The position numbers and the translations under genes are program-made. Below the pieces are notes generated by a model. That model saw only the letters and a program-made list of their open reading frames with translations, did not search any database and was not told the origin of the DNA. A stretch of 62,877 bases of DNA, counting the filler, from Collodictyon triciliatum (taxonomy: Eukaryota): assembly GCA_043381765.1 (NCBI GenBank). It is 13 parts of 13 records of this genome, joined end to end, with 100 filler letters (N's around TTAATTAATTAA, not from the genome) between each part and the next. Parts side by side here need not be neighbours in the genome. Positions count along the whole stretch, not along the records: positions 37,390 to 42,747 come from JBHJMP010005266.1; 12 more parts are not named here. One strand, given 5' to 3'. Of the stretch, positions 1 to 62,877 are shown piece by piece. Positions within the stretch are counted from its first letter, which is position 1. Every line of letters starts with the position of its first letter.

Positions 1-178
1 CTTTTTTTCTTTTTTTCTTTTTTTCTTTTTTTCTTTTTTTCTTTTTTTCTTTTTTTCTTTTTTTCTTTTTTTCTTTTTTTCTTTTTTTCTTTTTTTCTAT
101 TTCCCAAAAGCATGGCAACAAAAAGACAGAGACTGACCCGCCCAACGCCTCCGCCACAGACGCAGGAGGCCAAAGGCG

Positions 179-2511
179 ATGTCCAAAGGCCCCACCACCA
201 GCAGCGAAGGCTGCCGCATCTCCGGCTGGATCACCAAGCGCGGCGCCTTTGTGCACAGCCACAAACTGCGCTACGCCTACCTCTTCCCCGACCGCCTCGA
301 CTACTACGACAAGCCGCTGCCCCAAGGCGAAATGAAAGGCTCCTGGTCGCTCGCAAACTTCTCCACCGTCCACGTCAACAAGCAGCGCTCAAACCACGGC
401 TGGATTCGCCTTGTCCACGACACAGACACCAACCGCGACCGCTTCTTTGAGCCGCAAGACCAGTTCGACTCTTGGCTGGAGCAGCTCAAGTCTCTGATCA
501 TGGGCAAGGCCGTTGCAGGCGAGGCCGTCCCAGTCGCTGCTCCTTCCGGGCCGCCTGCCGATCGATCAAAGACGCCCACAAGACTGCCCGCCGATCGATC
601 AAAGACACCCACAAAGCTTCCTGCCGATCAGCCAAAGACGCCCTCAAACGCGCCCGCGGATCAATCAAAGGCGTCTCTGAATACCTCGCCAGAGCCGTCC
701 AAAACGCCGCCGAAGCGCCACTCTGTGCAGGTGAATCAAAAGCATCACCGCCTCTCGACGCAGCTCGCAGCGGATCCGCTCAGCGTCTCGGCAAACACGG
801 GCACGGCTTTGTCGTCTCCGCCTTCTTCGCCGCGCACAAAGACGGCCGAGTCTGTGCGGCTGCCTTCGGTGGAGGAGAAGATTCATGTGTCAATCATCAA
901 TGAGAAGCAAGAGAATCAGTGGCAGCCGGTGACGGTGCGTTTGGATCCAACTGGGTTTTCGTTCCCAGAGTTTTTCATCGAGTCGAATCGCATTCGGTGG
1001 GCGTCGCTGATGACGCAGGAGGAGCTCTTTGAGACGGCCGAAAATGGCGAAGCTGTGTGGGCAGCAAAGTTCGGCATGGCTCCCTTCAATACGACAAACT
1101 TTGATGCAATCCTGTTTTCGTACTGGGAGGATGCAGATCCGGGCGAGTTTCACAAGCACAGAATTGCAGATCTCGGGTTTATATCGATCCCCATCATCAT
1201 CCCCCGCAAGAGGACTAGGTTTTGGCTCGATACGCTTCTGTGGTATTCGACCCGCGATTGGAATTGGGAGTATCAGGAGATACGCGAGTTGCTTCGGACG
1301 TGTGACATCGGTGATAATCCAGAGGAGGTTAAAAATGATTACTTTTATCTCACTTTTGCTGTCCTTTTTTTTTCCTCTTAAAATAAAAAAATAGAATAAT
1401 CCCTTAAGCGATGCATTTATCAGTAATCATTCCTCTTATTATTTATGAGGTAGCTCTAACATCGTGTTTGTTCACAGGCATACTTTAATTATTCCAAACT
1501 CCTGTCTAATTTGGTGGAAGATTTTGAGCTTCAAGCGATGCATGTTGTTCGAACAGTCGTTTCTGAGCTTTCTGTGCCGGACGAAGAGAAAAAGATAATG
1601 TCCATATCAAGAGACCAATACGGTCGGGACGTATTCAAGTTCAACAATATCATTTTCAAGGTTTCTCAGTTTTTGCATCCTAAAAAAAAACGGAATATAT
1701 AATATCCATTAGATATGATTTTTTTTTAAGGATACATCTTGCTTTAGTTATCTATCGATGGGATCTCTTTGTTTGATGGCTCTGACTGGTGTGCAAAGAT
1801 GACATCCAACGAGTTCAAGGCTGGTTGTGCATTGGAATACTCTCTTCGGAAAACATGGAAAAATTTTGTGATGGACACAGAGGAAGGAACAAACGTGCAT
1901 AACCCCAAGCAAGGGTTGTTTTATCCCCTCACGTGCCTTCTTGACTATTGTGGCTATCGTCTTATGGCTGTGGCAGACCCAGGATTCACCCAAGATCCAG
2001 AACACTTGGTCTATGGACCTGGAAAACGCTCTACAAAGAAAGAGCCGGTTTTCGTCGAACTTGCAAAGAGATGTTCTTCTGATTTAAATGTTTCTGGGCA
2101 GGTTTGCTTATTTATTTAATTGCAAAAGCTAGATACTCGTATGTATGTAATTATATTATACTATGTTCTAGGCCATTCGCGGCATATGGAACTATACATC
2201 TTCCGTTCTAGAGGGATATAAGTTAGCATTGCTCTTGAGACATCCCACATCAGAAAAATGAAATTCAAAAAAATTTCAATATTATGACAAAAGACCAATA
2301 TCCTATTCATCCAATAATGCTGCATCACGTACGCATGTCTCTCATAGATGCCTAGATGAGCGCTACTACATCACAGGAGTCAATCGGCTGCTTCCTCCAC
2401 AATCTGTCGACAGCTCAGTTGTTGTATGATATAAAATGTTATGGAAACGCACAAAATATTACAATATATAAATGAATTGCGATATTAGTAACGGGAAACT
2501 TTTCTACTGAT

Positions 2512-2559
<48 letters not shown>

Positions 2560-4924
2560 TTAGATTGGAAACCAACATATTCGCCCAAGGGTTTCTCATT
2601 TGTGTTGGCAACTACGTCCCGAGTTTCTTAGACGCTACTCCATATCGTTATCATCAGACGGCTTTACTCCTGGGGCTGAAAATACACCCTTCTACGCGAA
2701 TGTCCTCATCTCAAAAGCAACTAATTACTTGATACAAGTGGAGATACCAACTCTGGCTAGGCTACTGAATCACGATTATCAGTATTCTATCTCTCAACTC
2801 ATGCACTACAGAGGAATCAACATACGCTTTATGGGGCTTCTAGCACAAGAGGCCTTGTCTGTTCTGGACAAAAAAACCAAGCGGGAGTGGATTACGCAGA
2901 TTATTGGAGATATGACGCGTAGGGCTCTGAAACAAGTTGCCAGAGCGTCTCTTCGGCAAGTTTCACCCCCAACATTCAATGCGCTAGCCACAAAGGCTTT
3001 GGAGTTTTTCAATACCTATGTTTTCGATGATGATTCGTCCCGTATATGGCTGGAGCTCATATTAAAGAAATTCGAACTCGACCCAAAGAAGACCTTCCTG
3101 GACGCGGCTCAAATAAAGTCACTTGTCGATATTCCGTCTCTATTCCACGGCCTTGCAAGCGACCTTGGCATTATTCTCGGTGAAGACGTCAAAGGGGACA
3201 GCAAAATCGAGAGTGTGCGATTCATCAAGGGCTTTCAAGTTACACATCGCCGAACACCAGACGAAACATACGAGAAAGGAATGGCAACCATAGACTTGAC
3301 CCTTCCAGACTCTGATTCCGACTCTGACGCACAATTTATCCCGGCTGAGACGCGTGAGCTTCTTTTACGGGTGTCCGCCGAGTGCTTTTTGTCATCTTTA
3401 AAAACATCTGGAATCTTCCTGGATGGCTTTAATATGCTTGGTCTGTGCTTGAATCACTTGGGCGAAAGAAAACTAGCCGAGGAATACTTTCAAAGTGCCT
3501 TACTCATCTATCCGTTCCAACCTGAACCTTTGGTCAATCTCGCTGATATGTATTCAGCAGAGAAAAGACCCCTTTCCATTTTATATGCATCTGGTGCTTT
3601 GGTGCGGGCACTCGATTTTGGTGTCCATGTGGAGTCGATGGCACTTCGTGTATTGCAACAGACATCTTCAGGCACACCCATCTTAGTTGGGTTGATACAA
3701 TTAGCAACACGCGGCCTCTCGGATGCACAGCTTGAAAGCGAAATCGATGTACAACTCAGACAAATCAACTTTTCGAATACCGACCAACTTTTTCAACAAA
3801 ATGTGTTGCAACAGGTTGCCAACAACCCAAAACCTCACAAGCCAATCGACGCGATTCGTGGAATTCTAAAGTCCAAAGCGATACTCAAGGCTCTTACCAT
3901 GAGCGTGGCAAATTCGCCCCTCTCAATCATAGCCCTTGGATTCATCAACCGTGTGATAGACTCCCTCAAAAGCACCAAGCTGATTCCAGCAGAGGACGCT
4001 GCCCTTTTACCAGCAGCTCTCTGTGAAGCACCAGATTCTGTGAATGCAATCTTCAACCTGCTCGAGAATGGGCCATCGTCGCTGTATACAGAAGAAACCT
4101 TGCACTACTCAGCTACCCCAATACTAAATTATTATGCCTTGATGGCACTTACCCGGCTCTTTGATTCGAGAGAAGGAAAGGCGCTGTTGCAGCCACGGGG
4201 AGTGGCTATCTTTGTGAAAATCGCTCAGACAAGCGGTCAAGCAACCGATGTTGTTGTCGCACTGGGCGGACTCTCGCATATCACAGAAGCAACATGGATT
4301 CAGCAAATTGCAGAAACGCACCCGACCATAGCCGACGATGTATGCAGCTACCTCGAAAACACAAACCCTGAGATTGCCTTGTCTGCCTGGAAGTTTGTCA
4401 AATCTCTCGTTAAGTCCCCAGCAATTCTCAACCATCTCTTGGCAAGCAACGGCGGCATCACCCGCCGACTCTTTGACTTCTCCACCCGACTCGTCCTTGA
4501 TTGCGAGCAGATCGCTGGCCTGACCGAAGCTGGGCTGCCACCGTCTGCAAAGTATCGTCAAGCCCTCAAATCGTTCGCGAAGGAGTTTGTCGAGTTTCTG
4601 CTTGCATTGGTGGGCTCGCCGAAGGCAGAACTGCTGTCACCAGCTGCCCAAACAGCACCAGGGAATCCGACTCCGCGACTCAAGGCCTCGCGCGATGTCA
4701 TTGACCAGAAAATCTTGCGAAAGACCTTGCAGATGGCGACTCTCTTCCCAGAGGCAGACCTGGTCGATGTTGTCGTCCAGCTGCATTGGAACCTCAAGGA
4801 CTTGGAAGGTTTTGTCGCGCAGTTGGACAAAAACAATATCCGCGCAGTAGCAAAGATCTCCAAGGACAAGAAGCTTGAATGTGCCGGCTACTCCCACGAG
4901 CTTCAGCAGATGTGTGCCTCTTGA
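179..4924 (+). CDS. Multi-exon PH domain + Clu domain + CLU-central + TPR + ARM-like repeat protein
   Basis: Exons approx. 179-1327, 1478-1660, ~1748-2101, ~2172-2221, ~2348-2423, ~2564-4924, with GT-AG introns. N-terminal PH domain (SGWITKRG...RYAYLF...WLEQL). Clu motifs YPLTCLLDYCGYRLMA, LDERYYITGVNRLLPP, QLRPEF..LSSDGF and MHYRGINIRFMG. One TPR (FNMLGLCLNHLGERKLAEEYFQSAL), then a helical-repeat C-terminus. Confidence 0.8.
553..690 (+). repeat. Coding 33-nt tandem repeat (PAD[RQ]SKTPxxL x~4)
   Basis: Repeated ccgatcgatcaaagac units translate to PADRSKTPTRL/PADRSKTPTKL/PADQPKTPSNA/PADQSKAS. Confidence 0.85.
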
Positions 4925-4987
4925 GTCGGGTGTGTCGCTGTGTGTATGGGCTTCCTGCCTGGTGTTTCCCTTTGTTTCCGCTTTCTC

Positions 4988-5058
4988 TTTTGCTTTTTCC
5001 TTTGCTTTTTTCTTTGCTTTTTCCTTTGCTTTTTCCTTTGCTTTTTCCTTTGCTTTTT
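4988..5058. repeat. 12-mer tandem repeat (TTTGCTTTTTCC)n in 3' flank
   Basis: Direct reading. Confidence 0.85.
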
Positions 5059-5369
5059 CGTCCATCCACACTCGGTGGGAATAAAGCGGCTTGCCAAAAA
5101 AAAAACCCCCTTTTGATGGGATTGGCAAAAGTAACGGATTTTGGAGTAGGGCAGCTGAAGGACTTCGGATCGTTCATTCGTGATCCATCTGCGTCTGGTT
5201 ATCTGGCTTTGTTGACTTTTTTCTATCTTTTGCTTCACTGTTAAAATCTTTTTTCTTTTCTCTTTTCTTTTCGTTTCTTTTCGTTTCTTTTCGTTTCTTT
5301 TCGTTTCTTTTCGTTTCTTTTCGTTTCTTTTCTTTTCTTTTCTTTTCTTTTCTTTTCTTTTCGTTTCTT

Positions 5370-5469
5370 NNNNNNNNNNNNNNNNNNNNNNNNNNNNNNN
5401 NNNNNNNNNNNNNTTAATTAATTAANNNNNNNNNNNNNNNNNNNNNNNNNNNNNNNNNNNNNNNNNNNN
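5370..5469. other. Artificial contig spacer 44N-TTAATTAATTAA-44N (also at 10838, 16318, 21780, 26371, 31831, 37290, 42748, 48206, 53663, 59118, 61505)
   Basis: The same 100-bp six-frame-stop linker occurs 12 times. Most flanking contigs are 5355-5380 bp in near-descending order and end in microsatellites. Confidence 0.98.
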
Positions 5470-5534
5470 GCATGAAACAGATGAGCAAATTTAAGATAAG
5501 CATGCCAATGACTGATATACCGTGCTCAACTTAC

Positions 5535-6169
5535 TCCCTCTTTGCTTGCAGAAACACATCCTGCTCTTCGATCAGTCGCCCAAGAAACTCTTGCATTTGT
5601 ATAAGATCCTTTTCGATTTGAGTCTCGTCGCTTTTCAAAGTAGTAAGTTCCCTGACATTCCGGAATTGAGACGAAACTCTACCAACACCTCGGATCTTTG
5701 AGGTTATGGCCTTTTTTGCATCAGGATGCAGCCTAAAAAATCATTTTTTTGTGTGATCCATATCATTTTTCTGCATTTCGATGAATTGAAAAACTTCATA
5801 GATGCAGCGCTTTTTTAATTAGAAAATACTATCGCTATCATAATAGATATTAACTTACAAAATTTGATTGGGATGCCCCTCATGCATGTCATCATCAGAG
5901 ACCTCTTCGTTTGCTGCCCTGGCAAGAGAGATATTTCAGACTATTTTCATTACTAATATGAAGATAAAAAAGAATCCAAAAAAGAATTTGAACACATATT
6001 CTATCTAAAATAGCTAATGACATAACATAAAAAGAAGATAAATCACAAAAAGCTAAATAAGAATTCAAAATATCATGATATGTAAATATCGTATTACGGA
6101 TCAGCCTCCGCCCCAGGAATAGTTTCGGCACACTCTTTTTCGTCGAGAATACTCTGCATCGGCCTTGTT
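5535..6169 (-). CDS. Partial multi-exon hypothetical protein (coiled-coil-like segment)
   Basis: Three phase-compatible GT-AG exons: ...ECAETIPGAEADP / AANEEVSDDDMHEGHPNQIL / LHPDAKKAITSKIRG...QMQEFLGRLIEEQDVFLQAKR. Cut by an N gap and the contig end. Confidence 0.45.
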
Positions 6170-7929
6170 NNNNNNNNNNNNNNNNNNNNNNNNNNNNNNN
6201 NNNNNNNNNNNNNNNNNNNNNNNNNNNNNNNNNNNNNNNNNNNNNNNNNNNNNNNNNNNNNNNNNNNNNNNNNNNNNNNNNNNNNNNNNNNNNNNNNNNN
6301 NNNNNNNNNNNNNNNNNNNNNNNNNNNNNNNNNNNNNNNNNNNNNNNNNNNNNNNNNNNNNNNNNNNNNNNNNNNNNNNNNNNNNNNNNNNNNNNNNNNN
6401 NNNNNNNNNNNNNNNNNNNNNNNNNNNNNNNNNNNNNNNNNNNNNNNNNNNNNNNNNNNNNNNNNNNNNNNNNNNNNNNNNNNNNNNNNNAACATAAAAC
6501 AAAACAAAACAAAACAAAACAAAACAAAACGAAATAAAGTAAAATAAAGTGAAGTAAAATAAAATAAAATAAAAACTGGGTAATAGTCTCACACCCGCAG
6601 TCGGCCTAGCGCACCAGGACACTTGCACCGCAACTATGAGTCCGAGTCCATCACTATCACAAACCCCAGAACAATGCCTCTCCCCGCCTTTCTGCATGTC
6701 TTCCTGGCAAAGTCTTCCGCTTGAAACACACCTCACAGGCGCACACATCACCAAAAAGCGAAGCCTGCCGCGGTTTTCTTTGGTTGGGATGGACAAATCT
6801 GTCGATGAAAACGGATTCCATTTGCGGAATAATCAGTGGTTGTCGCTGTCATGTTTAAAGCACCCGGTTTCCCTCGCGCGGTTGCCAGCGAGAAGGCGGC
6901 TCCTTTGGTAGATTTCAGAGTCTGTTGCCGGCATGGAATAGGTTCTGTGAGAGGTGTATGTTCAGTAATATCGGCATGTGCTTGCCTTCGTGCGCCCTAA
7001 GCAAGTGGATGCAGATGGCATGCGAAAAATTGTAGCTTACTTTGGTGATATTGTTAAAGGCACGGCAAGATGTTGTTGTCCTTGGTAGGGAAAGCAAGTT
7101 ACGAAAACATGAGGAAAAGAGGAGATAAAAATACGATGTATTCTGCGACCAAGGCGCTGGTAGCTTTGCACGTACATTGGTATTTCTAAGGCAAACATAC
7201 CCCAGTTTTGTCAGGTATATTAGGTTAGATGTTATTTGAATCGAATAAAGATAAAAAAAATATTTGGGCTAGTAGTTGACGAAGTGATACATATCCCATA
7301 AAAGCTAGGTGCTTGAAACTCATTTGCTCAGTGTTTGTAATTTGTCACATATCCATTATCCCATGATTATGTATGCTTTTTTTCCCCTTTATTCGATTCA
7401 AGGGAAGGAAGGATTCTTAGATTATTTTTTTTTTTTTTTTTTACAGTCCGACGTGGTTGTATGCGCCTTGGTTGAAAGCAGTGATGCGTGTCTGATAAGG
7501 GTGCAGGCCGGCTTGGTAGGGAAGCTGGATTCATGGTTCATCACTATGCACCCGAGAGGGTTGGGAATAATTACAACTCTAAAGAGCTGCAACCATGATT
7601 GTGTATGTTAATAGTATTATTACGACTATATGGGTTTGCGTGTCCCTTAATTTCATTTAACAAATAATACGCTATAATGATACGATGCTAATTAAGGATA
7701 GAAATTCGAGAGGCCTTGAATTATTCTAACACGGGAGATTTGATACTCTGCAGGATGCTATTTGTGCGATTATATGGCCAGACTGCTTCACCTCAAGATT
7801 GTCCTCACTCGCGTAGGGTGATAATTTGCTCTGGGTGTTCCACCTTCTATATCAATTACTCGGGCTCGGCGTCAATTATATAGTTTAACATAAATTGCAG
7901 AATGATGTGCGGATGCAATATCTATTAAT

Positions 7930-8330
7930 TTACCATATGGGATTGAAAAGTATATTAAGTCTTATTACATTTCTCAGCCTTGATATTTCAGGCCGAAGCA
8001 TAGATACCATATTATTATATGTGTTGAATGCTTTCAGTTTTCTCAAACGCCCAAAGCCATCTGGCAGAGAAGAAATGCAATTTTCAGGGTAGCTCAGCTC
8101 CGTGAGATTTGTCAAAAGGGATATATCAGAAGGCAGAAAGGATTTTATTTTTTTTTTCCTTTATTCGACTCAAAGTGTTGGCAGAAAGGAAATTGAATTG
8201 TTGAAGAGATGAGATAACCTAATGGACCCAATAAAGATATATCAAGAGGAACCGAACTCAAATTTCCTCGGGTGGAACTGAATCAGGTGCAGTCGTCTCC
8301 CAACATATTCCCTTTACCAGGCTTACAAAC
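7930..8330 (-). pseudogene. Leucine-rich repeat pseudogene fragment
   Basis: LRR units NLSSVPLDISLL, LFNNSISFLPSDISLLTNLTELSYPENCISSLPDGFGRLRKLKAFNTYNN. Broken by a 1-nt frameshift, a stop-bearing insertion at 8143-8179 and a stop at 7930. Confidence 0.65.
8132..8190 (-). mobile_element. Ultra-short poly(A)-tailed retroposon-like insertion with 11-bp TSD
   Basis: GGCAGAAAGGA (8132-8142 and 8180-8190) flanks a 37-nt insert that reads AACACTTTGAGTCGAATAAAGG-A-rich tail on the minus strand. Confidence 0.8.
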
Positions 8331-8705
8331 TGGTCTCATTCTCCTTAATTTCTTCAACCGAGAGGCTCGGTCGTCCATGTATTTTATTAATTTCAAACAT
8401 CCCCTCTTTCTTATTAAATATCCCTTTTATTTCTCTTTCTTAATATCGTTCGTTTCATTCTGCAATTTTAAATATAAGAAAAATAAGATAAAATAAAATG
8501 AAAAGATGACAGATGTAAAAGGTAGAAAAGAAAATAGGGAAAAAGATGAGTAGAAGAGAGGAGAAAAAAGAGAAGAGACAAAAAGATATTTTTTCGAAAA
8601 AAAACAAAAACAAACAACTCTAGCCTCTAGTGGCTTAATTGGCAGCAAGGCGTATGCTTATCTGGCCATTCTGTCCCCATGAAGTTGAAGCAGGTAAATA
8701 AAGAC

Positions 8706-8840
<135 letters not shown>

Positions 8841-9248
8841 CGAAACGCTGAATAGCCAGTCACGAGCCGAAACAGATTTTATTGCGAGAAAGTCCCGAAA
8901 ACAGTGCCCATTCTTTCCTCCTTTAAAAAAAATCCGAAAGCATTGCCTCAATCGATAAAGTAAAATATATATCCAAGGGCATTGGCCGCTCAGCCGCCAT
9001 GATGCGTTATAAACCTTCCCGTGTGCACGGAACAAAGTGAGAGTTTTCTGTCGTGTCAGTTTCCAGAGGTCAGGGCGGCTGAGACCAAGAGACGAGGCAG
9101 AAAGTGAATATAATGCCAGCGCCCCCAGCTTGCTCTATCTGTGCGCGGCCAAACTCATCTGGCAGGGCCCCATGGAGGAGGGTTCGCTACTTAACTATAT
9201 TAAACCATAAAGCAGGCAATAGGCCATCTCCGCATCTCTGCAAGGAAT

Positions 9249-10837
9249 ATGCGGGAGCTAATAACTCTGCAGATTGGGAAATGCGGCAACAATATCGGTT
9301 GTTCGTATTGGGAGACGCTTTGTGGGGAGCACGGGATTGATCGAGACGGAAAGCAGGATGAAACTTTGAGGACTCCTTGGAAAGGTTTGGACGTGAGTTT
9401 CACAGAGGGGCACCGAGGTTTGCACTTGTCAATATTCACAAAGCTTGGAGCGGATTCCACATGACAATTCATCACACAACTTGGAACAATAACCTACCGC
9501 AAAAACCTGTGTTGTAGATTGGAATATTCTCACCTATATATATATATATATAAAAACCTTGTTAGATTGTTTCTGAGCGTTTTATCTACGCCTCATTTCT
9601 CATGCACCTTTCTCTGTTCTTTAGGATATTTTCCCTCTCTATTACGTCATTTCCACAGGAATAAATAGAGGATGGTAGATAAAACACAATTAATTAAAAT
9701 CAATCTGGATTGCAGGTCGTTACTATCCCCGAGTGTTGTTGATTGACCACGAACCTACTGACCTGGATTATATTCGTTCTACTCGAAACAAGAACCTATT
9801 TCGCCCTGATAGCTTTATCAGTGGAAATTCAGCGACCGGAGGAAACTGGGCCCGTGGATATTATGGGTGTGGTGACGAAACAATTGAGGTACTAATGGAC
9901 TCTATTCGAAAGGAAGTGGAGGATTGCGATTCCCTTCAAGGATTTCAAGTGATGCACTCGATTGCGGGTGGTACTGGCTCTGGTTTCATGTCTTTGATAG
10001 AATCCAGGATAAGAGATGCATATGGTGGAAGGTTGATTGCGAATTATTGCAATATCCCAACATCAGATACTATGGAATCCGCCCTGGAGATATATAACTG
10101 GGTGCTGGGAATGCCCTCTTTAATTGAGTACTCGGATTCCTGCGTGACATTTGATAACAAAGCCTTAATGAATTACAGCCGCAATGAAAATTATTATGAA
10201 TCCCGAAATCGTGATTTCGAAAACCAATCAATTGCAAATATAGCATCGGGGTTTATTTCAGGGCTCCGTTTCCCGGGACAGCTCAATTCAGATATCAGGA
10301 AATTAGTTGTAAACTTGACTCCATTTCCTCGGCCACATTTTTTTGTTTGTGGATTATCGAGTCTTCAATATCCCCAAGAGAATCACATGTGCCAAAGGAG
10401 AAATAAGGTGTCCGATATGCTAGGTGATCTATTGGTTACAAATAATGTGATGACATCATGTAATTTCTTAAGCGGTATCTGTTTATCTGCTTCTTTAATA
10501 TTTCGTGGTGAAGTATTCATGGGAGAAGTTGAAAAAGAAGTGGCTAATATTTTAGCCAACGAATCGAGCAGATTTGCCAGCTGGATTCCAAATAATATAA
10601 GTGTCTATTCATCCGATAATCCTCTACTTAATTACAAAGTTTCATCCACCCTTTTGGCAAATAGCTCGAGTATTTGTGATTTTTTTCAAGAAAATATGAC
10701 ACGATATCATAGGATTCATTCAAAAAAGGCATATATGCATTATTATACTCAAGAGGGCATGCACGAGACCGACCTTTTATGGTCCGAATCCAATATAAGC
10801 GACCTCATATCCGAATACCAACAATGTGAGGGTTATC
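9249..10837 (+). CDS. Highly divergent beta-type tubulin (3' end truncated)
   Basis: Exon 9249-9417, intron 9418-9715, exon 9716-10837. Motifs MRELITLQIGKCGNNIG, YPRVLLIDHEP, LQGFQVMHSIAGGTGSG, LRFPGQLNSDIRKLVVNLTPFPRPHFF (beta-type), ESNISDLISEYQQ. Confidence 0.9.
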
Positions 10838-10937
10838 NNNNNNNNNNNNNNNNNNNNNNNNNNNNNNNNNNNNNNNNNNNNTTAATTAATTAANNNNNNN
10901 NNNNNNNNNNNNNNNNNNNNNNNNNNNNNNNNNNNNN

Positions 10938-13900
10938 CATAATAATGAGCACGAGACGAAATAATAAAAATGAAAAATGAATATATTCAAATGTGTGCAT
11001 TCCATGGAGCCCTGCTTGCTAGACACTATTTTTTCGGTTCCACTTTCACCTTTCCTACTCTTTTCCTCTTTTTTCCTTTTTTCCTTGTTGTTACCATTTG
11101 TTATTACCCTTGATTTGCCTACACTTTTTTTTAGAGAAGTTGTATATCTATGTACATCGGATGACTCATAGCTATGAACATATGATGTAGCCCGTCCTCG
11201 AAAATAGACTGGATGGCATCGTTCAAATCTCTTTCTCAACGCATTCCTTCGCCACCTGCAAGTTCTCTACTACTCAGACCCTGTGAGTGAAGGCATGTGG
11301 AAAAAGCTGAGAAAGAGATTCAACCTCGCCTTGTCTCTCTCATGCAAGCACAAGACCCAGGCTATAGGCCAAACCGCAGGATATAATTCCTGATTACCGA
11401 CCACTTCTCTGTCACCCAGCCAACAAGTAGCGTCCACGCAATCGGTGGCCAGCAAACCAAATCCAAAAATCCCTATATCTTGCAATAAGAGAAAAAAAAA
11501 GAATCACTGGATTGTATGATGCTAGTTGAGAAAATGTGATAGATGTGTCGCTTAGTGCATGGTTATGTGTGATATTTGTACACACCGATATCTCATTGAT
11601 ATATTATTTGAGCATTCCGATATGTTACATCATATTTTCCACAAATGTGGTCGTGTTCTGGGTGTCATTTCCAAAAATAGCTGGGAATCTGTGATTGCAT
11701 TGGGAACGGGTAAACAAACAAAAGACGGTTCTCTGGATAAACAAGGATACGAACAAACTGCACAAATCAAACAATCACTCATAAATCACGCATTGCGACG
11801 GAGTTGGGTGCGACTAACGAAAAAAGGCAGGTCGCGCAGAAGTCAACATGTACGCCCCACTCGAGGATTCCCGCACAAAGAATAGCCCGTACGCATACGG
11901 CATCGAAGACATCGAGTCGGCCGCTGGAACTCAGCAAAGTGCCAGTCAAGCAGCTGCATCAAAGCCCGCGTATGAATCGTGGACGGCCGAGCAGGTTTGG
12001 CTTCTGTTGAGAGACCACAAGTTCGACGATGCGGTGTGCAATGACTTTCTCAGCCAAGGCGTCGATGGGCAGCGCTTTGGGAGATTGAGCTATGTCGAAC
12101 TCCAACCGCCTCTTTTCCGAGGAGACCAACCGACACGCCAGAGACTCTTTGAGCTAATTGTAAACTTTATTCAGGGCACCAGACGCGAGGCACCCACACC
12201 AGTCGGATACCAATCGAACTTTGCTGGAGACTCACAGACTCAAGGAGGGACATCCGGATGGAAGGGACACGATTCGTCCGTGTCCGGGGAAGAGGAGCTT
12301 GTGGAGCATTCTACATGGGGCGACCTTTATGTCGGGAGAGAAACTGGTGGCTACAAACCGTGAGACTCAAGCCTTTTTCATCATATTTTTCATACATTCT
12401 AGGTGAGGTGTTTTAAGTGCCTTAGCTTAACTATATTATTATTTCCCTTTTTTTCTGCCCAAAGAAGTTTTTTTTTGAGTGTTATTCTAAAAATTATTGC
12501 TAATCGTTTCATTCTTATAAAATTGTAGGAATATGCTCAACAAACGAGCTGCTGGGATGGTGTTTATTCCAACCATGATTGGCTCTGCGATTACCTTCCC
12601 CATCGCGCTCTCAGGGAATATTTCCTTTATTGTAGCTATAGGTGTAACTGGGGGGATTTTCGTTGCAATGTTAGCCACTGTTTTTTTCATGGTTTCAGAA
12701 ATGCTGGAATTTAAATTTTCTAGGACATATGTGAGTGAGGCCATGAAACAAGAGAACTTGTGTCATTTTCTCTCTTTTTTAAATAATGGAAAATATGCCG
12801 AATGATTGATCTTGTAGTTCATAATAACATATAATGCGGCTTTTAAATCACTTCTGACAACTGTGCACTACGTAGGTTTTTGTTAAAAAAGGAGACAAAT
12901 TTGGTCACTTTATACCAATCAATTACATCAGCAGCATTTCCGCCAGAACTGAAAACAGCGCTAAAGATAAAATGCACTCATTTTCACTCAATGTTAAATT
13001 TAAGGAAGGTTTTATTGTGATGGACTCCAGCTCAGTTAAGCTGCCAGTAGCATTCGTATCTGCCCAGAGGGTAAAAGTCATGGGACAGAAGCTTGCTCGA
13101 TTACTTAACGTTCCATACGAAGAGCATTATGAATATTGATGATGATTTTGGCCATATTTTGAGAGACTTAAGCTACAACCTACTGACTTCTAAGAGCTAC
13201 CAACGGCCCGGCTCAATGACATAGCCATTTTCTGAATCAAATATAATAAAGCTTAACCAGCCCATAATAATGAGCACGAGACGAAATAATAAAAATGAAA
13301 AATGAATATATTCAAATGTGTGCATTCCATGGAGCCCTGCTTGCTAGACACTATTTTTTCGGTTCCACTTTCACCTTTCCTACTCTTTTACTCTTTTACT
13401 CTTTTGACCTTTTTCCTTATTGTTACCATTTGTTATTACCCTTGATTTGCCTACACTTTTTTTTAAGAGAAGTTGTATATCTATGTGCCTTGGATGGCTC
13501 ATAGCTATGAATATATGATGTAGCCCGTCCTCGAAAATAGGCTGGATGACATCGTTCAAATCTCTTTCTCAAAGCCTTCCTTCGCCACCTGCATGTTCTC
13601 TACTTCTCAGACCCTGTGAGTGAAGGCATGTGGAAAAAGCTGAGAAAGAGATTCAACCTCGCCTTGTCTCTCTCATGCAAGCACAAGACCCAGGCAACAG
13701 GCCAAACCGCAGGATATAATTCCTGATTACCGACCACTTCTCTGTCACCCAGCCAACAAGTAGCGTCCACGCAATCGGTGGCCAGCGAACCAAATCCAAA
13801 AATCCCTATATCTTGCAATGAGAGAGAAAAATCACTGGGTTGTATGATGCTAATTGAGAAAATATGTTAGATGTGTCGCTTAGTGCATGGTTATGTGTGA

Positions 13901-14667
13901 TATTTGTACACATCGATATCTCATTGATATATTATTTGAGCGTTCCTATATGTTACATCATATTTTCCACAAATGTGGTCCTGTTCTGGGTGTCATTTCC
14001 AAAAATAGCTGGGAATCTGTGATTGCATTGGGAACGGGTAAACAAACAAAAGACAGTTCTCTGGATAAACAAGGATACGAACAAACTGCACAAATCAAAC
14101 AATCACTCATAAATCGCGCATTGCCATGGAGTTGGGCGCGACTAACGAAAAAAGGCAGATCACGCAGAAGTCAACATGTACACCCCACTCGAGGATTCCC
14201 GCACAAAGAATAGCCCGTACGCATACGGCATCGAAGACATCGAGTCGGCCGCTGGAACTCAGCAGAGTGCCAGTCAAGTAGCTGCATCAAAGCCCGCGTA
14301 CGAATCGTGGACGGCCGAGCAGGTTTGGCTTCTGTTGAGAGACCACAGGTTCGACGATGCAGTGTGCAATGACTTCCTCAGCCAAGGCGTCAATGGGCAG
14401 CGCTTTGGGAGATTGAGCTATGTCGAACTCCAACCGCCTCTTTTCCGAGGAGACCAACCGACACGCCAGAGACTCACTCTTTGAATTGATTGTCAACTAT
14501 GTTTAGGGCAACAGACGCGGGGCACCCACACCAATCAGATACCAATCAAACTTTGCTGGAGACTCACAGACTCAAGGAGGGACATCCGGGTGGAAGGGAC
14601 ACGAGTCGTCCGTGTCCGGGGAAGAGGAGCTTGTGGAGCATTCTGCATTGGGCGACCTTTATGTCGG
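10938..14667. repeat. Near-identical ~1.4-kb direct repeat (10938-12335 vs 13263-14667)
   Basis: Both copies start cataataatgagcacgagacg and stay colinear with scattered substitutions until ctttatgtcgg. Confidence 0.95.
11848..13139 (+). CDS. SAM domain + two-TM membrane protein, paralog A
   Basis: Exons 11848-12359, ~12528-12730, ~12875-13139. SAM motif WTAEQVWLLL...FLSQGVDGQRFGRLSYVEL...RQRLFELI, two hydrophobic helices, C-terminus ...VMGQKLARLLNVPYEE. Confidence 0.7.
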
Positions 14668-15474
14668 AAGGACCTCGGGCCGCTTTGTATTGTACGTTTC
14701 GAACTTAAAAAGGATGTCGAGCCTTGTATTGTGATATAGCAAATGAAATTAATGTCGGTCATCTATCATTATTTTTTTTAACCAACACAGGAAACTCTTC
14801 AACAGGGTTACTGCCTGTTTCGTTTTGCTCCCTCCCATATTAGTGGTTGTATTCTATACTCCAGTAGTAATTTTGAACGGCTCGTCAATTTACGTCCCAT
14901 TCATAATTGCTTCCGGTTATTTAATCTTCATGCTCTTTATTTCTTTCATAGTTGTTTCAGATTTAAGCGAGTTCAGATTTACACTAACTCATGTGAGTGC
15001 ACGAAGCATACAAAAATCATATTACTCTATCTCAAATTGCTATTTAGTACAATATCCAAATATTATGATTTTTCAGCCACTCTTGCTGGAAACATAGTTT
15101 GAAATATTCGGACTCTATTTTCAAAAAAAATCAAAAAAATCAAAAAAAAATCAAAAAAGTCAAAAGAATCAAAAAAATCCTGACCGGTACTCACTTTCGC
15201 ACACAAATAGGTTTACTTTAGAAAGGGATACGATGTTGAGCGTTCTGTGCCGAATACTGATGTGAAAAGCGTATGCATTACAGTTGATGATATTTCGAAA
15301 AAACCGAACTGCACGTACGGAATATACATCAAAGTCAAAGCGGATATTTCGGTTGTGAAATATGGTAAACTGATAATCAACGCGCAGTTCAAATCCATCG
15401 ACAGAGCTAGGGTTATGGGACAAAAGCTTGCACAACTACTCAGGACCAACTATGAAGAAGGCTTTATTATCTGA
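14176..15474 (+). pseudogene. SAM + two-TM paralog B, disrupted
   Basis: Same three-exon layout, ending VMGQKLAQLLRTNYEE. Relative to paralog A it has a 4-nt ACTC duplication (14472-14479) causing a frameshift and a CAG>TAG at 14504-14506. Confidence 0.7.
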
Positions 15475-16417
15475 TTCACCTCTTGGACTGCAGCGCACAC
15501 ATCACTCATTTTACATCAAAGTGTCACGTCATAACAGGGAGCTATTCGGATTGGTGAATCGATGTCTCCATAGGCCAGAAAAGAATAAACTGGAAGCAAA
15601 ACAAATCATGACAGAGCTACAAAAATCACAGTTCTGAATAACATCATTTTAACAAATAAATGGAAGACATTAGTTTCGCCAGTCAGGAAATAAAAAATAC
15701 ACATTTTTCATGTTTTTTTTTTATTGTTTCTCTTATGTGTGTAATCAGTCTTATTCAATCGTTACTGAAGGATAACTTCACTCAAGCTCTTTTTTTTTTA
15801 TCTTGGACGCAATCACCCTTGAGCCTATGGACAGCGCGATGCACTCTTGCAAATGGTTGATTTATGTGTTGTCGAGCGAGTTCAAAAATAGTTGAAACTG
15901 ATGAAGTGGTTAAAACTACTTCATTCAAGATAAAAATGTACCGCTCTCCTGCTCTGTAGTCCTGGCTGCTCCCGAAGAAAGAACCTCCTCAAGAGCTCGA
16001 CTACCAGGTTTTCAACCAAGAACAATATATCGGAAAGTATCGTGTCCTTAGCCAGCAATTGTCAGGGATTCGTCTTGCCATCTCGATTGCAGGGAATAGA
16101 TTTCAATTAAGGGTGTTGTGCCCACCCAAGAAACTAATTAGGCCAAGTTGGCCAAAGCTATCTTTGTAAATCCTCATTTTACCTGATACACGCGGACGAG
16201 CCCAACCAACGAGGAGCGCAAGATGGTCGGAGGGTACCCCTCCAGAGCAAGTATTCGTCCGAAAGGATATAAGAGCCCAGCCCCAACCCCGCTTACAACT
16301 AAAGACACGCCTCCTAANNNNNNNNNNNNNNNNNNNNNNNNNNNNNNNNNNNNNNNNNNNNTTAATTAATTAANNNNNNNNNNNNNNNNNNNNNNNNNNN
16401 NNNNNNNNNNNNNNNNN

Positions 16418-16540
16418 CAAATAAAAAACCAAATAAAAAACCAAATAAAAAACCAAATAAAAAACCAAATAAAAAACCAAATAAAAAACCAAATAAAAAA
16501 CCAAATAAAAAACCAAATAAAAAACCAAATAAAAAACCAA
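16418..16540. repeat. 12-mer tandem repeat (CAAATAAAAAAC)n
   Basis: Direct reading at contig start. Confidence 0.9.
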
Positions 16541-17140
16541 TTTAATACCATTATATTTAATTCGAATAAATAAGTAAAAACGGATATGATTTGAATTGAA
16601 AAATCATCGCAACATATGCACATTCCGTTTTCCCATATAGCCTTGCTTCAGATATACGCCTTGATGAAAGTGATTCTGCCTCTCGAGTTGTATTCTTCTT
16701 ATGTTAGTTGAGCTTTTTTATTTTATTTCAGTTAAGCATATGCACATGAAGTAGAAATAGCCTGGTTTGAATCTTACCCTTTTATTTTGGAATAAAAATG
16801 TCTTTAATGCACAAAAAATTCCAATATGATTTTAAACAATTCGACTTATCAGTATTTGATTAAAGTTCACACACATTGAACGATTTTCCACAAATTAAAA
16901 TTACAATACGATATTTACGTATCAATCATTTTTATTATATTTACAATATAAAACAAAAAGCGTACCCTCTTCCTGAAGTTCTTCGGAAGATAGAGAATTG
17001 TATCCGAGGAACAAGCGCACAACAGTATCTTATATGCTCTTCCCTATCCGAAAGTGCAATATCAGCTTCAACCAACCGCTCATTCAAATATGAGTAAGAA
17101 ACTACTTATGAATGAAGCCTTTATTTTCCTTTAACTGGGA

Positions 17141-19888
17141 TTGATGTCCATCAAGGACAGATTAAATCTAAGCTCAACAATGTGCCCACCCCCCTTAAAC
17201 TTGTGCGGTAGGGATGTAGAGGATACCTTGTCATGTTTTGTACACAAGTTAAAGAACCCATCTCTTGGCGCATCACGCATGGAAGAAGGCAATAGTCAGT
17301 CGGCAACAGAAAGTACAAGACACTCGAAAACACACGATAGTATGCATTCTCCAAGAAGAGACTATTTGTCGACAAACAAGGACAGTCTGAAGAGTCCTCG
17401 GTCATCTGAGACAAATGCACAAAACATGGAGCATACATCCAATCCAACGTATTAATAATTTTTTTATATATATATCTTGGTTGGTTAAATTTCTACTATC
17501 AAGATCGCCCGATTGATTTTAAGGTTTTTTTTTTTTAAAAAGTATTCAGTAAATTTCTTTATTAGAGACAGGAAGGTTGTAAAGGTGTCTTATTTTCCTG
17601 TTGCTGCTGCGCCGATAGCATCCCATTTTTTCATCGTACCTTGTGGGTTTGATTGCTTTCCTGTTTTATTCGGATCAAACCCACCAGAGTCAGATGAATC
17701 GGTCTCCTTTACAGCAAAGAAAGAGAGCCTTACTCCTAAAGTAGTCCAAAGCCTTCCTGTGAGTTAAAATAATACAGCTTTTCAAATCAATTTTTAATTT
17801 AGATATTTAGTAATCATAATTCATTCAATCAAGGATTCGCTAAAGAACATGGCTGGTAATGTCATGTCATTCTTTCAGCAAATGGAGTGGAAGCCCGAAG
17901 TGAGAATTTATTACCCTTATATAAGATGGTGAAGTTAATGTTCTAGAAGTTGATGAAAATGTCTAGGACTGAATAGTTATCAATACCCGTGTGTGTGAAA
18001 TTTTCCCAAACTGATATAATGATTTATACATTTTACTTTCTCAGTTGTTTGCAATTGGTTCAACGTCTTATCTCGTTGCACAATTCATGGAATCCATAGA
18101 AAAACCGACAAATACGATTGGGAGCGCCAGTTTGATATTGATAGATAGGGTTCAAAGTTAATAGATATCAACATAAGTGCATCAACGTGGGTGCAGTCAA
18201 ATATATATAAAAGGGACACAGACACAATCCAATCAATCTAAACATTAATAATAATATATATTTTAAAAAAAAATCCAATGTAAATAGAGTATAGATATGG
18301 TATCGCCTTGCCACAGTACAGATAGCCTTGGTGATAGGATATTTTCGTTGCTCAACAATAAAGTTCAAGACCCCTTTTCTGATGGAGATTATCATCGCTT
18401 ATTAACCGATGTGGCATTCACTCCGATCAGTGCGATATCGGAGTCTGTTTCAGGGCAAGACCAAGCTTATACCATCGAAACAAAACCTTCGGACTATTTA
18501 CAATACTCAATTCATTCCTCTCTTGCGCACCCACATTGCCCGAAATCTTCGAATTTGGTCGAGAAAATAATTACCAGCTCCACAAAGGTTTGCAATACTC
18601 ATTCATAGTCTTTCAATAACAATTTTTTTTTCAAATAAATCAGTCCTTCCCTCTATCAGATTTTTGGAATGTTTTCCATATGTATTATCAATATGTTGAT
18701 ACAATTTTCCGATATTTCTTCAACCCTCAGAAAGCAACAGCCGATGTGAAAATCACACTTTGCCAAGCCATGATTGAGTTTCAAATGCTTCAAGAAAAGG
18801 TTTCCATGATTCTATCTGATATTCACAATGACATTCAACTCTTTCCTGATAATTTATGGTTCATTAATATATTAACTACCAATTAATAATATGTTCTGAA
18901 CTTGCTCACATGGCTTCTGACAAAAACTTAAGGATGTATGATCATATTTTTAGATCTCGCTTTTATTCTTTCCCTTTATATCTTATTTTCTGAAATCATG
19001 GATTTAACTTTCGACTCTGTCCACACCAGTTTTATCATTTTTCTTTTGATAATCCTTTAACAATGTTAATTTCAAAACAATCAATTAAATTATAAAAAAC
19101 TGTAAGCTCTCAAGGGCTGCAAGTCTTCCAACTACTCAGTTAAGAAACATTCTTGCAAAAGCGCTGAAATCTCATGATTTCATTACAAGAAATGAGTCAC
19201 TCATGCAAGTGATTCTTGCAGCTTTATCTGTAATTGACGGAAGGTACTCATTTCAATTCAGGACATGGTCAAATAACTCACCTGTATGTTGTATTCGATA
19301 AAGTTGTTCTTATTTTTTTTATCTCCTCTATATTACGGGTACATGATTGGGAAACATGTTTTTTTCAGATGTCATGGACTAGACAAACATTTTACCTATT
19401 GTATGATTATCACATACCCTTATTTAGTCAGCGAGTCTTGGAGTTAGTTAGCCAGGAGAAAATGAACCGTCGAAATCTTGATGTTGCAATAGAAAAGGCA
19501 CTGATTCCTCTTTCCTTATTCTGTGAAATTCATCTCATAAGAAATGCCAATTTAAGTGTACATTTTCGATGTACAGACGGTTTTCGCTAGCATCAGTGAC
19601 CAAACAACACCTCTTCTACAAGAAGTCATTCGCTCATACATGATTCCAAATCAGGATGAGTCTGAACCAGGTGGAAGCCATTGAAGACAGCATCACAACT
19701 TCTAGCTTTTTTTTTTAAAATTTTTTTTGAAAGCAATGCTAACAGTTTAAAATTGAAATCCGAAAACTTTTTTTTTTCTAACACGAATTCATCATGTCAA
19801 AGACCCTGATTTGCAAATTCCTCGAATCATCGACTTGGCAACCACGATATACTCTTTACTTGGAAGTTCTTTACAGGATGAAGACGAG

Positions 19889-19969
<81 letters not shown>

Positions 19970-21229
19970 TACCCAAACTCACCTTTTTATTATTTTATTT
20001 TTGAGTTTGTATTTAATCATGCCATTCCTTGTCATGTTTAACTGAGACTTGAAAATGATTATTGCATTCGATTCTTGGTTTTTCATACAACGATATATAT
20101 TTTTTTTTACATAGATGGACTTTGGCATTAAACTCCTTCACTACTCAGCCACGCACTCCACAAAGGTTTCTACTTTTTACCCTTTCCAATAATCAAACCA
20201 ATAATTTGTCTTTATCCAGTGAATTTTTCACATATCATGTGTAAAGTTATTGTAAACAAAATAAGTTGTTCACTTATATCATCATTTTTTCCCTACTTAA
20301 ACTTTTAAAAACGATGAGTATATATTGAAGATAAAATAACATGGTTTGTGGTGATCAAAAACCTCAAGTTTTTATTTAAATTTTTTTCATACTATATATT
20401 CATACTAAACACTTAGTTTTTTGGGCCTTCTGTTGAGAGGTCGAATCGCACGGATTATCGAAAACGCGAAGACCAAATTCGACAAGTCATCAAAATTTTA
20501 CGAGCATTTAAGCACGCACGAGACAATCTGACAACACTTCAGTAGGCTTGCATATTTTCTTAAAATGTTTACTTTTTTTTTTCAGACACTTTTGATATCT
20601 CGTGATGATTCCTATTACTTACATTTCTATGAGATATAAATGCATAAAATATCTCTATAAACTACGAATAAATTATGATTGCTGGTCAATTTAATAAATC
20701 ATTAAAGTTTGTTAAATTCTCGTGGCATAGAAATCTCACAGACGAAGAATATCCATATAACTCCTTCGTATCACAATTTGCTCGCAGGTCGATTACACAT
20801 TTTACTTATATGTTTGACATATGATATAAAAATACTCGATATATACTTATCATCACATCCATGTATTTTATTCCTGATTCGGTTTTCTAATATGAGTATG
20901 CATTCATCGTTATTTTTCTTTCTAATGGTTGCTGTTCCAATTTTCGAATTAAAGGGTACTCTCTGGTGATGGCGAATTAAACGATTTGGAACATGCCAGT
21001 TCAGCACTCAGAGGTGTCATTCGAACAGGGCTAAGGTTTTTTTTTTATTAAACAAATCGAAAAATTAATTAATTAATTACTAAATAACTAAATAAAAAGA
21101 ATACGATACAGCACTCGCTTTTTTAGATTGGTTTTTATATGTTTCCTTAATTTTGCAATATATAGTTTTTTGAAGCTGATGTCCAGCAAACCCCGGCCAA
21201 ATGTGTCAAATCCGATAGGTATTCCTTAA
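17141..21229 (+). CDS. Multi-exon hypothetical helical protein (ends uncertain)
   Basis: Chain of phase-compatible exons, e.g. SFPLSDFWNVFHMYYQ..., LSRAASLPTTQLRNILAK..., DPDLQIPRIIDLATTIYSLLG, FFGPSVERSNRTDYRKREDQIRQVIKIL. No family recognised. Confidence 0.5.
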
Positions 21230-22067
21230 TTTTCTCTGGATGTATTTAATACACCGAAGCAATAGATGCGATATCATAATATATTTGCAAATATACAAGC
21301 ATTGTTAATAGTTCAACTGCATTACTCTACGCTCCAAGTTACCTCCCCTATTTTTATTTTTAATATATGATTATGAATTTTATTAATTTTTCAGGCAACG
21401 TAAAAAGCAATTTTATTTTGAATATTAATGCAACATTCATTTTCTCTACACAATATTACTAGATATATATTTCTCTCTACTTTCTCTCTCATTAAATCGG
21501 ATAGCATATTCCTGTTGATTTAGAATAGTCGAATGTAGATTTTTTTTTAAGCCCCACAAATTTCTACACAAGAGATATTTTGTTTTCGAGAACTAGAAAA
21601 ACGGTTCTAATGGAGCACAATAATACAGTTTTCTTTGTCATCGGCGGAGTCACATGTGCCGAAGTTCGGGAAATCACAGAGTTGTCCGCACAGTTCAATA
21701 GAAACAAAGTCAGAGTCCCAATTCAATCCAAATGTCCATGCAAATGAAAAAACAAAAAAAAAAAAACAAAAAAACAAACNNNNNNNNNNNNNNNNNNNNN
21801 NNNNNNNNNNNNNNNNNNNNNNNTTAATTAATTAANNNNNNNNNNNNNNNNNNNNNNNNNNNNNNNNNNNNNNNNNNNNCTCTTTCTCTCTTTCTCTCTT
21901 TCTCTCTTTCTCTCTTTCTCTCTTTCTCTCTTTCTCTCTTTCTCTCTTTCTCTCTTTCTCTCTTTCTCTCTTTTTCTTCTCTTTTATCTCTTCTCTTTTC
22001 TCTTCTCGTCACATTACAATCTTTCGCTATGAAACATTTTTTCTTTTACCAAAGTATTTTTTTACAG

Positions 22068-24051
22068 GCCCAGAAGGAACATATGGAGACGGAATCAAAT
22101 GCAAAGGATGCCCATGTATTCTCAATTTCAGCTTTATTAATAATATATGACAATATGAATATTACATTCTCGCGTAATTCTAGCAGCACAAATTGTATGA
22201 TTTATGGCCTACATTCACTTGCAATCTGAATATTTCTGCAAAATAACCTTAGCAAATGGCATATGTCCGGGTGGACAGAGAGTATGGCCCCAGAGTGGGT
22301 ATTGGTCTCCAAATGAAGGTAAAATACTCACGGTATAGAGTAGTCTACTCCCCACAAGTTAATTTATTATCTCCACTACCTACCATCCAATACATAAATA
22401 TTGTGATTAACAGAACAGGGAATTCTAGACATCCATAATCCCAGATAGACTCCCAAAATACTGCATAACCGTGATTTTTTCTGACTCATTTAGAAACAGA
22501 ACCTGTTGGGTGTTTTCCATCAGAATCTTGTCTCGGAAGCCGCGGTGCAAAATGCTTGGACGGTTTGTTCCTTTTTACGTGATATTTTGTTATCATCATT
22601 ATTATGTTAATTATTACTTGAAAATATGAACAAAGGTGTGAAAACAGAAAGCAAAGAAACATTTTTTTCCTTTATTCGATTCAAAGTAGAAAGCAAAGAA
22701 ACATAAATACTATCATATCTTTTAAAGTTTATTTCTTTTATCATTTAAGTATTCCTTACATAGGATATGATGCAAATTTCTGTTCTATGTGCAAAGATAA
22801 ATTTTACAAACAAGGTGTTGTTTGCCGCCCGTGCGAAGACTCTGATTTTGATTTAAATGCCATATTTGGCGTGTCAGCCATCTTTGCTGGCGTGCTATCC
22901 CTCAGTGTCATATGTAAGTGAAATACGAAAGGCTCCAGAGTTTTCTAGTTGTGTTAAAATCAATTATTTTACTCAAATTCATAAATGACTCAATACGACA
23001 GCACCAAAGTTTCTATTGTATCTAAAATGTAGTGATGCCATCAAATTACTTGTTCACGTTTACAATCGTGATACTGGGATTGCAACAAATCATTCAGATT
23101 GGACTCGCTGGAAGTGAATTTATTCCATTATCCCGAAAAGTATACACATCATTATTGTGGTTCTTGTTAGACTTCAATTTTGTTCGACCAGGTTTGAGCA
23201 CTATACCAGATACATCATTTTATATTTAAATCTAGGGTATCCTTTCTGCGGTTTTCACTAAAAAAATTTTTTTGTTTGTGCATAGTACATGCACCTTTTG
23301 AAATTCATCCTTTTTTTTAAAAAAAAATATATTTTTTTTTACTAGGATGTAACGCCCCAGTGTATGCTTATCCCAGCTATTACTTTCTGACACTGATAGT
23401 CATCGGATTTTCTGCTGCTGTTTTAATACTATGTGCATTATTGCGAACCATGCTCATATTTTGCTTCTCTAAAATTCGGAATCGTTCTTTTGGTTATTAC
23501 TTTTCGAAATTTAAACAGCGCTCAGCTGAGGTTACTTAAAATACTTCATTTTAACTTGATAATGTCTCATATATTGAGAAGAGAACATTACTTTTTTTTC
23601 TTTCATATTGTTGAGATTACCCATCCTTGCAAATATAATATTTGGTTTCATATGAAAAATGTTTCAAGTTTTGTTTTTTTTAAAAAAATTTTTTTTTTTA
23701 TTAATAATGGTAATGTTACCATAGGGGTTAACTATGTTAGCTTACTTAGTTTACATATTGGTTGCCACGAGAACAGTCAGGTTGTTTGACTGCATGAGAG
23801 TTTATGATAATGAAGTAATGCGATATGAGATGGCTCGGGAATGTTATTCGGGTAAAATAATCCTAAAGCTCTGGAATAGCCAGCAGCAAATTTAATCACA
23901 CATTCGAACTTCTCAGCTAATAATTTCAACCAGGTATTCATTTGCAAGCTGTCATCCCAGGCTGGATTATTTTCATCACTTACGTTATAGGGTATCCAGC
24001 ATACTCCTTATACATACTCAAGTATAGAAGGTATCCTTCAGTAACCCCTAT

Positions 24052-24114
<63 letters not shown>

Positions 24115-25036
24115 TTGTTATTACTATAGTTGTCATGAAATTAATTATACAATTTATTCATATATATGAATAATATGCATATGAACACAAAGTATGATGT
24201 TGATTTACATAATTATTGGAGTATAAAAGCCTGTGTATATACAATCAACATAGGTTTAACGAAGTGACCAATAAGCTCTCAAAGACTGTTGTCAAGGCGG
24301 CTGACTTTTTGATGGATGATATTAAACCTGTCTTCTATTGGTTTCGTGCATTGGACATGGCTATTTCATGCGTCATTTGCGTAGTTTCTATCGTGGTTCA
24401 CAATATTCCTATACGATTGATGGGAAATGGCATTCTAGTTCTCATCAAATACGCGGCTATCATTCTCTTCTGGTTCCTTTCCCTTCCAATATACGATTAT
24501 GTAAAGTTATACAAGAACATTATGTTAATCATACTTTTTAATATAAAAAAGGCCAATGAAGACCAACATTGGTAACTTGTTTTCTTTGGGGATATCTTTT
24601 GTCAAATGTGTACAGGTAAGTAAAATACATTAGTGTAACAAGGAAAAAATAATAATCCAGATGTATATTTCTCCCTTAGTCATACCATCAAAAATAAATT
24701 AGTCTATTCTGCTACTTTCCGTTTACAACTCATCCACGGATGTTTTGTTCTTTGGCACTTGCATCGGGCTACTTTCGGTCCTCGTACGTCTTCTATATGA
24801 TACTAGAATAGCCGAGATACACTCTTAAGTCTATTTGAGATTACGTCGACATCATCCTTATAAGAGCAGTCGGTCATTAGCGTGGAACTCATTCGTAACT
24901 ACTTCCTCACTCTTAGGTCATCGCAAGTTATTTCATGTGGAAGAGAAGAGAGGCTATGACTGTCCATCGTCAAGAAAGTAATATGGCCATGGAAATGGTT
25001 GACTTGAAGAAGTCGCATGGCCCAGATGATCTCTAA
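22068..25036 (+). CDS. Cysteine-rich ectodomain multi-pass membrane protein (DUF7630-type), 5' truncated
   Basis: Spliced CKGCP..GICPGGQRVWPQSGYW...CFPSESCLG...CLDGYDANFCSMC...CRPC, followed by several TM helices with LFDC...ECYSG and YVIGYP motifs typical of this protist surface-protein family. Stop at 25034-25036. Confidence 0.7.
22646..22703 (-). mobile_element. Ultra-short retroposon-like insertion with 16-bp TSD (intronic)
   Basis: AGAAAGCAAAGAAACA at 22646-22661 and 22688-22703 flanks a 26-nt insert, minus strand ACTTTGAATCGAATAAAGG(A)7. Confidence 0.85.
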
Positions 25037-25569
25037 ATGGAGAATCAGTGATTTAATCCCTTTATGAAAAGAAAATGATGTATGATTCCCAAATTCATTC
25101 ATCTGAATAAAAATGCGTCTCAATCGAATGGGCTGCAAACCCAGGGAATTAAAAAAGAAAAGGGGTGTAATCATTTTTTATTCAGAGCCTCTTTAGAATA
25201 TTTTTAGATATTCAAACACACGAATATTTATCAAAAAAAAAAAAGCAAGATATTACTTATTTATTCGATTTGGAATTCAAAATATCCACGACAATATGCA
25301 AACGAATAGCAAATATCACAATGTGGATGTAAAATTCATGGCCGATTAGCGAGGACGATGCCGCTGGAAAGAAATCGGTGATAATGAGAGTGCGAGGCTT
25401 TCAGACATTCATCCTAGCAGATTGATTGATTGATTGCTAAACAGACTTTATCGGACTCAAAGTATACTATGATATATCCTCAATGGTCTTTTCACGTCGA
25501 TGAAATAAACAGATGTCATAATCAGGTCTTTGTTAAAATGTAGCAACACAGCAGAGTAATATCATATCC

Positions 25570-25652
<83 letters not shown>

Positions 25653-26216
25653 AGACACACAACGTATATATGCACAAAAAGACAAGATCTGCATGGATGT
25701 AAACAGAAAGGTCAGGCAAGAGATGGTAAGTTGCTGCGCAATACTGAGATGGAAATGAATTAAACACAGGCGATTGCTAACGAAACTGTTATCTAATCTT
25801 CTTGTGATGAACGAAGAGAGGTGTGAGAATGTGTCGTGCGATATCTCCCCCAGCATATCCAACCCCTGCTACCCACGCAACCAATCAACCAGTTGGGACG
25901 CCCGCCTGACCAACTTGATATCACTGATTTCTTTCCAGTGCTAACCTCTCCACATTAGTGTCATCTCTTACTCGCGTTTGCTCTCTTACATTCGCACCTT
26001 TCTCGCCCGTTTATATGGCGTTACTTTCTTACGCTTTGAATCGAATAGGAACAAAAAGAGAATCAAAAATCCTGGCGTGATGGGGATTGACAGGCCAATA
26101 CGAAAGCAGATTTCTTTCTTGCTTGCCATAATTTCCAGAAAAGCATAAATGTCGCTTTGGCCGGATGTTTGTCCTTTTCCCGTCTCGAATGATCCCACAA
26201 ACGCCACGGATGTGAT

Positions 26217-26276
<60 letters not shown>

Positions 26277-26298
26277 CAAAAAAGGAAAAAAAAGGGTT

Positions 26299-26341
<43 letters not shown>

Positions 26342-26470
26342 CTCTATTCTTTTTTTCTTTTTTTTTTTTTNNNNNNNNNNNNNNNNNNNNNNNNNNNNNN
26401 NNNNNNNNNNNNNNTTAATTAATTAANNNNNNNNNNNNNNNNNNNNNNNNNNNNNNNNNNNNNNNNNNNN

Positions 26471-26590
26471 ATCATATCATTTCATATCATATCATATCAT
26501 ATCATATCATATCATATCATATCATATCATATCATATCATATCATATCATATCATATCATATCATATCATATCATATCATATCATATCAT
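26471..26590. repeat. (ATATC)n microsatellite
   Basis: Direct reading. Confidence 0.95.
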
Positions 26591-26868
26591 ACCATGCCAT
26601 GCAATGCAATGCCATGTCATGTAATGTTTATCTCATAATTCGCTCCCCATTAAACATGTTCGTATGGAATGTTGTAATTATGCTATTAATTACATTTCCG
26701 CTTAAATCCTAATCGATACATCAAACTATAATCTTTCTGATTTTCCATACATCATGTGCATTTTGTCATATCACAATGTGCTGCATGTAAACAAAGAAAC
26801 TCATGCAACTTGGTCCAGATGTACACATAATAAATATGAAAATAGTGACTTTTTTATATAAAAATAGA

Positions 26869-27459
26869 CTGTTCAAGATGCCGTGGTTAAAGAAGGTAAA
26901 AAGTCTCCGCTCGGAATTAGCTCGCCAGTTTTGATTAATGGACATGCCCCAATGGCCGTCGATGAAAGTGATGATCCCTCTGTCGTTGTGATGGTAGATC
27001 CTGCACTGGATGTAGAATCTGCCACTAATTATGAAACTAGCGAGGTTGTTGACGTCCCAGATGAGGAGGAGGTGAACGAATCCAACGCAAATGTGCTAAA
27101 CGTTTCAAGCAGACTGACTCGCTTTGAGCACTCGGATTCATCAGATAGCGAGGACCCGTTCCACCACTTATCTGTTACACAACTGATAGACACACCAATT
27201 CAAAGAGCATCCGTCTCAAAGCCAGTTTATGTCAATGTCCCGGCACTAGATAGACGAACTACACGAAATATGAAAGGCAAGAATGTATGTAGCTCATCCA
27301 CATATTATTGTTTATACTCTTTCCATTTCTTTCCCTATCTGCGATTAGTTTTGTGAGGCCTTTTCAGACTATTTTAAAATTAAAGTAATCAATCAGCGTT
27401 GTAAGCAATTAGGATTTAATTGTTTATAGATGTAATTTATTGGCTGATTGTATCATCGC

Positions 27460-27548
<89 letters not shown>

Positions 27549-29384
27549 TTACTTTCATTGCTCACAATATAGAGTATTTCAAAGTCGTCTAAGAAATCTT
27601 CAATCTCAAAACCATCGACCAAAAGATCTATGACTTCAAATGAGGATATCCAATCTTATCCTAAGTCTGCTGAGAAAACTTGTACAAATCTTACGTCACA
27701 TCCTAAACAATCAACAAAGCCATCTAGAATGACAGCCAAAAAGGCCAAAAATAGTACTTCAGAAAACATCACACATTCACAATCAAAATCGACATTAGAA
27801 CCGGCATCAAAAATGCAAGCAAGACCTCAAACTAAAAATATGCCGAAAAATGCTGATACAAACATTAAAAGTCAGTTAGCATCATCTCACAAACTTGAGG
27901 ACACCTCAAATCCTTCTCGGATGTCAACAAGGTCCACAAATGTATTAAAGTCCCAAAATACATCTAAATCTACCAAGGAATTAAAAAAAACCATAGGAAC
28001 AGAATTGCCTATTCTAAAAAAATCTATGCCTCCCAACGAAACAAAAAGTAGAGGGAGACTTGAGAAAAATACGTCGACACTTAATCAAAGTGAAGCCAAC
28101 ATCTCATCAGTTCACCAGCAAAAAGGGAAGAAAGCTAATACAAAGAAAATGCAGGAAACAATCAAAATTACCAATAAAGAAGCGACCAAATTAATCACAT
28201 CGATGTCCACAGATCAAGATGTAAAAATACACATACAAGAAGAGGTTAATTTCATCACTTTTTTTTATTTCGTAATTACTTTCTCTGATTTGTTCGATGC
28301 GTTTGATGCCATCATAATGCCGCAATATGATTCTCATGTTGAAAAATAGAAAGGAAATAATGTTATTTCTGATGTTTTTTTTTTAGAAAATAAAAAAAAT
28401 CAGCATCCCTTTACACCAGAATTTAAACTCTTTCAGTAATTCTGCCAAACAGTTTTGAAAAAATTTGTTTGTAGTCATTTCTCAATTAACTTCCAAACCA
28501 TAGTTGACAGACTCCAATGATTCTGTTATGAATACATCAAGGATATCAAGTCGTGGTCGAGTGATAATGAAACCACTGGAGTATTGGAGAAATGAGCGTG
28601 TTGAAATAGGTAAAGGCGGCACATCAGTCGGGATATCAAAAGGATCACCAGACTATATAACATCTCCAGGTATTTCATTTTGTTTTTATTTCTGCTATTC
28701 ACTTCATATCTATTGGTAAAGGAGAGTGATATGTTCCACATCAAAGACCATCAAATACAACTTTCTTTGCAATTCCTAAATGTGCTCTTCATCTCTTACC
28801 TAACATACACGATTCAAAAGGTGTAGTCTGCAGGAAGAGAAAAAAATCAAAAGTATCCCCGAGTCAAATAAATGGGCTCAAGTCAAGCAGAAGTATTTTC
28901 TTTCCATTTTTCGACTCTTCATTATCTTGTCTTCTGAATAGTATGCAAACGAAGAAAAAAACAAATATTATGATAAAAGTGTGTTTTAAAATTAAAATCA
29001 ATCGCCAAAGAATCTAAGGTTGTATTCAAGAGTTCGCCCGAAGCAACCATTCGAACTGTATCAAATCCGTCGAACAATAGAAAAAAGTCATCAAAAGCCC
29101 CTCCTGACTGGGAGAAGCTAAGTGAAAGTAGTGATGACATGGCGACCACACAATCAGTCACATTGTCCTCTTTATCCAAAAATAAGACGACGCTAAGCTT
29201 TAGTACGAACAAATCAGAGATGGATACTGACGGTTGGTCTCGCATGGTAACCAGCAACAAAACCATATTTTTGAAAATATACTTTGTGCTACTTTTAACT
29301 AGTAGTAGATTGAATCCATTCAAATTATCTCAAAATATATCGAGAATAATTTTGTAAATTATCAGGTATCGGGTTTAAGATTAT

Positions 29385-29454
<70 letters not shown>

Positions 29455-30740
29455 TTATGGTGTTATCTCATTCGCTCGAGCGAGAGAATAATCAAAGAGC
29501 TAGTAATAAGACATTTTTTTAAAAAATATTTAGAGTAAATCATTTCATACAGGAAATCACCAATTTAAGAATGAGCGTTTTGTCCATGAATCCGACGAAT
29601 TCTCACTTTTGGGAAGATGTGGCACAGATGATGCCCGGACGGACAGTGGACGAATGCTACCGGAAATATAATGCTGTTTATAGGCGTGAGTTTAAACCAA
29701 ATTATAGTAACATATATATTACAAGGATTCTTTGGACTTCTGGATATGTGCCTTTAATTTTTTTACTATGCACATATCATTTTTGTTTTAAAGAAAGGGA
29801 GCTAGAATCATACAATAAAAAACATTTCATCAGTTTATCAATTGCCTTTCTATTTCTCTCCCAATTATATATACGAATAAAGATTTTTGCGCATTCGTCA
29901 GCAAATATTACACATTTTCTTGTCCAAAAGGTAAAACACAATAAAATATCTCTTATGAATCCTCTAGGAGCTAACAGCAAAATTGACGAGAAGAGAACCA
30001 CAGAGCCGCCCTCGAATCCTCTAGAGAAGCAAGAACTACGCATCGAGGGTGGAGCAGGGACTTTGAAACTGAAGCGAGCGATTCGGCACGTGATACAGGT
30101 ATCCGAGAAGAACCACAACGACGACATATTTGAGTCCACGCCGATGAAAGCACAGACCATAACACCCAGTCGCTCGTATCTCCTCAATACCTCATATGAA
30201 GGCTTTGTGGTTCCAGCTTCTGGAAAAAAGGTATTCGCTCAATCCACATAAACAAATGCAAACACATACAAACGTACCAATACACAGAAAAGCGTGCATC
30301 GCTGAGGAAATAACCGTGGTAAACGTGTTACTCATTTACCTCGCCTACAAAAAAGATAGCCTACTGCACATGTCATAAATGAAACAAATATGAAAGCTCG
30401 CTGTGCATTACCTATCTCATATTTTTACCCCTCTATAGCCCGACGAAATCACCCCAATCAAATCTCTCGAGTCTAGCTTCGACTCAGATAATCTGTTCAA
30501 CTCCGACCCCTACCAAGCAACAGACCATTCTAAAATTGACGCATACATCCACAAAATCCAGCAGAAGCGCAAAGTTACAACCAGCAGCAGGGTATCGCCC
30601 ACCACTATTTAACTATCATACCGGCAATTCTCCACATACATACATACATACATACATACATACATACATACATACATACATACATACATACATACATACA
30701 TACATACATACATACATACATACATACATACATACATACA

Positions 30741-30824
<84 letters not shown>

Positions 30825-31064
30825 AGCCCACTCAGCGGCTGAATTTATAACCAGACGACCTCCCGAAAGCAACTGCGAACGCCCATCGCATCACCAGTGT
30901 CAACAACAAAACGGGCCCGCCAAAGTGCTAGCTTCTCGCGTGATGTCAAAAAAGTCATGGAGCAGAACGGAGTCTCGCTCACGCAAAGACAAAGTCGAAA
31001 CGATACATCCGACACCGAAGAACAGGAAGGCTCCTTTTGGTCAGATGCAGAGGAAGATGCATAG
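26869..31064 (+). CDS. MIS18BP1: M18BP1/KNL2 (Mis18-binding protein 1) homolog, 5' truncated
   Basis: CENP-C-like motif SSRGRVIMKPLEYWRNERV (~28549-28602). SANT/Myb domain WSRM/EITNLRMSVLSMNPTNSHFWEDVAQMMPGRTVDECYRKY. Then GAGTLKLKRAIRHVI...NDDIFESTP, IDAYIHKIQ and an acidic end EEQEGSFWSDAEEDA*, in the same order as vertebrate M18BP1. Confidence 0.8.
30635..30825. repeat. Compound (ACAT)n(AAGA)n intronic microsatellite
   Basis: Direct reading. Confidence 0.95.
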
Positions 31065-31335
31065 CCCACCATACAAAGACAAACTCTTGCACAGACAGAC
31101 AACCACGAAAACATAAAGATATACTCCCAAAATAAGAATATGGCGTAAACGAGGACAACAAAAACCAACAACAAAGCACAAAAGTCAGGGATATCCAAAA
31201 AGTCGCCGAGGCAGGACGAAACCGTGTTCCGGACGCTGAAGTTAAGGTCGGTAAGCAAGCAGGCGAACCAGTTCTCTACCGGAGCACACATAGCATCGGC
31301 ACAAATACCGCACTCAGCACAGAAGCAGCGAAACG

Positions 31336-31726
31336 ATGCAGGCGGACGTTCTGTGGAGTGAGCTTGAAGCACGCTTTCACTTTTCCCAGCGATTGGCGAC
31401 TACCGAAGACGCGGAGCCGCACGCGACAAACGGCGAAGCGAGTCGGCCACTGAGTCGCCAGGAACGCATCGACTTTGTCAAAGAGCGGTGGTTGGCGCGA
31501 GGCAGCGGCGGTGGCGAAGGGGATTGTGGCGACGACGAAGAAGGCGAGGACCAGGACGAGGCAGAAGGGCTTGCTGATCGGGACGCGGCAGGCGATTTGG
31601 TCGGCAGGGCGAGTGTGGTGGATGCTGCAAAGGCCAAGCGTGTGGACGCTGTGACGTTGGCGGATCCTTCCCTTGTCTCCTACCGTGATCTGCTTCGACC
31701 GACGCAAGAGTTGGCCATAACAACGG
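31336..31726 (+). CDS. First exon of a hypothetical protein (truncated)
   Basis: GC-rich ATG-initiated ORF ending at a GT donor before a (TATG)n tract and the contig end. Confidence 0.5.
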
Positions 31727-32438
31727 GTTTGTTTTGTTTTGTTTTGTATGTATGTATGTATGTATGTATGTATGTATGTATGTATGTATGTATGTATGTA
31801 TGTATGTATGTATGTATGTATGTATGTATGNNNNNNNNNNNNNNNNNNNNNNNNNNNNNNNNNNNNNNNNNNNNTTAATTAATTAANNNNNNNNNNNNNN
31901 NNNNNNNNNNNNNNNNNNNNNNNNNNNNNNGAGAGAAAAGAGAGAGAAAAGAGAGAGAAAAGAGAGAGAAAAGAGAGAGAAAAGAGAGAGAAAAGAGAGA
32001 GAAAAGAGAGAGAAAAGAGAGAGAAAAGAGAGAGAGAAGTTGAAAGACCTTGATGAAGGCGTCAAAACAGATCACGTCGCCACCCGCTGCCACAACAGAT
32101 GAATCAGAAATGCTTCTTGCACTCTGCAAAATTTATTTTCCACACATATCTACTTTCATAGAAAACTGAGAGAAGAATTGAAATGTGTCACTAAACTCGA
32201 AAGAGAAAGTTTCTGAGCACAGAAGACAAAGAGCAGCACAAAAGTAAAATAGAACAAGTGTAAACTCCAACGACAACAGTAGCGAAGCGATCCACAGCAT
32301 CTCTGAGCAAGCAAGAGGAAAACTGTTAGAGACCAATGAATAACAAACGTTTTTAGGGATAGAAAGGAGCTGCATATTGGGAGCCTGACCAAAGCGATAT
32401 AATAAAATTCTTAGGCAAGGCAAAGGACACAGGGAATC

Positions 32439-35400
32439 ATGCCTCCAAAAAGCGAGCCGTCGGTAGCGTCTAGAGGGAGTCGAATCCAATACACAGAAGC
32501 CAAGAGACATGGAAAGCTTCTACGGATGCATGTTCGTTCCTTGAAAGGAATGAAACCAGCAGAATCCTCATTTTTTTCAGACGAACTTTCTCAATATCAA
32601 ACGGTCGGACACGATGAAAATGGAGCAGTATTCCATGACGGACACGAGAATCTAGCAAAAATCATCGAATATATTGAAAGAATCGAAGGCTTAAAAAGCC
32701 AGTACCCTATGTTTCAATTAAACGCGAGGACTATGCGGTGATATTTGAGTTAATATGCTACCTTTATATCATTGACTTTTTCACTTACTTGATTCTACTT
32801 TGCAGGTTTGTTGATAGGGAAATGGAAAAAACTTACGAATTAGGGTTAACAAGGGTTTCGTCGCTGATAGCATTCGTTTTTTCCTTTATGGCATCGATGT
32901 ATTCCGCAACTATGGCATATTATCGGTAATTGTTAATTCTTTACTACGATGCAGATATATTTTGAAATTTAAATGATTTAATTCAATATCAACTGCCATC
33001 AACTAAAAACTGTAATGAAGAATAAAAAAATATTATTCAAAACCGTAGGTTTCTCAGAGAGAATGAAGCAGCCATGATTTTGTATTGTGCAATATCAACG
33101 TGCTGCGCAGTTTTTTCCCTAATGTTTTTCTTATCATACCACATTAAGTCGAATAAAAAGCCACAGTGCGTATTTTTCAATTTCAATTATATATTTGATA
33201 AATTTTGATGGTTTAACTTTTCATTCATCTTCATTTTATTTTGAACTGACTTTTTATTTTCATAGATACTACTTTCGACTCCACGGGCTAATATTCCTCA
33301 TCACTGTTGTTTTGTTATCGTTTATAATTATATTATATACGAAAGACAGAACATTGGCAGAAATAGAGTTTATGATAATGGTTTGTTATTGTCTCGATAA
33401 AAAATTGTTTATTCTATCCATAAATTTGTTAGTGGCGATAATCGTGACATCTAAAATATCTCAAAAGGTCTTTGTAGTCGCACTTCCAGGATACTTTGAA
33501 TGGCAAAGAGTGATTACAATAGTTGGGAATATTCTTCCTTTCATACTATTTCTAGTCAAGAAGGCCAATTTTTTCGTTATGTACCGCGCGATGAACACAC
33601 TGCTCATCAATTCATTTGTTAACTTATTTCTTTTAAAAGACTTAGAAAGGCAAAGAAGAAGGTTAATGAATTACTTTCAGGTTAATATCATTTTCAATTT
33701 CTGATAAGAAGCAAAATAGCTCGTTTTACTACCAGGAAAAAATGCATCACTTGAAAAAGAGACTGTCAGAATCCAGGAGGAGAACTAGAACACTCCTTTC
33801 GAATCTATATCCAAAGTATGTGATTATCAAATATCAAATGATTTTCGCTTTATTATATCAAATGAGTATGAAAAAATATCAAAGGAACTAAGTATCATCC
33901 ACAGGCCCGTGATAAATACGATTGTCCGAGAACACAATGATAATCCGGTGTTTGAATCGGAAGCCTGTTGTGTACTTCTGATAGAAATACTCATTACCGA
34001 TAGCATTCAAGAGGATATATATAATTTAAGGGACGAAATTGACGAAAAATTCGAGTAATATTTGTATTCAATGAATATAATTAAATTTCAAAACAAATCG
34101 AAATAAATCTAATTAAAACTGGTTTTATTTGACAGGTACATCAGCCAAGAAATTGACAGGTACGTTTTATTATTCTGTCATAGGTGTTATAACACTAATA
34201 TTCGTAAAATTAGATTTAAGGCTCACAAGATATGCACAACTGGTATTTTACACTTATTATTTTTGATTGCATCCAACCATGCATGCATCAATATTTTTAC
34301 ATACACTAACGATAATATTACCACAGGACTTACAATACAGGTATTTGTGAACATCAACAAATCAAAAAAGCAATACTTTCAAAAATTTTCGCTACTTAAT
34401 GCAAGTCATATTTTATAGTGTATAACAGGTTTATTCGGAGAGTCGATTGTTGATGTAATAGAGCTTTCAAATAACATCGTTCGAAGGGCTTGGCAAACTT
34501 CATCAATATATGTTTGGATTTTTTTTTAATATTACCCAAAAAAAATTTCCATTATTCGATTCATGGAATATTTCGCAAATTTTAATTAATTTATTGATGG
34601 AATTAAAAACAGACATCAGTGCGAATCGGTATTGGCTATGGACGTGTGAAGGGTACAATGATTCACTACTCTCAAATGTCGTTCAGCATACTCGGAGAAG
34701 GTTCGTAATTATTTTTTCCGAAAATTCTTGATAAATATCTAATTTTTGAATAGGTATATCCGAGGCAAGAGAGTGTTTAGATAATGCCTCATATTGGGAA
34801 ATTTGTATCAGTGATAACGCAAAAGAGGCTTACCTAGGGATATACAATAGAAAGGTAAAAAACTATCTTCTGTAGCAATTTTATTTCAAAATCTTTTTTA
34901 CTGAAACTTTTTTCTAGGAAGAGCTCATTTTATTCAGAGGGAAAACAAAGTGTACAGATACACCGAAATATATCATATTTACACCAAGTAACGCCGAAAT
35001 TAGTGGAATATACACCCATAATGAAGTGGGGTACAAAGCACCAAAAGTGAATGATACTAGTGATTCAACCGATGAATTAGAGGTTTTAACAAAACTACCT
35101 AAAATGTACCTTATAACGAATTTATATTCTGTAAAATAAATATTTTAAAAATTAATTGCATTCTTCGAATATAAAAATAGTCTCAGACTGAAGGAGCGGA
35201 CCCTTTTATCAAAACTTGGAAGGAAAGAGGGCTTAGGGCTTTCGTGGGAGATTTTAGATTCAAAAGTGAAAAGGACGAAAAAGAGTACCAAGAAAGTCTA
35301 TGCACAAGGGGGAAAATAGACGCTGTTTTGTACGAATTGAATGCTGTTTTTATATGTTATGAAGTATGAAAAGATTAATATTATTAATAATCCAGGGTTC

Positions 35401-37289
35401 TACTATCTGCAGTCACTCTTGGGGCCTTATTATACGGTGGCGTAGACCTGAGCTTGCTATCTTCGATATCAGTTGAACATGAGCTCATGAATATCAGCTT
35501 CATTTACTTTCGATACTACTGCCTTTTACCGATTATGATTTTTGGATGCCTGTCACTGTATTTTCACAGAGAAGATATCCAATACAACAACGAAACGTCT
35601 TTTAAAAACATACCCTACATAATTGGTTCTCTTTATGCCACATATGTTTTGGTGAAAACCCAAATTATTTTTTCGGAGAAAGAATACGTTGAAATGTATA
35701 TAATAGAACAAAATTCATACTTTTACATCGAAATCCTGAAGATCGGTATTTTATTCGTATCTGTTGTTTGGGTTGTTCCATTTTATGCCGCAATTCAGAT
35801 TGGGCTTTGGACTCTCTCCTCAAGCTTTCTGATAATAAAATATTCTCAAAATATTGGGTGAGGAACACATCGACACATCAATTCTTATTTTATTTGAATA
35901 TCAATATTAATGTTAATTACTTTCGTGTGAATAAAAACTCCATTTTATTAGATTGCTCGAAACTGATGTAATTATATGTATATTCGTCATCACTATCGTT
36001 CCTATGAGCGTTTGTTTGGTGATGATGAGCTTCCGAGACTACTATTATCGAAAACAATACTTGAGCCGAAAAAGATTGCAAAAGGTTTGCCAATAAACCA
36101 CTTTCAATATGAATGATGAAACAATTTTTTGTATTATTAAGAAAAATAGCTGTTGATATCGCTCTGAAAATTTCACAGGTTCTGAGTGAGATGGCTGAAG
36201 AAAAAGAGAGGATGGAAATCCTTCTGAAATCCACACTCCCAACAGAGTCCCGCGAAAGCATGAAGGAGATATGTTTCTTCAATTATATGGAGGATGCCCT
36301 CTTCATCAGAGTAGAAATGAGGCAAATGAGTAACCCTGATGCCCAGCAAAGTAGCAGTATGTTCTGTACCATATCAGGTTTACTTACATTATGTAAAAAA
36401 AGAAGAAATTAGCTTACATCGAACAAATCAATACTTTGACCTTTTTTTAAAAGCATCTTATAATTGCAAAGACATAATTAAGAGAGTCGAAAGGGAATGC
36501 AGTCCATTAGGAACAGAAGTTCTCTGTGCATCGGCCGAAACAATTTTGGCATGTTTCCTTCTTCTGTTTTGTTTTGTTTTGTAATCGCCAGCGAATAATT
36601 CCAAGTATCAATATTAAACAATTTTTTTTCAGGTGGTGCAAGTACACAAACGAGCGAAAATTAAATCAAATAACCACGAAGATATAGGCAGTGTCATACA
36701 AGCTTATATTCACGTAAGAATTATGCCCTCAGAAGCGATTCGAATACAAAATCACTATTATTTACTTTTTTTTTTAATTATTCAAAACTGCAGCTCCAAA
36801 GAATGGTACAGCTGTTCTTGCAGGAGAAAACAACGTGCGATGCAGAAGCAACAATATACATCGACAAAGGAAATGTATCATTCGGAGTTATCGGTAATTT
36901 CCTTTCTCTTAATCCTTATTGCGTTTTAATATTTTAAAAATGCTTTGACAATAGGAAAAGAAATTTTTTCGTTCGGTTGCTTCGGCTCACCAGGTGTGGA
37001 TTTATTTAAATGAGATACGGTCGTGTTAAATATATAATATATATTTGCAAAATACAGTTCAAAATACATCAGCGATGTCGCATTTGGAGAAGAAAAACTG
37101 CGTCATAGTAAGGAAAAATCACGATTTCCGAATATTTACATACCCATATTGAATACTGAAGAAAAAAATTGAATGGTAGGTTACCGAAGCGCTGGCAACA
37201 ATCCTGAGAATGTCCAATACAACGGACATGGTATTTATCTCCGAGATAACAAAACCCGACACAGAAACAATCAAGGCATATGCCGTATA
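32439..37289 (+). CDS. Transmembrane adenylyl/guanylyl cyclase-like protein (TM-C1-TM-C2), catalytically degenerate, 3' truncated
   Basis: Two TM blocks, each followed by a helix (TRTLLSNLYP; EKERMEILLKSTLP) and a class III cyclase fold: CCVLLIEI, AHKICTTG, SVRIGIGYGRVKG, FSILGEG...ICISD; and IDKGNVSFGVIG, FGCFGSPV...IVTE. Confidence 0.7.
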
Positions 37290-37473
37290 NNNNNNNNNNN
37301 NNNNNNNNNNNNNNNNNNNNNNNNNNNNNNNNNTTAATTAATTAANNNNNNNNNNNNNNNNNNNNNNNNNNNNNNNNNNNNNNNNNNNNTGAATGCATAC
37401 AACATAATATTAAAAAAAAAAAAAAAAAACGCATTATGTTAATAAAAAATTTTTTTGTTAAATTATTTTTTTT

Positions 37474-37504
<31 letters not shown>

Positions 37505-37524
37505 GTAAAGGAAGGCAGACAAAC

Positions 37525-38591
37525 CTTGCTGACATCACTGAAGTCGTGTAGCATATTGTTTTTCGGCCCAGACGTCTGAAGCTGATTTCCAGCTAATCCA
37601 ACCTTCAGAAGATATGAATGCCCGTGAGGTCTTCTGCATTTTCCATCGTGATGAACAAGCATGTGCCCAGCCTCAAATCGGTATTGTTTCTCCATAGAGA
37701 ACTGATTCCACTTTACATCTCCTGTTTCTAGGTGATCTAAAATATATCTAGTTATAGATATGCGCTTAATGGTGAACGCCAGAGAAAATAAAACTTCACA
37801 TTGAATCAAACGATAATGCAGACAAAGAAAAGTATATTTCTATTATTATTACTATTTTCATTTTCAAAAAAAAAAAAAAAAAACAGAATAAGTCATAACA
37901 TTAAATCACACACAGAAATCGTAATGACAAACTTGAATTATAGATAACTGGCTTTCCTGTACCGCACGGCGATGTGAGGTTATTATGTGCTTCTCCCCAC
38001 ACCGACTGCGCCTTGATTTTTTGGAGCTCCTTCAAGATTCGAAGCCGATGGCCCAATACCTTCACTTCAAGGTCCTTGTGTAGCATGTTTTCATCCAGCA
38101 TGTGCAAAACAGAGCCATCGATCTGCTGCGAGGCGAAGGCCTTGGCATACTTTTCGTCTGGGAAGAGCTGCTCCACATACTTTGCCACCTGTGCTGGGCT
38201 CCAGGAGGCAACCTGCCTGAGTTGCGTCGGTGTGTTTGGCTCCTTCTCGGCATTTGTTTGCCCTTCAGTAGAGTAAAAAGGATAGGCTCAAAACTTGCAC
38301 TCGGGTTGAGCGCTGGGATAGGAGCTCGGGGCTGCTGTTGAGAAAGACAAACAACAATAGAGAAGAGACGAGGAAGAACAAATAAAAAAAAATAACAAAA
38401 AAAATAACAAAAAAAATAACAAAAAAAATAACAAAAAAAAAAAGAACAAAAAGAGACAGGAACGCACCTTTAGAGTGGATCGAGCAGTTTATGTCTGTGC
38501 AAGCCTCGCTGGAGTGAGTGCGAAGCTGGGTTACCTGACACAGACGCTTCTTTGGTCCAAGCGCGAAGTTGCGAGTGATTCTGCAAAGCAT
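37525..38591 (-). CDS. queD: SAM domain-QueD/PTPS-I (6-carboxytetrahydropterin synthase-like) fusion with mitochondrial-like presequence, 3' truncated
   Basis: Exons 38591-38468, 38262-37963 and 37736-37525 join in frame. SAM domain WSPAQVAKYV...FASQQIDGSVLHMLDENMLHKDLEVKVLGHRLRILKEL. T-fold enzyme RFEAGHMLVHHDGKCRRPHGHSYLLKV...MLHDFSDV. Confidence 0.85.
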
Positions 38592-39135
38592 CCTTTCTTC
38601 CCGTCCTTCTTGCGGCGTTCGCCTATTCCAAGATTCAATAAGGGCTCCAAAAAACTTGATTGTTGCTGGTTGGCTGCTCCAAACACAAAAAAGAACATTC
38701 CATGAAAGAATCCGATTCCCGTGCTGTTCCGATAATCCTCCCGAGTGGCAGGGACGTCCAAATGCTCGTCCGTCCTTCCTTCCTTCCTTCCTTCTTTCTT
38801 TCTTGTCCCTCTCATGACATTATATTTCCTTACATCTTTCTTTAATCCTTTCTTGTTTTTCTTTCTTTCGTTATTCAAGCTCATCAAGGAACACATTCGG
38901 TGGTACGAACAAACTGCCGATTCCCACAAAAAAAAAAAAATTAAATAAAAATAGATGTATCGCACTAGAATGAGCTCCACGAAAAGGCTAATGAATTAAA
39001 TAGGCAATAAATCCAGAGACCGCAATACGACAGTGCTTCAAGATAGTTCTTTCATCCAGAGCTTTTGCTTATTTTGTCTGGTGTTTCATTAGGGGAGAAT
39101 ATATATTATCATTTGTCACTTATTTTCGCGTGTGT

Positions 39136-41150
39136 TTAATGAATAAGGTTAGAGTCCATTAAATCACGAAAGAAAGCATCCATGTGGGACATGAGCGCCC
39201 ACGAGTCCGTTCTGATTTTCGCGAGCGTCGAGTTATCGCCCACAGTGAATTGGAAAAGAACGTGAAAGCGAGGGGGGATAAACGCCATGACCGATATGAC
39301 TCTCGATATCGATTTTTCATGAGTTTCGGATACTTGGATAGTAAATGGCTTCAATGATAATTCAACCAACTTTCGAACTTTATCTCCAGGCTCATCAAGA
39401 ACCTTGACTGATTCAGCACCGAAGGCACTAATGCCATAATCCGTGATTAGTTTTCTCTTTTAAAATTACATCGTGGTTCATTTATGTTGGTTTAGTTCAA
39501 ATGAGACATTTTTCGCATCGAATTACAATTGTAATGCCAATGGCGAGTTTCAAAAAAAAATATTGAGAAAAGAAAAATTAATAATCGAGTTACGCACCTG
39601 GTTGCTTTTACTCTCGTGGGGTGTGCCGTCCATTTTGGAGTATGAATGTTATCCCAGAGATAGCTAAATATGGATGACACCGCCTTGTGTGAAATAAATA
39701 AAAAATAAAATAATAATAAATAAATAATAAATAAATAAATAATAAATAAATAAGAGTCAAAAAAGAAAAATATATAACACATTGAAATACTAAAAATCTA
39801 ATCCAAAAAAAGAAAAGAAATGGAATGACACGCAAGCACAAAAGATAACCTGTGTATTGGTTTCTGATTCTATATTTGGAGGAGGAAACACTGGAATGAA
39901 CATATCGTATAAGCGCAGGGGTAAACCATAAGAAACTGGACCGGCACATGTAACTCCCTCTGCGTTAGTGAATGCACACCGTATTCCAATCACTGTAAAA
40001 TTACATGATATTGAGTTGAATGGATATGTTAAACGATAGCGACAGGAAGAAAATCATGATTTTTTGGGTGATAAAATGGTGAAATCAAACCGCCAGGCGT
40101 GGGTTCAGTGGGCTTAAACTGAACAACCATTTTGTAAGAGTACGGGAAATGATCTTTTATTTTTTCCCAGAGGATATGTCAGAATATAATCGAGATATTT
40201 TGGGTATATCACTAATCACAAATTACACTGCTGAATTACGAACTAGACTAAATACAAGATGATGTTTCATCGGAAGAGCTAGAGGGAGCGAGGCAAGGTA
40301 CGTAATAAAAAACGGATGCGCTTTCAAGTCCCTGAATAAAACGTACCATGGCGCTTTCAGAATAAAATATCGTGACATAATATGAGTCATAGTCATGCAA
40401 AACCCGAATGAGACAATTAAATGGAATTAATAAAGGATAGTTAGGAAATATTACAGGTGGCAGGAATTCTAACTGGAGTGCAAATATCTGTTTTGGTGTC
40501 ACAGACTCGGTTATCGCCTAATGTCGACCGTTTTCAATATGTATACGAGAAGAAAACCAGAGTCAAGCACCATACAGACTGACCAAACGACGGAAGTGTT
40601 TATTTACTCACTTTTTGGTGATATCGCAGACGAACCAGAATTTTAATATTTGCCACAAACTTATCATGGAATATCATTAAAAGGTAATCTTCCATCAAAT
40701 TTCTAATATAAGTAGGAGTTAAAATAGTAAATAACGGGGAAATCATAAATCTTAGGATAAAAAGCAATCTTAGCATTTTCTAACCCAGTGAACTCGAGGG
40801 CGTCGGCTGAAGGACTTATGCAAGAGCTGGTTTTAATAAAATAATCATATATGAATACTTTTACTCATTTTTTTAAATGGACACACATATTTTGAGCATT
40901 TTATCATGGGCCTGGTTGAAATATCAAATAAGGAAGAATAATATGGAGGGAAAACCTCTTATCAGAAGTGAGAGGATAAAATGATAAAAAGTCAACATTC
41001 ATCATTTGGGACGTCGAGGTAAGAACGGGGTAAACATGGGAATCTGTGAGCCGGTTTGCTTCACTCGTGAATAAAATAAACAAGAGAAATTTCAGTTTCG
41101 GTGGATGAGATGGGGTGATATTTTTGGCATATGCAGTTGGGAAAATCACT
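39136..41150 (-). CDS. Possible multi-exon hypothetical gene or decayed gene
   Basis: Several minus-strand coding-like blocks separated by AT-rich intron-like stretches. Frames are not fully resolved and no family was recognised. Confidence 0.3.
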
Positions 41151-42652
41151 TACATCCATTTTCAGTAGAATAATTTAGAAGCAAGAAATTGGCCAATTTT
41201 TCTCCATGAACATGTGTGAATAGAGTGAGATAGTAACCTGCTCTGTCTCGAATATCTGAGATATGTTTTTGAATTTTAATTTACTTGAAAGGATGCTTTT
41301 TATATTAGATGCAATTCTTTTTCTATCTGTTCCTTTCTCTTTTTTTTTTTTTCTGTTTAAAACCTAAATCGGCATAATTCGTGTGGCAGTAATGAAGCAG
41401 CTCAGAAACTTGGCTGAAAATAACTTGTTGGGAATGTCTCAGAATCAAAATACGAATGATGATCAAGAATCGATTGCCCAGCTGATAAAAAAAAATCATG
41501 TCAAGTTATTTATTAGTGAAATATTGGTATTTTTTTCCTTGACTAAGTTAAAACATGCAGCTTATACTACGAATATTATCAAACAGAAAAATTATATAGT
41601 AATGATAGGGGGAAAAACCTCCCAATCACCCTCTTCAGAGTAGGTTTTCAGGAACTCGAAAAGAAATGAGATACTGTCCTGCAAAGGGGATTTTTCATTT
41701 CAATGTTGCTAGGGATGAAAAGCTAGTATAATACATCGACCTAGATGTGACTCTAACTGTAATATATCGATTTGTTACCGAATAGAGACATACCGAAGGA
41801 TTGATGGATTTTTCAGAAACAACACGAGCGAGAAGCATAAAGTACTCGTGTATTTTATTCGAAGGAACTATGAATTAAAATGGTTATTAATTGAGCAACC
41901 ATAACTAAAGTGGTGTTATTCAAGATAAAAAAAACGCAGTTTTCTTTGCATCGAATAAAGGGGAAACCCCCCAGGTTTATGTTACATTTTTAAAACTTAT
42001 GTCAATAAAAACATTCTAGGCTGATTGCTGTATGACAATATTACAAAATTTACCACTTGAAATCAAATAAAGGTTGTAGGAAGAGAGAAAACGTAGCCCC
42101 AATGTTTGTGAGTCCTTAAAGATCCTATAAGGCCATATAATCTTTATCAGTTTGAAAAGTACCTCGATATATGATTTAAACATTTATCTCTCAACATGTT
42201 TGAAACCTGTTGACAAAAGCAATAAGGTCTGGGATAAAATTAGGGCGTTGCGTAACCAAGTCCAATTGATATTGAACGACTTGGTTGAAGGTGTCCTATT
42301 GCAAATTCATGCATATTAGGGCATTTAAGATTAAAGTTCCATATTAAGTATTGAAATTAAACTAAGATACCGCTAAGATAGCATAATCAAATAATAAATA
42401 TTGCATGGAAAAAGTGTAGCGCATATTTTAGTGCACCTGCGAACTGGTCACCAATTGAAGCAGACAATTAAACGCAGCAAGAGCATGTCGGCTAGTTTTC
42501 TAGTGGTGGGTAATGATCAATCACAAACCAATCTTGAGCCACCGAGCTCTAAGAAAAGAACAATATTTATACTAGTGAGAAGAAATCCCTACATTCTTGT
42601 GTGACTTTGAAAATATTATTCAGGTAAAATCCATGGAAATACAAAACAATAG

Positions 42653-42747
42653 AGAAGAAGAAGAAGAAGAAGAAGAAGAAGAAGAAGAAGAAGAAGAAGA
42701 AGAAGAAGAAGAAGAAGAAGAAGAAGAAGAAGAAGAAGAAGAAGAAG
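42653..42747. repeat. (GAA)n microsatellite
   Basis: Direct reading at contig end. Confidence 0.95.
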
Positions 42748-43594
42748 NNNNNNNNNNNNNNNNNNNNNNNNNNNNNNNNNNNNNNNNNNNNTTAATTAAT
42801 TAANNNNNNNNNNNNNNNNNNNNNNNNNNNNNNNNNNNNNNNNNNNNTTTGTTTCTTTTTTCCTTTTCTTCTCCTTTTTTTTTTTTTTTGGTCTCATTCA
42901 GCCTGTAAATGAATACACTTCATTACAAAGGTTGTGGCGAATTTGGCTTTATCGCTTTCAAGGCACAACATATTTTTATACAACGAAAGTGTACCCGTAT
43001 ATAGCAGTTTATTGTACAGACAACCATCGAATTAAATCTGGATTGACGAAAGCAGGAGCTTTGATGAATCCAAGAAAGCAACCTGAATAATATAATATTA
43101 TGTTAAGTATATATCGATATAATAAGATTAAAAATATTTAATAATCTCGCTCTTTTCCTGTTATCAATTTTATTCTTTTAATTTATGTAATATTAAAAAT
43201 TACAAACAAGCCCTTAAGTTGGCCCGGACAGAACCCACACCATAAACCTGCCACCAAATTTGTATTTCAAAAAAGCATACTATTCACACTTGCGGTGGTA
43301 ATCATGTTGTTTGGAGCCGATATGTTGACTTTCCGTCGCAATGGATATACAGCCGTCCTTTCGAACTCGCCGAATCAGTTCTCAGCGATTCGTCTCAAAT
43401 CACTTATAACAAAACTTTGTGTGTTTGTTTGCCACAATGCGCACATTTTGAGGGTCTCGGTAGATGCTTGATTTTACCTGAATTGATTTTGTGCAGTTTT
43501 TTTTTTATTATTAAATTGGCCGATTGAGTATTGTTTTATTAAAATTGAAAACTCGGTAGTTCTCTAGAGGAAGAAGTAAAACAAAGACTTTCAG

Positions 43595-45539
43595 ATGAAG
43601 AAAAGAAAACGTCTTGGGTTTGAGAATCTAAAGTATGTAAAACCAGACTATCGAAATGTGATTTTTTTTTACTCTTCCTTTCAACTTCGTGCAGGACCTC
43701 ACTATCGAAATGTGAAAACATCTCTAAAGTCGATTGTTAAGAATGCGGATAACTATGACAAATCAACGATACGGTCTTATTGTGTCATAATTTGGTTACC
43801 GACACTTATCTGTTTGCAAGATTTTACATATTGGAATCACAACAGCTCCCAACAATCGATGAAATGTTAATTTTTTTTCTTTGTACGCTTTAAAGACAGT
43901 CGGAATAATTTCACAAGATAGACCAGCAAGTTTTTTTTTTTTAAAAAAAAAAGCAGAAATGAGTAAAGACATGATGACTTTATATCTCAATGATTTTCGA
44001 TTCCTTTTTTCCTGAGAATAACGCTTTCCGTTGGCTAGACTGTCCCATGTATTACCGTACTTGGCGAAGCAAATGTTAACAGCTTATCATAAACAAATTA
44101 AGCAGCATTCTGTAAAGAGGTTACTGAGCTTTATAAATCAAGCATTTCCTAAAGATGGGGATATTACGGAAGCTATTAAAAGGCAGAGTTACGAAAGTTA
44201 AAAAAAATTATCTTCAAGAAACTCGAAATACTGAAACAATATAAAGAATGGATTAAAACGCATTTGCATCATATCATTACCAGCGATATTGTAAATGGTA
44301 TCGAATATGTCGCCAAAGTCAATCCAAATAAGTACATTCCATGTCTGATTTACATGAATCGCATTTTTGAGGACATTGGAACCAAACTGCTTCAACCAAT
44401 CCCCATAAGAACTAACAATATACCATGTCGTATTACTCTAGATACTGCATTTTTGATATTTCTATTAGTATTTATGAAAAAACATTACTGAAGAATATAT
44501 CAGGATGCAAAGAGACCCTATGAGATAAGTTCTTTGAAATGAAGAGGGTCTTTCATCTAACAGACTACAGTTTCAAGTACATGATACAAACAGAAGGGTT
44601 GGCGGTGTCATTATTGTTTGAAAAGAAAGGTATTTCAAATTCAAAATTCAAATATAACCAAAAGAAAACCCAAGAATGTGTTCATATAGATATACTTTTC
44701 GAAGAGCAATTATCTTTATTAGCGACAAAAAAAAAAGTCAGATTGCACGCAGGCAAGTTTAATTTGGTTTACATGGTGGATGAGACAGGCAAGAAATCAC
44801 GTTACACGACTCACCAAACAAGACATGATAGAAAATCTCTTAAAAATCACAAAATACTCTTGCGCGAGAAAAAAAAGCACAATGCTTCGGGGATATGCAT
44901 GGCAACAGGTTTACAAAGTGCTGTTTCTTTTGTTGCCCTGACTTTTGAAGAGAATCAGCAGTTTGAGACATCAAGAGCATCTTTAATCGTTTTAGAGACA
45001 GGACTGAGTAAACAAAATTCATGCACGGTCAATTATGAAAAAAATCGAAAATATGCATCTATGAAATCAAGATACCAGATAGAATTATCCAGATTTTATG
45101 AACAAGTAACTTTTCGTAAGATGAGATGGAGACAGTATGCTAATACAAAAAGAAGTGAACGGTTGTCTATGGACCGAATCGAAAAGACAGTTGGCAAGGA
45201 TGTTGTACTGGCGTATGGAGGCTGGAGTAGAAAACCTCTGATGAACCATTTTATGCCAACAATCGGAAGAGGATTACGAAAAATACTATCCAAACGTTTT
45301 GAAACAGTTAATGTAGACGAATTTAGAACCTCCAAGATGTGTTGCAACTGCGAAAAAGAACTGGAATATATGACACCGAAAGGAAATACAAAAAAATGTA
45401 CAGATGTCTCATATTTAAAGAATGCCATCGCTCAGAAAGCAAACAAAGTGTATTCTTGACAGGGGACTTTAACAGCGCTAATGATATACTCAACAAGGTT
45501 CTTTTAATCCTTCAAAAAATGCATACACCTTCCTCTTAA
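43595..45539 (+). pseudogene. Fanzor1 (eukaryotic TnpB-family RNA-guided RuvC nuclease) relic, intronless and frameshifted
   Basis: Ordered motifs across frames: VKTSLKSIV; LVTDTYLFARFYIL..LPTID; LSHVLPYLAKQMLT; NPNKYIPCLIYMN...PIRTNNIPCRITLDT; FKYMIQTEGLAVSLLF; RuvC-I VRLHAGKFNL (DPG lost); YGGWS...PTIGRGLRKIL; RuvC-II VDEFRTSKMCCNC; RuvC-III TGDFNSANDI. Confidence 0.85.
43647..43715 (-). mobile_element. Short poly(A)-tailed insertion with 15-bp TSD (second sequence type)
   Basis: ACTATCGAAATGTGA at 43647-43661 and 43701-43715 flanks 39 nt, minus strand GAGGTCCTGCACGAAGTTGAAAGGAAGAGT(A)9. Confidence 0.75.
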
Positions 45540-45550
45540 AAAAAAACAGG

Positions 45551-45710
45551 CTGTCGGGTCTCTCCTGGCAGCCTTCACCACTACAAAATCTTTGTGAAAA
45601 AAGCGGTGAGACCTTGGATATTACTGGACGAAGTTTACCAGTCGAAAGACTGGTTTACTCTTTCTAGTAGAGGAAATAAAGCAGCACACAGAACAATATT
45701 GGGTGGACTC
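45551..45710 (+). ncRNA. Candidate Fanzor omegaRNA scaffold
   Basis: Lies directly 3' of the Fanzor ORF. Stems GGTCTC/GAGACC (45557-62/45608-13) enclosing TTCAC/GTGAA, then TACTGGA/TCTAGTA enclosing ACCAGTC-GAAA-GACTGGT (45637-45654). Confidence 0.5.
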
Positions 45711-45933
45711 AAATTACCAAACCCAGCAATCGATCACGCACGAAAGCTAGTAAGTGGGCAAAGGACGAAGCAGAACAAAACGAAACGGAAATATCGAGTG
45801 TAATTAAGGTGCAAAGGCGACCGCAAGACCGGCACGAGGGTCTGGGGCAAGCGTAATAACTGCGAATAGAAGCGACGCAAAGACACCGCCCCTGCTGCAA
45901 CAATCTAAGCATGCTTTGCTCGCACAGCGGAAG

Positions 45934-47121
45934 ATGACGACCACCCGTAGATTTGTTGCCTCGGATCTACTCTCGTTTAATCGCGTCAACCTCGATCCCC
46001 TGACCGAAACGGTAAGCCACCGACAGAACATCGTGCTTCTCTTCTCTTTCCTCCGGGTTGTCCCTTCTTCCTCTTTTTCCGTCCTGACTTTCGATCGTGA
46101 AAAAAAAAAGACATCCACTGAAAAAAAAAAGACAGTAAGAAAAAGAAAAAGTTTAATGAAAAGAAAACGAAAAAGAAAAAGAAAAAGAAAAAAAAAGAAA
46201 AAGAAGCAAAAGGAAAGCAAAAGGAAAGCAAAAGGAAAGCAAAAGGAAAGAAAAAGAAAAGAAAAGAAGGAAAAGGAAAGAAAAAGGAAAAGGAAAATAT
46301 ACTGATCGAAAGAAACTGCTTTCACACAGTACAATATGGGCTTTTATCTACAATACCTCTCACGCTGGCCAGACTACTTCCTTGTCCAAGAGAGCCCCAG
46401 CAGCCAACTCATGGGATACAGTAAGTTATCTGATGGTCGTGCACACTATTTATTTGATTATTGCGGGCGTTGCTTTTCGGTCGATGTGCAGAACCTAACT
46501 GTTGTGCTTGGCCAATCATTCATACACCATCCTATATGCCTACATTTTTATATTAACATCTACCCATCAAGTTATGGGCAAAGTTGAGGGGGTTGGAGAA
46601 AACTGGCATGGGCATGTCACGGCTGTCACGGTAGCACCAGACTATCGCCGACTCCACATTGCACAGTCCCTGATGAACTCACTGGAGGAGATTTCGGAAA
46701 AGACGTAGAGTTTTATTGATTCGCATGAGTTGATGACGATTTATTTGATTGGACTTTTATAGTTGATGAATATAATTACCAAACCATGAAGATACGACGG
46801 ATACTTTGTGGATCTGTTTGTGCGTGTATCGAACGCAGTCGCGGTAGGAATGTACGAACGGATGGGTTATTCCGTGTATCGACGGGTGATTGGGTACTAT
46901 TCTGGTGAAGAGGATGCCTTTGGTTTGTAGCAGATCATATACCTATTGATATGTGCCCGATTTACCAGAGTCTCTTTTTTTTTTCTTCTTCAAGGTTCTG
47001 AATATCTAAAATGCAACGCCCCCCTTGTTTATCAGACATGAGGAAGGCGCTCCCCCGCGATGTGGACAAGAAGTCAATCATTCCATTGCCCCACCCGGTC
47101 TACCCTGACGATGTGGACTGA
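45934..47121 (+). CDS. NAA20: N-alpha-acetyltransferase 20 (NatB catalytic subunit), 5 exons
   Basis: MTTTRRF..NLDPLTET/YNMGFYLQYLSRWP/MGKVEG..WHGHVTAVTVAPDYRR/YFVDLFVRVSN..YRRVIGYY..EDAF/DMRKALPRD. Confidence 0.95.
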
Positions 47122-47261
47122 ATTGTGCGCGGCTGTGTGCTTCTCGTGTTGCTTCTTTTTTTCTTTTATGCGTATACAACCACACGAGCATTCATAGCGC
47201 AATAAATGAGCATCCTCCTTTTTCTTTCTTTTTTCTATAGAAATGAGCATGTAATCAGAGA

Positions 47262-47368
<107 letters not shown>

Positions 47369-48356
47369 TACACACCACCCACTAGAGTAGGCGAATCAGC
47401 TAAGGTGAAGGATAAATTAATATATAGTGAAGATAGAGGTGATTACTGAAAAAAAATAATTAAACAAGCATATCAAAGAGAAAACGTTCAAGACTTACTC
47501 TAGCGATTGTCATATGTTTTCATTCAATGACGATAACTTGATTTTCAACCATGATATCTAAGTCTCGGGAAAGATGGCTAGAATCTTGACCATATCTCGT
47601 ATAACCGGCATTTCTTCTCGGAAAAAAATAATATAAAACACACGAAAAGATGATAGGAGGACCCAGCCCCAGAAATGATGATAAATACCATATTTTAAAG
47701 GCCTCTACTCACTTATGGGGATTTAGGGAATAGCCTACATGGGGTGCGGACCATTTGTCTGTTTTTCATCGGGCTGGAGGTGTATCAGAAAGAGTTATAT
47801 TCTATCATGGGAACTCGCTGGGAGCTGAAGCGTATGACAGGAAACCAAAAAAAAAAAAAAAAAGAGTCGTATAATATATACGATATGTATGTATACAATT
47901 TTGCCTATTTTCACAGAAATTCGTCTCCTGCCGTCACCTCGTTTGTTGTGGCCACTTTTCCAGCCGCTTGCCACTTCTTTCCCACACACTGCCACACCTG
48001 TCAATGCCCCCGCAGCCTTTTGACAGAGGCCAAGGCGCAGCCCATCCGCATGTGCAGAGGAATAGACAACGATATTTTTTTTTCAGCAAAGCAATACAGA
48101 AAACAGAACAAAACAAAACAAAAACAAAAACAAAAACAAAAACAAAAACAAAAACAAAAACAAAAACAAAAACAAAAACAAAAACAAAAACAAAAACAAA
48201 AACAANNNNNNNNNNNNNNNNNNNNNNNNNNNNNNNNNNNNNNNNNNNNTTAATTAATTAANNNNNNNNNNNNNNNNNNNNNNNNNNNNNNNNNNNNNNN
48301 NNNNNTTTTTTTCTTTTCTTTTCTTTTTTTTTTCTTTTCTTTTTTTTCTTGCTCAC

Positions 48357-48487
48357 TTGCAAGCGGGCCGTTTGTTTAGGGCCTCCAGTTCCGCCTCGAA
48401 GAGGAAAGGACTAAGCGATAACTGCGCGCAGAAGAGCGAGGACGCGAAGGAGTGAGCAAGCAGTCTAACTTGCCTCAGCCGATACAT
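48357..48487 (-). CDS. Possible first exon of a truncated gene
   Basis: ATG-initiated MYRLRQVRLLAHSFASSLF... ends at a GTGAG donor near the contig end. Confidence 0.3.
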
Positions 48488-48880
48488 CGTATCTCCCTTC
48501 CATCGTACTTGCTTCTGGCCGGCTCACTAATCAATTAATCAAACAGAACGAACAGAATATAAATGAAACAAAAAAACAAGAAAAAGACGCTGAGTTCTGC
48601 TGGCGAAAAAGTAGGAGTGGAGCGCACCAGAAATGAGAGGGTCTGCTCGTTTCACGGATTGATTATGCCTGGTTATTTGGCGCGATGCAATTGATTCCTT
48701 TCAGATATCGCGTATATATCACTAGTCGAGTCGCGCCAGGAGAGCATCTGCAGAGTCGAGGAAAATAAATGTCGTCGGCCATCACTAGTGCGTTGATTAA
48801 TCAGGGCAACATCACATCAAAAATACGTGTTTGTGATGAGAATCTGCGCTGTGTGTGTGGGCGCACGCGTGTATTTTTGT

Positions 48881-51800
48881 TTATTCCTGGGCTTGGTTTT
48901 CCTTCTTGCTCTTTTTCTTCTTCGGGAGATCACTTTTCAATTGGTCTTTGGTTTGGCCTCCAGAATCCGAAGCGGCTTTTGCAGGCGGCTTCGACTTCGA
49001 CTTCCAAGGCCGTTGTTGTTCTTGCTCTTGATGATAATATTGTTCTTGATGGTGATATTGTTGTTGATGATATTGTTGATGGTATGGTTCTTGATGATAA
49101 TATTGTTGATGGTGCTGCTGTTGCTGTCTGTAGTTCGGGTAGCTGTGATAGGACGACTGCGCCTCGGCCTGCTTTCGATACTGGGCAGCCCTCTGTGCAG
49201 GCTTTGTGTATGTGTCAAGACGCTGCTGATTGGAATCTGGTTGCTGGTGGGTTTGGGCTTCATAGCCCTGATGTTCCCACTTTTTCGCACTGCTGAAGCC
49301 TCGATAACTATAGTCACTGTGAAGGGGGTTTGTTTGTTTGTTTTGTTTGTTTTGTTTTGTTTTGTTTTGTTTTGTTTTGTTTTGTTTTGTTTTGTTTTGT
49401 TTTGTTTTGTTTTGTTTTGTTTTGTTTTGTTTTGTTTTGTTTTCGACGTGGCAGGTTTTTTGTGAGTCGTATACGAATTGGGGGAGGACTGGTCACCTTC
49501 CGCTTTGGTACGGCGCGAGCTTCTTCAAGGAGATTCTCTGGTTCAGGTCTTTGTCTTCTGAGTTAAGGATTTCCTCCACAGACATCCCGTATGACGAGGG
49601 CTTCACGGAAACGTACTTAAAGCGCACTGGAGTGTCTCCAATCTGCGTTATATGTGGATAGTGAGATGTTTTGTTGATTTGTGCGCGTTTGTATGCATGT
49701 TGGTGAATTGGGTCTGAAGTAGGCATCCTCTCGATTCAAGGATAAGCCAATCATAGACAAGTGTGCTACATTCAATGACATCTTGTGCCGTCTATACCAT
49801 GTCGCTATATCCAAGCTTGAACGTTTCCTCTAGATATTCATCCAACAAATCCTTTGGAAGTGCAGGTTTTTTATCCCCTTTCTTTTTTGACTTTTTTCCG
49901 CCATCTCCATATCCTGGTTCGTCATCTTCGTTGTCGTATTCGGGGATAGGAGCATACGAATCATCCTGGATGAAGGATTGTGTTTAAATAAAACCTTTGC
50001 ATGACACAAGGACATGTTAATATCTTCTTTTTTTTTTTTCAGGGAATGTAATCGCACAAAGTAGAATGATATTGATGTAAATATGCGTGCTGCTTTTACA
50101 TAATCATTATAATAGTCATCATTGAAAGTAGACTCCATCTTTCTCTGGAACTCGTCCGGGTCAAAGTCCCCTTCCAAATCAGCCTCGCTGAATGGTAGTG
50201 ACGAAACGCCGGATATTTGCCTGTGCATGGGAGAATAAGTAAGAATTCGTGTGGCACTCTATCAGTTCAGTTTTAGATGGTGGGGTTTGTATTCTATTCT
50301 AATAACTTGAAGGGGACATAAAAACAGTATAAAATTATTGCAGTTCATGATAGCATGACTCATACTTGATAACATCAAGCTTATTCATGATTTCTTTCTT
50401 CTTCAAGTTTTTCAATCGTTTCAGTTCCTCGGCTCTCTGTAATTTTGCGTGCTCCTCTTTTTCTTTGTGCTTTTCTCTCTGTTCCTTGCGCTTTTCAGCC
50501 TTCACATCCCTATTTCATAAAGAATACATATAAGTCATTTGAATGACACATAATATTAAAATCATTAATATAATGTTTAATGTTTGTTTTTTTGCGTTAT
50601 TAGTGAGAGCGTTGGTGGCGGTTTTTGTCGAGATATCAACTGAGCAAACAATTAAATCATCATTTCCCCATAGAACTACATACCTTCTTACCGACTCTGG
50701 GATTTGTCGGGGGTAATTGATAATTTGATGGGCGTTTCTGGTTCATGTGTTTTTAGAATTGCCCCATTAGAGTAAATTCATTTTTATTGTAGATTAATAA
50801 TTAAAATTAAAAGGAATGTAGTAAGATAGAGAACATGCGAAAAAGGGGATATAATGATATTCTAGACTATTACGGCTCTTCAAATCTAAAGTTGTGAATT
50901 CTTTCAAACTCCTCTTGGAACTCAATTTCCTCCTCTTCCTTCTCGACGTCTTCTACAGTTTTTATAATCTCATCATTTGGGGTTTCCTCACTCTCTCGAG
51001 TACGCTTTTTCCACCCATCAAAAAGCACATAACTAAAAGGAAAAAAATTATTCAAAAAAATCTGCGAATAATGCAGTATTTTTAATAAGGGACTCGATAC
51101 AGATTTTAGCATAAGAATCAATTTCCTTTCAATTGCATATAATTCGTTCCATAACACAATATGAAAAACAAAAGTGAAAGCGAAAGAAAAAAATGTGCAC
51201 GTACTCTCGCAAGAATTTTTCATTTTCATCTATATCTTCTCCGGCCATCTCCCTGAAAAATTCATTATTCTCGATACTGGAAATTTTTTTCTGCGGTAGT
51301 TCGAATATTTAAGTATTTCAACTATTCTATCATCTAAAAAAATAAAATATGAGAATAAAAATAGTTTGTTTATTATCTCATGGATAATGTCAAGGACATG
51401 GTATTATTTTGCGTTTAATCAATAGAGGAAGAAACCTTGATGAGCTCTTCTTTGAGGAAAGATGTATATTCAGCCTCTTCTCTATCCATCTGGTCCTTTG
51501 ACTTTGACTTTTTCATAAGGAAATCAGTCTCTTCCTCAGAACCAGAGTCGATACCTACATTTGAATGAGAAAAATACGTCAGTTTTTTTTAAAAAAAAAA
51601 TCATCATTGTATAGGCTAACTTTACGTTCTTATCCTTTTTCATGTTTATTCTCTTTTTCTTTTTTTCTTTTTTTCCAAATTGTGATAATAGAAAAAAAGA
51701 GAAAAAGTCACACTTCGAATTGTTTCGGAGAATGATTTCTTGGCCAAAATTTGCTTTTCTTGATAAGTTGGGGATGAAGGCCTCATTTTTTGCTTGTTGA

Positions 51801-53385
51801 GATGGAATGTATATATATATATATACTGATTTAGAATTAAAGGAATTATGTGTATTCTTTGAACAAAATAAAAGCTAGAATTATGATAAAAATAGCATCA
51901 AGATATATATTACCCCTAAAAAAAAAAAGAAGATAATATAAGATAAGATAGATATGATGACTGATAGTATGATTCGTAAAAAAAAAATCACCTCTAGTTC
52001 ACGGTCATCATCCTCAGGGTCTTCGATGGACTTTCCTTTTTCCATGGCCTCCAGAACTTGTGTTCGGATGACATCTTTGATAAACATAGGCTTATACTCC
52101 TGCAGTTAACACATCACATATGTTAAAGTGAGTGAGATATGATGAAGAAATAAATATATTTCTGTGAGTATTCCTGAATGTAAAGAATGATTATTTAGTT
52201 CATGTTACCTTTTCCTTTGGTTTTGAGTCATCCTGAACTTGTTCTAAATAATTTACCATTATTTCATTGTCATTTTTAAGGAGAATATGTGGACTTTTTT
52301 TCTTTCCATTATTTGGATTTCTTAGGCTAAAGATGTTTTGAATATAACAATATGCATGTTGTGCATCAGTGTTAACATGATAAGTTCTTTACTATATCAT
52401 ATGTTTTGTATTATGCACATAATCCAAAATATATCGAGTACCTGTCTCTTCCTCAAAGAATTTCGTAGATGGGTCGTACACTTTAGGATCTTTTTGCCGA
52501 ATCATAATCAAAACTTGCGCGATTTTGTCATCAACATCAGGTGTTAAATCCTCAGCATCCTCATCTTCCTAATAGCAGAAAACCAACCTTTATAAAAAAG
52601 AAATGCCAGGAAGGAAATTTCTTCATTTTCAAAACAAGACATACATAAGAATATCATTATGAAGTAGTTTGAACATACATCTTCCTCTTCACTATCTTCA
52701 TCGTCTTCCATTTCTTTCACTGGAATTTGTGTGTGTATGAGTTTATAAATGAAGGAATGTGAATAGATTATATGAATTAAAATAGATAAATATATTAGCG
52801 AATGGTACGTTTTGATAACTCCTCCCGTTCTTTCCTCTTCTCGTATCTCTTGGCATATTCTTCATTAATTCTCAACTTTATTTCTGCAGCAATTTGTGAG
52901 GCTTTTGATTTCGTAGCACTTTTCTGGTCTTCGTTTTCTTCCTCGTCGACTTCTTTTCCTTTCTTTTTCAGCCCGCTTTTCTTTGTTTGCTTCGCATCCT
53001 TTTGAGTTTTCTTTGCAGCTGTGCCTTTTTTCTTCTTTTTGGCCTCCCCTTCGCCGATCAAGTCGGCCTCTCCAAACTTTTTGTTACTTGCGTTCTCTTC
53101 GTTGCCTTCGTCTTCGTCGTCCCACAGTTGCTTTTTCGTAGGCTTGGATTCAAGTGGTATAAAGTCTTCTTCGCCTGCGGCTTCATGCTGAGCACTGGTT
53201 TTTGTCTTCTGCGCTGCGGGCTTTTTTTCTTTACCTTTGTCTTTACCTTTACCTGCGTCCTTGTCTTTGTCTTTGACTTTTTCTTTGGGCTTTTGATCAA
53301 AGTCGGCTGTGTTTGCTGTCTGCTTCTCTACATGTTTGTCCTTCGTTTTGGGCGCAGCTTTCTTTGCCTTTTGTGCTGATTCCAT
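48881..53385 (-). CDS. KRI1: KRI1 homolog (40S ribosome biogenesis), multi-exon
   Basis: INEEYAKRYEKRKEREEL; KDPKVYD; FERIHNFRFEEP; YPRQIPESVR; EELKRLKNLKKKEI; DLEGDFDPDEF; RFKYVSVKPSSYGMSVEEILNSEDKDLNQRISLKKLAPY. Confidence 0.93.
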
Positions 53386-53940
53386 CTTTTGGTTGCACAG
53401 CCACTCCTGCAGGATTTCAGGCGAAAGGAAACCACTTGAATGGTATTGAGAGGGAGAGAGAGGCTTCGTGTGTTTATTACGTTTTTCTCGCAATTGCACA
53501 TAAACTTATCCAGCTTTACTAATATTATTATCATTTTATTATTATTGTTTTTATTGTTTTTATTGTTTTTATTGTTTTTATTGTTTTTATTGTTTTTATT
53601 GTTTTTATTGTTTTTATTGTTTTTATTGTTTTTATTGTTTTTATTGTTTTTATTGTTTTTATNNNNNNNNNNNNNNNNNNNNNNNNNNNNNNNNNNNNNN
53701 NNNNNNTTAATTAATTAANNNNNNNNNNNNNNNNNNNNNNNNNNNNNNNNNNNNNNNNNNNNTACTATTACTATTACTATTACTATTACTATTACTATTA
53801 CTATTACTATTACTATTACTATTACTATTACTATTACTATTACTATTACTATTACTATTACTACCATTATTAGAGGAAAAGTGAAAGTACAAGCAAATAA
53901 GGCCAGATTCTGGCCAGGGCCTCTAATAACGACACGCCAG

Positions 53941-53989
53941 TAAGCCACCGGCTTTAGTTTCTTTTTTCCTTTATTAAGCCACCGGCTTT
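53941..53989 (-). mobile_element. Minimal retroposon-like insertion with 15-bp TSD
   Basis: TAAGCCACCGGCTTT at 53941-53955 and 53975-53989 flanks 19 nt, minus strand ATAAAGG-A-rich tail. Confidence 0.7.
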
Positions 53990-54599
53990 GTAAAATGAGA
54001 AAGTGGACATATAAAACTCAATAGTGTGTGATCGAGAGTGTGTTTGAGAAGGGTTAAGCTTCTTTGCATTTCCTAGGGAGAGGGTCTTGCCTCTGGTCGA
54101 AGTGTTTGGTGTAAGTGACTGGGAGGTTCTGCGGGTCGGTTCTAAGCTCCGTCTGGCATTACGGCGGAATCGATCATAATTTTTTTTATTTTTTTCGTGT
54201 TTTTTACATTTTTGAAATGGCACGGATGAATCCGTTACAACATCTTTGGATGGAGTATGATGTGAATCAAATTATTAAAATAATTCCGCCCATTTAGTAC
54301 TTCACTTAACGGAAGAAAATATATGAATATAATTATGTATAATATTTATATATTATGTTTATTATTTGAACATAATCATAATATACTGATGCAAATAGAC
54401 TAATGTTAATAAATTCCACATATTAATTGAACCGTCTGTGTTCGATCAAGCCCACATCACCAGCCAGCCGATCGATCCGCACAAAGGAGTTGAACCTTCA
54501 AAACCGAGCAACCTTCAGAAGATTCGCTGTAGAAAAGCTGTACATCTCCACAGCACAACTGTGGGCTCAGGAAAACCTTTATTAGGGGCGATATCACTG

Positions 54600-54953
54600 A
54601 TGCCGCACGAAGTCGATCCTGGTTTGCAGCGCATGCATCGCCTCGTGCGCCTTGGATCGGTTGTTTCAGTCCTTGGGATCGGGTATGTGGCGCTCTTCAA
54701 GGTTGACTACCAGGGAGACCATGTGTTCACCTCGGTATGGGGGCTTTTTCAATATCCTAACCTATTTCTCTTTTTTCTTTGACGAACATCGGTGATAGGG
54801 ATTTCAAAAAAGATAGAGAGAATAAGAAAGCGGATGACTTGTGAACTAGGATTATATCAATCCGTTTTATAGATACAGCGCGCATATCAGAAGTGGGAGG
54901 ACGCTGTCATGAACCCACCTCGTCCAGAAGGAGATTCAAAAAGTAAAAAATAG
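54600..54953 (+). CDS. Small (~71 aa) single-pass membrane protein, 2 exons
   Basis: Exons 54600-54734 and 54873-54953: MPHEVDPGLQRMHRLVRLGSVVSVLGIGYVALFKVDYQGDHVFTS/IQRAYQKWEDAVMNPPRPEGDSKSKK*. Confidence 0.6.
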
Positions 54954-55259
54954 AACGCAGGGGACGGAGCAGCGTTCACAGACTTACAGGCAACCCCATC
55001 TTTTGGCTGACTCAAGTAGCAAACTCACAAACGGTGCGCTTGAGAGTATGAAAAGAATGATAATAAACTCCATCTACATCCCCAGGCTGGGCTTTGCAAT
55101 AAGTTGTTCGTACAAGGAAAAATGATAAACACACAGATGGGCCTACTCTCCTAATTATTTTTTTTTTTTTGCGGGGGGTTTTATTCCTGGTCCTAACTTG
55201 CAGACTCTGTCCATGGCACAGACATCCAGTTTTTCTTCATCAAGAGCCACACGTTTGAA

Positions 55260-58200
55260 TCAAAGTTCTTCAACAAGAACCTTTTTCTTGCCTTTAGTTG
55301 GCTGGTCACGCATTTGCAAAAACCGCTGGATAGGATCGACTGCAGCCTCTGCTTCCTCATCTGTCTCTCGCACAAGGCCTTGCTTTCCCCGCAGCGGGGC
55401 TACCATAGGAGCCTCAGACGATCTCTTTGGCACAGAAGATGATGGACTCGATGCAGAGGATGAGGACGATGATGGTGGGGGAGTTTGAGATGTTTTCAGC
55501 TTGATAGGGATGGGTGTAAGGTCTTTCTGCAATGCAAGCAGGTCAGGTTGATTCTCGTTATGAGATATCCCTTCTTTCACAACTGCGAGGGCGTCTGGAC
55601 GTGAAAGAAAAAGGAAAAAGGAAAAAGAAACGAGAGCAGATTAAAACAAGACTACCGCCTTAAATCGAATAAATAAAACGCGGATAAAAAAAAATTCGAC
55701 CACCATAATATGAATCTCAAAAATTGGCATGTAAAGTACATGAGCTCACCTGTTCGCTTGTTTAACTCGATTAATGCACTCGCTTTGCGGAAATATGCCT
55801 GGTTAAAAAATCAGGTGGTTTTCGAATGAAATGGTAGCGTGTTAGTTTCTTTTTTTTTTTTTTAAGAGTGGAAAAGGTCATTTTCTTTCGGATTACCTTG
55901 ACAGTTTTGTTGCTGAGATTAATGGCCTCGTCACAGTCCGCGATGACTTGGAGGAGTATTTCGGCTTTCTCAGCTGGCTCTTTCATGGACTATAGGAGGT
56001 TATGTCGGGGAAGTTAATCATGAAATGCTGTTCTTTATTCTTTTTTTTTTTCGAAAAAGAAAAGAGTAGTGAATAAAACATCGACCAATTACAGCAACAT
56101 GAGGCCGTAGTTTTTGATTCAAAGCATCGAGGCGAATGAAAAAAAAAGTTTTGGAATACTTTGGCAAGCTTGAGCTTTGCTGCTGCACGGTTGGAGAAAA
56201 CATCAGGCTATACAAATGAATGGTATCAAATAAAATAGAGAAAGATATACAGCTTAAACGCTTAATATATGTAATTGACGATTATTTTCTAACATTTTTC
56301 GGATTAATCTGAATAGAGTCCGAGTATAAGGATATTGCTTCCGACATATTTCCTTTTGAAAATGCCTCGTTTCCTTTCTTTTTAATCATGTCTGCCTTTT
56401 CTTGAAGGATTTCCTTTGGTTGAAGTGTATAGTTAAATCCTTGAACTGATGATACCAAAGCACGCGGGTAAGGGTGGTAAGAAATAGCATACTTGCTGTG
56501 GTCTAATATCACCCTTTCCAGACATAAACTCCAAAAATTCTAGTTGCCAATAAAACACTGTATTAAGTTCAAAACATGTTTTGGAAAAATGTCTATCGTA
56601 GACTACATATACCAACCAGCTTCATTCAGTCCAGGAGTTCTCGAAAAATCTTCGTATCTATTTAAATATTTGGGAAAATGTCGCTTTACGTTTCTTTTCA
56701 TTGAGATATTCAAACAGTAATTTTTTCTTCTAAAATTGCATTTTAAAAAAATAGTTACAATCTTCTTGCCAAATCTCTTTCTTCTTCCAGCGCTGTTTCT
56801 TTCTGAGACCAATTCTTCAGATTATCTAATATAAGGTTGCTTATTTTTCCATTAAGGAAAAAAGTGTGTTAGATATGAAATACTTTGATGGTTTCCCCCT
56901 TTATTCGATTCAAAGTGCAGCGAGGTTATGCCATACAAAAAATATTTTTTTTCCTTTATTCGATTCAGATGCCATACAAAAAAATACTTTGATGGTTAAC
57001 ATTCAAAAAGTACCTCATGGGCAAAACGTTTCCTTGGCAATGATGTAGTCTAATCCAACTGGCATAAAATGCAAAAAGCTGCAAGCAATAGTATGAGCCA
57101 GACGGAATTTCTAGTGCCAAGATATTATTTAACAAGCTGGTTTATTTTCTCTTAATCTTTCACTTCAATCATGGAAATAGAATTGTTCTTTCTCTGATAT
57201 TGATAAGAACAACAAATCACGACCTAATCGTGTGCGCGGTTACAAAATAAATTCTTAAGTTTGATGTAATATTACCAACATCAGAGTTTGCAAAGAGGTT
57301 TTTGATTAGGTTTGTTTTTGATAACTCAAGCATCTTTTGGTTCACAGCTTTATCCGTTGTCGGGGTTTCATGAGCTAATATTACATTAGAAAGCATTTAA
57401 ACAAGGGAGGGATGATGCCAAAAACAAATTTATAACCGGGGTTTAATCTTCAAACTTACAGGCGAACCAGTCGTACAAGTCGACATTAGTTATTTGCATG
57501 AATATGTCTCTACAACACCGAAGAGTAGTAAAATAATTTAATGAATAGAAATAACGACCCAAATTTTATCACACATGATTCTATTATTACACGGCTTGAC
57601 TTCGCATATAGAGATTTGGAAGGGTCATCAATTCCACCTAAGCAATACGCACATTTAAATAAAGATTCAGTTTGATATTTACCAAAACCCACACCTGTTA
57701 AAGTTTTAATCGGGAATGAATCGAAGCGATATGAAATATTGACGCATAGAAAGAGGTGCTGATGCAATTAACATTTTTTCTACTTTATTTATAATGACAA
57801 CCAACCAATGCAGCCAGCCCGCCAGATATTATAAAACTCCGAACAAATACCCAGTCGCGCACGTGCATCAAATACAGCATTGACAATGAGGGCACGAGTG
57901 CCTGTAAAATTCCAGGAGGTGTATCAGTTCAACTTCTTCCTTCGCAAGAATTTCTTGCGTGTTTCCTCAGTGTGTTATATATATGCCAGTTTACTAAAGA
58001 CACAAAGCATCGAATTTGATTACTTTGATGGTGGGATGATCTTGGGGGGCCTCATCTGGTGGCCGAGAGAGAAGAGATACATAGTACGGAGCAAAATGTT
58101 CTCCTGGAAAAAACAGAATTTGCCTGACCTGGGAAGAGATAAAGAATCCATGCAAATACGTAAGTTGATGTACTAAAATAAACAAATAGTTCAACCATTA

Positions 58201-58754
58201 ACATTGTTTTCCCTCTATGATAGAAAGAGTCGTTGCCACGGATTCACTGCACACGCTATGAAAGAGTTGTCATATAGCTGTGTCTCTTGTGGAGGAAGGG
58301 AAAAGTCATGCACCTCATCAATAACCAACCGCTTCCCGAGTATGATTTCCATTTCTTGGAGTGGAGGTCTTTCCCAGTGCTTCAAAAAGCCCTTCCGCAA
58401 TGACTCTTTCAAGTCTTGGAGTATATGAGAAGGGGGTCGCATAAAAGGAAAAGGGTGTAATAGAAAAAAAAATTAAAATTAAAAAAAAAACTGAAGTTGA
58501 GATGAGGAAAAAAGAAAAAGAAAAAGAAAAAGAAAAAGAAAAAGAAAAAGAAAAAGAAAAAGAAAAAGAAAAAGAAAAAGAAATAGAAAAAGAAATAGAA
58601 AAAGAAAAAGAAGAGAAAGAGAAAGGCTACGAGAAGCAATTTCGTGTCCTATAGTGTTTTTATCACCTTCCTCAGGAATCGCAGAAAGGATCTGGGCAGT
58701 CTTGGCCAAGAAGTCAGACTCTGTGATGGTAGGAACTTCCGTGATCCGAACCAT
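55260..58754 (-). CDS. Multi-exon TPR-domain (carboxylate-clamp type) co-chaperone-like protein
   Basis: Three TPRs: ADMIKKKGNEAFSKGNMSEAISLYSDSI, VFSNRAAAKLKL..ADCDEAI, KAYFRKASALIEL. Helical N-terminal region. Ends KKVLVEEL*. Confidence 0.8.
56878..56997 (-). mobile_element. Two nested ultra-short retroposon-like insertions (intronic)
   Basis: Outer TSD AAATACTTTGATGGTT (56878-56893, ~56982-56997). Inner TSD ATGCCATACAAAAAA(A)TA around 56945-56968. Both inserts carry TGAATCGAATAAAGG. Confidence 0.8.
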
Positions 58755-59433
58755 CTATTGCTGACTCAATTGCCTCGTGTTAGTCTTTGACACAGCCGCT
58801 TCAGAATAAACATCTTTTCTTTTCACATCACTTTTTCTTCACTGATAACCTTTTCCCGGCCTTTTGTTTTAGATTGCTGCGGAGAACAGGGAGGCAAGAA
58901 AAGAGAAAACCTGCGTCATAAACTACAGATTTAGATAAATTCGTTACAGGAGGGTGGTATTCGCTCTCATTTTCGTTGTTGGAAAATCAGACATAAATTC
59001 TGTTTGATCGCCCCTGCCAGATGAAACAAAAACAAAAAACAAAGCAGAAAAACAGAAAAACAGAAAAACAGAAAAACAGAAAAACAGAAAAACAGAAAAA
59101 CAGAAAAACAGAAAAACNNNNNNNNNNNNNNNNNNNNNNNNNNNNNNNNNNNNNNNNNNNNTTAATTAATTAANNNNNNNNNNNNNNNNNNNNNNNNNNN
59201 NNNNNNNNNNNNNNNNNTTGGCTCAAGAAAAAAATTTGCCCCCCGGCTGATTGCTTTCTACAAAAAAAAAAAAAAAAAAAATCCCCCGGAACGAGACGTC
59301 AGATAAGAGAGGGATATAGGGAAATATACGACAAAAAAAAAAACAGAAGCGTTTCGGTGCGGTTTATCATGAAAGAATCCGCTGCAAAAACAAATGATAC
59401 CTTTATTTACTATACGTAGTTACTAAAATATTA

Positions 59434-60182
<749 letters not shown>

Positions 60183-60819
60183 GATAATGAGGCTGCTTGT
60201 GTGCGGAGGCGGTGTTGACTGCTGCTATGCGGTTGATGGGTTGGGTGATTAGTGTGCGGGATTCTCGCGTTGCGCTTCTGACAGACGCGATCAGACGCAC
60301 TGATTGATCTCTGCAGAGCCTTCGATGAGGTGAATGTGCGAATCGTCGCTGCAGATGCCGAGTTTTGATGAAACTGTCTCGTCACCAAATGCCTTTTTGC
60401 TTATATCTCGGTGAAACGTGCTTATGTATTATGACGAAGTGCCGCGCGTTGTCGCGCTTGCATTTATTTTGTCACAAATACTATCGAAACTTGACAATAA
60501 AACTATGACAATATTTATGAAAACGATGACGTCATAGACCACAAGGTATTTAGGGAGTCTTTTACACAATTGGAATATAGCTATTTGATTATGTATTCCA
60601 GGAACAACTGCAAACATCGCACTGGAAGGGTGGAATCAAGATGCCTATATCCTGGGCGGCTTCCTTTACTAGGCTCTCTTCTTTTTGTCCCACGCTCGGT
60701 CGCGAGATTCAGCTCCAGCACATATGTTTTGATATCTGAACTTTAATATTTTTTTTAATTCCCGGTTTGATTATTGCTCAGGCGGCGTGAGTGATAGTTC
60801 GCTATTCGGTCTTTTGCGG

Positions 60820-61190
60820 CTATTCATCTTCCTCCTCTTCATCAAAGTCGATATTGGGGTCATCTTCAAGAAGGGCATCTGCCAAATCCTTGTCGAATAT
60901 GACCGATTCCGAATTGTCCCCTGTGACAATAAAATTCATATATAAGTTGATTGTTACGTATCCAAAAGGTTAAAAGAATGTGTGCAACGTATCCTTCTGG
61001 TATTTTTCCTTTATATTCCACTTTTTTTAGGGTGGTATTCATACACTTTGTGAAGGAGAAAAAAAAATGTCACAGCGAAATCGGTTGTATGTCCATGCTC
61101 ATTCACCTTCGTCCAACATCGCGGCTTCCTCTCTCAGAAGAGCAACAAGGCGCTCATCGCTCACACCAGCTGATTCAAAGAGCTGTCGAC
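60820..61190 (-). CDS. 3' exons of an acidic-tailed protein, possibly DFRP family (RWDD1/ZC3H15-like)
   Basis: GRQLFESAG.../GDNSESVIFDKDLADALLEDDPNIDFDEEEDE* resembles the DFRP C-terminal G[RK]QLFE motif. Partial sequence only. Confidence 0.45.
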
Positions 61191-61453
61191 CTTATGGCAC
61201 AAATTTCGGCAAGGGTAAGCAAAGCTAATCTCTATGTGTTGGTTGAGGAAACGCTATTTTTTTTTATTATTATTTGTGTGAGATTTGTGTGAGATTTGTG
61301 TGAGATTTGTGTGTGTGTTTGTGTGTTTGTGAGTGTATTTGTGTGTGTATATATTTGTGTGTGTTTGTGTGTATTTGTGTGTGTTTGTGTGTGTATATTT
61401 GTGTGTATATTTGTGTGTATATTTGTGTGTGTATATATATTTGTGTGTGTATA

Positions 61454-61504
<51 letters not shown>

Positions 61505-62498
61505 NNNNNNNNNNNNNNNNNNNNNNNNNNNNNNNNNNNNNNNNNNNNTTAATTAATTAANNNNNNNNNNNNNNNNNNNNNNNNNNNNNNNNNNNNNNNN
61601 NNNNTCGGTTTCTCTTCATTGAAAACAGCTGTTTCCAGGTTCATTTCTCCGAAAGATGGGGTGAGCTCATCGACCACAAGGCAAAACAACAACAAGAAAC
61701 ACTTGCGCGGCTAATTCTGTGATGTGCTGCAGAGCAGCAGACAATCAAAAGCCTCGTCACAACAGCCTGAAAAAGTGGCAGTGTGTTCGATTCCAGCACA
61801 TTCCGCATGAGCAGCGACTTTTGCAAAAATAGCAGGTTTCACTGAAAACATGCAGAAATGCGGATTTATTTGACCCTACCTTCACCACATAAACTCACCC
61901 TCGATCAAACCGCGATATATATTGCCGCCTAGGGTCTCCAAGCCTGAATCACTTAGCACAGTCCAAGTAAACTGTCACAAAGTATGGCTTCGCAGCAGGC
62001 GCGAGGCAGGCGCCGGAGTACGCTCTCTGTTGTTGGTAAAAAAATACGGAGAGTAGTGTGCCAGCTTTCAGGATACCAAAGTTCGTCGCAGGAGCGTGAA
62101 CTTTTTACTACCCATAAGCACGTTGAAGATGTGTTTTCTATTTCCTGCGCTTGTCTCTCACTAGGGCATAAGAGACACGTTTCGATAATCCGCAGTCAGG
62201 CGCTGAATACATAATAGTCCACTTTCCCGCGCGCTGCTTCCCTTCCTTCCTTCCTTCCTTCCTACTCTCTTAATCCCTGGCCGAAAAGAAATACGAATGG
62301 ACAAAAGAAACACCCCAGTGTTCGGCAGCAGTTCTGTCATGATTAGTCCTTTGCCTGCGGGTCTCGATCAGTAAGCAAAGAATACAGAGAACCCCTTGGA
62401 CTACCCGCCCTACTGTCTAAAATCGGCGCGGACACGAACTTGCGCTCCCACTCCAGCCCGCCCAATACCGGCAACTGAAACACACTCACTAGGGCAGC

Positions 62499-62660
62499 AT
62501 GAGCGGAAAGGAGGAGCCTCTCTTGGGGAGTTCCATCAACTCTCCAAACAGCAACAACCGCAACAAGAAGATCATCGCCGCAGTCGCCTCGGTTGTCGGA
62601 GTTGTTTTTATCAGCTTGGGCATCTTTTTCTACTTCTTTATTGGCACTGAGCTGCAAAAG
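62499..62660 (+). CDS. First exon of a type II membrane protein (truncated)
   Basis: MSGKEEPLL...NKK followed by a hydrophobic anchor, then a GTACC donor. Confidence 0.55.
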
Positions 62661-62877
62661 GTACCGAGGCTTAGCGCCCTTACTCTAACCCTTTCCTTTT
62701 CTCTGTTTCATTTTCCCCCTGTTCATATTTGATTTTCCGTTTCCGATCTTCTTTTCTTTTCTTCTTTTTCTTCTTTTCCCCCCCCCCCCCCCCCCCCCTC
62801 CCCCCCCCCCCTTTTTTTTTTTTTTTTTATTTCCTTTTTTTTTTCCTTTTCTCTCTCTTTCTTTCATCCTTTCTTTT

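Follow-up and report, generated by a model that had tools for sequence, protein, structure and literature searches.

The window, a stretch of 62,877 nucleotides of Collodictyon triciliatum DNA (assembly GCA_043381765.1), contained the 5' part of an intron-containing gene on its minus strand, with the ATG start at 38591 and the end of exon 3 at 37525, as placed in the preliminary description. Spliced exons 1 to 3 amounted to 657 nt, or 219 codons without a stop, out of ~283 codons for the gene, and they encoded a basic N-terminal extension, a complete SAM (sterile alpha motif) domain and the N-terminal half of a QueD-type T-fold. The features are listed below in the direction of the gene.

38592..38623, minus strand: 5' untranslated region; X1 cDNA contigs extend to 38616 and 38623
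38468..38591, minus strand: exon 1, coding part, 41 codons and 1 base; X1 record positions 1-150
38263..38467, minus strand: intron 1, 205 nt, GT..AG, 35% G+C; record numbering unbroken across it (150/151 in X1, 46/47 in X2)
37933..38262, minus strand: exon 2, with a linker, the SAM domain and a conserved P-C-G-T-G-K-P-V stretch; X1 record 151-479
38012..38212, minus strand: complete SAM domain; Pfam PF07647 and PF00536
37728..37932, minus strand: intron 2, 205 nt, GT..AG, 26% G+C; cDNA joint from 37727 to 37933 in one contig each of X1 and X2
37525..37727, minus strand: exon 3, N-terminal half of the QueD-type T-fold; X1 record 480-684, X2 377-581, X8 92-236
37618..37638, minus strand: C-R-R-P-H-G-H, the PTPS-I/QueD signature CxxxHGH with the catalytic Cys and two zinc-binding His (motif as in part of PMC5041015)
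37390..37524, minus strand: beginning of intron 3 (GTTTGT...), which passes into poly-A/T tracts at the contig end; cDNA contigs depart from the genome here
37290..37389, no strand: artificial contig joint N44-TTAATTAATTAA-N44; below it lies a different contig

The gene's contig ends within intron 3 at this artificial joint, which is one of 12 across the window, mostly ~5.4 kb apart. In practice, caution is needed with genes at the joints, which are truncated because the window consists of contigs glued in a chain. The orthologue P0003 of Diphylleia rotans (EukProt EP00002 P015568) is a protein of 286 aa with a "complete" ORF from a de novo transcriptome assembly. No tblastn match to its residues 228-286, the C-terminal half of the T-fold, was found anywhere in the window, and tblastn of the whole window with three homologues gave no match beyond exon 3. 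A metagenome scan for the missing half with the Diphylleia protein returned 56 pattern matches, 0 of which were confirmed, and one with an exact 27-nt stretch of exon 3 returned 0 matches.

Transcripts and exon boundaries

Two cDNA contigs, of 918 nt in X1 and 710 nt in X2, covered 38616-38467, 38261-37933 and 37727-37523 with unbroken record numbering. The joint between 37727 and 37933 skips 205 nt that are bounded by CT..AC on the plus strand and hence by GT..AG when read along the gene. The boundaries of introns 1 and 2 were set after a 1-nt shift of the cDNA placement, which gave an equally good fit. The three exons had previously been described as splicing in frame, and the reading frame was indeed open over 219 codons, but the simple join at 'tgcg/gtacag' and 'ttttag/at' was contradicted by the RNA, according to which the donor site actually follows 37933 and the acceptor site precedes 37727. 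Exon 3 was also covered without differences by a contig of a freshwater metatranscriptome from another study. Beyond exon 3, three cDNA contigs carried 234, 129 and 91 nt more of sequence that is absent from the window, and 234 nt suffices for 63 codons and a stop as in Diphylleia.

The 5' end of the transcript was located at ~38623, beyond which the X1 cDNA carried a 22-nt loose end without a match in the genome, apparently the reverse complement of a template-switch oligo. A sequence scan of the 5' untranslated region found no ATG between 38623 and 38591. Intron 1 contained a T-rich 12-nt tandem repeat. In the X2 contig, the T6 run after 38016 was longer by one T, and this would, if real, shift the frame downstream of the SAM domain; the additional T was absent from X1 at four times the depth. 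An N/Y difference was also noted at 37560. In X3, the only match was 34 nt long, showed 3 differences within a low-complexity stretch and was dismissed as meaningless.

The gene is a real, nuclear, spliced and expressed intron-containing gene of a protist of the diphylleid (CRuMs) lineage, related to Diphylleia. The SAM and PTPS exons occur in the same spliced transcript, which upholds the proposal of a single eukaryotic gene; the idea that they belong to separate genes failed against the cDNA. It is extremely improbable that the fusion is an artefact of neighbouring genes, of a chimeric assembly or of bacterial contamination. Such an origin might be suspected given that the window is assembled from small contigs and that the Diphylleia protein derives from a de novo assembly, but the genomic exon order, two spliced cDNA contigs and the transcript of a second species agree, and, with its canonical GT..AG introns and a SAM domain, the contig cannot be bacterial.

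Domains of the encoded protein

Exon 1 encoded a basic N-terminus without an acidic residue before position 29, followed by a C-x-D-x2-C-x2-H-S motif, and it matched residues 6-45 of the Diphylleia protein (tblastn E 5e-4). The first 28 residues carried a net charge of +6, in agreement with the acid-free, basic N-terminus of the preliminary description. Extensions were present in all three CRuMs proteins, and those of Diphylleia and Rigifila were basic as well, with their first acidic residues at positions 38 and 25. The extension of ~28 residues is compatible, by its composition, with a putative organellar (mitochondrial) presequence. The claim of use in the mitochondrion was not sustained: despite the basic, acid-free composition, the amphipathic moment of the window N-terminus did not rise above that of shuffled sequences, being reached by 28% of 2000 shuffles (3% for Diphylleia and 56% for Rigifila).

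The SAM domain is complete, as originally described, matching PF07647 over profile positions 1-66 of 66 (E 5.5e-12, 46.1 bits, cut-off 20.5) and PF00536 over positions 2-64 of 64 (E 8.3e-11, 42.5 bits, cut-off 23). The nearest solved chains were the SAM domains of SARM1 (E 1.2e-10), followed by those of L3MBTL3 and Polyhomeotic, with matches ranging to 1e-4. These best solved matches (SARM1 SAM1-2, Polyhomeotic and L3MBTL3) are self-associating SAM domains. They are joined to TIR or chromatin modules, whereas the partner of the SAM domain in the window is a T-fold enzyme of metabolism. In the AF2 model of the Diphylleia protein, the SAM region was folded from a single sequence and was poor (pLDDT 51-92), and therefore nothing was concluded from the model on the SAM domain or the Cys/His motifs.

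Exon 3 matched the PTPS family (PF01242) with an E of 8.4e-13 and 48.8 bits (cut-off 22.4). The T-fold pterin synthase with KCRRPHGH that had been reported was borne out by this match and by K-C-R-R-P-H-G-H at 37641-37618, but only profile positions 3-53 of 121 lie in the window. The signatures of the family, as set out in a passage of PMC5041015, are CxxxHGH for PTPS-I/QueD, CxxxxxHGH for PTPS-II and ExxHGH for PTPS-III. The motif of exon 3 follows the first of these; three residues, not five as in PTPS-II, separate Cys from HGH, and Arg instead of the Glu of PTPS-III is found three residues ahead of HGH. The NCBIfam equivalog for QueD, TIGR03367, has a cut-off of 89.25 bits, above which the Diphylleia protein scored (91.0 bits) and below which the homologue of Rigifila ramosa (P0004, EukProt EP00004 P020084, 155 aa) scored (87.4 bits); the window fragment reached 51.9 bits, below the cut-off as expected from half a domain. 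The Diphylleia protein was closer to E. coli QueD (4ntm/4ntk, E 1.9e-19) than to rat and human PTPS (2e-4) by sequence, and the same held for the fold (Foldseek, target-normalised TM-score), with a TMt of 0.90 and an rmsd of 2.2 A to E. coli QueD vs. 0.75-0.76 to rat and human PTPS. The T-fold of its AF2 model had a pLDDT of 97-98, and residues 1-65 were below 50. Its catalytic and zinc residues (H177, C186, H190, H192, D234, H235, and E274) were invariant in 46 aligned homologues. These comparisons of sequence and fold place the domain in the QueD type (PTPS-I, COG0720), as first proposed, and in neither animal PTPS-II nor PTPS-III. An ESM Atlas search returned generic bacterial QueD/PTPS clusters only.

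E. coli QueD (PDB 4ntk/4ntm/3qn0) shares the T-fold, CxxxHGH and the zinc His triad with the window domain, and the Asp-His pair and Glu with the Diphylleia orthologue. On the other hand, it is only ~34% identical, and the gene here is a nuclear one with introns, whose enzyme domain is preceded by a basic extension and a SAM domain. Animal PTPS-II (rat 1b66, human 3i2b) and Plasmodium PTPS-III (1y13) have the same fold and substrate but other signatures, and much weaker similarity to the diphylleid domain. The T-fold might instead function as a genuine 6-pyruvoyl-tetrahydropterin synthase, or as a similar pterin lyase, and so supply a tetrahydrobiopterin-like cofactor for hydroxylases. This is considered rather unlikely because the motif is CxxxHGH and solved PTPS-II structures are far less similar than QueD; in addition, a PTPS-I paralogue of Synechococcus is reported, in a section of PMC5041015, to have no role in BH4 synthesis. 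In its favor, the identical fold and substrate are accompanied by TIGR03367 scores right at the cut-off (91.0, 87.4, and 89.9), and COG0720 enzymes are described as catalytically promiscuous and difficult to assign from sequence similarity (passages of PMC5699537 and PMC5041015). Reduced pterins are also commonly needed by eukaryotes, in which deazapurine synthesis is not known, according to part of PMC5699537.

Relatives and origin of the fusion

The window protein and the Diphylleia protein were identical at 112 of 213 positions and formed sisters in the tree (support 99/88). The Diphylleia protein contained SAM_1/SAM_2 and a full PTPS domain (PF01242, 107.6 bits, profile positions 3-120 of 121, E 5e-31), and its order of parts was the same, with a basic N-terminus, C-x-D-x2-C-x2-H-S, SAM, the P-C-G-T-G-K-P-V linker and the QueD-type domain. 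It differs in belonging to another species, in being known from a transcript alone and in having a complete C-terminus, whereas the window copy is cut. The architecture is rare: in the lists examined, the Diphylleia protein was the only other one with SAM and PTPS, and no paper on a fusion of SAM with 6-pyruvoyl pterin synthase was found in a literature search that covered papers without their supplements. Searches on QueD/QueC/QueE in protists gave nothing on a eukaryotic QueD among the matches listed, those on PTPS-I/PTPS-III in eukaryotes gave nothing on a eukaryotic PTPS-I (including the relevant part of PMC3223725), and those on the Diphylleia rotans transcriptome or lateral gene transfer gave nothing relevant among the matches listed. 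The best match of an exhaustive protein search (P0008, 1501 aa, 10 stretches) was an ankyrin-repeat protein and was rejected as a false match.

The Rigifila protein has a QueD-type domain and an N-terminal extension as in the diphylleids, but unlike the diphylleid proteins it lacks a SAM domain, and the fusion therefore arose within the diphylleid line. It grouped with the two diphylleid sequences with a support of 84/81, and of 71.8 in another tree. Other homologues without a SAM domain were found in a red alga, a glaucophyte and MMETSP transcriptomes, so QueD-type genes are not unique to this eukaryote. The domain grouped weakly with environmental Chlamydiota and the red-algal, glaucophyte and Rigifila homologues (support 80-85%). 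The preliminary description considered the gene to be laterally acquired, a view that the tree did not establish: the clade mixes Chlamydiota with several eukaryotes, and the AU test did not reject a single origin with another large group (p 0.443).

The nearest named prokaryotic relatives were MAGs of Parachlamydiaceae and Waddliaceae (L002 and L003), with 53-55% identity to the Rigifila query. Chlamydiota QueD fell in the same 21-row tree group as the window domain (80/90), but it is a single-domain protein of 121-123 aa rather than a SAM fusion. The chlamydial queD was located between a gene of the amino-acid-kinase family and rpsA in L002 and L003, with the same synteny in L001. No que genes were found within +/-3 kb of the chlamydial queD, and this context is uninformative either way for a deazaguanine pathway. 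Genes for QueC and GTP cyclohydrolase I (FolE) were present in 3 of the 3 chlamydial relative genomes tested.

Function of the SAM-QueD protein

QueD is the first committed enzyme of queuosine/archaeosine precursor synthesis, which eukaryotes, to our knowledge, are held to lack. Its family draws on 7,8-dihydroneopterin triphosphate, which GTP cyclohydrolase I produces. The best explanation of the diphylleid protein, and one that is judged probable, is an active QueD-like pterin enzyme with SAM-linked oligomers and a putative organellar leader. The T-fold part would assemble as bacterial QueD does and, with its His-His-His zinc site and the CxxxHGH Cys, would turn 7,8-dihydroneopterin triphosphate into 6-carboxy-5,6,7,8-tetrahydropterin or a closely related pterin. 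Each subunit would contribute one SAM domain, and these domains may tie the oligomers together or to a SAM-bearing partner; the preliminary description had proposed polymerisation or RNA binding as their possible roles. It counts against this explanation that the Asp-His pair and the C-terminal Glu fall outside the window copy, in which only the N-terminal half of the T-fold is visible. The SAM domain would be a rare assembly module on a small metabolic oligomer and could reveal how such enzymes are scaffolded.

Most eukaryotes are stated, in part of PMC5699537, not to make queuosine de novo and to salvage queuine, and the product of a QueD would consequently have no known downstream use here. 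The finding that a eukaryotic QueD-type gene with an organelle-like leader is expressed and conserved prompts the question of what use eukaryotes have for 6-carboxytetrahydropterin or a related pterin, and since homologues without a SAM domain occur in other eukaryotes, this question extends past one protist. The enzyme could be the first committed step of a complete organellar pathway for de novo 7-deazaguanine (preQ0/queuosine-type) synthesis. The QueD-type domain, the QueC and FolE genes in the genomes of the nearest named bacterial relatives and the N-terminal extensions of all three CRuMs proteins are consistent with such a pathway, but it runs against the published view of queuine salvage quoted above and is regarded as improbable. 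Equally doubtful is the bolder proposal that diphylleids run a bacterial-type 7-deazaguanine/carboxypterin pathway in the mitochondrion with a QueD assembled by its fused SAM domain; if true, it would be the first case of de novo deazapurine synthesis in a eukaryote and also of a T-fold enzyme scaffolded by SAM.

Compared with an active QueD-like enzyme, a catalytically dead T-fold that acts as a pterin-binding or structural oligomerisation module on a SAM scaffold protein is very unlikely. Metabolic enzymes do not typically carry a SAM fusion, and the C-terminal half of the protein of the window species lies outside the window, both of which would fit such a module, but no zinc or catalytic residue has been lost from the half that is visible or from the full-length Diphylleia orthologue. 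Moreover, exon 3 was 81-83% identical between the two species (81% over residues 165-227 of the Diphylleia protein) vs. 48% for the SAM part, and this higher identity indicates a strong constraint on the enzyme core.

Structure and transcription of the SAM-QueD gene

The minus strand at 38591-37525 carries a single expressed gene whose product combines a basic leader with a SAM domain and a QueD-type T-fold. In the reverse complement of 38900-36600, an ATG at 38591 is followed by a basic stretch with its first acidic residue at position 29; a second open frame is SAM-like, and a third contains F-E-A-G-H and K-C-R-R-P-H-G-H. The three exons total 657 nt (219 stop-free codons). The two introns are identical in length, and intron 1 contains a T-rich 12-nt tandem repeat (~38380-38440).

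Features of the SAM-QueD gene and its upstream neighbor
38591-38468, minus strand: exon 1, coding (cDNA contigs and open frame)
38467-38263, minus strand: intron 1, 205 nt, GT..AG (cDNA joint moved by one base, fitting both sides)
38262-37933, minus strand: exon 2 (cDNA contigs and open frame)
37932-37728, minus strand: intron 2, 205 nt, GT..AG (listed cDNA joint)
37727-37525, minus strand: exon 3 (cDNA contigs and open frame)
39136-39459, minus strand: ORF at the upstream neighbor (X1 cDNA contig ending at 39135, X2 contig over 39205-39300)

The run search returned two small sequencing runs of one study, X1 and X2 (fractions of sampled words 0.34 and 0.21), and their cDNA contigs were compared with 37390-39300. 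A 918-nt contig of X1 covers 38616-38467, 38261-37933, and 37727-37523 (record positions 1-150, 151-479, and 480-684) and extends 234 nt past the window sequence, and the same joints occur in a 710-nt contig of X2, which extends 129 nt past it. The joint 37727/37933 is a 205-nt skip that reads CT..AC on the plus strand, i.e., GT..AG on the gene strand. That X1 and X2 are RNA is a guess by the search tool; since the contigs are spliced, they derive from RNA whatever their label, and since they join all three exons, the SAM and QueD exons lie in one mRNA, as the in-frame splicing proposed in the preliminary description had implied. X8, a freshwater metatranscriptome of another study, contributed a 236-nt contig that covers 37523-37667 with 0 differences and extends 91 nt further. 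Base differences between cDNA contigs and the window occur at 37560, 38080, and 38150, and the first changes Asn to Tyr, the residue in Diphylleia. An extra T in the T6 run after 38016 is present in X2 only, not in the deeper X1, and would shift the frame unless it is an error. A short X1 contig reaches 38623 and has a loose end of 22 nt that we take to resemble a template-switch oligo; if so, 38623 marks the 5' end. X1 and X2 bear different coded organism labels, although their transcripts are near-identical. Farther upstream on the minus strand, X1 has a 1221-nt cDNA contig that stops at 39135, and X2 has a 564-nt one that overlaps 39205-39300. The upstream neighbor is therefore transcribed and ends ~500 bp before the start of the SAM-QueD gene.

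Pfam identified a complete SAM domain in the second frame, as claimed earlier (PF07647, E 5.5e-12, profile 1-66/66; PF00536, E 8.3e-11). The claimed T-fold pterin synthase with KCRRPHGH was recovered as a motif and as a PTPS match (PF01242, E 8.4e-13, 48.8 bits, cut-off 22.4), but not as a full domain in the window, where only profile positions 3-53/121 are covered. The fragment scored below the NCBIfam cut-offs of TIGR00039 (54.7 bits) and TIGR03367 (QueD; 51.9 bits) because it is only half a domain. A script located 12 N44-TTAATTAATTAA-N44 joints across 5370-61604 (e.g., 37290-37389), mostly spaced ~5.4 kb apart, and one 321-N run at 6170-6490. The window is therefore a chain of contigs, in which genes at joints are truncated and neighbors across joints are not true neighbors. 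The SAM-QueD gene lies at the extreme end of the contig 37390-42747: downstream of the exon 3 end (37525), an intron starting GTTTGT leads into long A/T tracts and the contig stop, and the sequence below 37290 belongs to a different contig. Beyond the three exons, tblastn with three homologues found no homologue match in the 62.9 kb (remaining matches E >= 0.18). The window thus lacks the C-terminal half of the T-fold.

A Diphylleia orthologue and the rarity of the fusion

When exon 3 was searched by word index against longer proteins, five of 11 candidates matched. The best (83% identical) was P0003, a 286-aa "complete" ORF of the Diphylleia rotans EukProt transcriptome with Pfam SAM_1, SAM_2, and PTPS, and the second-best was P0004 of Rigifila ramosa. 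The alignment of P0003 with the window protein spans the three exons, with 112/213 residues identical. P0003 has a complete PTPS domain (profile 3-120/121, E 5e-31) and 63 further residues past the stopping point of the window; judging from this comparison, a similar C-terminal stretch would fit in the 234-nt continuation of the X1 contig. Both proteins share an N-terminal basic part and two short motifs.

Motifs conserved between the window and Diphylleia, outside the Pfam domains
38469-38510, minus strand: C-x-D-x2-C-x2-H-S, N-terminal to SAM
37943-37970, minus strand: P-C-G-T-G-K-P-V, C-terminal to SAM

Together these motifs offer Cys/Cys/His/Cys and may, tentatively and from two sequences only, represent a candidate metal site.

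With P0003 as the query, 22 of 211 candidates matched, and SAM was present in P0003 alone. A 23-row profile matched 7686 of 8000 candidates at E <= 1e-10, with SAM only in P0003 among the 120 listed, and an exhaustive HMMER search gave 1468 proteins at E <= 0.001, of which 150 were listed. No sterile alpha motif was found in the 17 proteins from the listed HMMER and profile-search matches that were given a Pfam scan, most of which were picked because they were longer or extended at the N-terminus; one of the 17 was a PTPS-radical-SAM (QueE-like) fusion, and an ankyrin protein was a false positive. Four proteins with other architectures among the exhaustive HMMER matches (P0137, P0032, P0117, and P0152) comprise one 394-aa PTPS-radical-SAM (QueD-QueE-like) fusion and three with two tandem PTPS domains. 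Among the matches listed, the SAM-PTPS fusion is known from two instances, the window and Diphylleia, and no description of a SAM-PTPS or SAM-QueD fusion, or of a eukaryotic PTPS-I, was found in the open-access main texts searched. The fusion is therefore rare and undescribed within this scope, as had been suspected. It is a real, expressed, lineage-specific SAM fusion on a QueD-type enzyme, truncated in this assembly.

Enzyme class and proposed mechanism

CxxxHGH marks PTPS-I/QueD, CxxxxxHGH PTPS-II, and ExxHGH PTPS-III (PMC5041015). The window motif C-R-R-P-H-G-H has the QueD spacing, with Arg at the PTPS-III Glu position. Against the TIGR03367 QueD equivalog (cut-off 89.25), P0003 scored 91.0 and P0004 87.4. 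Among solved structures, P0003 was closer by sequence to E. coli QueD (E 1.9e-19) than to human (3e-5) or rat PTPS (2e-4). The AlphaFold model of P0003 has pLDDT 97-98 at residues 165-286 and below 50 at residues 1-65. In Foldseek, the predicted fold best matched E. coli QueD chains (target-normalised TM-score 0.87-0.91, rmsd ~2.2 Å), whereas animal PTPS (0.73-0.76) and Plasmodium PTPS-III (~0.56) ranked behind. Across 46 aligned rows, the zinc and catalytic residues do not vary. The assignment to the QueD type rather than PTPS-II is thus upheld, and a T-fold making a PTPS-like (BH4-type) product is an unlikely alternative given this nearness to QueD in motif, sequence, and modeled fold.

By analogy with the family, the T-fold would assemble into the oligomer typical of the family, with its active sites where subunits meet, and bind zinc via three His, and the motif Cys would serve the conversion of dihydroneopterin triphosphate to 6-carboxytetrahydropterin. 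This conversion is the QueD reaction as given in a publication that also describes most eukaryotes as lacking de novo queuosine synthesis (PMC5699537), with which the boldest version, an enzyme feeding the full deazapurine pathway, is at odds; we regard that version as very improbable.

The window SAM domain is closest to those of SARM1 (E 1.2e-10), followed by L3MBTL3 and Polyhomeotic. The SAM domains of these proteins are known to self-associate. SAM domains on the oligomer would provide multivalency, which could lead to larger assemblies or partner tethering, and the leader would direct the protein to an organelle. Residues 1-28 of the window protein have a net charge of +6 and no acidic residue, as first described; the N-termini of Diphylleia (net +4, acidic residues from 38 on) and Rigifila (net +2, from 25 on) are also basic. 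Shuffles matched the best 11-residue amphipathic moment in 28% (window), 3% (Diphylleia), and 56% (Rigifila) of cases. The proposed mitochondrial-like presequence is compatible with the composition, but the amphipathic helix test contributes little and the window moment does not stand above shuffles. The whole package of leader, SAM-linked oligomer, and QueD-type catalysis is the reading we favor, with some confidence.

Relatives and origin of the QueD domain

Named SAM-less eukaryotic homologues include Porphyridium purpureum, Cyanophora paradoxa, and two MMETSP transcripts. A large "tailed" group of QueD-type proteins (P0011, P0012, P0015, P0019, P0023, P0026, and P0158-P0191) has long low-complexity C-terminal tails, often with a Cys-rich stretch directly after the domain; three scored 89.9-95.1 bits with TIGR03367, and the group looks eukaryotic by composition. 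Going by the named homologues, QueD-type genes occur in several eukaryotes, and it is the SAM fusion, not the presence of QueD, that is lineage-specific. A search of 185,579 prokaryotic species genomes with the Rigifila query ranked an "uncultured bacterium" MAG (L001, 55%), a Parachlamydiaceae MAG (L002, 53%), and a Waddliaceae MAG (L003, 53%) highest, ahead of Sericytochromatia, Bacteriovoracaceae, and many cyanobacteria.

Trees were built on 127 columns. The rows were chosen by the author: of 80 loci, the quick tree (111 rows) took numbers up to 30 and from there on every third, and the careful tree's 57 rows were selected from the quick tree's rows. In the 57-row tree, the window grouped with Diphylleia (99/88), and Rigifila joined them at 84/81 (71.8 in the quick tree). 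A 21-row group (80/90) contained these three CRuMs rows, two Chlamydiota, L001, Cyanophora, Porphyridium, MMETSP rows, and other short proteins, separate from a well-supported cyanobacterial clade (100/96). Forcing the three CRuMs rows with all 33 "tailed" rows cost 5.2 log-likelihood units and was not rejected (AU p 0.443). The QueD domain thus appears to be of chlamydial type. It may have been acquired laterally, as proposed earlier, but the trees do not settle which way it was transferred or how many times.

An amino-acid-kinase-family gene, queD, and rpsA occur in this order at L001:2083-5255, L002:1060-4322, and L003:907-5705, and the synteny with the two Chlamydiota MAGs suggests that L001 is chlamydial too. 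All three genomes encode GTP cyclohydrolase I and two copies of QueC.

Follow-up and report, generated by a model that had tools for sequence, protein, structure and literature searches.

A probable Fanzor1 pseudogene upstream of an acetyltransferase gene in Collodictyon triciliatum

The analysed stretch of Collodictyon triciliatum DNA (62,877 nucleotides of the assembly GCA_043381765.1, referred to as the window) contains what is very probably a decayed copy of a Fanzor1 gene, a pseudogene on the + strand. The locus is a genuine but commonplace relic of an already known Fanzor1 family. Fanzor1 genes of eukaryotes and giant viruses, and the relics to which they decay, were published in 2013 and 2023, as the sections of these articles devoted to them describe (PMC3627910, PMC10432273, PMC10530073), and the relic would not surprise a specialist. 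The value for the window is a correct annotation: 2 kb of patchy ORFs are read as a Fanzor1 pseudogene upstream of a housekeeping acetyltransferase gene. The window consists of ~5.4-kb contigs (one shorter) joined by N44-TTAATTAATTAA-N44 linkers, and the contig of the pseudogene occupies positions 42848-48205. The coordinates of the features are presented in Table 1.

Table 1. Features of the pseudogene locus and of the adjacent host gene (positions in the window).
Feature	Position	Strand	Basis
Repeat unit, ~2.6 kb: 575-nt leader, Fanzor1 pseudogene (probable), short tail	43020..45661	+	reach of other-copy contigs
Fanzor1 pseudogene (probable)	43595..45585	+	tblastn/blastp, colinear with residues 1-642 of the 648-aa intact P0001; matches to solved Fanzor1
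N-terminal basic stretch MKKRKR	43595..43612	+	direct reading
54-bp in-frame insertion	43662..43715	+	duplicated borders 43642-43661 / 43696-43715, 90% identity
Frameshift 1, frame 2 to 1	43757..43762	+	tblastn HSP borders; other copies one base different in length
Frameshift 2, frame 1 to 3, T run	43871..43879	+	tblastn HSP borders, sequence
Two in-frame stops, 44013-15 and 44019-21	44013..44021	+	motif alignment; 44013 differs in all other-copy contigs placed
Frameshift 3, frame 3 to 2	44175..44181	+	tblastn; one-base length difference in other copies
Frameshift 4, frame 2 to 1, outside homopolymer	44472..44476	+	tblastn; one-base length difference in other copies
In-frame stop	44521..44523	+	alignment to relatives
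RuvC-I catalytic position, His-Ala for Asp-Pro	44746..44751	+	alignments; 44746 differs in all other-copy contigs placed
EFRTS of DEFRTS: catalytic Glu, then Thr-Ser, kept	45319..45333	+	E555 and S559 invariant in A3
Zinc ribbon: first pair CCNC kept, second pair F-K-E-C	45340..45425	+	alignments to relatives
Frameshift 5, frame 1 to 3, seven-A run within zinc ribbon	45389..45396	+	tblastn/blastp; one-base length difference in other copies
RuvC-III motif, Gly-Asp for Arg-Asp, Asp kept	45462..45467	+	alignments; 45462 differs in all other-copy contigs placed
Frameshift 6, frame 3 to 1, nine-A run	45530..45546	+	tblastn/blastp
Possible guide-RNA scaffold remnant: 11-bp hairpin 45549-45577, hairpin 45638-45655	45549..45655	+	folding
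Host gene, GNAT acetyltransferase; introns 46011-46328, 46421-46571	45934..46930	+	Pfam Acetyltransf_1, E = 3.5e-6

With tblastn, the ATG at 43595 was paired with residue 1 of P0001 and position 45585 with residue 642, the protein being tracked between them via frames 2, 1, 3, 2 and 1 (E = 4e-109 and 2e-66). The frame-3 stretch 45369-45527 corresponded to residues 572-624 of P0001 with 62% identity (E = 9e-19). The initial annotation had described an intronless block with Fanzor1-like motifs in the right order over several frames, of which only the middle part was visible as an ORF. The description held in all these respects: the block is colinear with P0001 with alignment gaps of at most 18 residues and is free of introns, the alignment steps through the frames, and the longest frame, an ORF of 311 aa at 44524-45459, is the sole one long enough to stand out. 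Of the extent proposed there, 43595..45539, the start was retained but the end was not, as the homology continues ~45 bases beyond 45539, which is the stop of the frame-3 piece. A further Fanzor1 copy was not detected when the whole window was searched by tblastn with P0001.

The 311-aa ORF matched three PDB sequences at E <= 10, all of them Fanzor1: PpFz1 (2.3e-12), SpuFz1 (4.8e-5) and GtFz1 (6.2e-5). The family profile A1 retrieved the same three at 7.7e-65, 8.3e-62 and 8.9e-56, and no PDB sequence other than Fanzor1 was matched by it at E <= 1. The AF2 model of the 311-aa ORF was poor (pLDDT 51, pTM 0.28), and the Foldseek results were obtained with the model of P0001, the closest intact relative (pLDDT 86.3, pTM 0.84). 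The best seven Foldseek matches were all Fanzor1, with E values from 6e-27 to 1e-22 and TM scores of 0.64-0.81, and the eighth was Cas12X (E = 6e-7, TM 0.32). The assignment to Fanzor1 made in the initial annotation was thus borne out by sequence, by profile and, for P0001, by the fold. The family had 3147 cluster representatives at E <= 1e-3, and the number fell to 537 when E <= 1e-30 was required. The sole Pfam-A match was Cas12f1-like_TNB with E = 0.04, under the curated cut-off; as Pfam-A barely detects the family, routine annotation will miss such relics. The label PF26935.1 was found on relatives, and the Pfam scan of P0001 was without that match.

The Fanzor1 motif is defined in the corresponding section of Bao & Jurka (2013, PMC3627910) as D-X(125,275)-[TS][TS]-X-X-[C4 zinc finger]-X(5,50)-RD. 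Its order and spacing were kept in the window, with 193 residues from the His to the Thr-Ser, but the intact motif was absent: His stood for D, three of the four Cys were left, and GD stood for RD. All the motif residues were present in the relatives (A3). Since the order is kept and the residues are replaced in the window while the motif is complete in the relatives, the window copy is a descendant of the family and not a working member of it. According to the part of Jiang et al. (2023, PMC10530073) concerned with this motif, the RuvC-II Glu of Fanzor1 is relocated just before [TS][TS], and its canonical place is without an acidic residue. The relocated Glu was present in the window, where VDEFRTS (codon 45319) aligned with IDEFRTS of PpFz1 and LDEYKTS of SpuFz1. 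In our reading of the alignment, the canonical RuvC-II place is probably filled by YGGWS.

The locus had been called a dead copy, with HAG for DPG, DEFRTS kept, one Cys of the zinc finger lost and several frameshifts, and each of these details was recovered. The His codon at 44746 stands against Asp in 24 of 25 A2 sequences and in 85 of 85 A3 sequences (D364 of P0001). The lost Cys is represented by Phe at 45414; at least 90% of the A3 sequences share the corresponding C587 of P0001, and Cys was also seen at this position in loose ends of other copies. The damage amounted to six frameshifts, three in-frame stops and the 54-bp insertion; the stops, the insertion and the Gly at 45462 for the Arg of the RD motif go beyond what had been noted before. 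The insertion appeared as an 18-residue gap against P0001, and other-copy contigs skipped 53-56 bases there. The nine frame breaks, together with the replacement of the RuvC-I Asp, of one zinc ligand and of the Arg before the RuvC-III Asp, would have abolished cleavage, and this copy has probably lost its function. The terminal branch of the window sequence in the tree was 0.59 vs 0.008 of P0001.

Four of the six frameshifts lie within A or T runs of at least four identical bases and could be assembly errors. The assembly is also fragmentary, with contigs mostly of ~5.4 kb, and other copies read through the shift places with one base different in length (in X2 and X3 at four of these places). 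Even so, it is extremely unlikely that an intact or nearly intact gene underlies the sequence and that its frameshifts arose as homopolymer errors in a fragmentary draft: substitutions, not length errors, account for the three stops, the His, the Gly of the RD motif and the loss of the Cys, and the 54-bp insertion is a duplication. The frameshift at ~44474 is outside a homopolymer, and it is reproduced exactly by a 151-nt contig from the metatranscriptome X5 (depth 2) which matches 44350-44500 without difference; therefore, this frameshift is not the assembly's own error. It is the only one of the six which is backed by an independent contig.

The pseudogene would sit in a ~2.6-kb repeated element (~43020-45661) of a nuclear genome with spliceosomal introns. 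Sixteen sequencing runs were listed, each with a small share of sampled words (0.05-0.09), and four of them (X1, X2, X3 and X5) were compared. At 85-100% identity, 407 contigs of X2 and 453 contigs of X3 were placed on 43000-45661, and every depth bin of this region was covered by the contigs of X1-X3. In contrast, the region 45662-45903 was without contig cover in any of the four runs. Both introns of the GNAT gene are of the GT..AG type and were spliced out in contigs of X2 and X3. With the GT..AG joints, and with the introns and 45662-45903 uncovered, X2 and X3 behave as RNA, although their kind is a run-table guess ('RNA?') and contig depth is no measure of expression; the uncovered parts argue for the RNA nature of these runs and not for the absence of DNA. 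Loose contig ends were detected before 43020 in X2 (one contig) and X3 (four contigs), and behind 45620 in X1. A truncation probably accounts for the left edge, since other copies run leftward in shared sequence unlike the window. The matches of the freshwater runs were sparse (40 contigs of X1, one of them at >= 99%; three contigs of X5, one of them identical), and they hint at a freshwater organism.

The contigs of X2 and X3 were without the 54-bp insertion, many of them were free of the defects of the window copy, and they differed from the window at 44013, 44746 and 45462. The comparable defects are private to this copy, which indicates that better-preserved members, probably transcribed, exist in the family or did so until recently, and that the dead copy in the window belongs to a multi-copy family which is probably transcribed. 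The earlier suggestion of intact members elsewhere in the genome was therefore upheld only indirectly: contigs of other copies lacking these defects were found in X2 and X3, but a complete intact ORF was seen neither above 62% identity nor at > 85% DNA identity. The nearest relatives found, P0001 and P0009, were 52-62% identical per segment and colinear from Met1 to residue 642.

A link between Fanzor1 and giant viruses had been taken as established in the initial annotation, and it was evident also here. The large sets of relatives for which DNA context was obtained came from giant-virus contigs. Relatives were encoded in 464 of 536 IMG/VR candidate stretches, and many of the best 80 IMG/VR loci were on GVMAG contigs of up to 258 kb. 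Intact relatives with 37-40% identity occurred on hundreds of giant-virus contigs within inverted-repeat elements. The sister group of the window clade in the tree includes a protein labelled by UniRef as 'viral metagenome'. These large viral sets would be in accordance with a viral origin, in which the block derives from an integrated giant virus (as an endogenous viral element) instead of belonging to a transposon family of the cell. We consider such an origin improbable. A spliced host gene begins ~270 bases downstream, and the 26 other ORFs scanned on the contig gave no Pfam match apart from the GNAT gene. The hundreds of diverged variants in two runs fit a repeat family better than a single integration. 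The identity to P0001 did not exceed 40% in the best 80 IMG/VR and the best 80 metagenome loci (L001-L160), and the clade of the window, P0001 and P0009 (SH-aLRT 99) was outside the clade of the 12 giant-virus loci used in the tree. The window lineage consisted of the window sequence, P0001, P0009 and P0187, and it was not among the giant-virus loci sampled.

Membership in a cellular repeat family remains the preferred explanation, and from it a wider but tentative interpretation can be drawn, to which we give somewhat less than even weight. A high-copy Fanzor1 family may still be transcribed in a freshwater eukaryote, two related organisms expressing hundreds of distinct variants of it; this family may form a cellular lineage sister to the giant-virus Fanzor1 clades, its intact members may be active, compact (~650 aa) RNA-guided nucleases, and the family may record transposon exchange between virus and host. 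The hundreds of lineage variants in the two transcript-like data sets may point to an organism in which a Fanzor1 family is active and in which intact nucleases would be worth seeking.

The inverted repeats over 42850-46600 were, among the 25 longest of 100 pairs, low-complexity pyrimidine- or purine-rich pairs and one weak 32-nt pair (72%). Between 42849-43700 and 45500-45800, blastn-short gave only homopolymer matches of 8-10 nt, and no target duplication was found in the window. When the contig was compared at the DNA level with the ends of L008, a viral element, only low-complexity matches were obtained. The absence of ends is weak evidence, because this copy has probably lost its left end. 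The tblastn search of the window with the viral transposases was negative (best E 0.39), and no Pfam transposase was present among the 26 of 33 contig ORFs scanned. The remark that no transposase is visible on the contig was accordingly correct as far as it goes, but the contig extends only over 42848-48205 and covers little DNA. A mobile-element nature is suggested by the copy number of the family only.

Intact Fanzor1 proteins are TnpB-derived endonucleases which cut DNA next to a short target-adjacent motif, and their guide RNA originates from the 3' end of the element that encodes them. Intact members of the family found in the window presumably share this RNA-guided mechanism. The region 45400-45665 folded better than its shuffles on the + strand (z = -2.77, none of 200 shuffles as stable), whereas the z of the - strand was -0.65, and the 3' hairpins may represent a guide-RNA remnant. 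The covariance model R1, built for the viral 3' region, gave 14 matches with E <= 10 on the contig with the filters off, none of them in 45400-45700; the best (E = 0.31) was away from the 3' end of the gene. No Rfam match was obtained across the whole window.

The same fold, confined to the sense strand, could also be expected if the relic had been co-opted, for example to regulate the acetyltransferase gene from its 5' side (as a promoter or otherwise) or to give rise to a non-coding RNA. The relic has the orientation of the gene and ends ~270 bases before its ATG at 45934, and one RNA-library contig is identical to 44350-44500. Nevertheless, no contig bridges the element and the gene, the interval between them being uncovered in all four runs, and the lone contig of depth 2 from a metatranscriptome may be DNA carry-over, so that a new function of this kind is most unlikely. 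The GNAT acetyltransferase is presumably NAA20-like. As a spliced gene, it places the pseudogene in eukaryotic DNA. On the other contigs of the window, PH, CLU, SAM and Kri1 domains were detected by Pfam. With a CLU-like host ORF, an atlas search retrieved generic TPR and UNC-45 clusters only, and a protein search yielded nothing at E <= 1e-10.

Among the closest systems is SpuFz1 of Spizellomyces punctatus (PDB 8GKH, 9CEU-9CEZ; Saito et al. 2023, PMC10432273). Positions 4-610 of 634 of the profile aligned with the whole Fanzor part of SpuFz1, the P0001 model superposed on it with TM 0.73-0.81, and both have the same order of motifs (RuvC-I Asp, Glu in xDE[FY]xTS, zinc ribbon, RD) and a length of ~620-650 aa. 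However, the identity is only ~20%, and the window copy is broken and without the RuvC-I Asp. The inverted repeats and the guide RNA of SpuFz1 are defined, according to the part of that study dealing with them, and neither is shown for the window copy. PpFz1 of Parasitella parasitica (PDB 9CF0-9CF3) was the best solved match of both the window ORF (residues 195-283) and the profile. It is longer (722-726 modelled residues), with TM 0.64-0.71 to the P0001 model, and as solved it is intact and active, unlike the window copy.

Giant-virus Fanzor1 elements with Mariner/Tc1-type ends, PGv-1 and its relatives, are described in the relevant section of Bao & Jurka (2013, PMC3627910). The viral loci resemble the window family in their nearly full-length similarity to P0001, in the position of the gene at the right end of a 2.4-4.6-kb unit with a leader of several hundred bases, and in the basic N-terminus. 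The frames of the viral copies examined are open, with a median of 624 aa, whereas the window copy is broken. The viral elements also possess 31-36-nt inverted ends, each starting behind TA, a DDE_3 + HTH transposase relative nearby in 54 of the 160 loci, and, in the viral clade, a covarying 3' hairpin, none of which was found in the window. P0001 and P0009, each of 648 aa, are encoded on metagenome contigs (2610 and 2597 nt) of the same length as the repeat unit of the window. They are intact with every motif residue but too distant to belong to the element family of 85-100% identical copies. With TnpB (ISDra2, 8H1J) and Fanzor2 (ApmFz2, 9B0L), the P0001 model has a RuvC and zinc-ribbon core in common (Foldseek E = 1.9e-3 and 1.2e-4, respectively). 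The TM scores were nevertheless not above 0.33, and neither protein was matched by sequence (E <= 10) or by the profile (E <= 1). The family of the window is longer by ~200 residues, and nothing of IS607 or IS605 origin was present nearby.

The basic residues 1-6 of the window copy look like a putative nuclear localisation signal. A Lys/Arg-rich start was found also in P0001 and in the viral relatives, and residues 1-10 of the P0001 model were disordered. Such signals were predicted in ~60% of Fanzor ORFs, as stated in the section of Jiang et al. (2023, PMC10530073) on these predictions.

The stretch 43595–45585 (+) is one full-length but broken Fanzor1 gene. Of 1889 candidates compared with its 311-aa ORF, seven were longer proteins that matched at E ≤ 0.001. 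The best match was P0001, the nearest intact relative, a metagenome protein of 648 aa (E 5e-101, 59% identity to the ORF). By tblastn, Met1 of P0001 was aligned with the ATG at 43595 (MKKRKR) and residue 642 with 45585, the alignment passing in turn through frames 2, 1, 3, 2 and 1. Residues 572–624 were found in frame 3 at 45369–45527 (62% identity, E 9e-19). Since every match of all seven proteins fell inside 43595–45585, a second copy is absent from the window.

Positions of the features of the Fanzor1 copy, its surroundings and the related viral units
Feature	Position	Details
Long ORF	44524–45459	311 aa
Frameshifts	near 43759, 43871–79, 44177, 44474, 45389–96, 45530–46	six
In-frame stops	44013, 44019, 44521	three
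In-frame insertion	borders 43642–61 and 43696–715	54 bp; borders are a 20-nt duplication
Hairpin	45549–45577	11 bp; within the end of the ancestral frame
GNAT acetyltransferase gene	ATG 45934	intron-bearing; ~270 bases past the repeat end; orientation same as Fanzor copy; Pfam Acetyltransf_1 3.5e-6
Linkers	5370–5469, 10838–10937, 16318–16417, on to 61505–61604
Viral units	L021:3012–6902, L006:2329–6941, L008:4514–6916	2.4, 3.9 and 4.6 kb in order of size; between 31–36-nt inverted ends

The Fanzor1 identity proposed in the initial annotation was supported by sequence and by the modelled fold of the relative P0001. With Pfam-A, the window ORF gave Cas12f1-like_TNB at E 0.04, and P0001 had zero matches. 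Among the sequences of solved structures only three entries were matched by the ORF at E ≤ 10, all of them Fanzor1: PpFz1 of Parasitella, SpuFz1 of Spizellomyces and GtFz1 of Guillardia (2.3e-12, 4.8e-5 and 6.2e-5, respectively). The profile A1 of six relatives reached 7.7e-65, 8.3e-62 and 8.9e-56 with the same three, and beyond them zero matches at E ≤ 1. The AlphaFold model of the 311-aa ORF was unusable (pLDDT 51). The model of P0001, built with the 85-sequence alignment A3, had a pLDDT of 86.3 and a pTM of 0.84, and its top seven Foldseek matches in the PDB were Fanzor1 structures (E 6e-27 to 1e-22, TM 0.64–0.81). Cas12X came next (6e-7, TM 0.32), and Fanzor2 and ISDra2 TnpB were matched at 1.2e-4 and 1.9e-3, respectively.

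A decayed locus holding a dead copy had been proposed, and the six frameshifts, three stops, 54-bp insertion and replaced motif residues along the P0001 alignment agree with this. The loss of the RuvC-I Asp was verified: the codon at 44746 encodes His, followed by Ala, and this His aligns with the catalytic Asp of the three solved proteins. Asp-Pro occupies the aligned positions in 24 of the 25 sequences of alignment A2, and Asp is present in 85/85 of A3, whose members, of 580–700 aa, we chose from 291 proteins by taking each second or third in list order. The RuvC-II DEFRTS is retained as noted, with the Glu of VDEFRTS at 45319, and aligns with the DEFRTS and DEYKTS of the solved proteins. 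This Glu adjoining Thr-Ser is the relocated RuvC-II glutamate of Fanzors, as described by Jiang et al. (PMC10530073). The Fanzor motif D...[TS][TS]..C4...RD was given by Bao and Jurka (PMC3627910). In the window copy, one zinc-finger Cys is indeed lost, Phe at 45414 replacing the equivalent of C587 of P0001, and the RD motif has Gly instead of Arg at 45462. CCNC, the first Cys pair, is retained, as is the Asp of RuvC-III at 45465.

Assembly error could account for those four of the six frameshifts that fall in homopolymer runs. The one near 44474 is reproduced exactly in a 151-nt contig of X5, a freshwater metatranscriptome. This contig is identical to 44350–44500, and the frameshift is therefore not confined to the present assembly. 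Sixteen public runs were listed, each with only a small share of the stretch's sampled words, and four of them were compared with 43000–46600 at ≥85% identity. X2 (organism A) yielded 407 contigs and X3 (organism B) 453, distributed over identities of ≥99, 95–99, 90–95 and <90% as 57/100/140/110 and 44/109/177/123, respectively. Together they covered all bins of 43000–45661 and nothing in 45662–45903. They behave as transcript assemblies, because the GT..AG joints 46010>46329 and 46420>46572 of the neighbouring gene are present in both and its introns are uncovered; the run table grades their type as a guess ('RNA?'), and expression is not measurable from contigs. The transcripts behave as if they came from the source species itself or from organisms closely related to it.

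The 54-bp insertion is missing from contigs of the other copies. These contigs are one base off in length at four of the six frameshifts, and their bases are not those of the window at the first of the three stops, the His codon and the Gly codon; their loose ends carry Cys at the position of the window's Phe. Within the repeat family, the compared defects of the window copy are private to it. The loose ends suggest a right end of the repeat unit near 45620–45661. Sequence common to other copies left of 43020 is missing from the window, so the left part of this copy has probably been lost. In the other copies, contigs skip 93–116 bases within 43078–43219 and 129–173 bases within 43385–43559, so the 575-nt leader is variable. 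These leader differences before the Fanzor gene are AT-rich insertions or deletions.

The full HMMER pass with P0001 resulted in 3147, 1703 and 537 cluster representatives at E ≤ 1e-3, 1e-10 and 1e-30, respectively. Of 7037 candidates in the word-based search, 243 proteins reached E ≤ 1e-10, with 46% identity for the best match outside P0001's own cluster; one relative has the UniRef name 'Transposase, viral metagenome'. The P0001 cluster has three members; two are 648 aa long and come from contigs 2610 and 2597 nt in length. Relatives were encoded by 464/536 candidate stretches of IMG/VR and at least 554 of at least 599 of the JGI metagenomes. The best 80 loci per collection (L001–L160) were all 37–40% identical to P0001, and many belong to bins of giant viruses, with sizes reaching 258 kb. 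A quick maximum-likelihood tree, built from 58 rows chosen by hand, placed the window copy with P0001, P0009 (the second 648-aa protein) and the further relative P0187 (SH-aLRT 99). This group sits within a 21-row set (96), separate from a 26-row clade (99) containing 12 viral loci. The terminal branch of the window copy was 0.59 vs 0.008 for P0001, as expected of a decaying copy. Overall, the window copy is a pseudogene, and both its family and the kind of setting in which it lies were already known; the lineage adds a new member, not a new kind.

The open frames of the 160 loci had a median of 624 aa (range 576–661), at least two running off the end of the locus DNA. With four query loci, blastn over the ORF matched all 159 others, and similarity ended 70–100 nt past the stop codon. 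Inverted ends were found in three of the four, each end starting behind TA. Both larger units encode a DDE_3 and HTH transposase on the opposite strand (Pfam 3e-16, 3e-17), a relative of which is present in 54/160 loci. These units are the Fanzor1 carrier of Mariner/Tc1 type published in 2013, and the association of Fanzor1 with transposons and giant viruses stated initially holds for these relatives. As passengers, one larger unit has a treble-clef zinc-finger and DUF723 ORF and another a C2H2 zinc-finger ORF.

The sense strand of 45400–45665 folded more stably than 200/200 shuffles (z -2.77); the antisense strand did not (z -0.65). At the equivalent relative place of the window hairpin, the viral-clade hairpin showed compensatory changes in 4/11 pairs, in an alignment that took in 60 of the 122 distinct sequences. 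In that clade (e.g. L008:6752–6925, L021:6743–6902) it forms the last ~70 bases of the ORF. A second hairpin lies over the stop codon, both sides varying between subgroups; next come a T-rich spacer and then the inverted end. This viral 3' region probably serves as the clade's guide-RNA scaffold. Its covariance model had zero matches at the window's 3' end, the best match (E 0.31) being elsewhere, and no Rfam family was found in the window. Judged from sequence, a putative guide-RNA remnant at the 3' end of the window copy is plausible.

The window consists of 13 contigs, most of ~5.4 kb, chained by N44-TTAATTAATTAA-N44 linkers, and statements on contigs and gene neighbourhood are therefore valid only inside each piece. 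An additional N run is at 6170–6490. The Fanzor contig (42848–48205) also carries the acetyltransferase gene, a putative NAA20. Outside this gene's own frames, 33 stop-to-stop frames of ≥60 aa were present, and 26 were scanned with Pfam; omitted were six low-complexity frames over 45807–46495 and the gene's N-terminal frame. Among the 26 frames, the acetyltransferase alone had a Pfam match. No transposase was found around the locus, as initially noted for the contig. No inverted ends were found at the locus; the top-ranked 'inverted repeats' around it were spurious, arising from microsatellite and low-complexity tracts.

On another contig, near-identical ORF segments at 11818–12360 and 14146–14481 (+), ~2.3 kb apart and both with ...EVNMY.PLEDSRTKNSPYAYGIEDIESAAGTQQSASQ..., suggest that a host gene was recently duplicated in tandem; a Pfam scan, run on the longer segment alone, gave zero matches at E ≤ 0.001. 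Long microsatellites and low-complexity purine/pyrimidine tracts, including (GAA)n, AAG/AAAG-rich and Asn-coding triplet runs, are common at contig ends and between genes (42650–42747, 45990–46310, 47200–47400, 30700–30850, 49300–49470).
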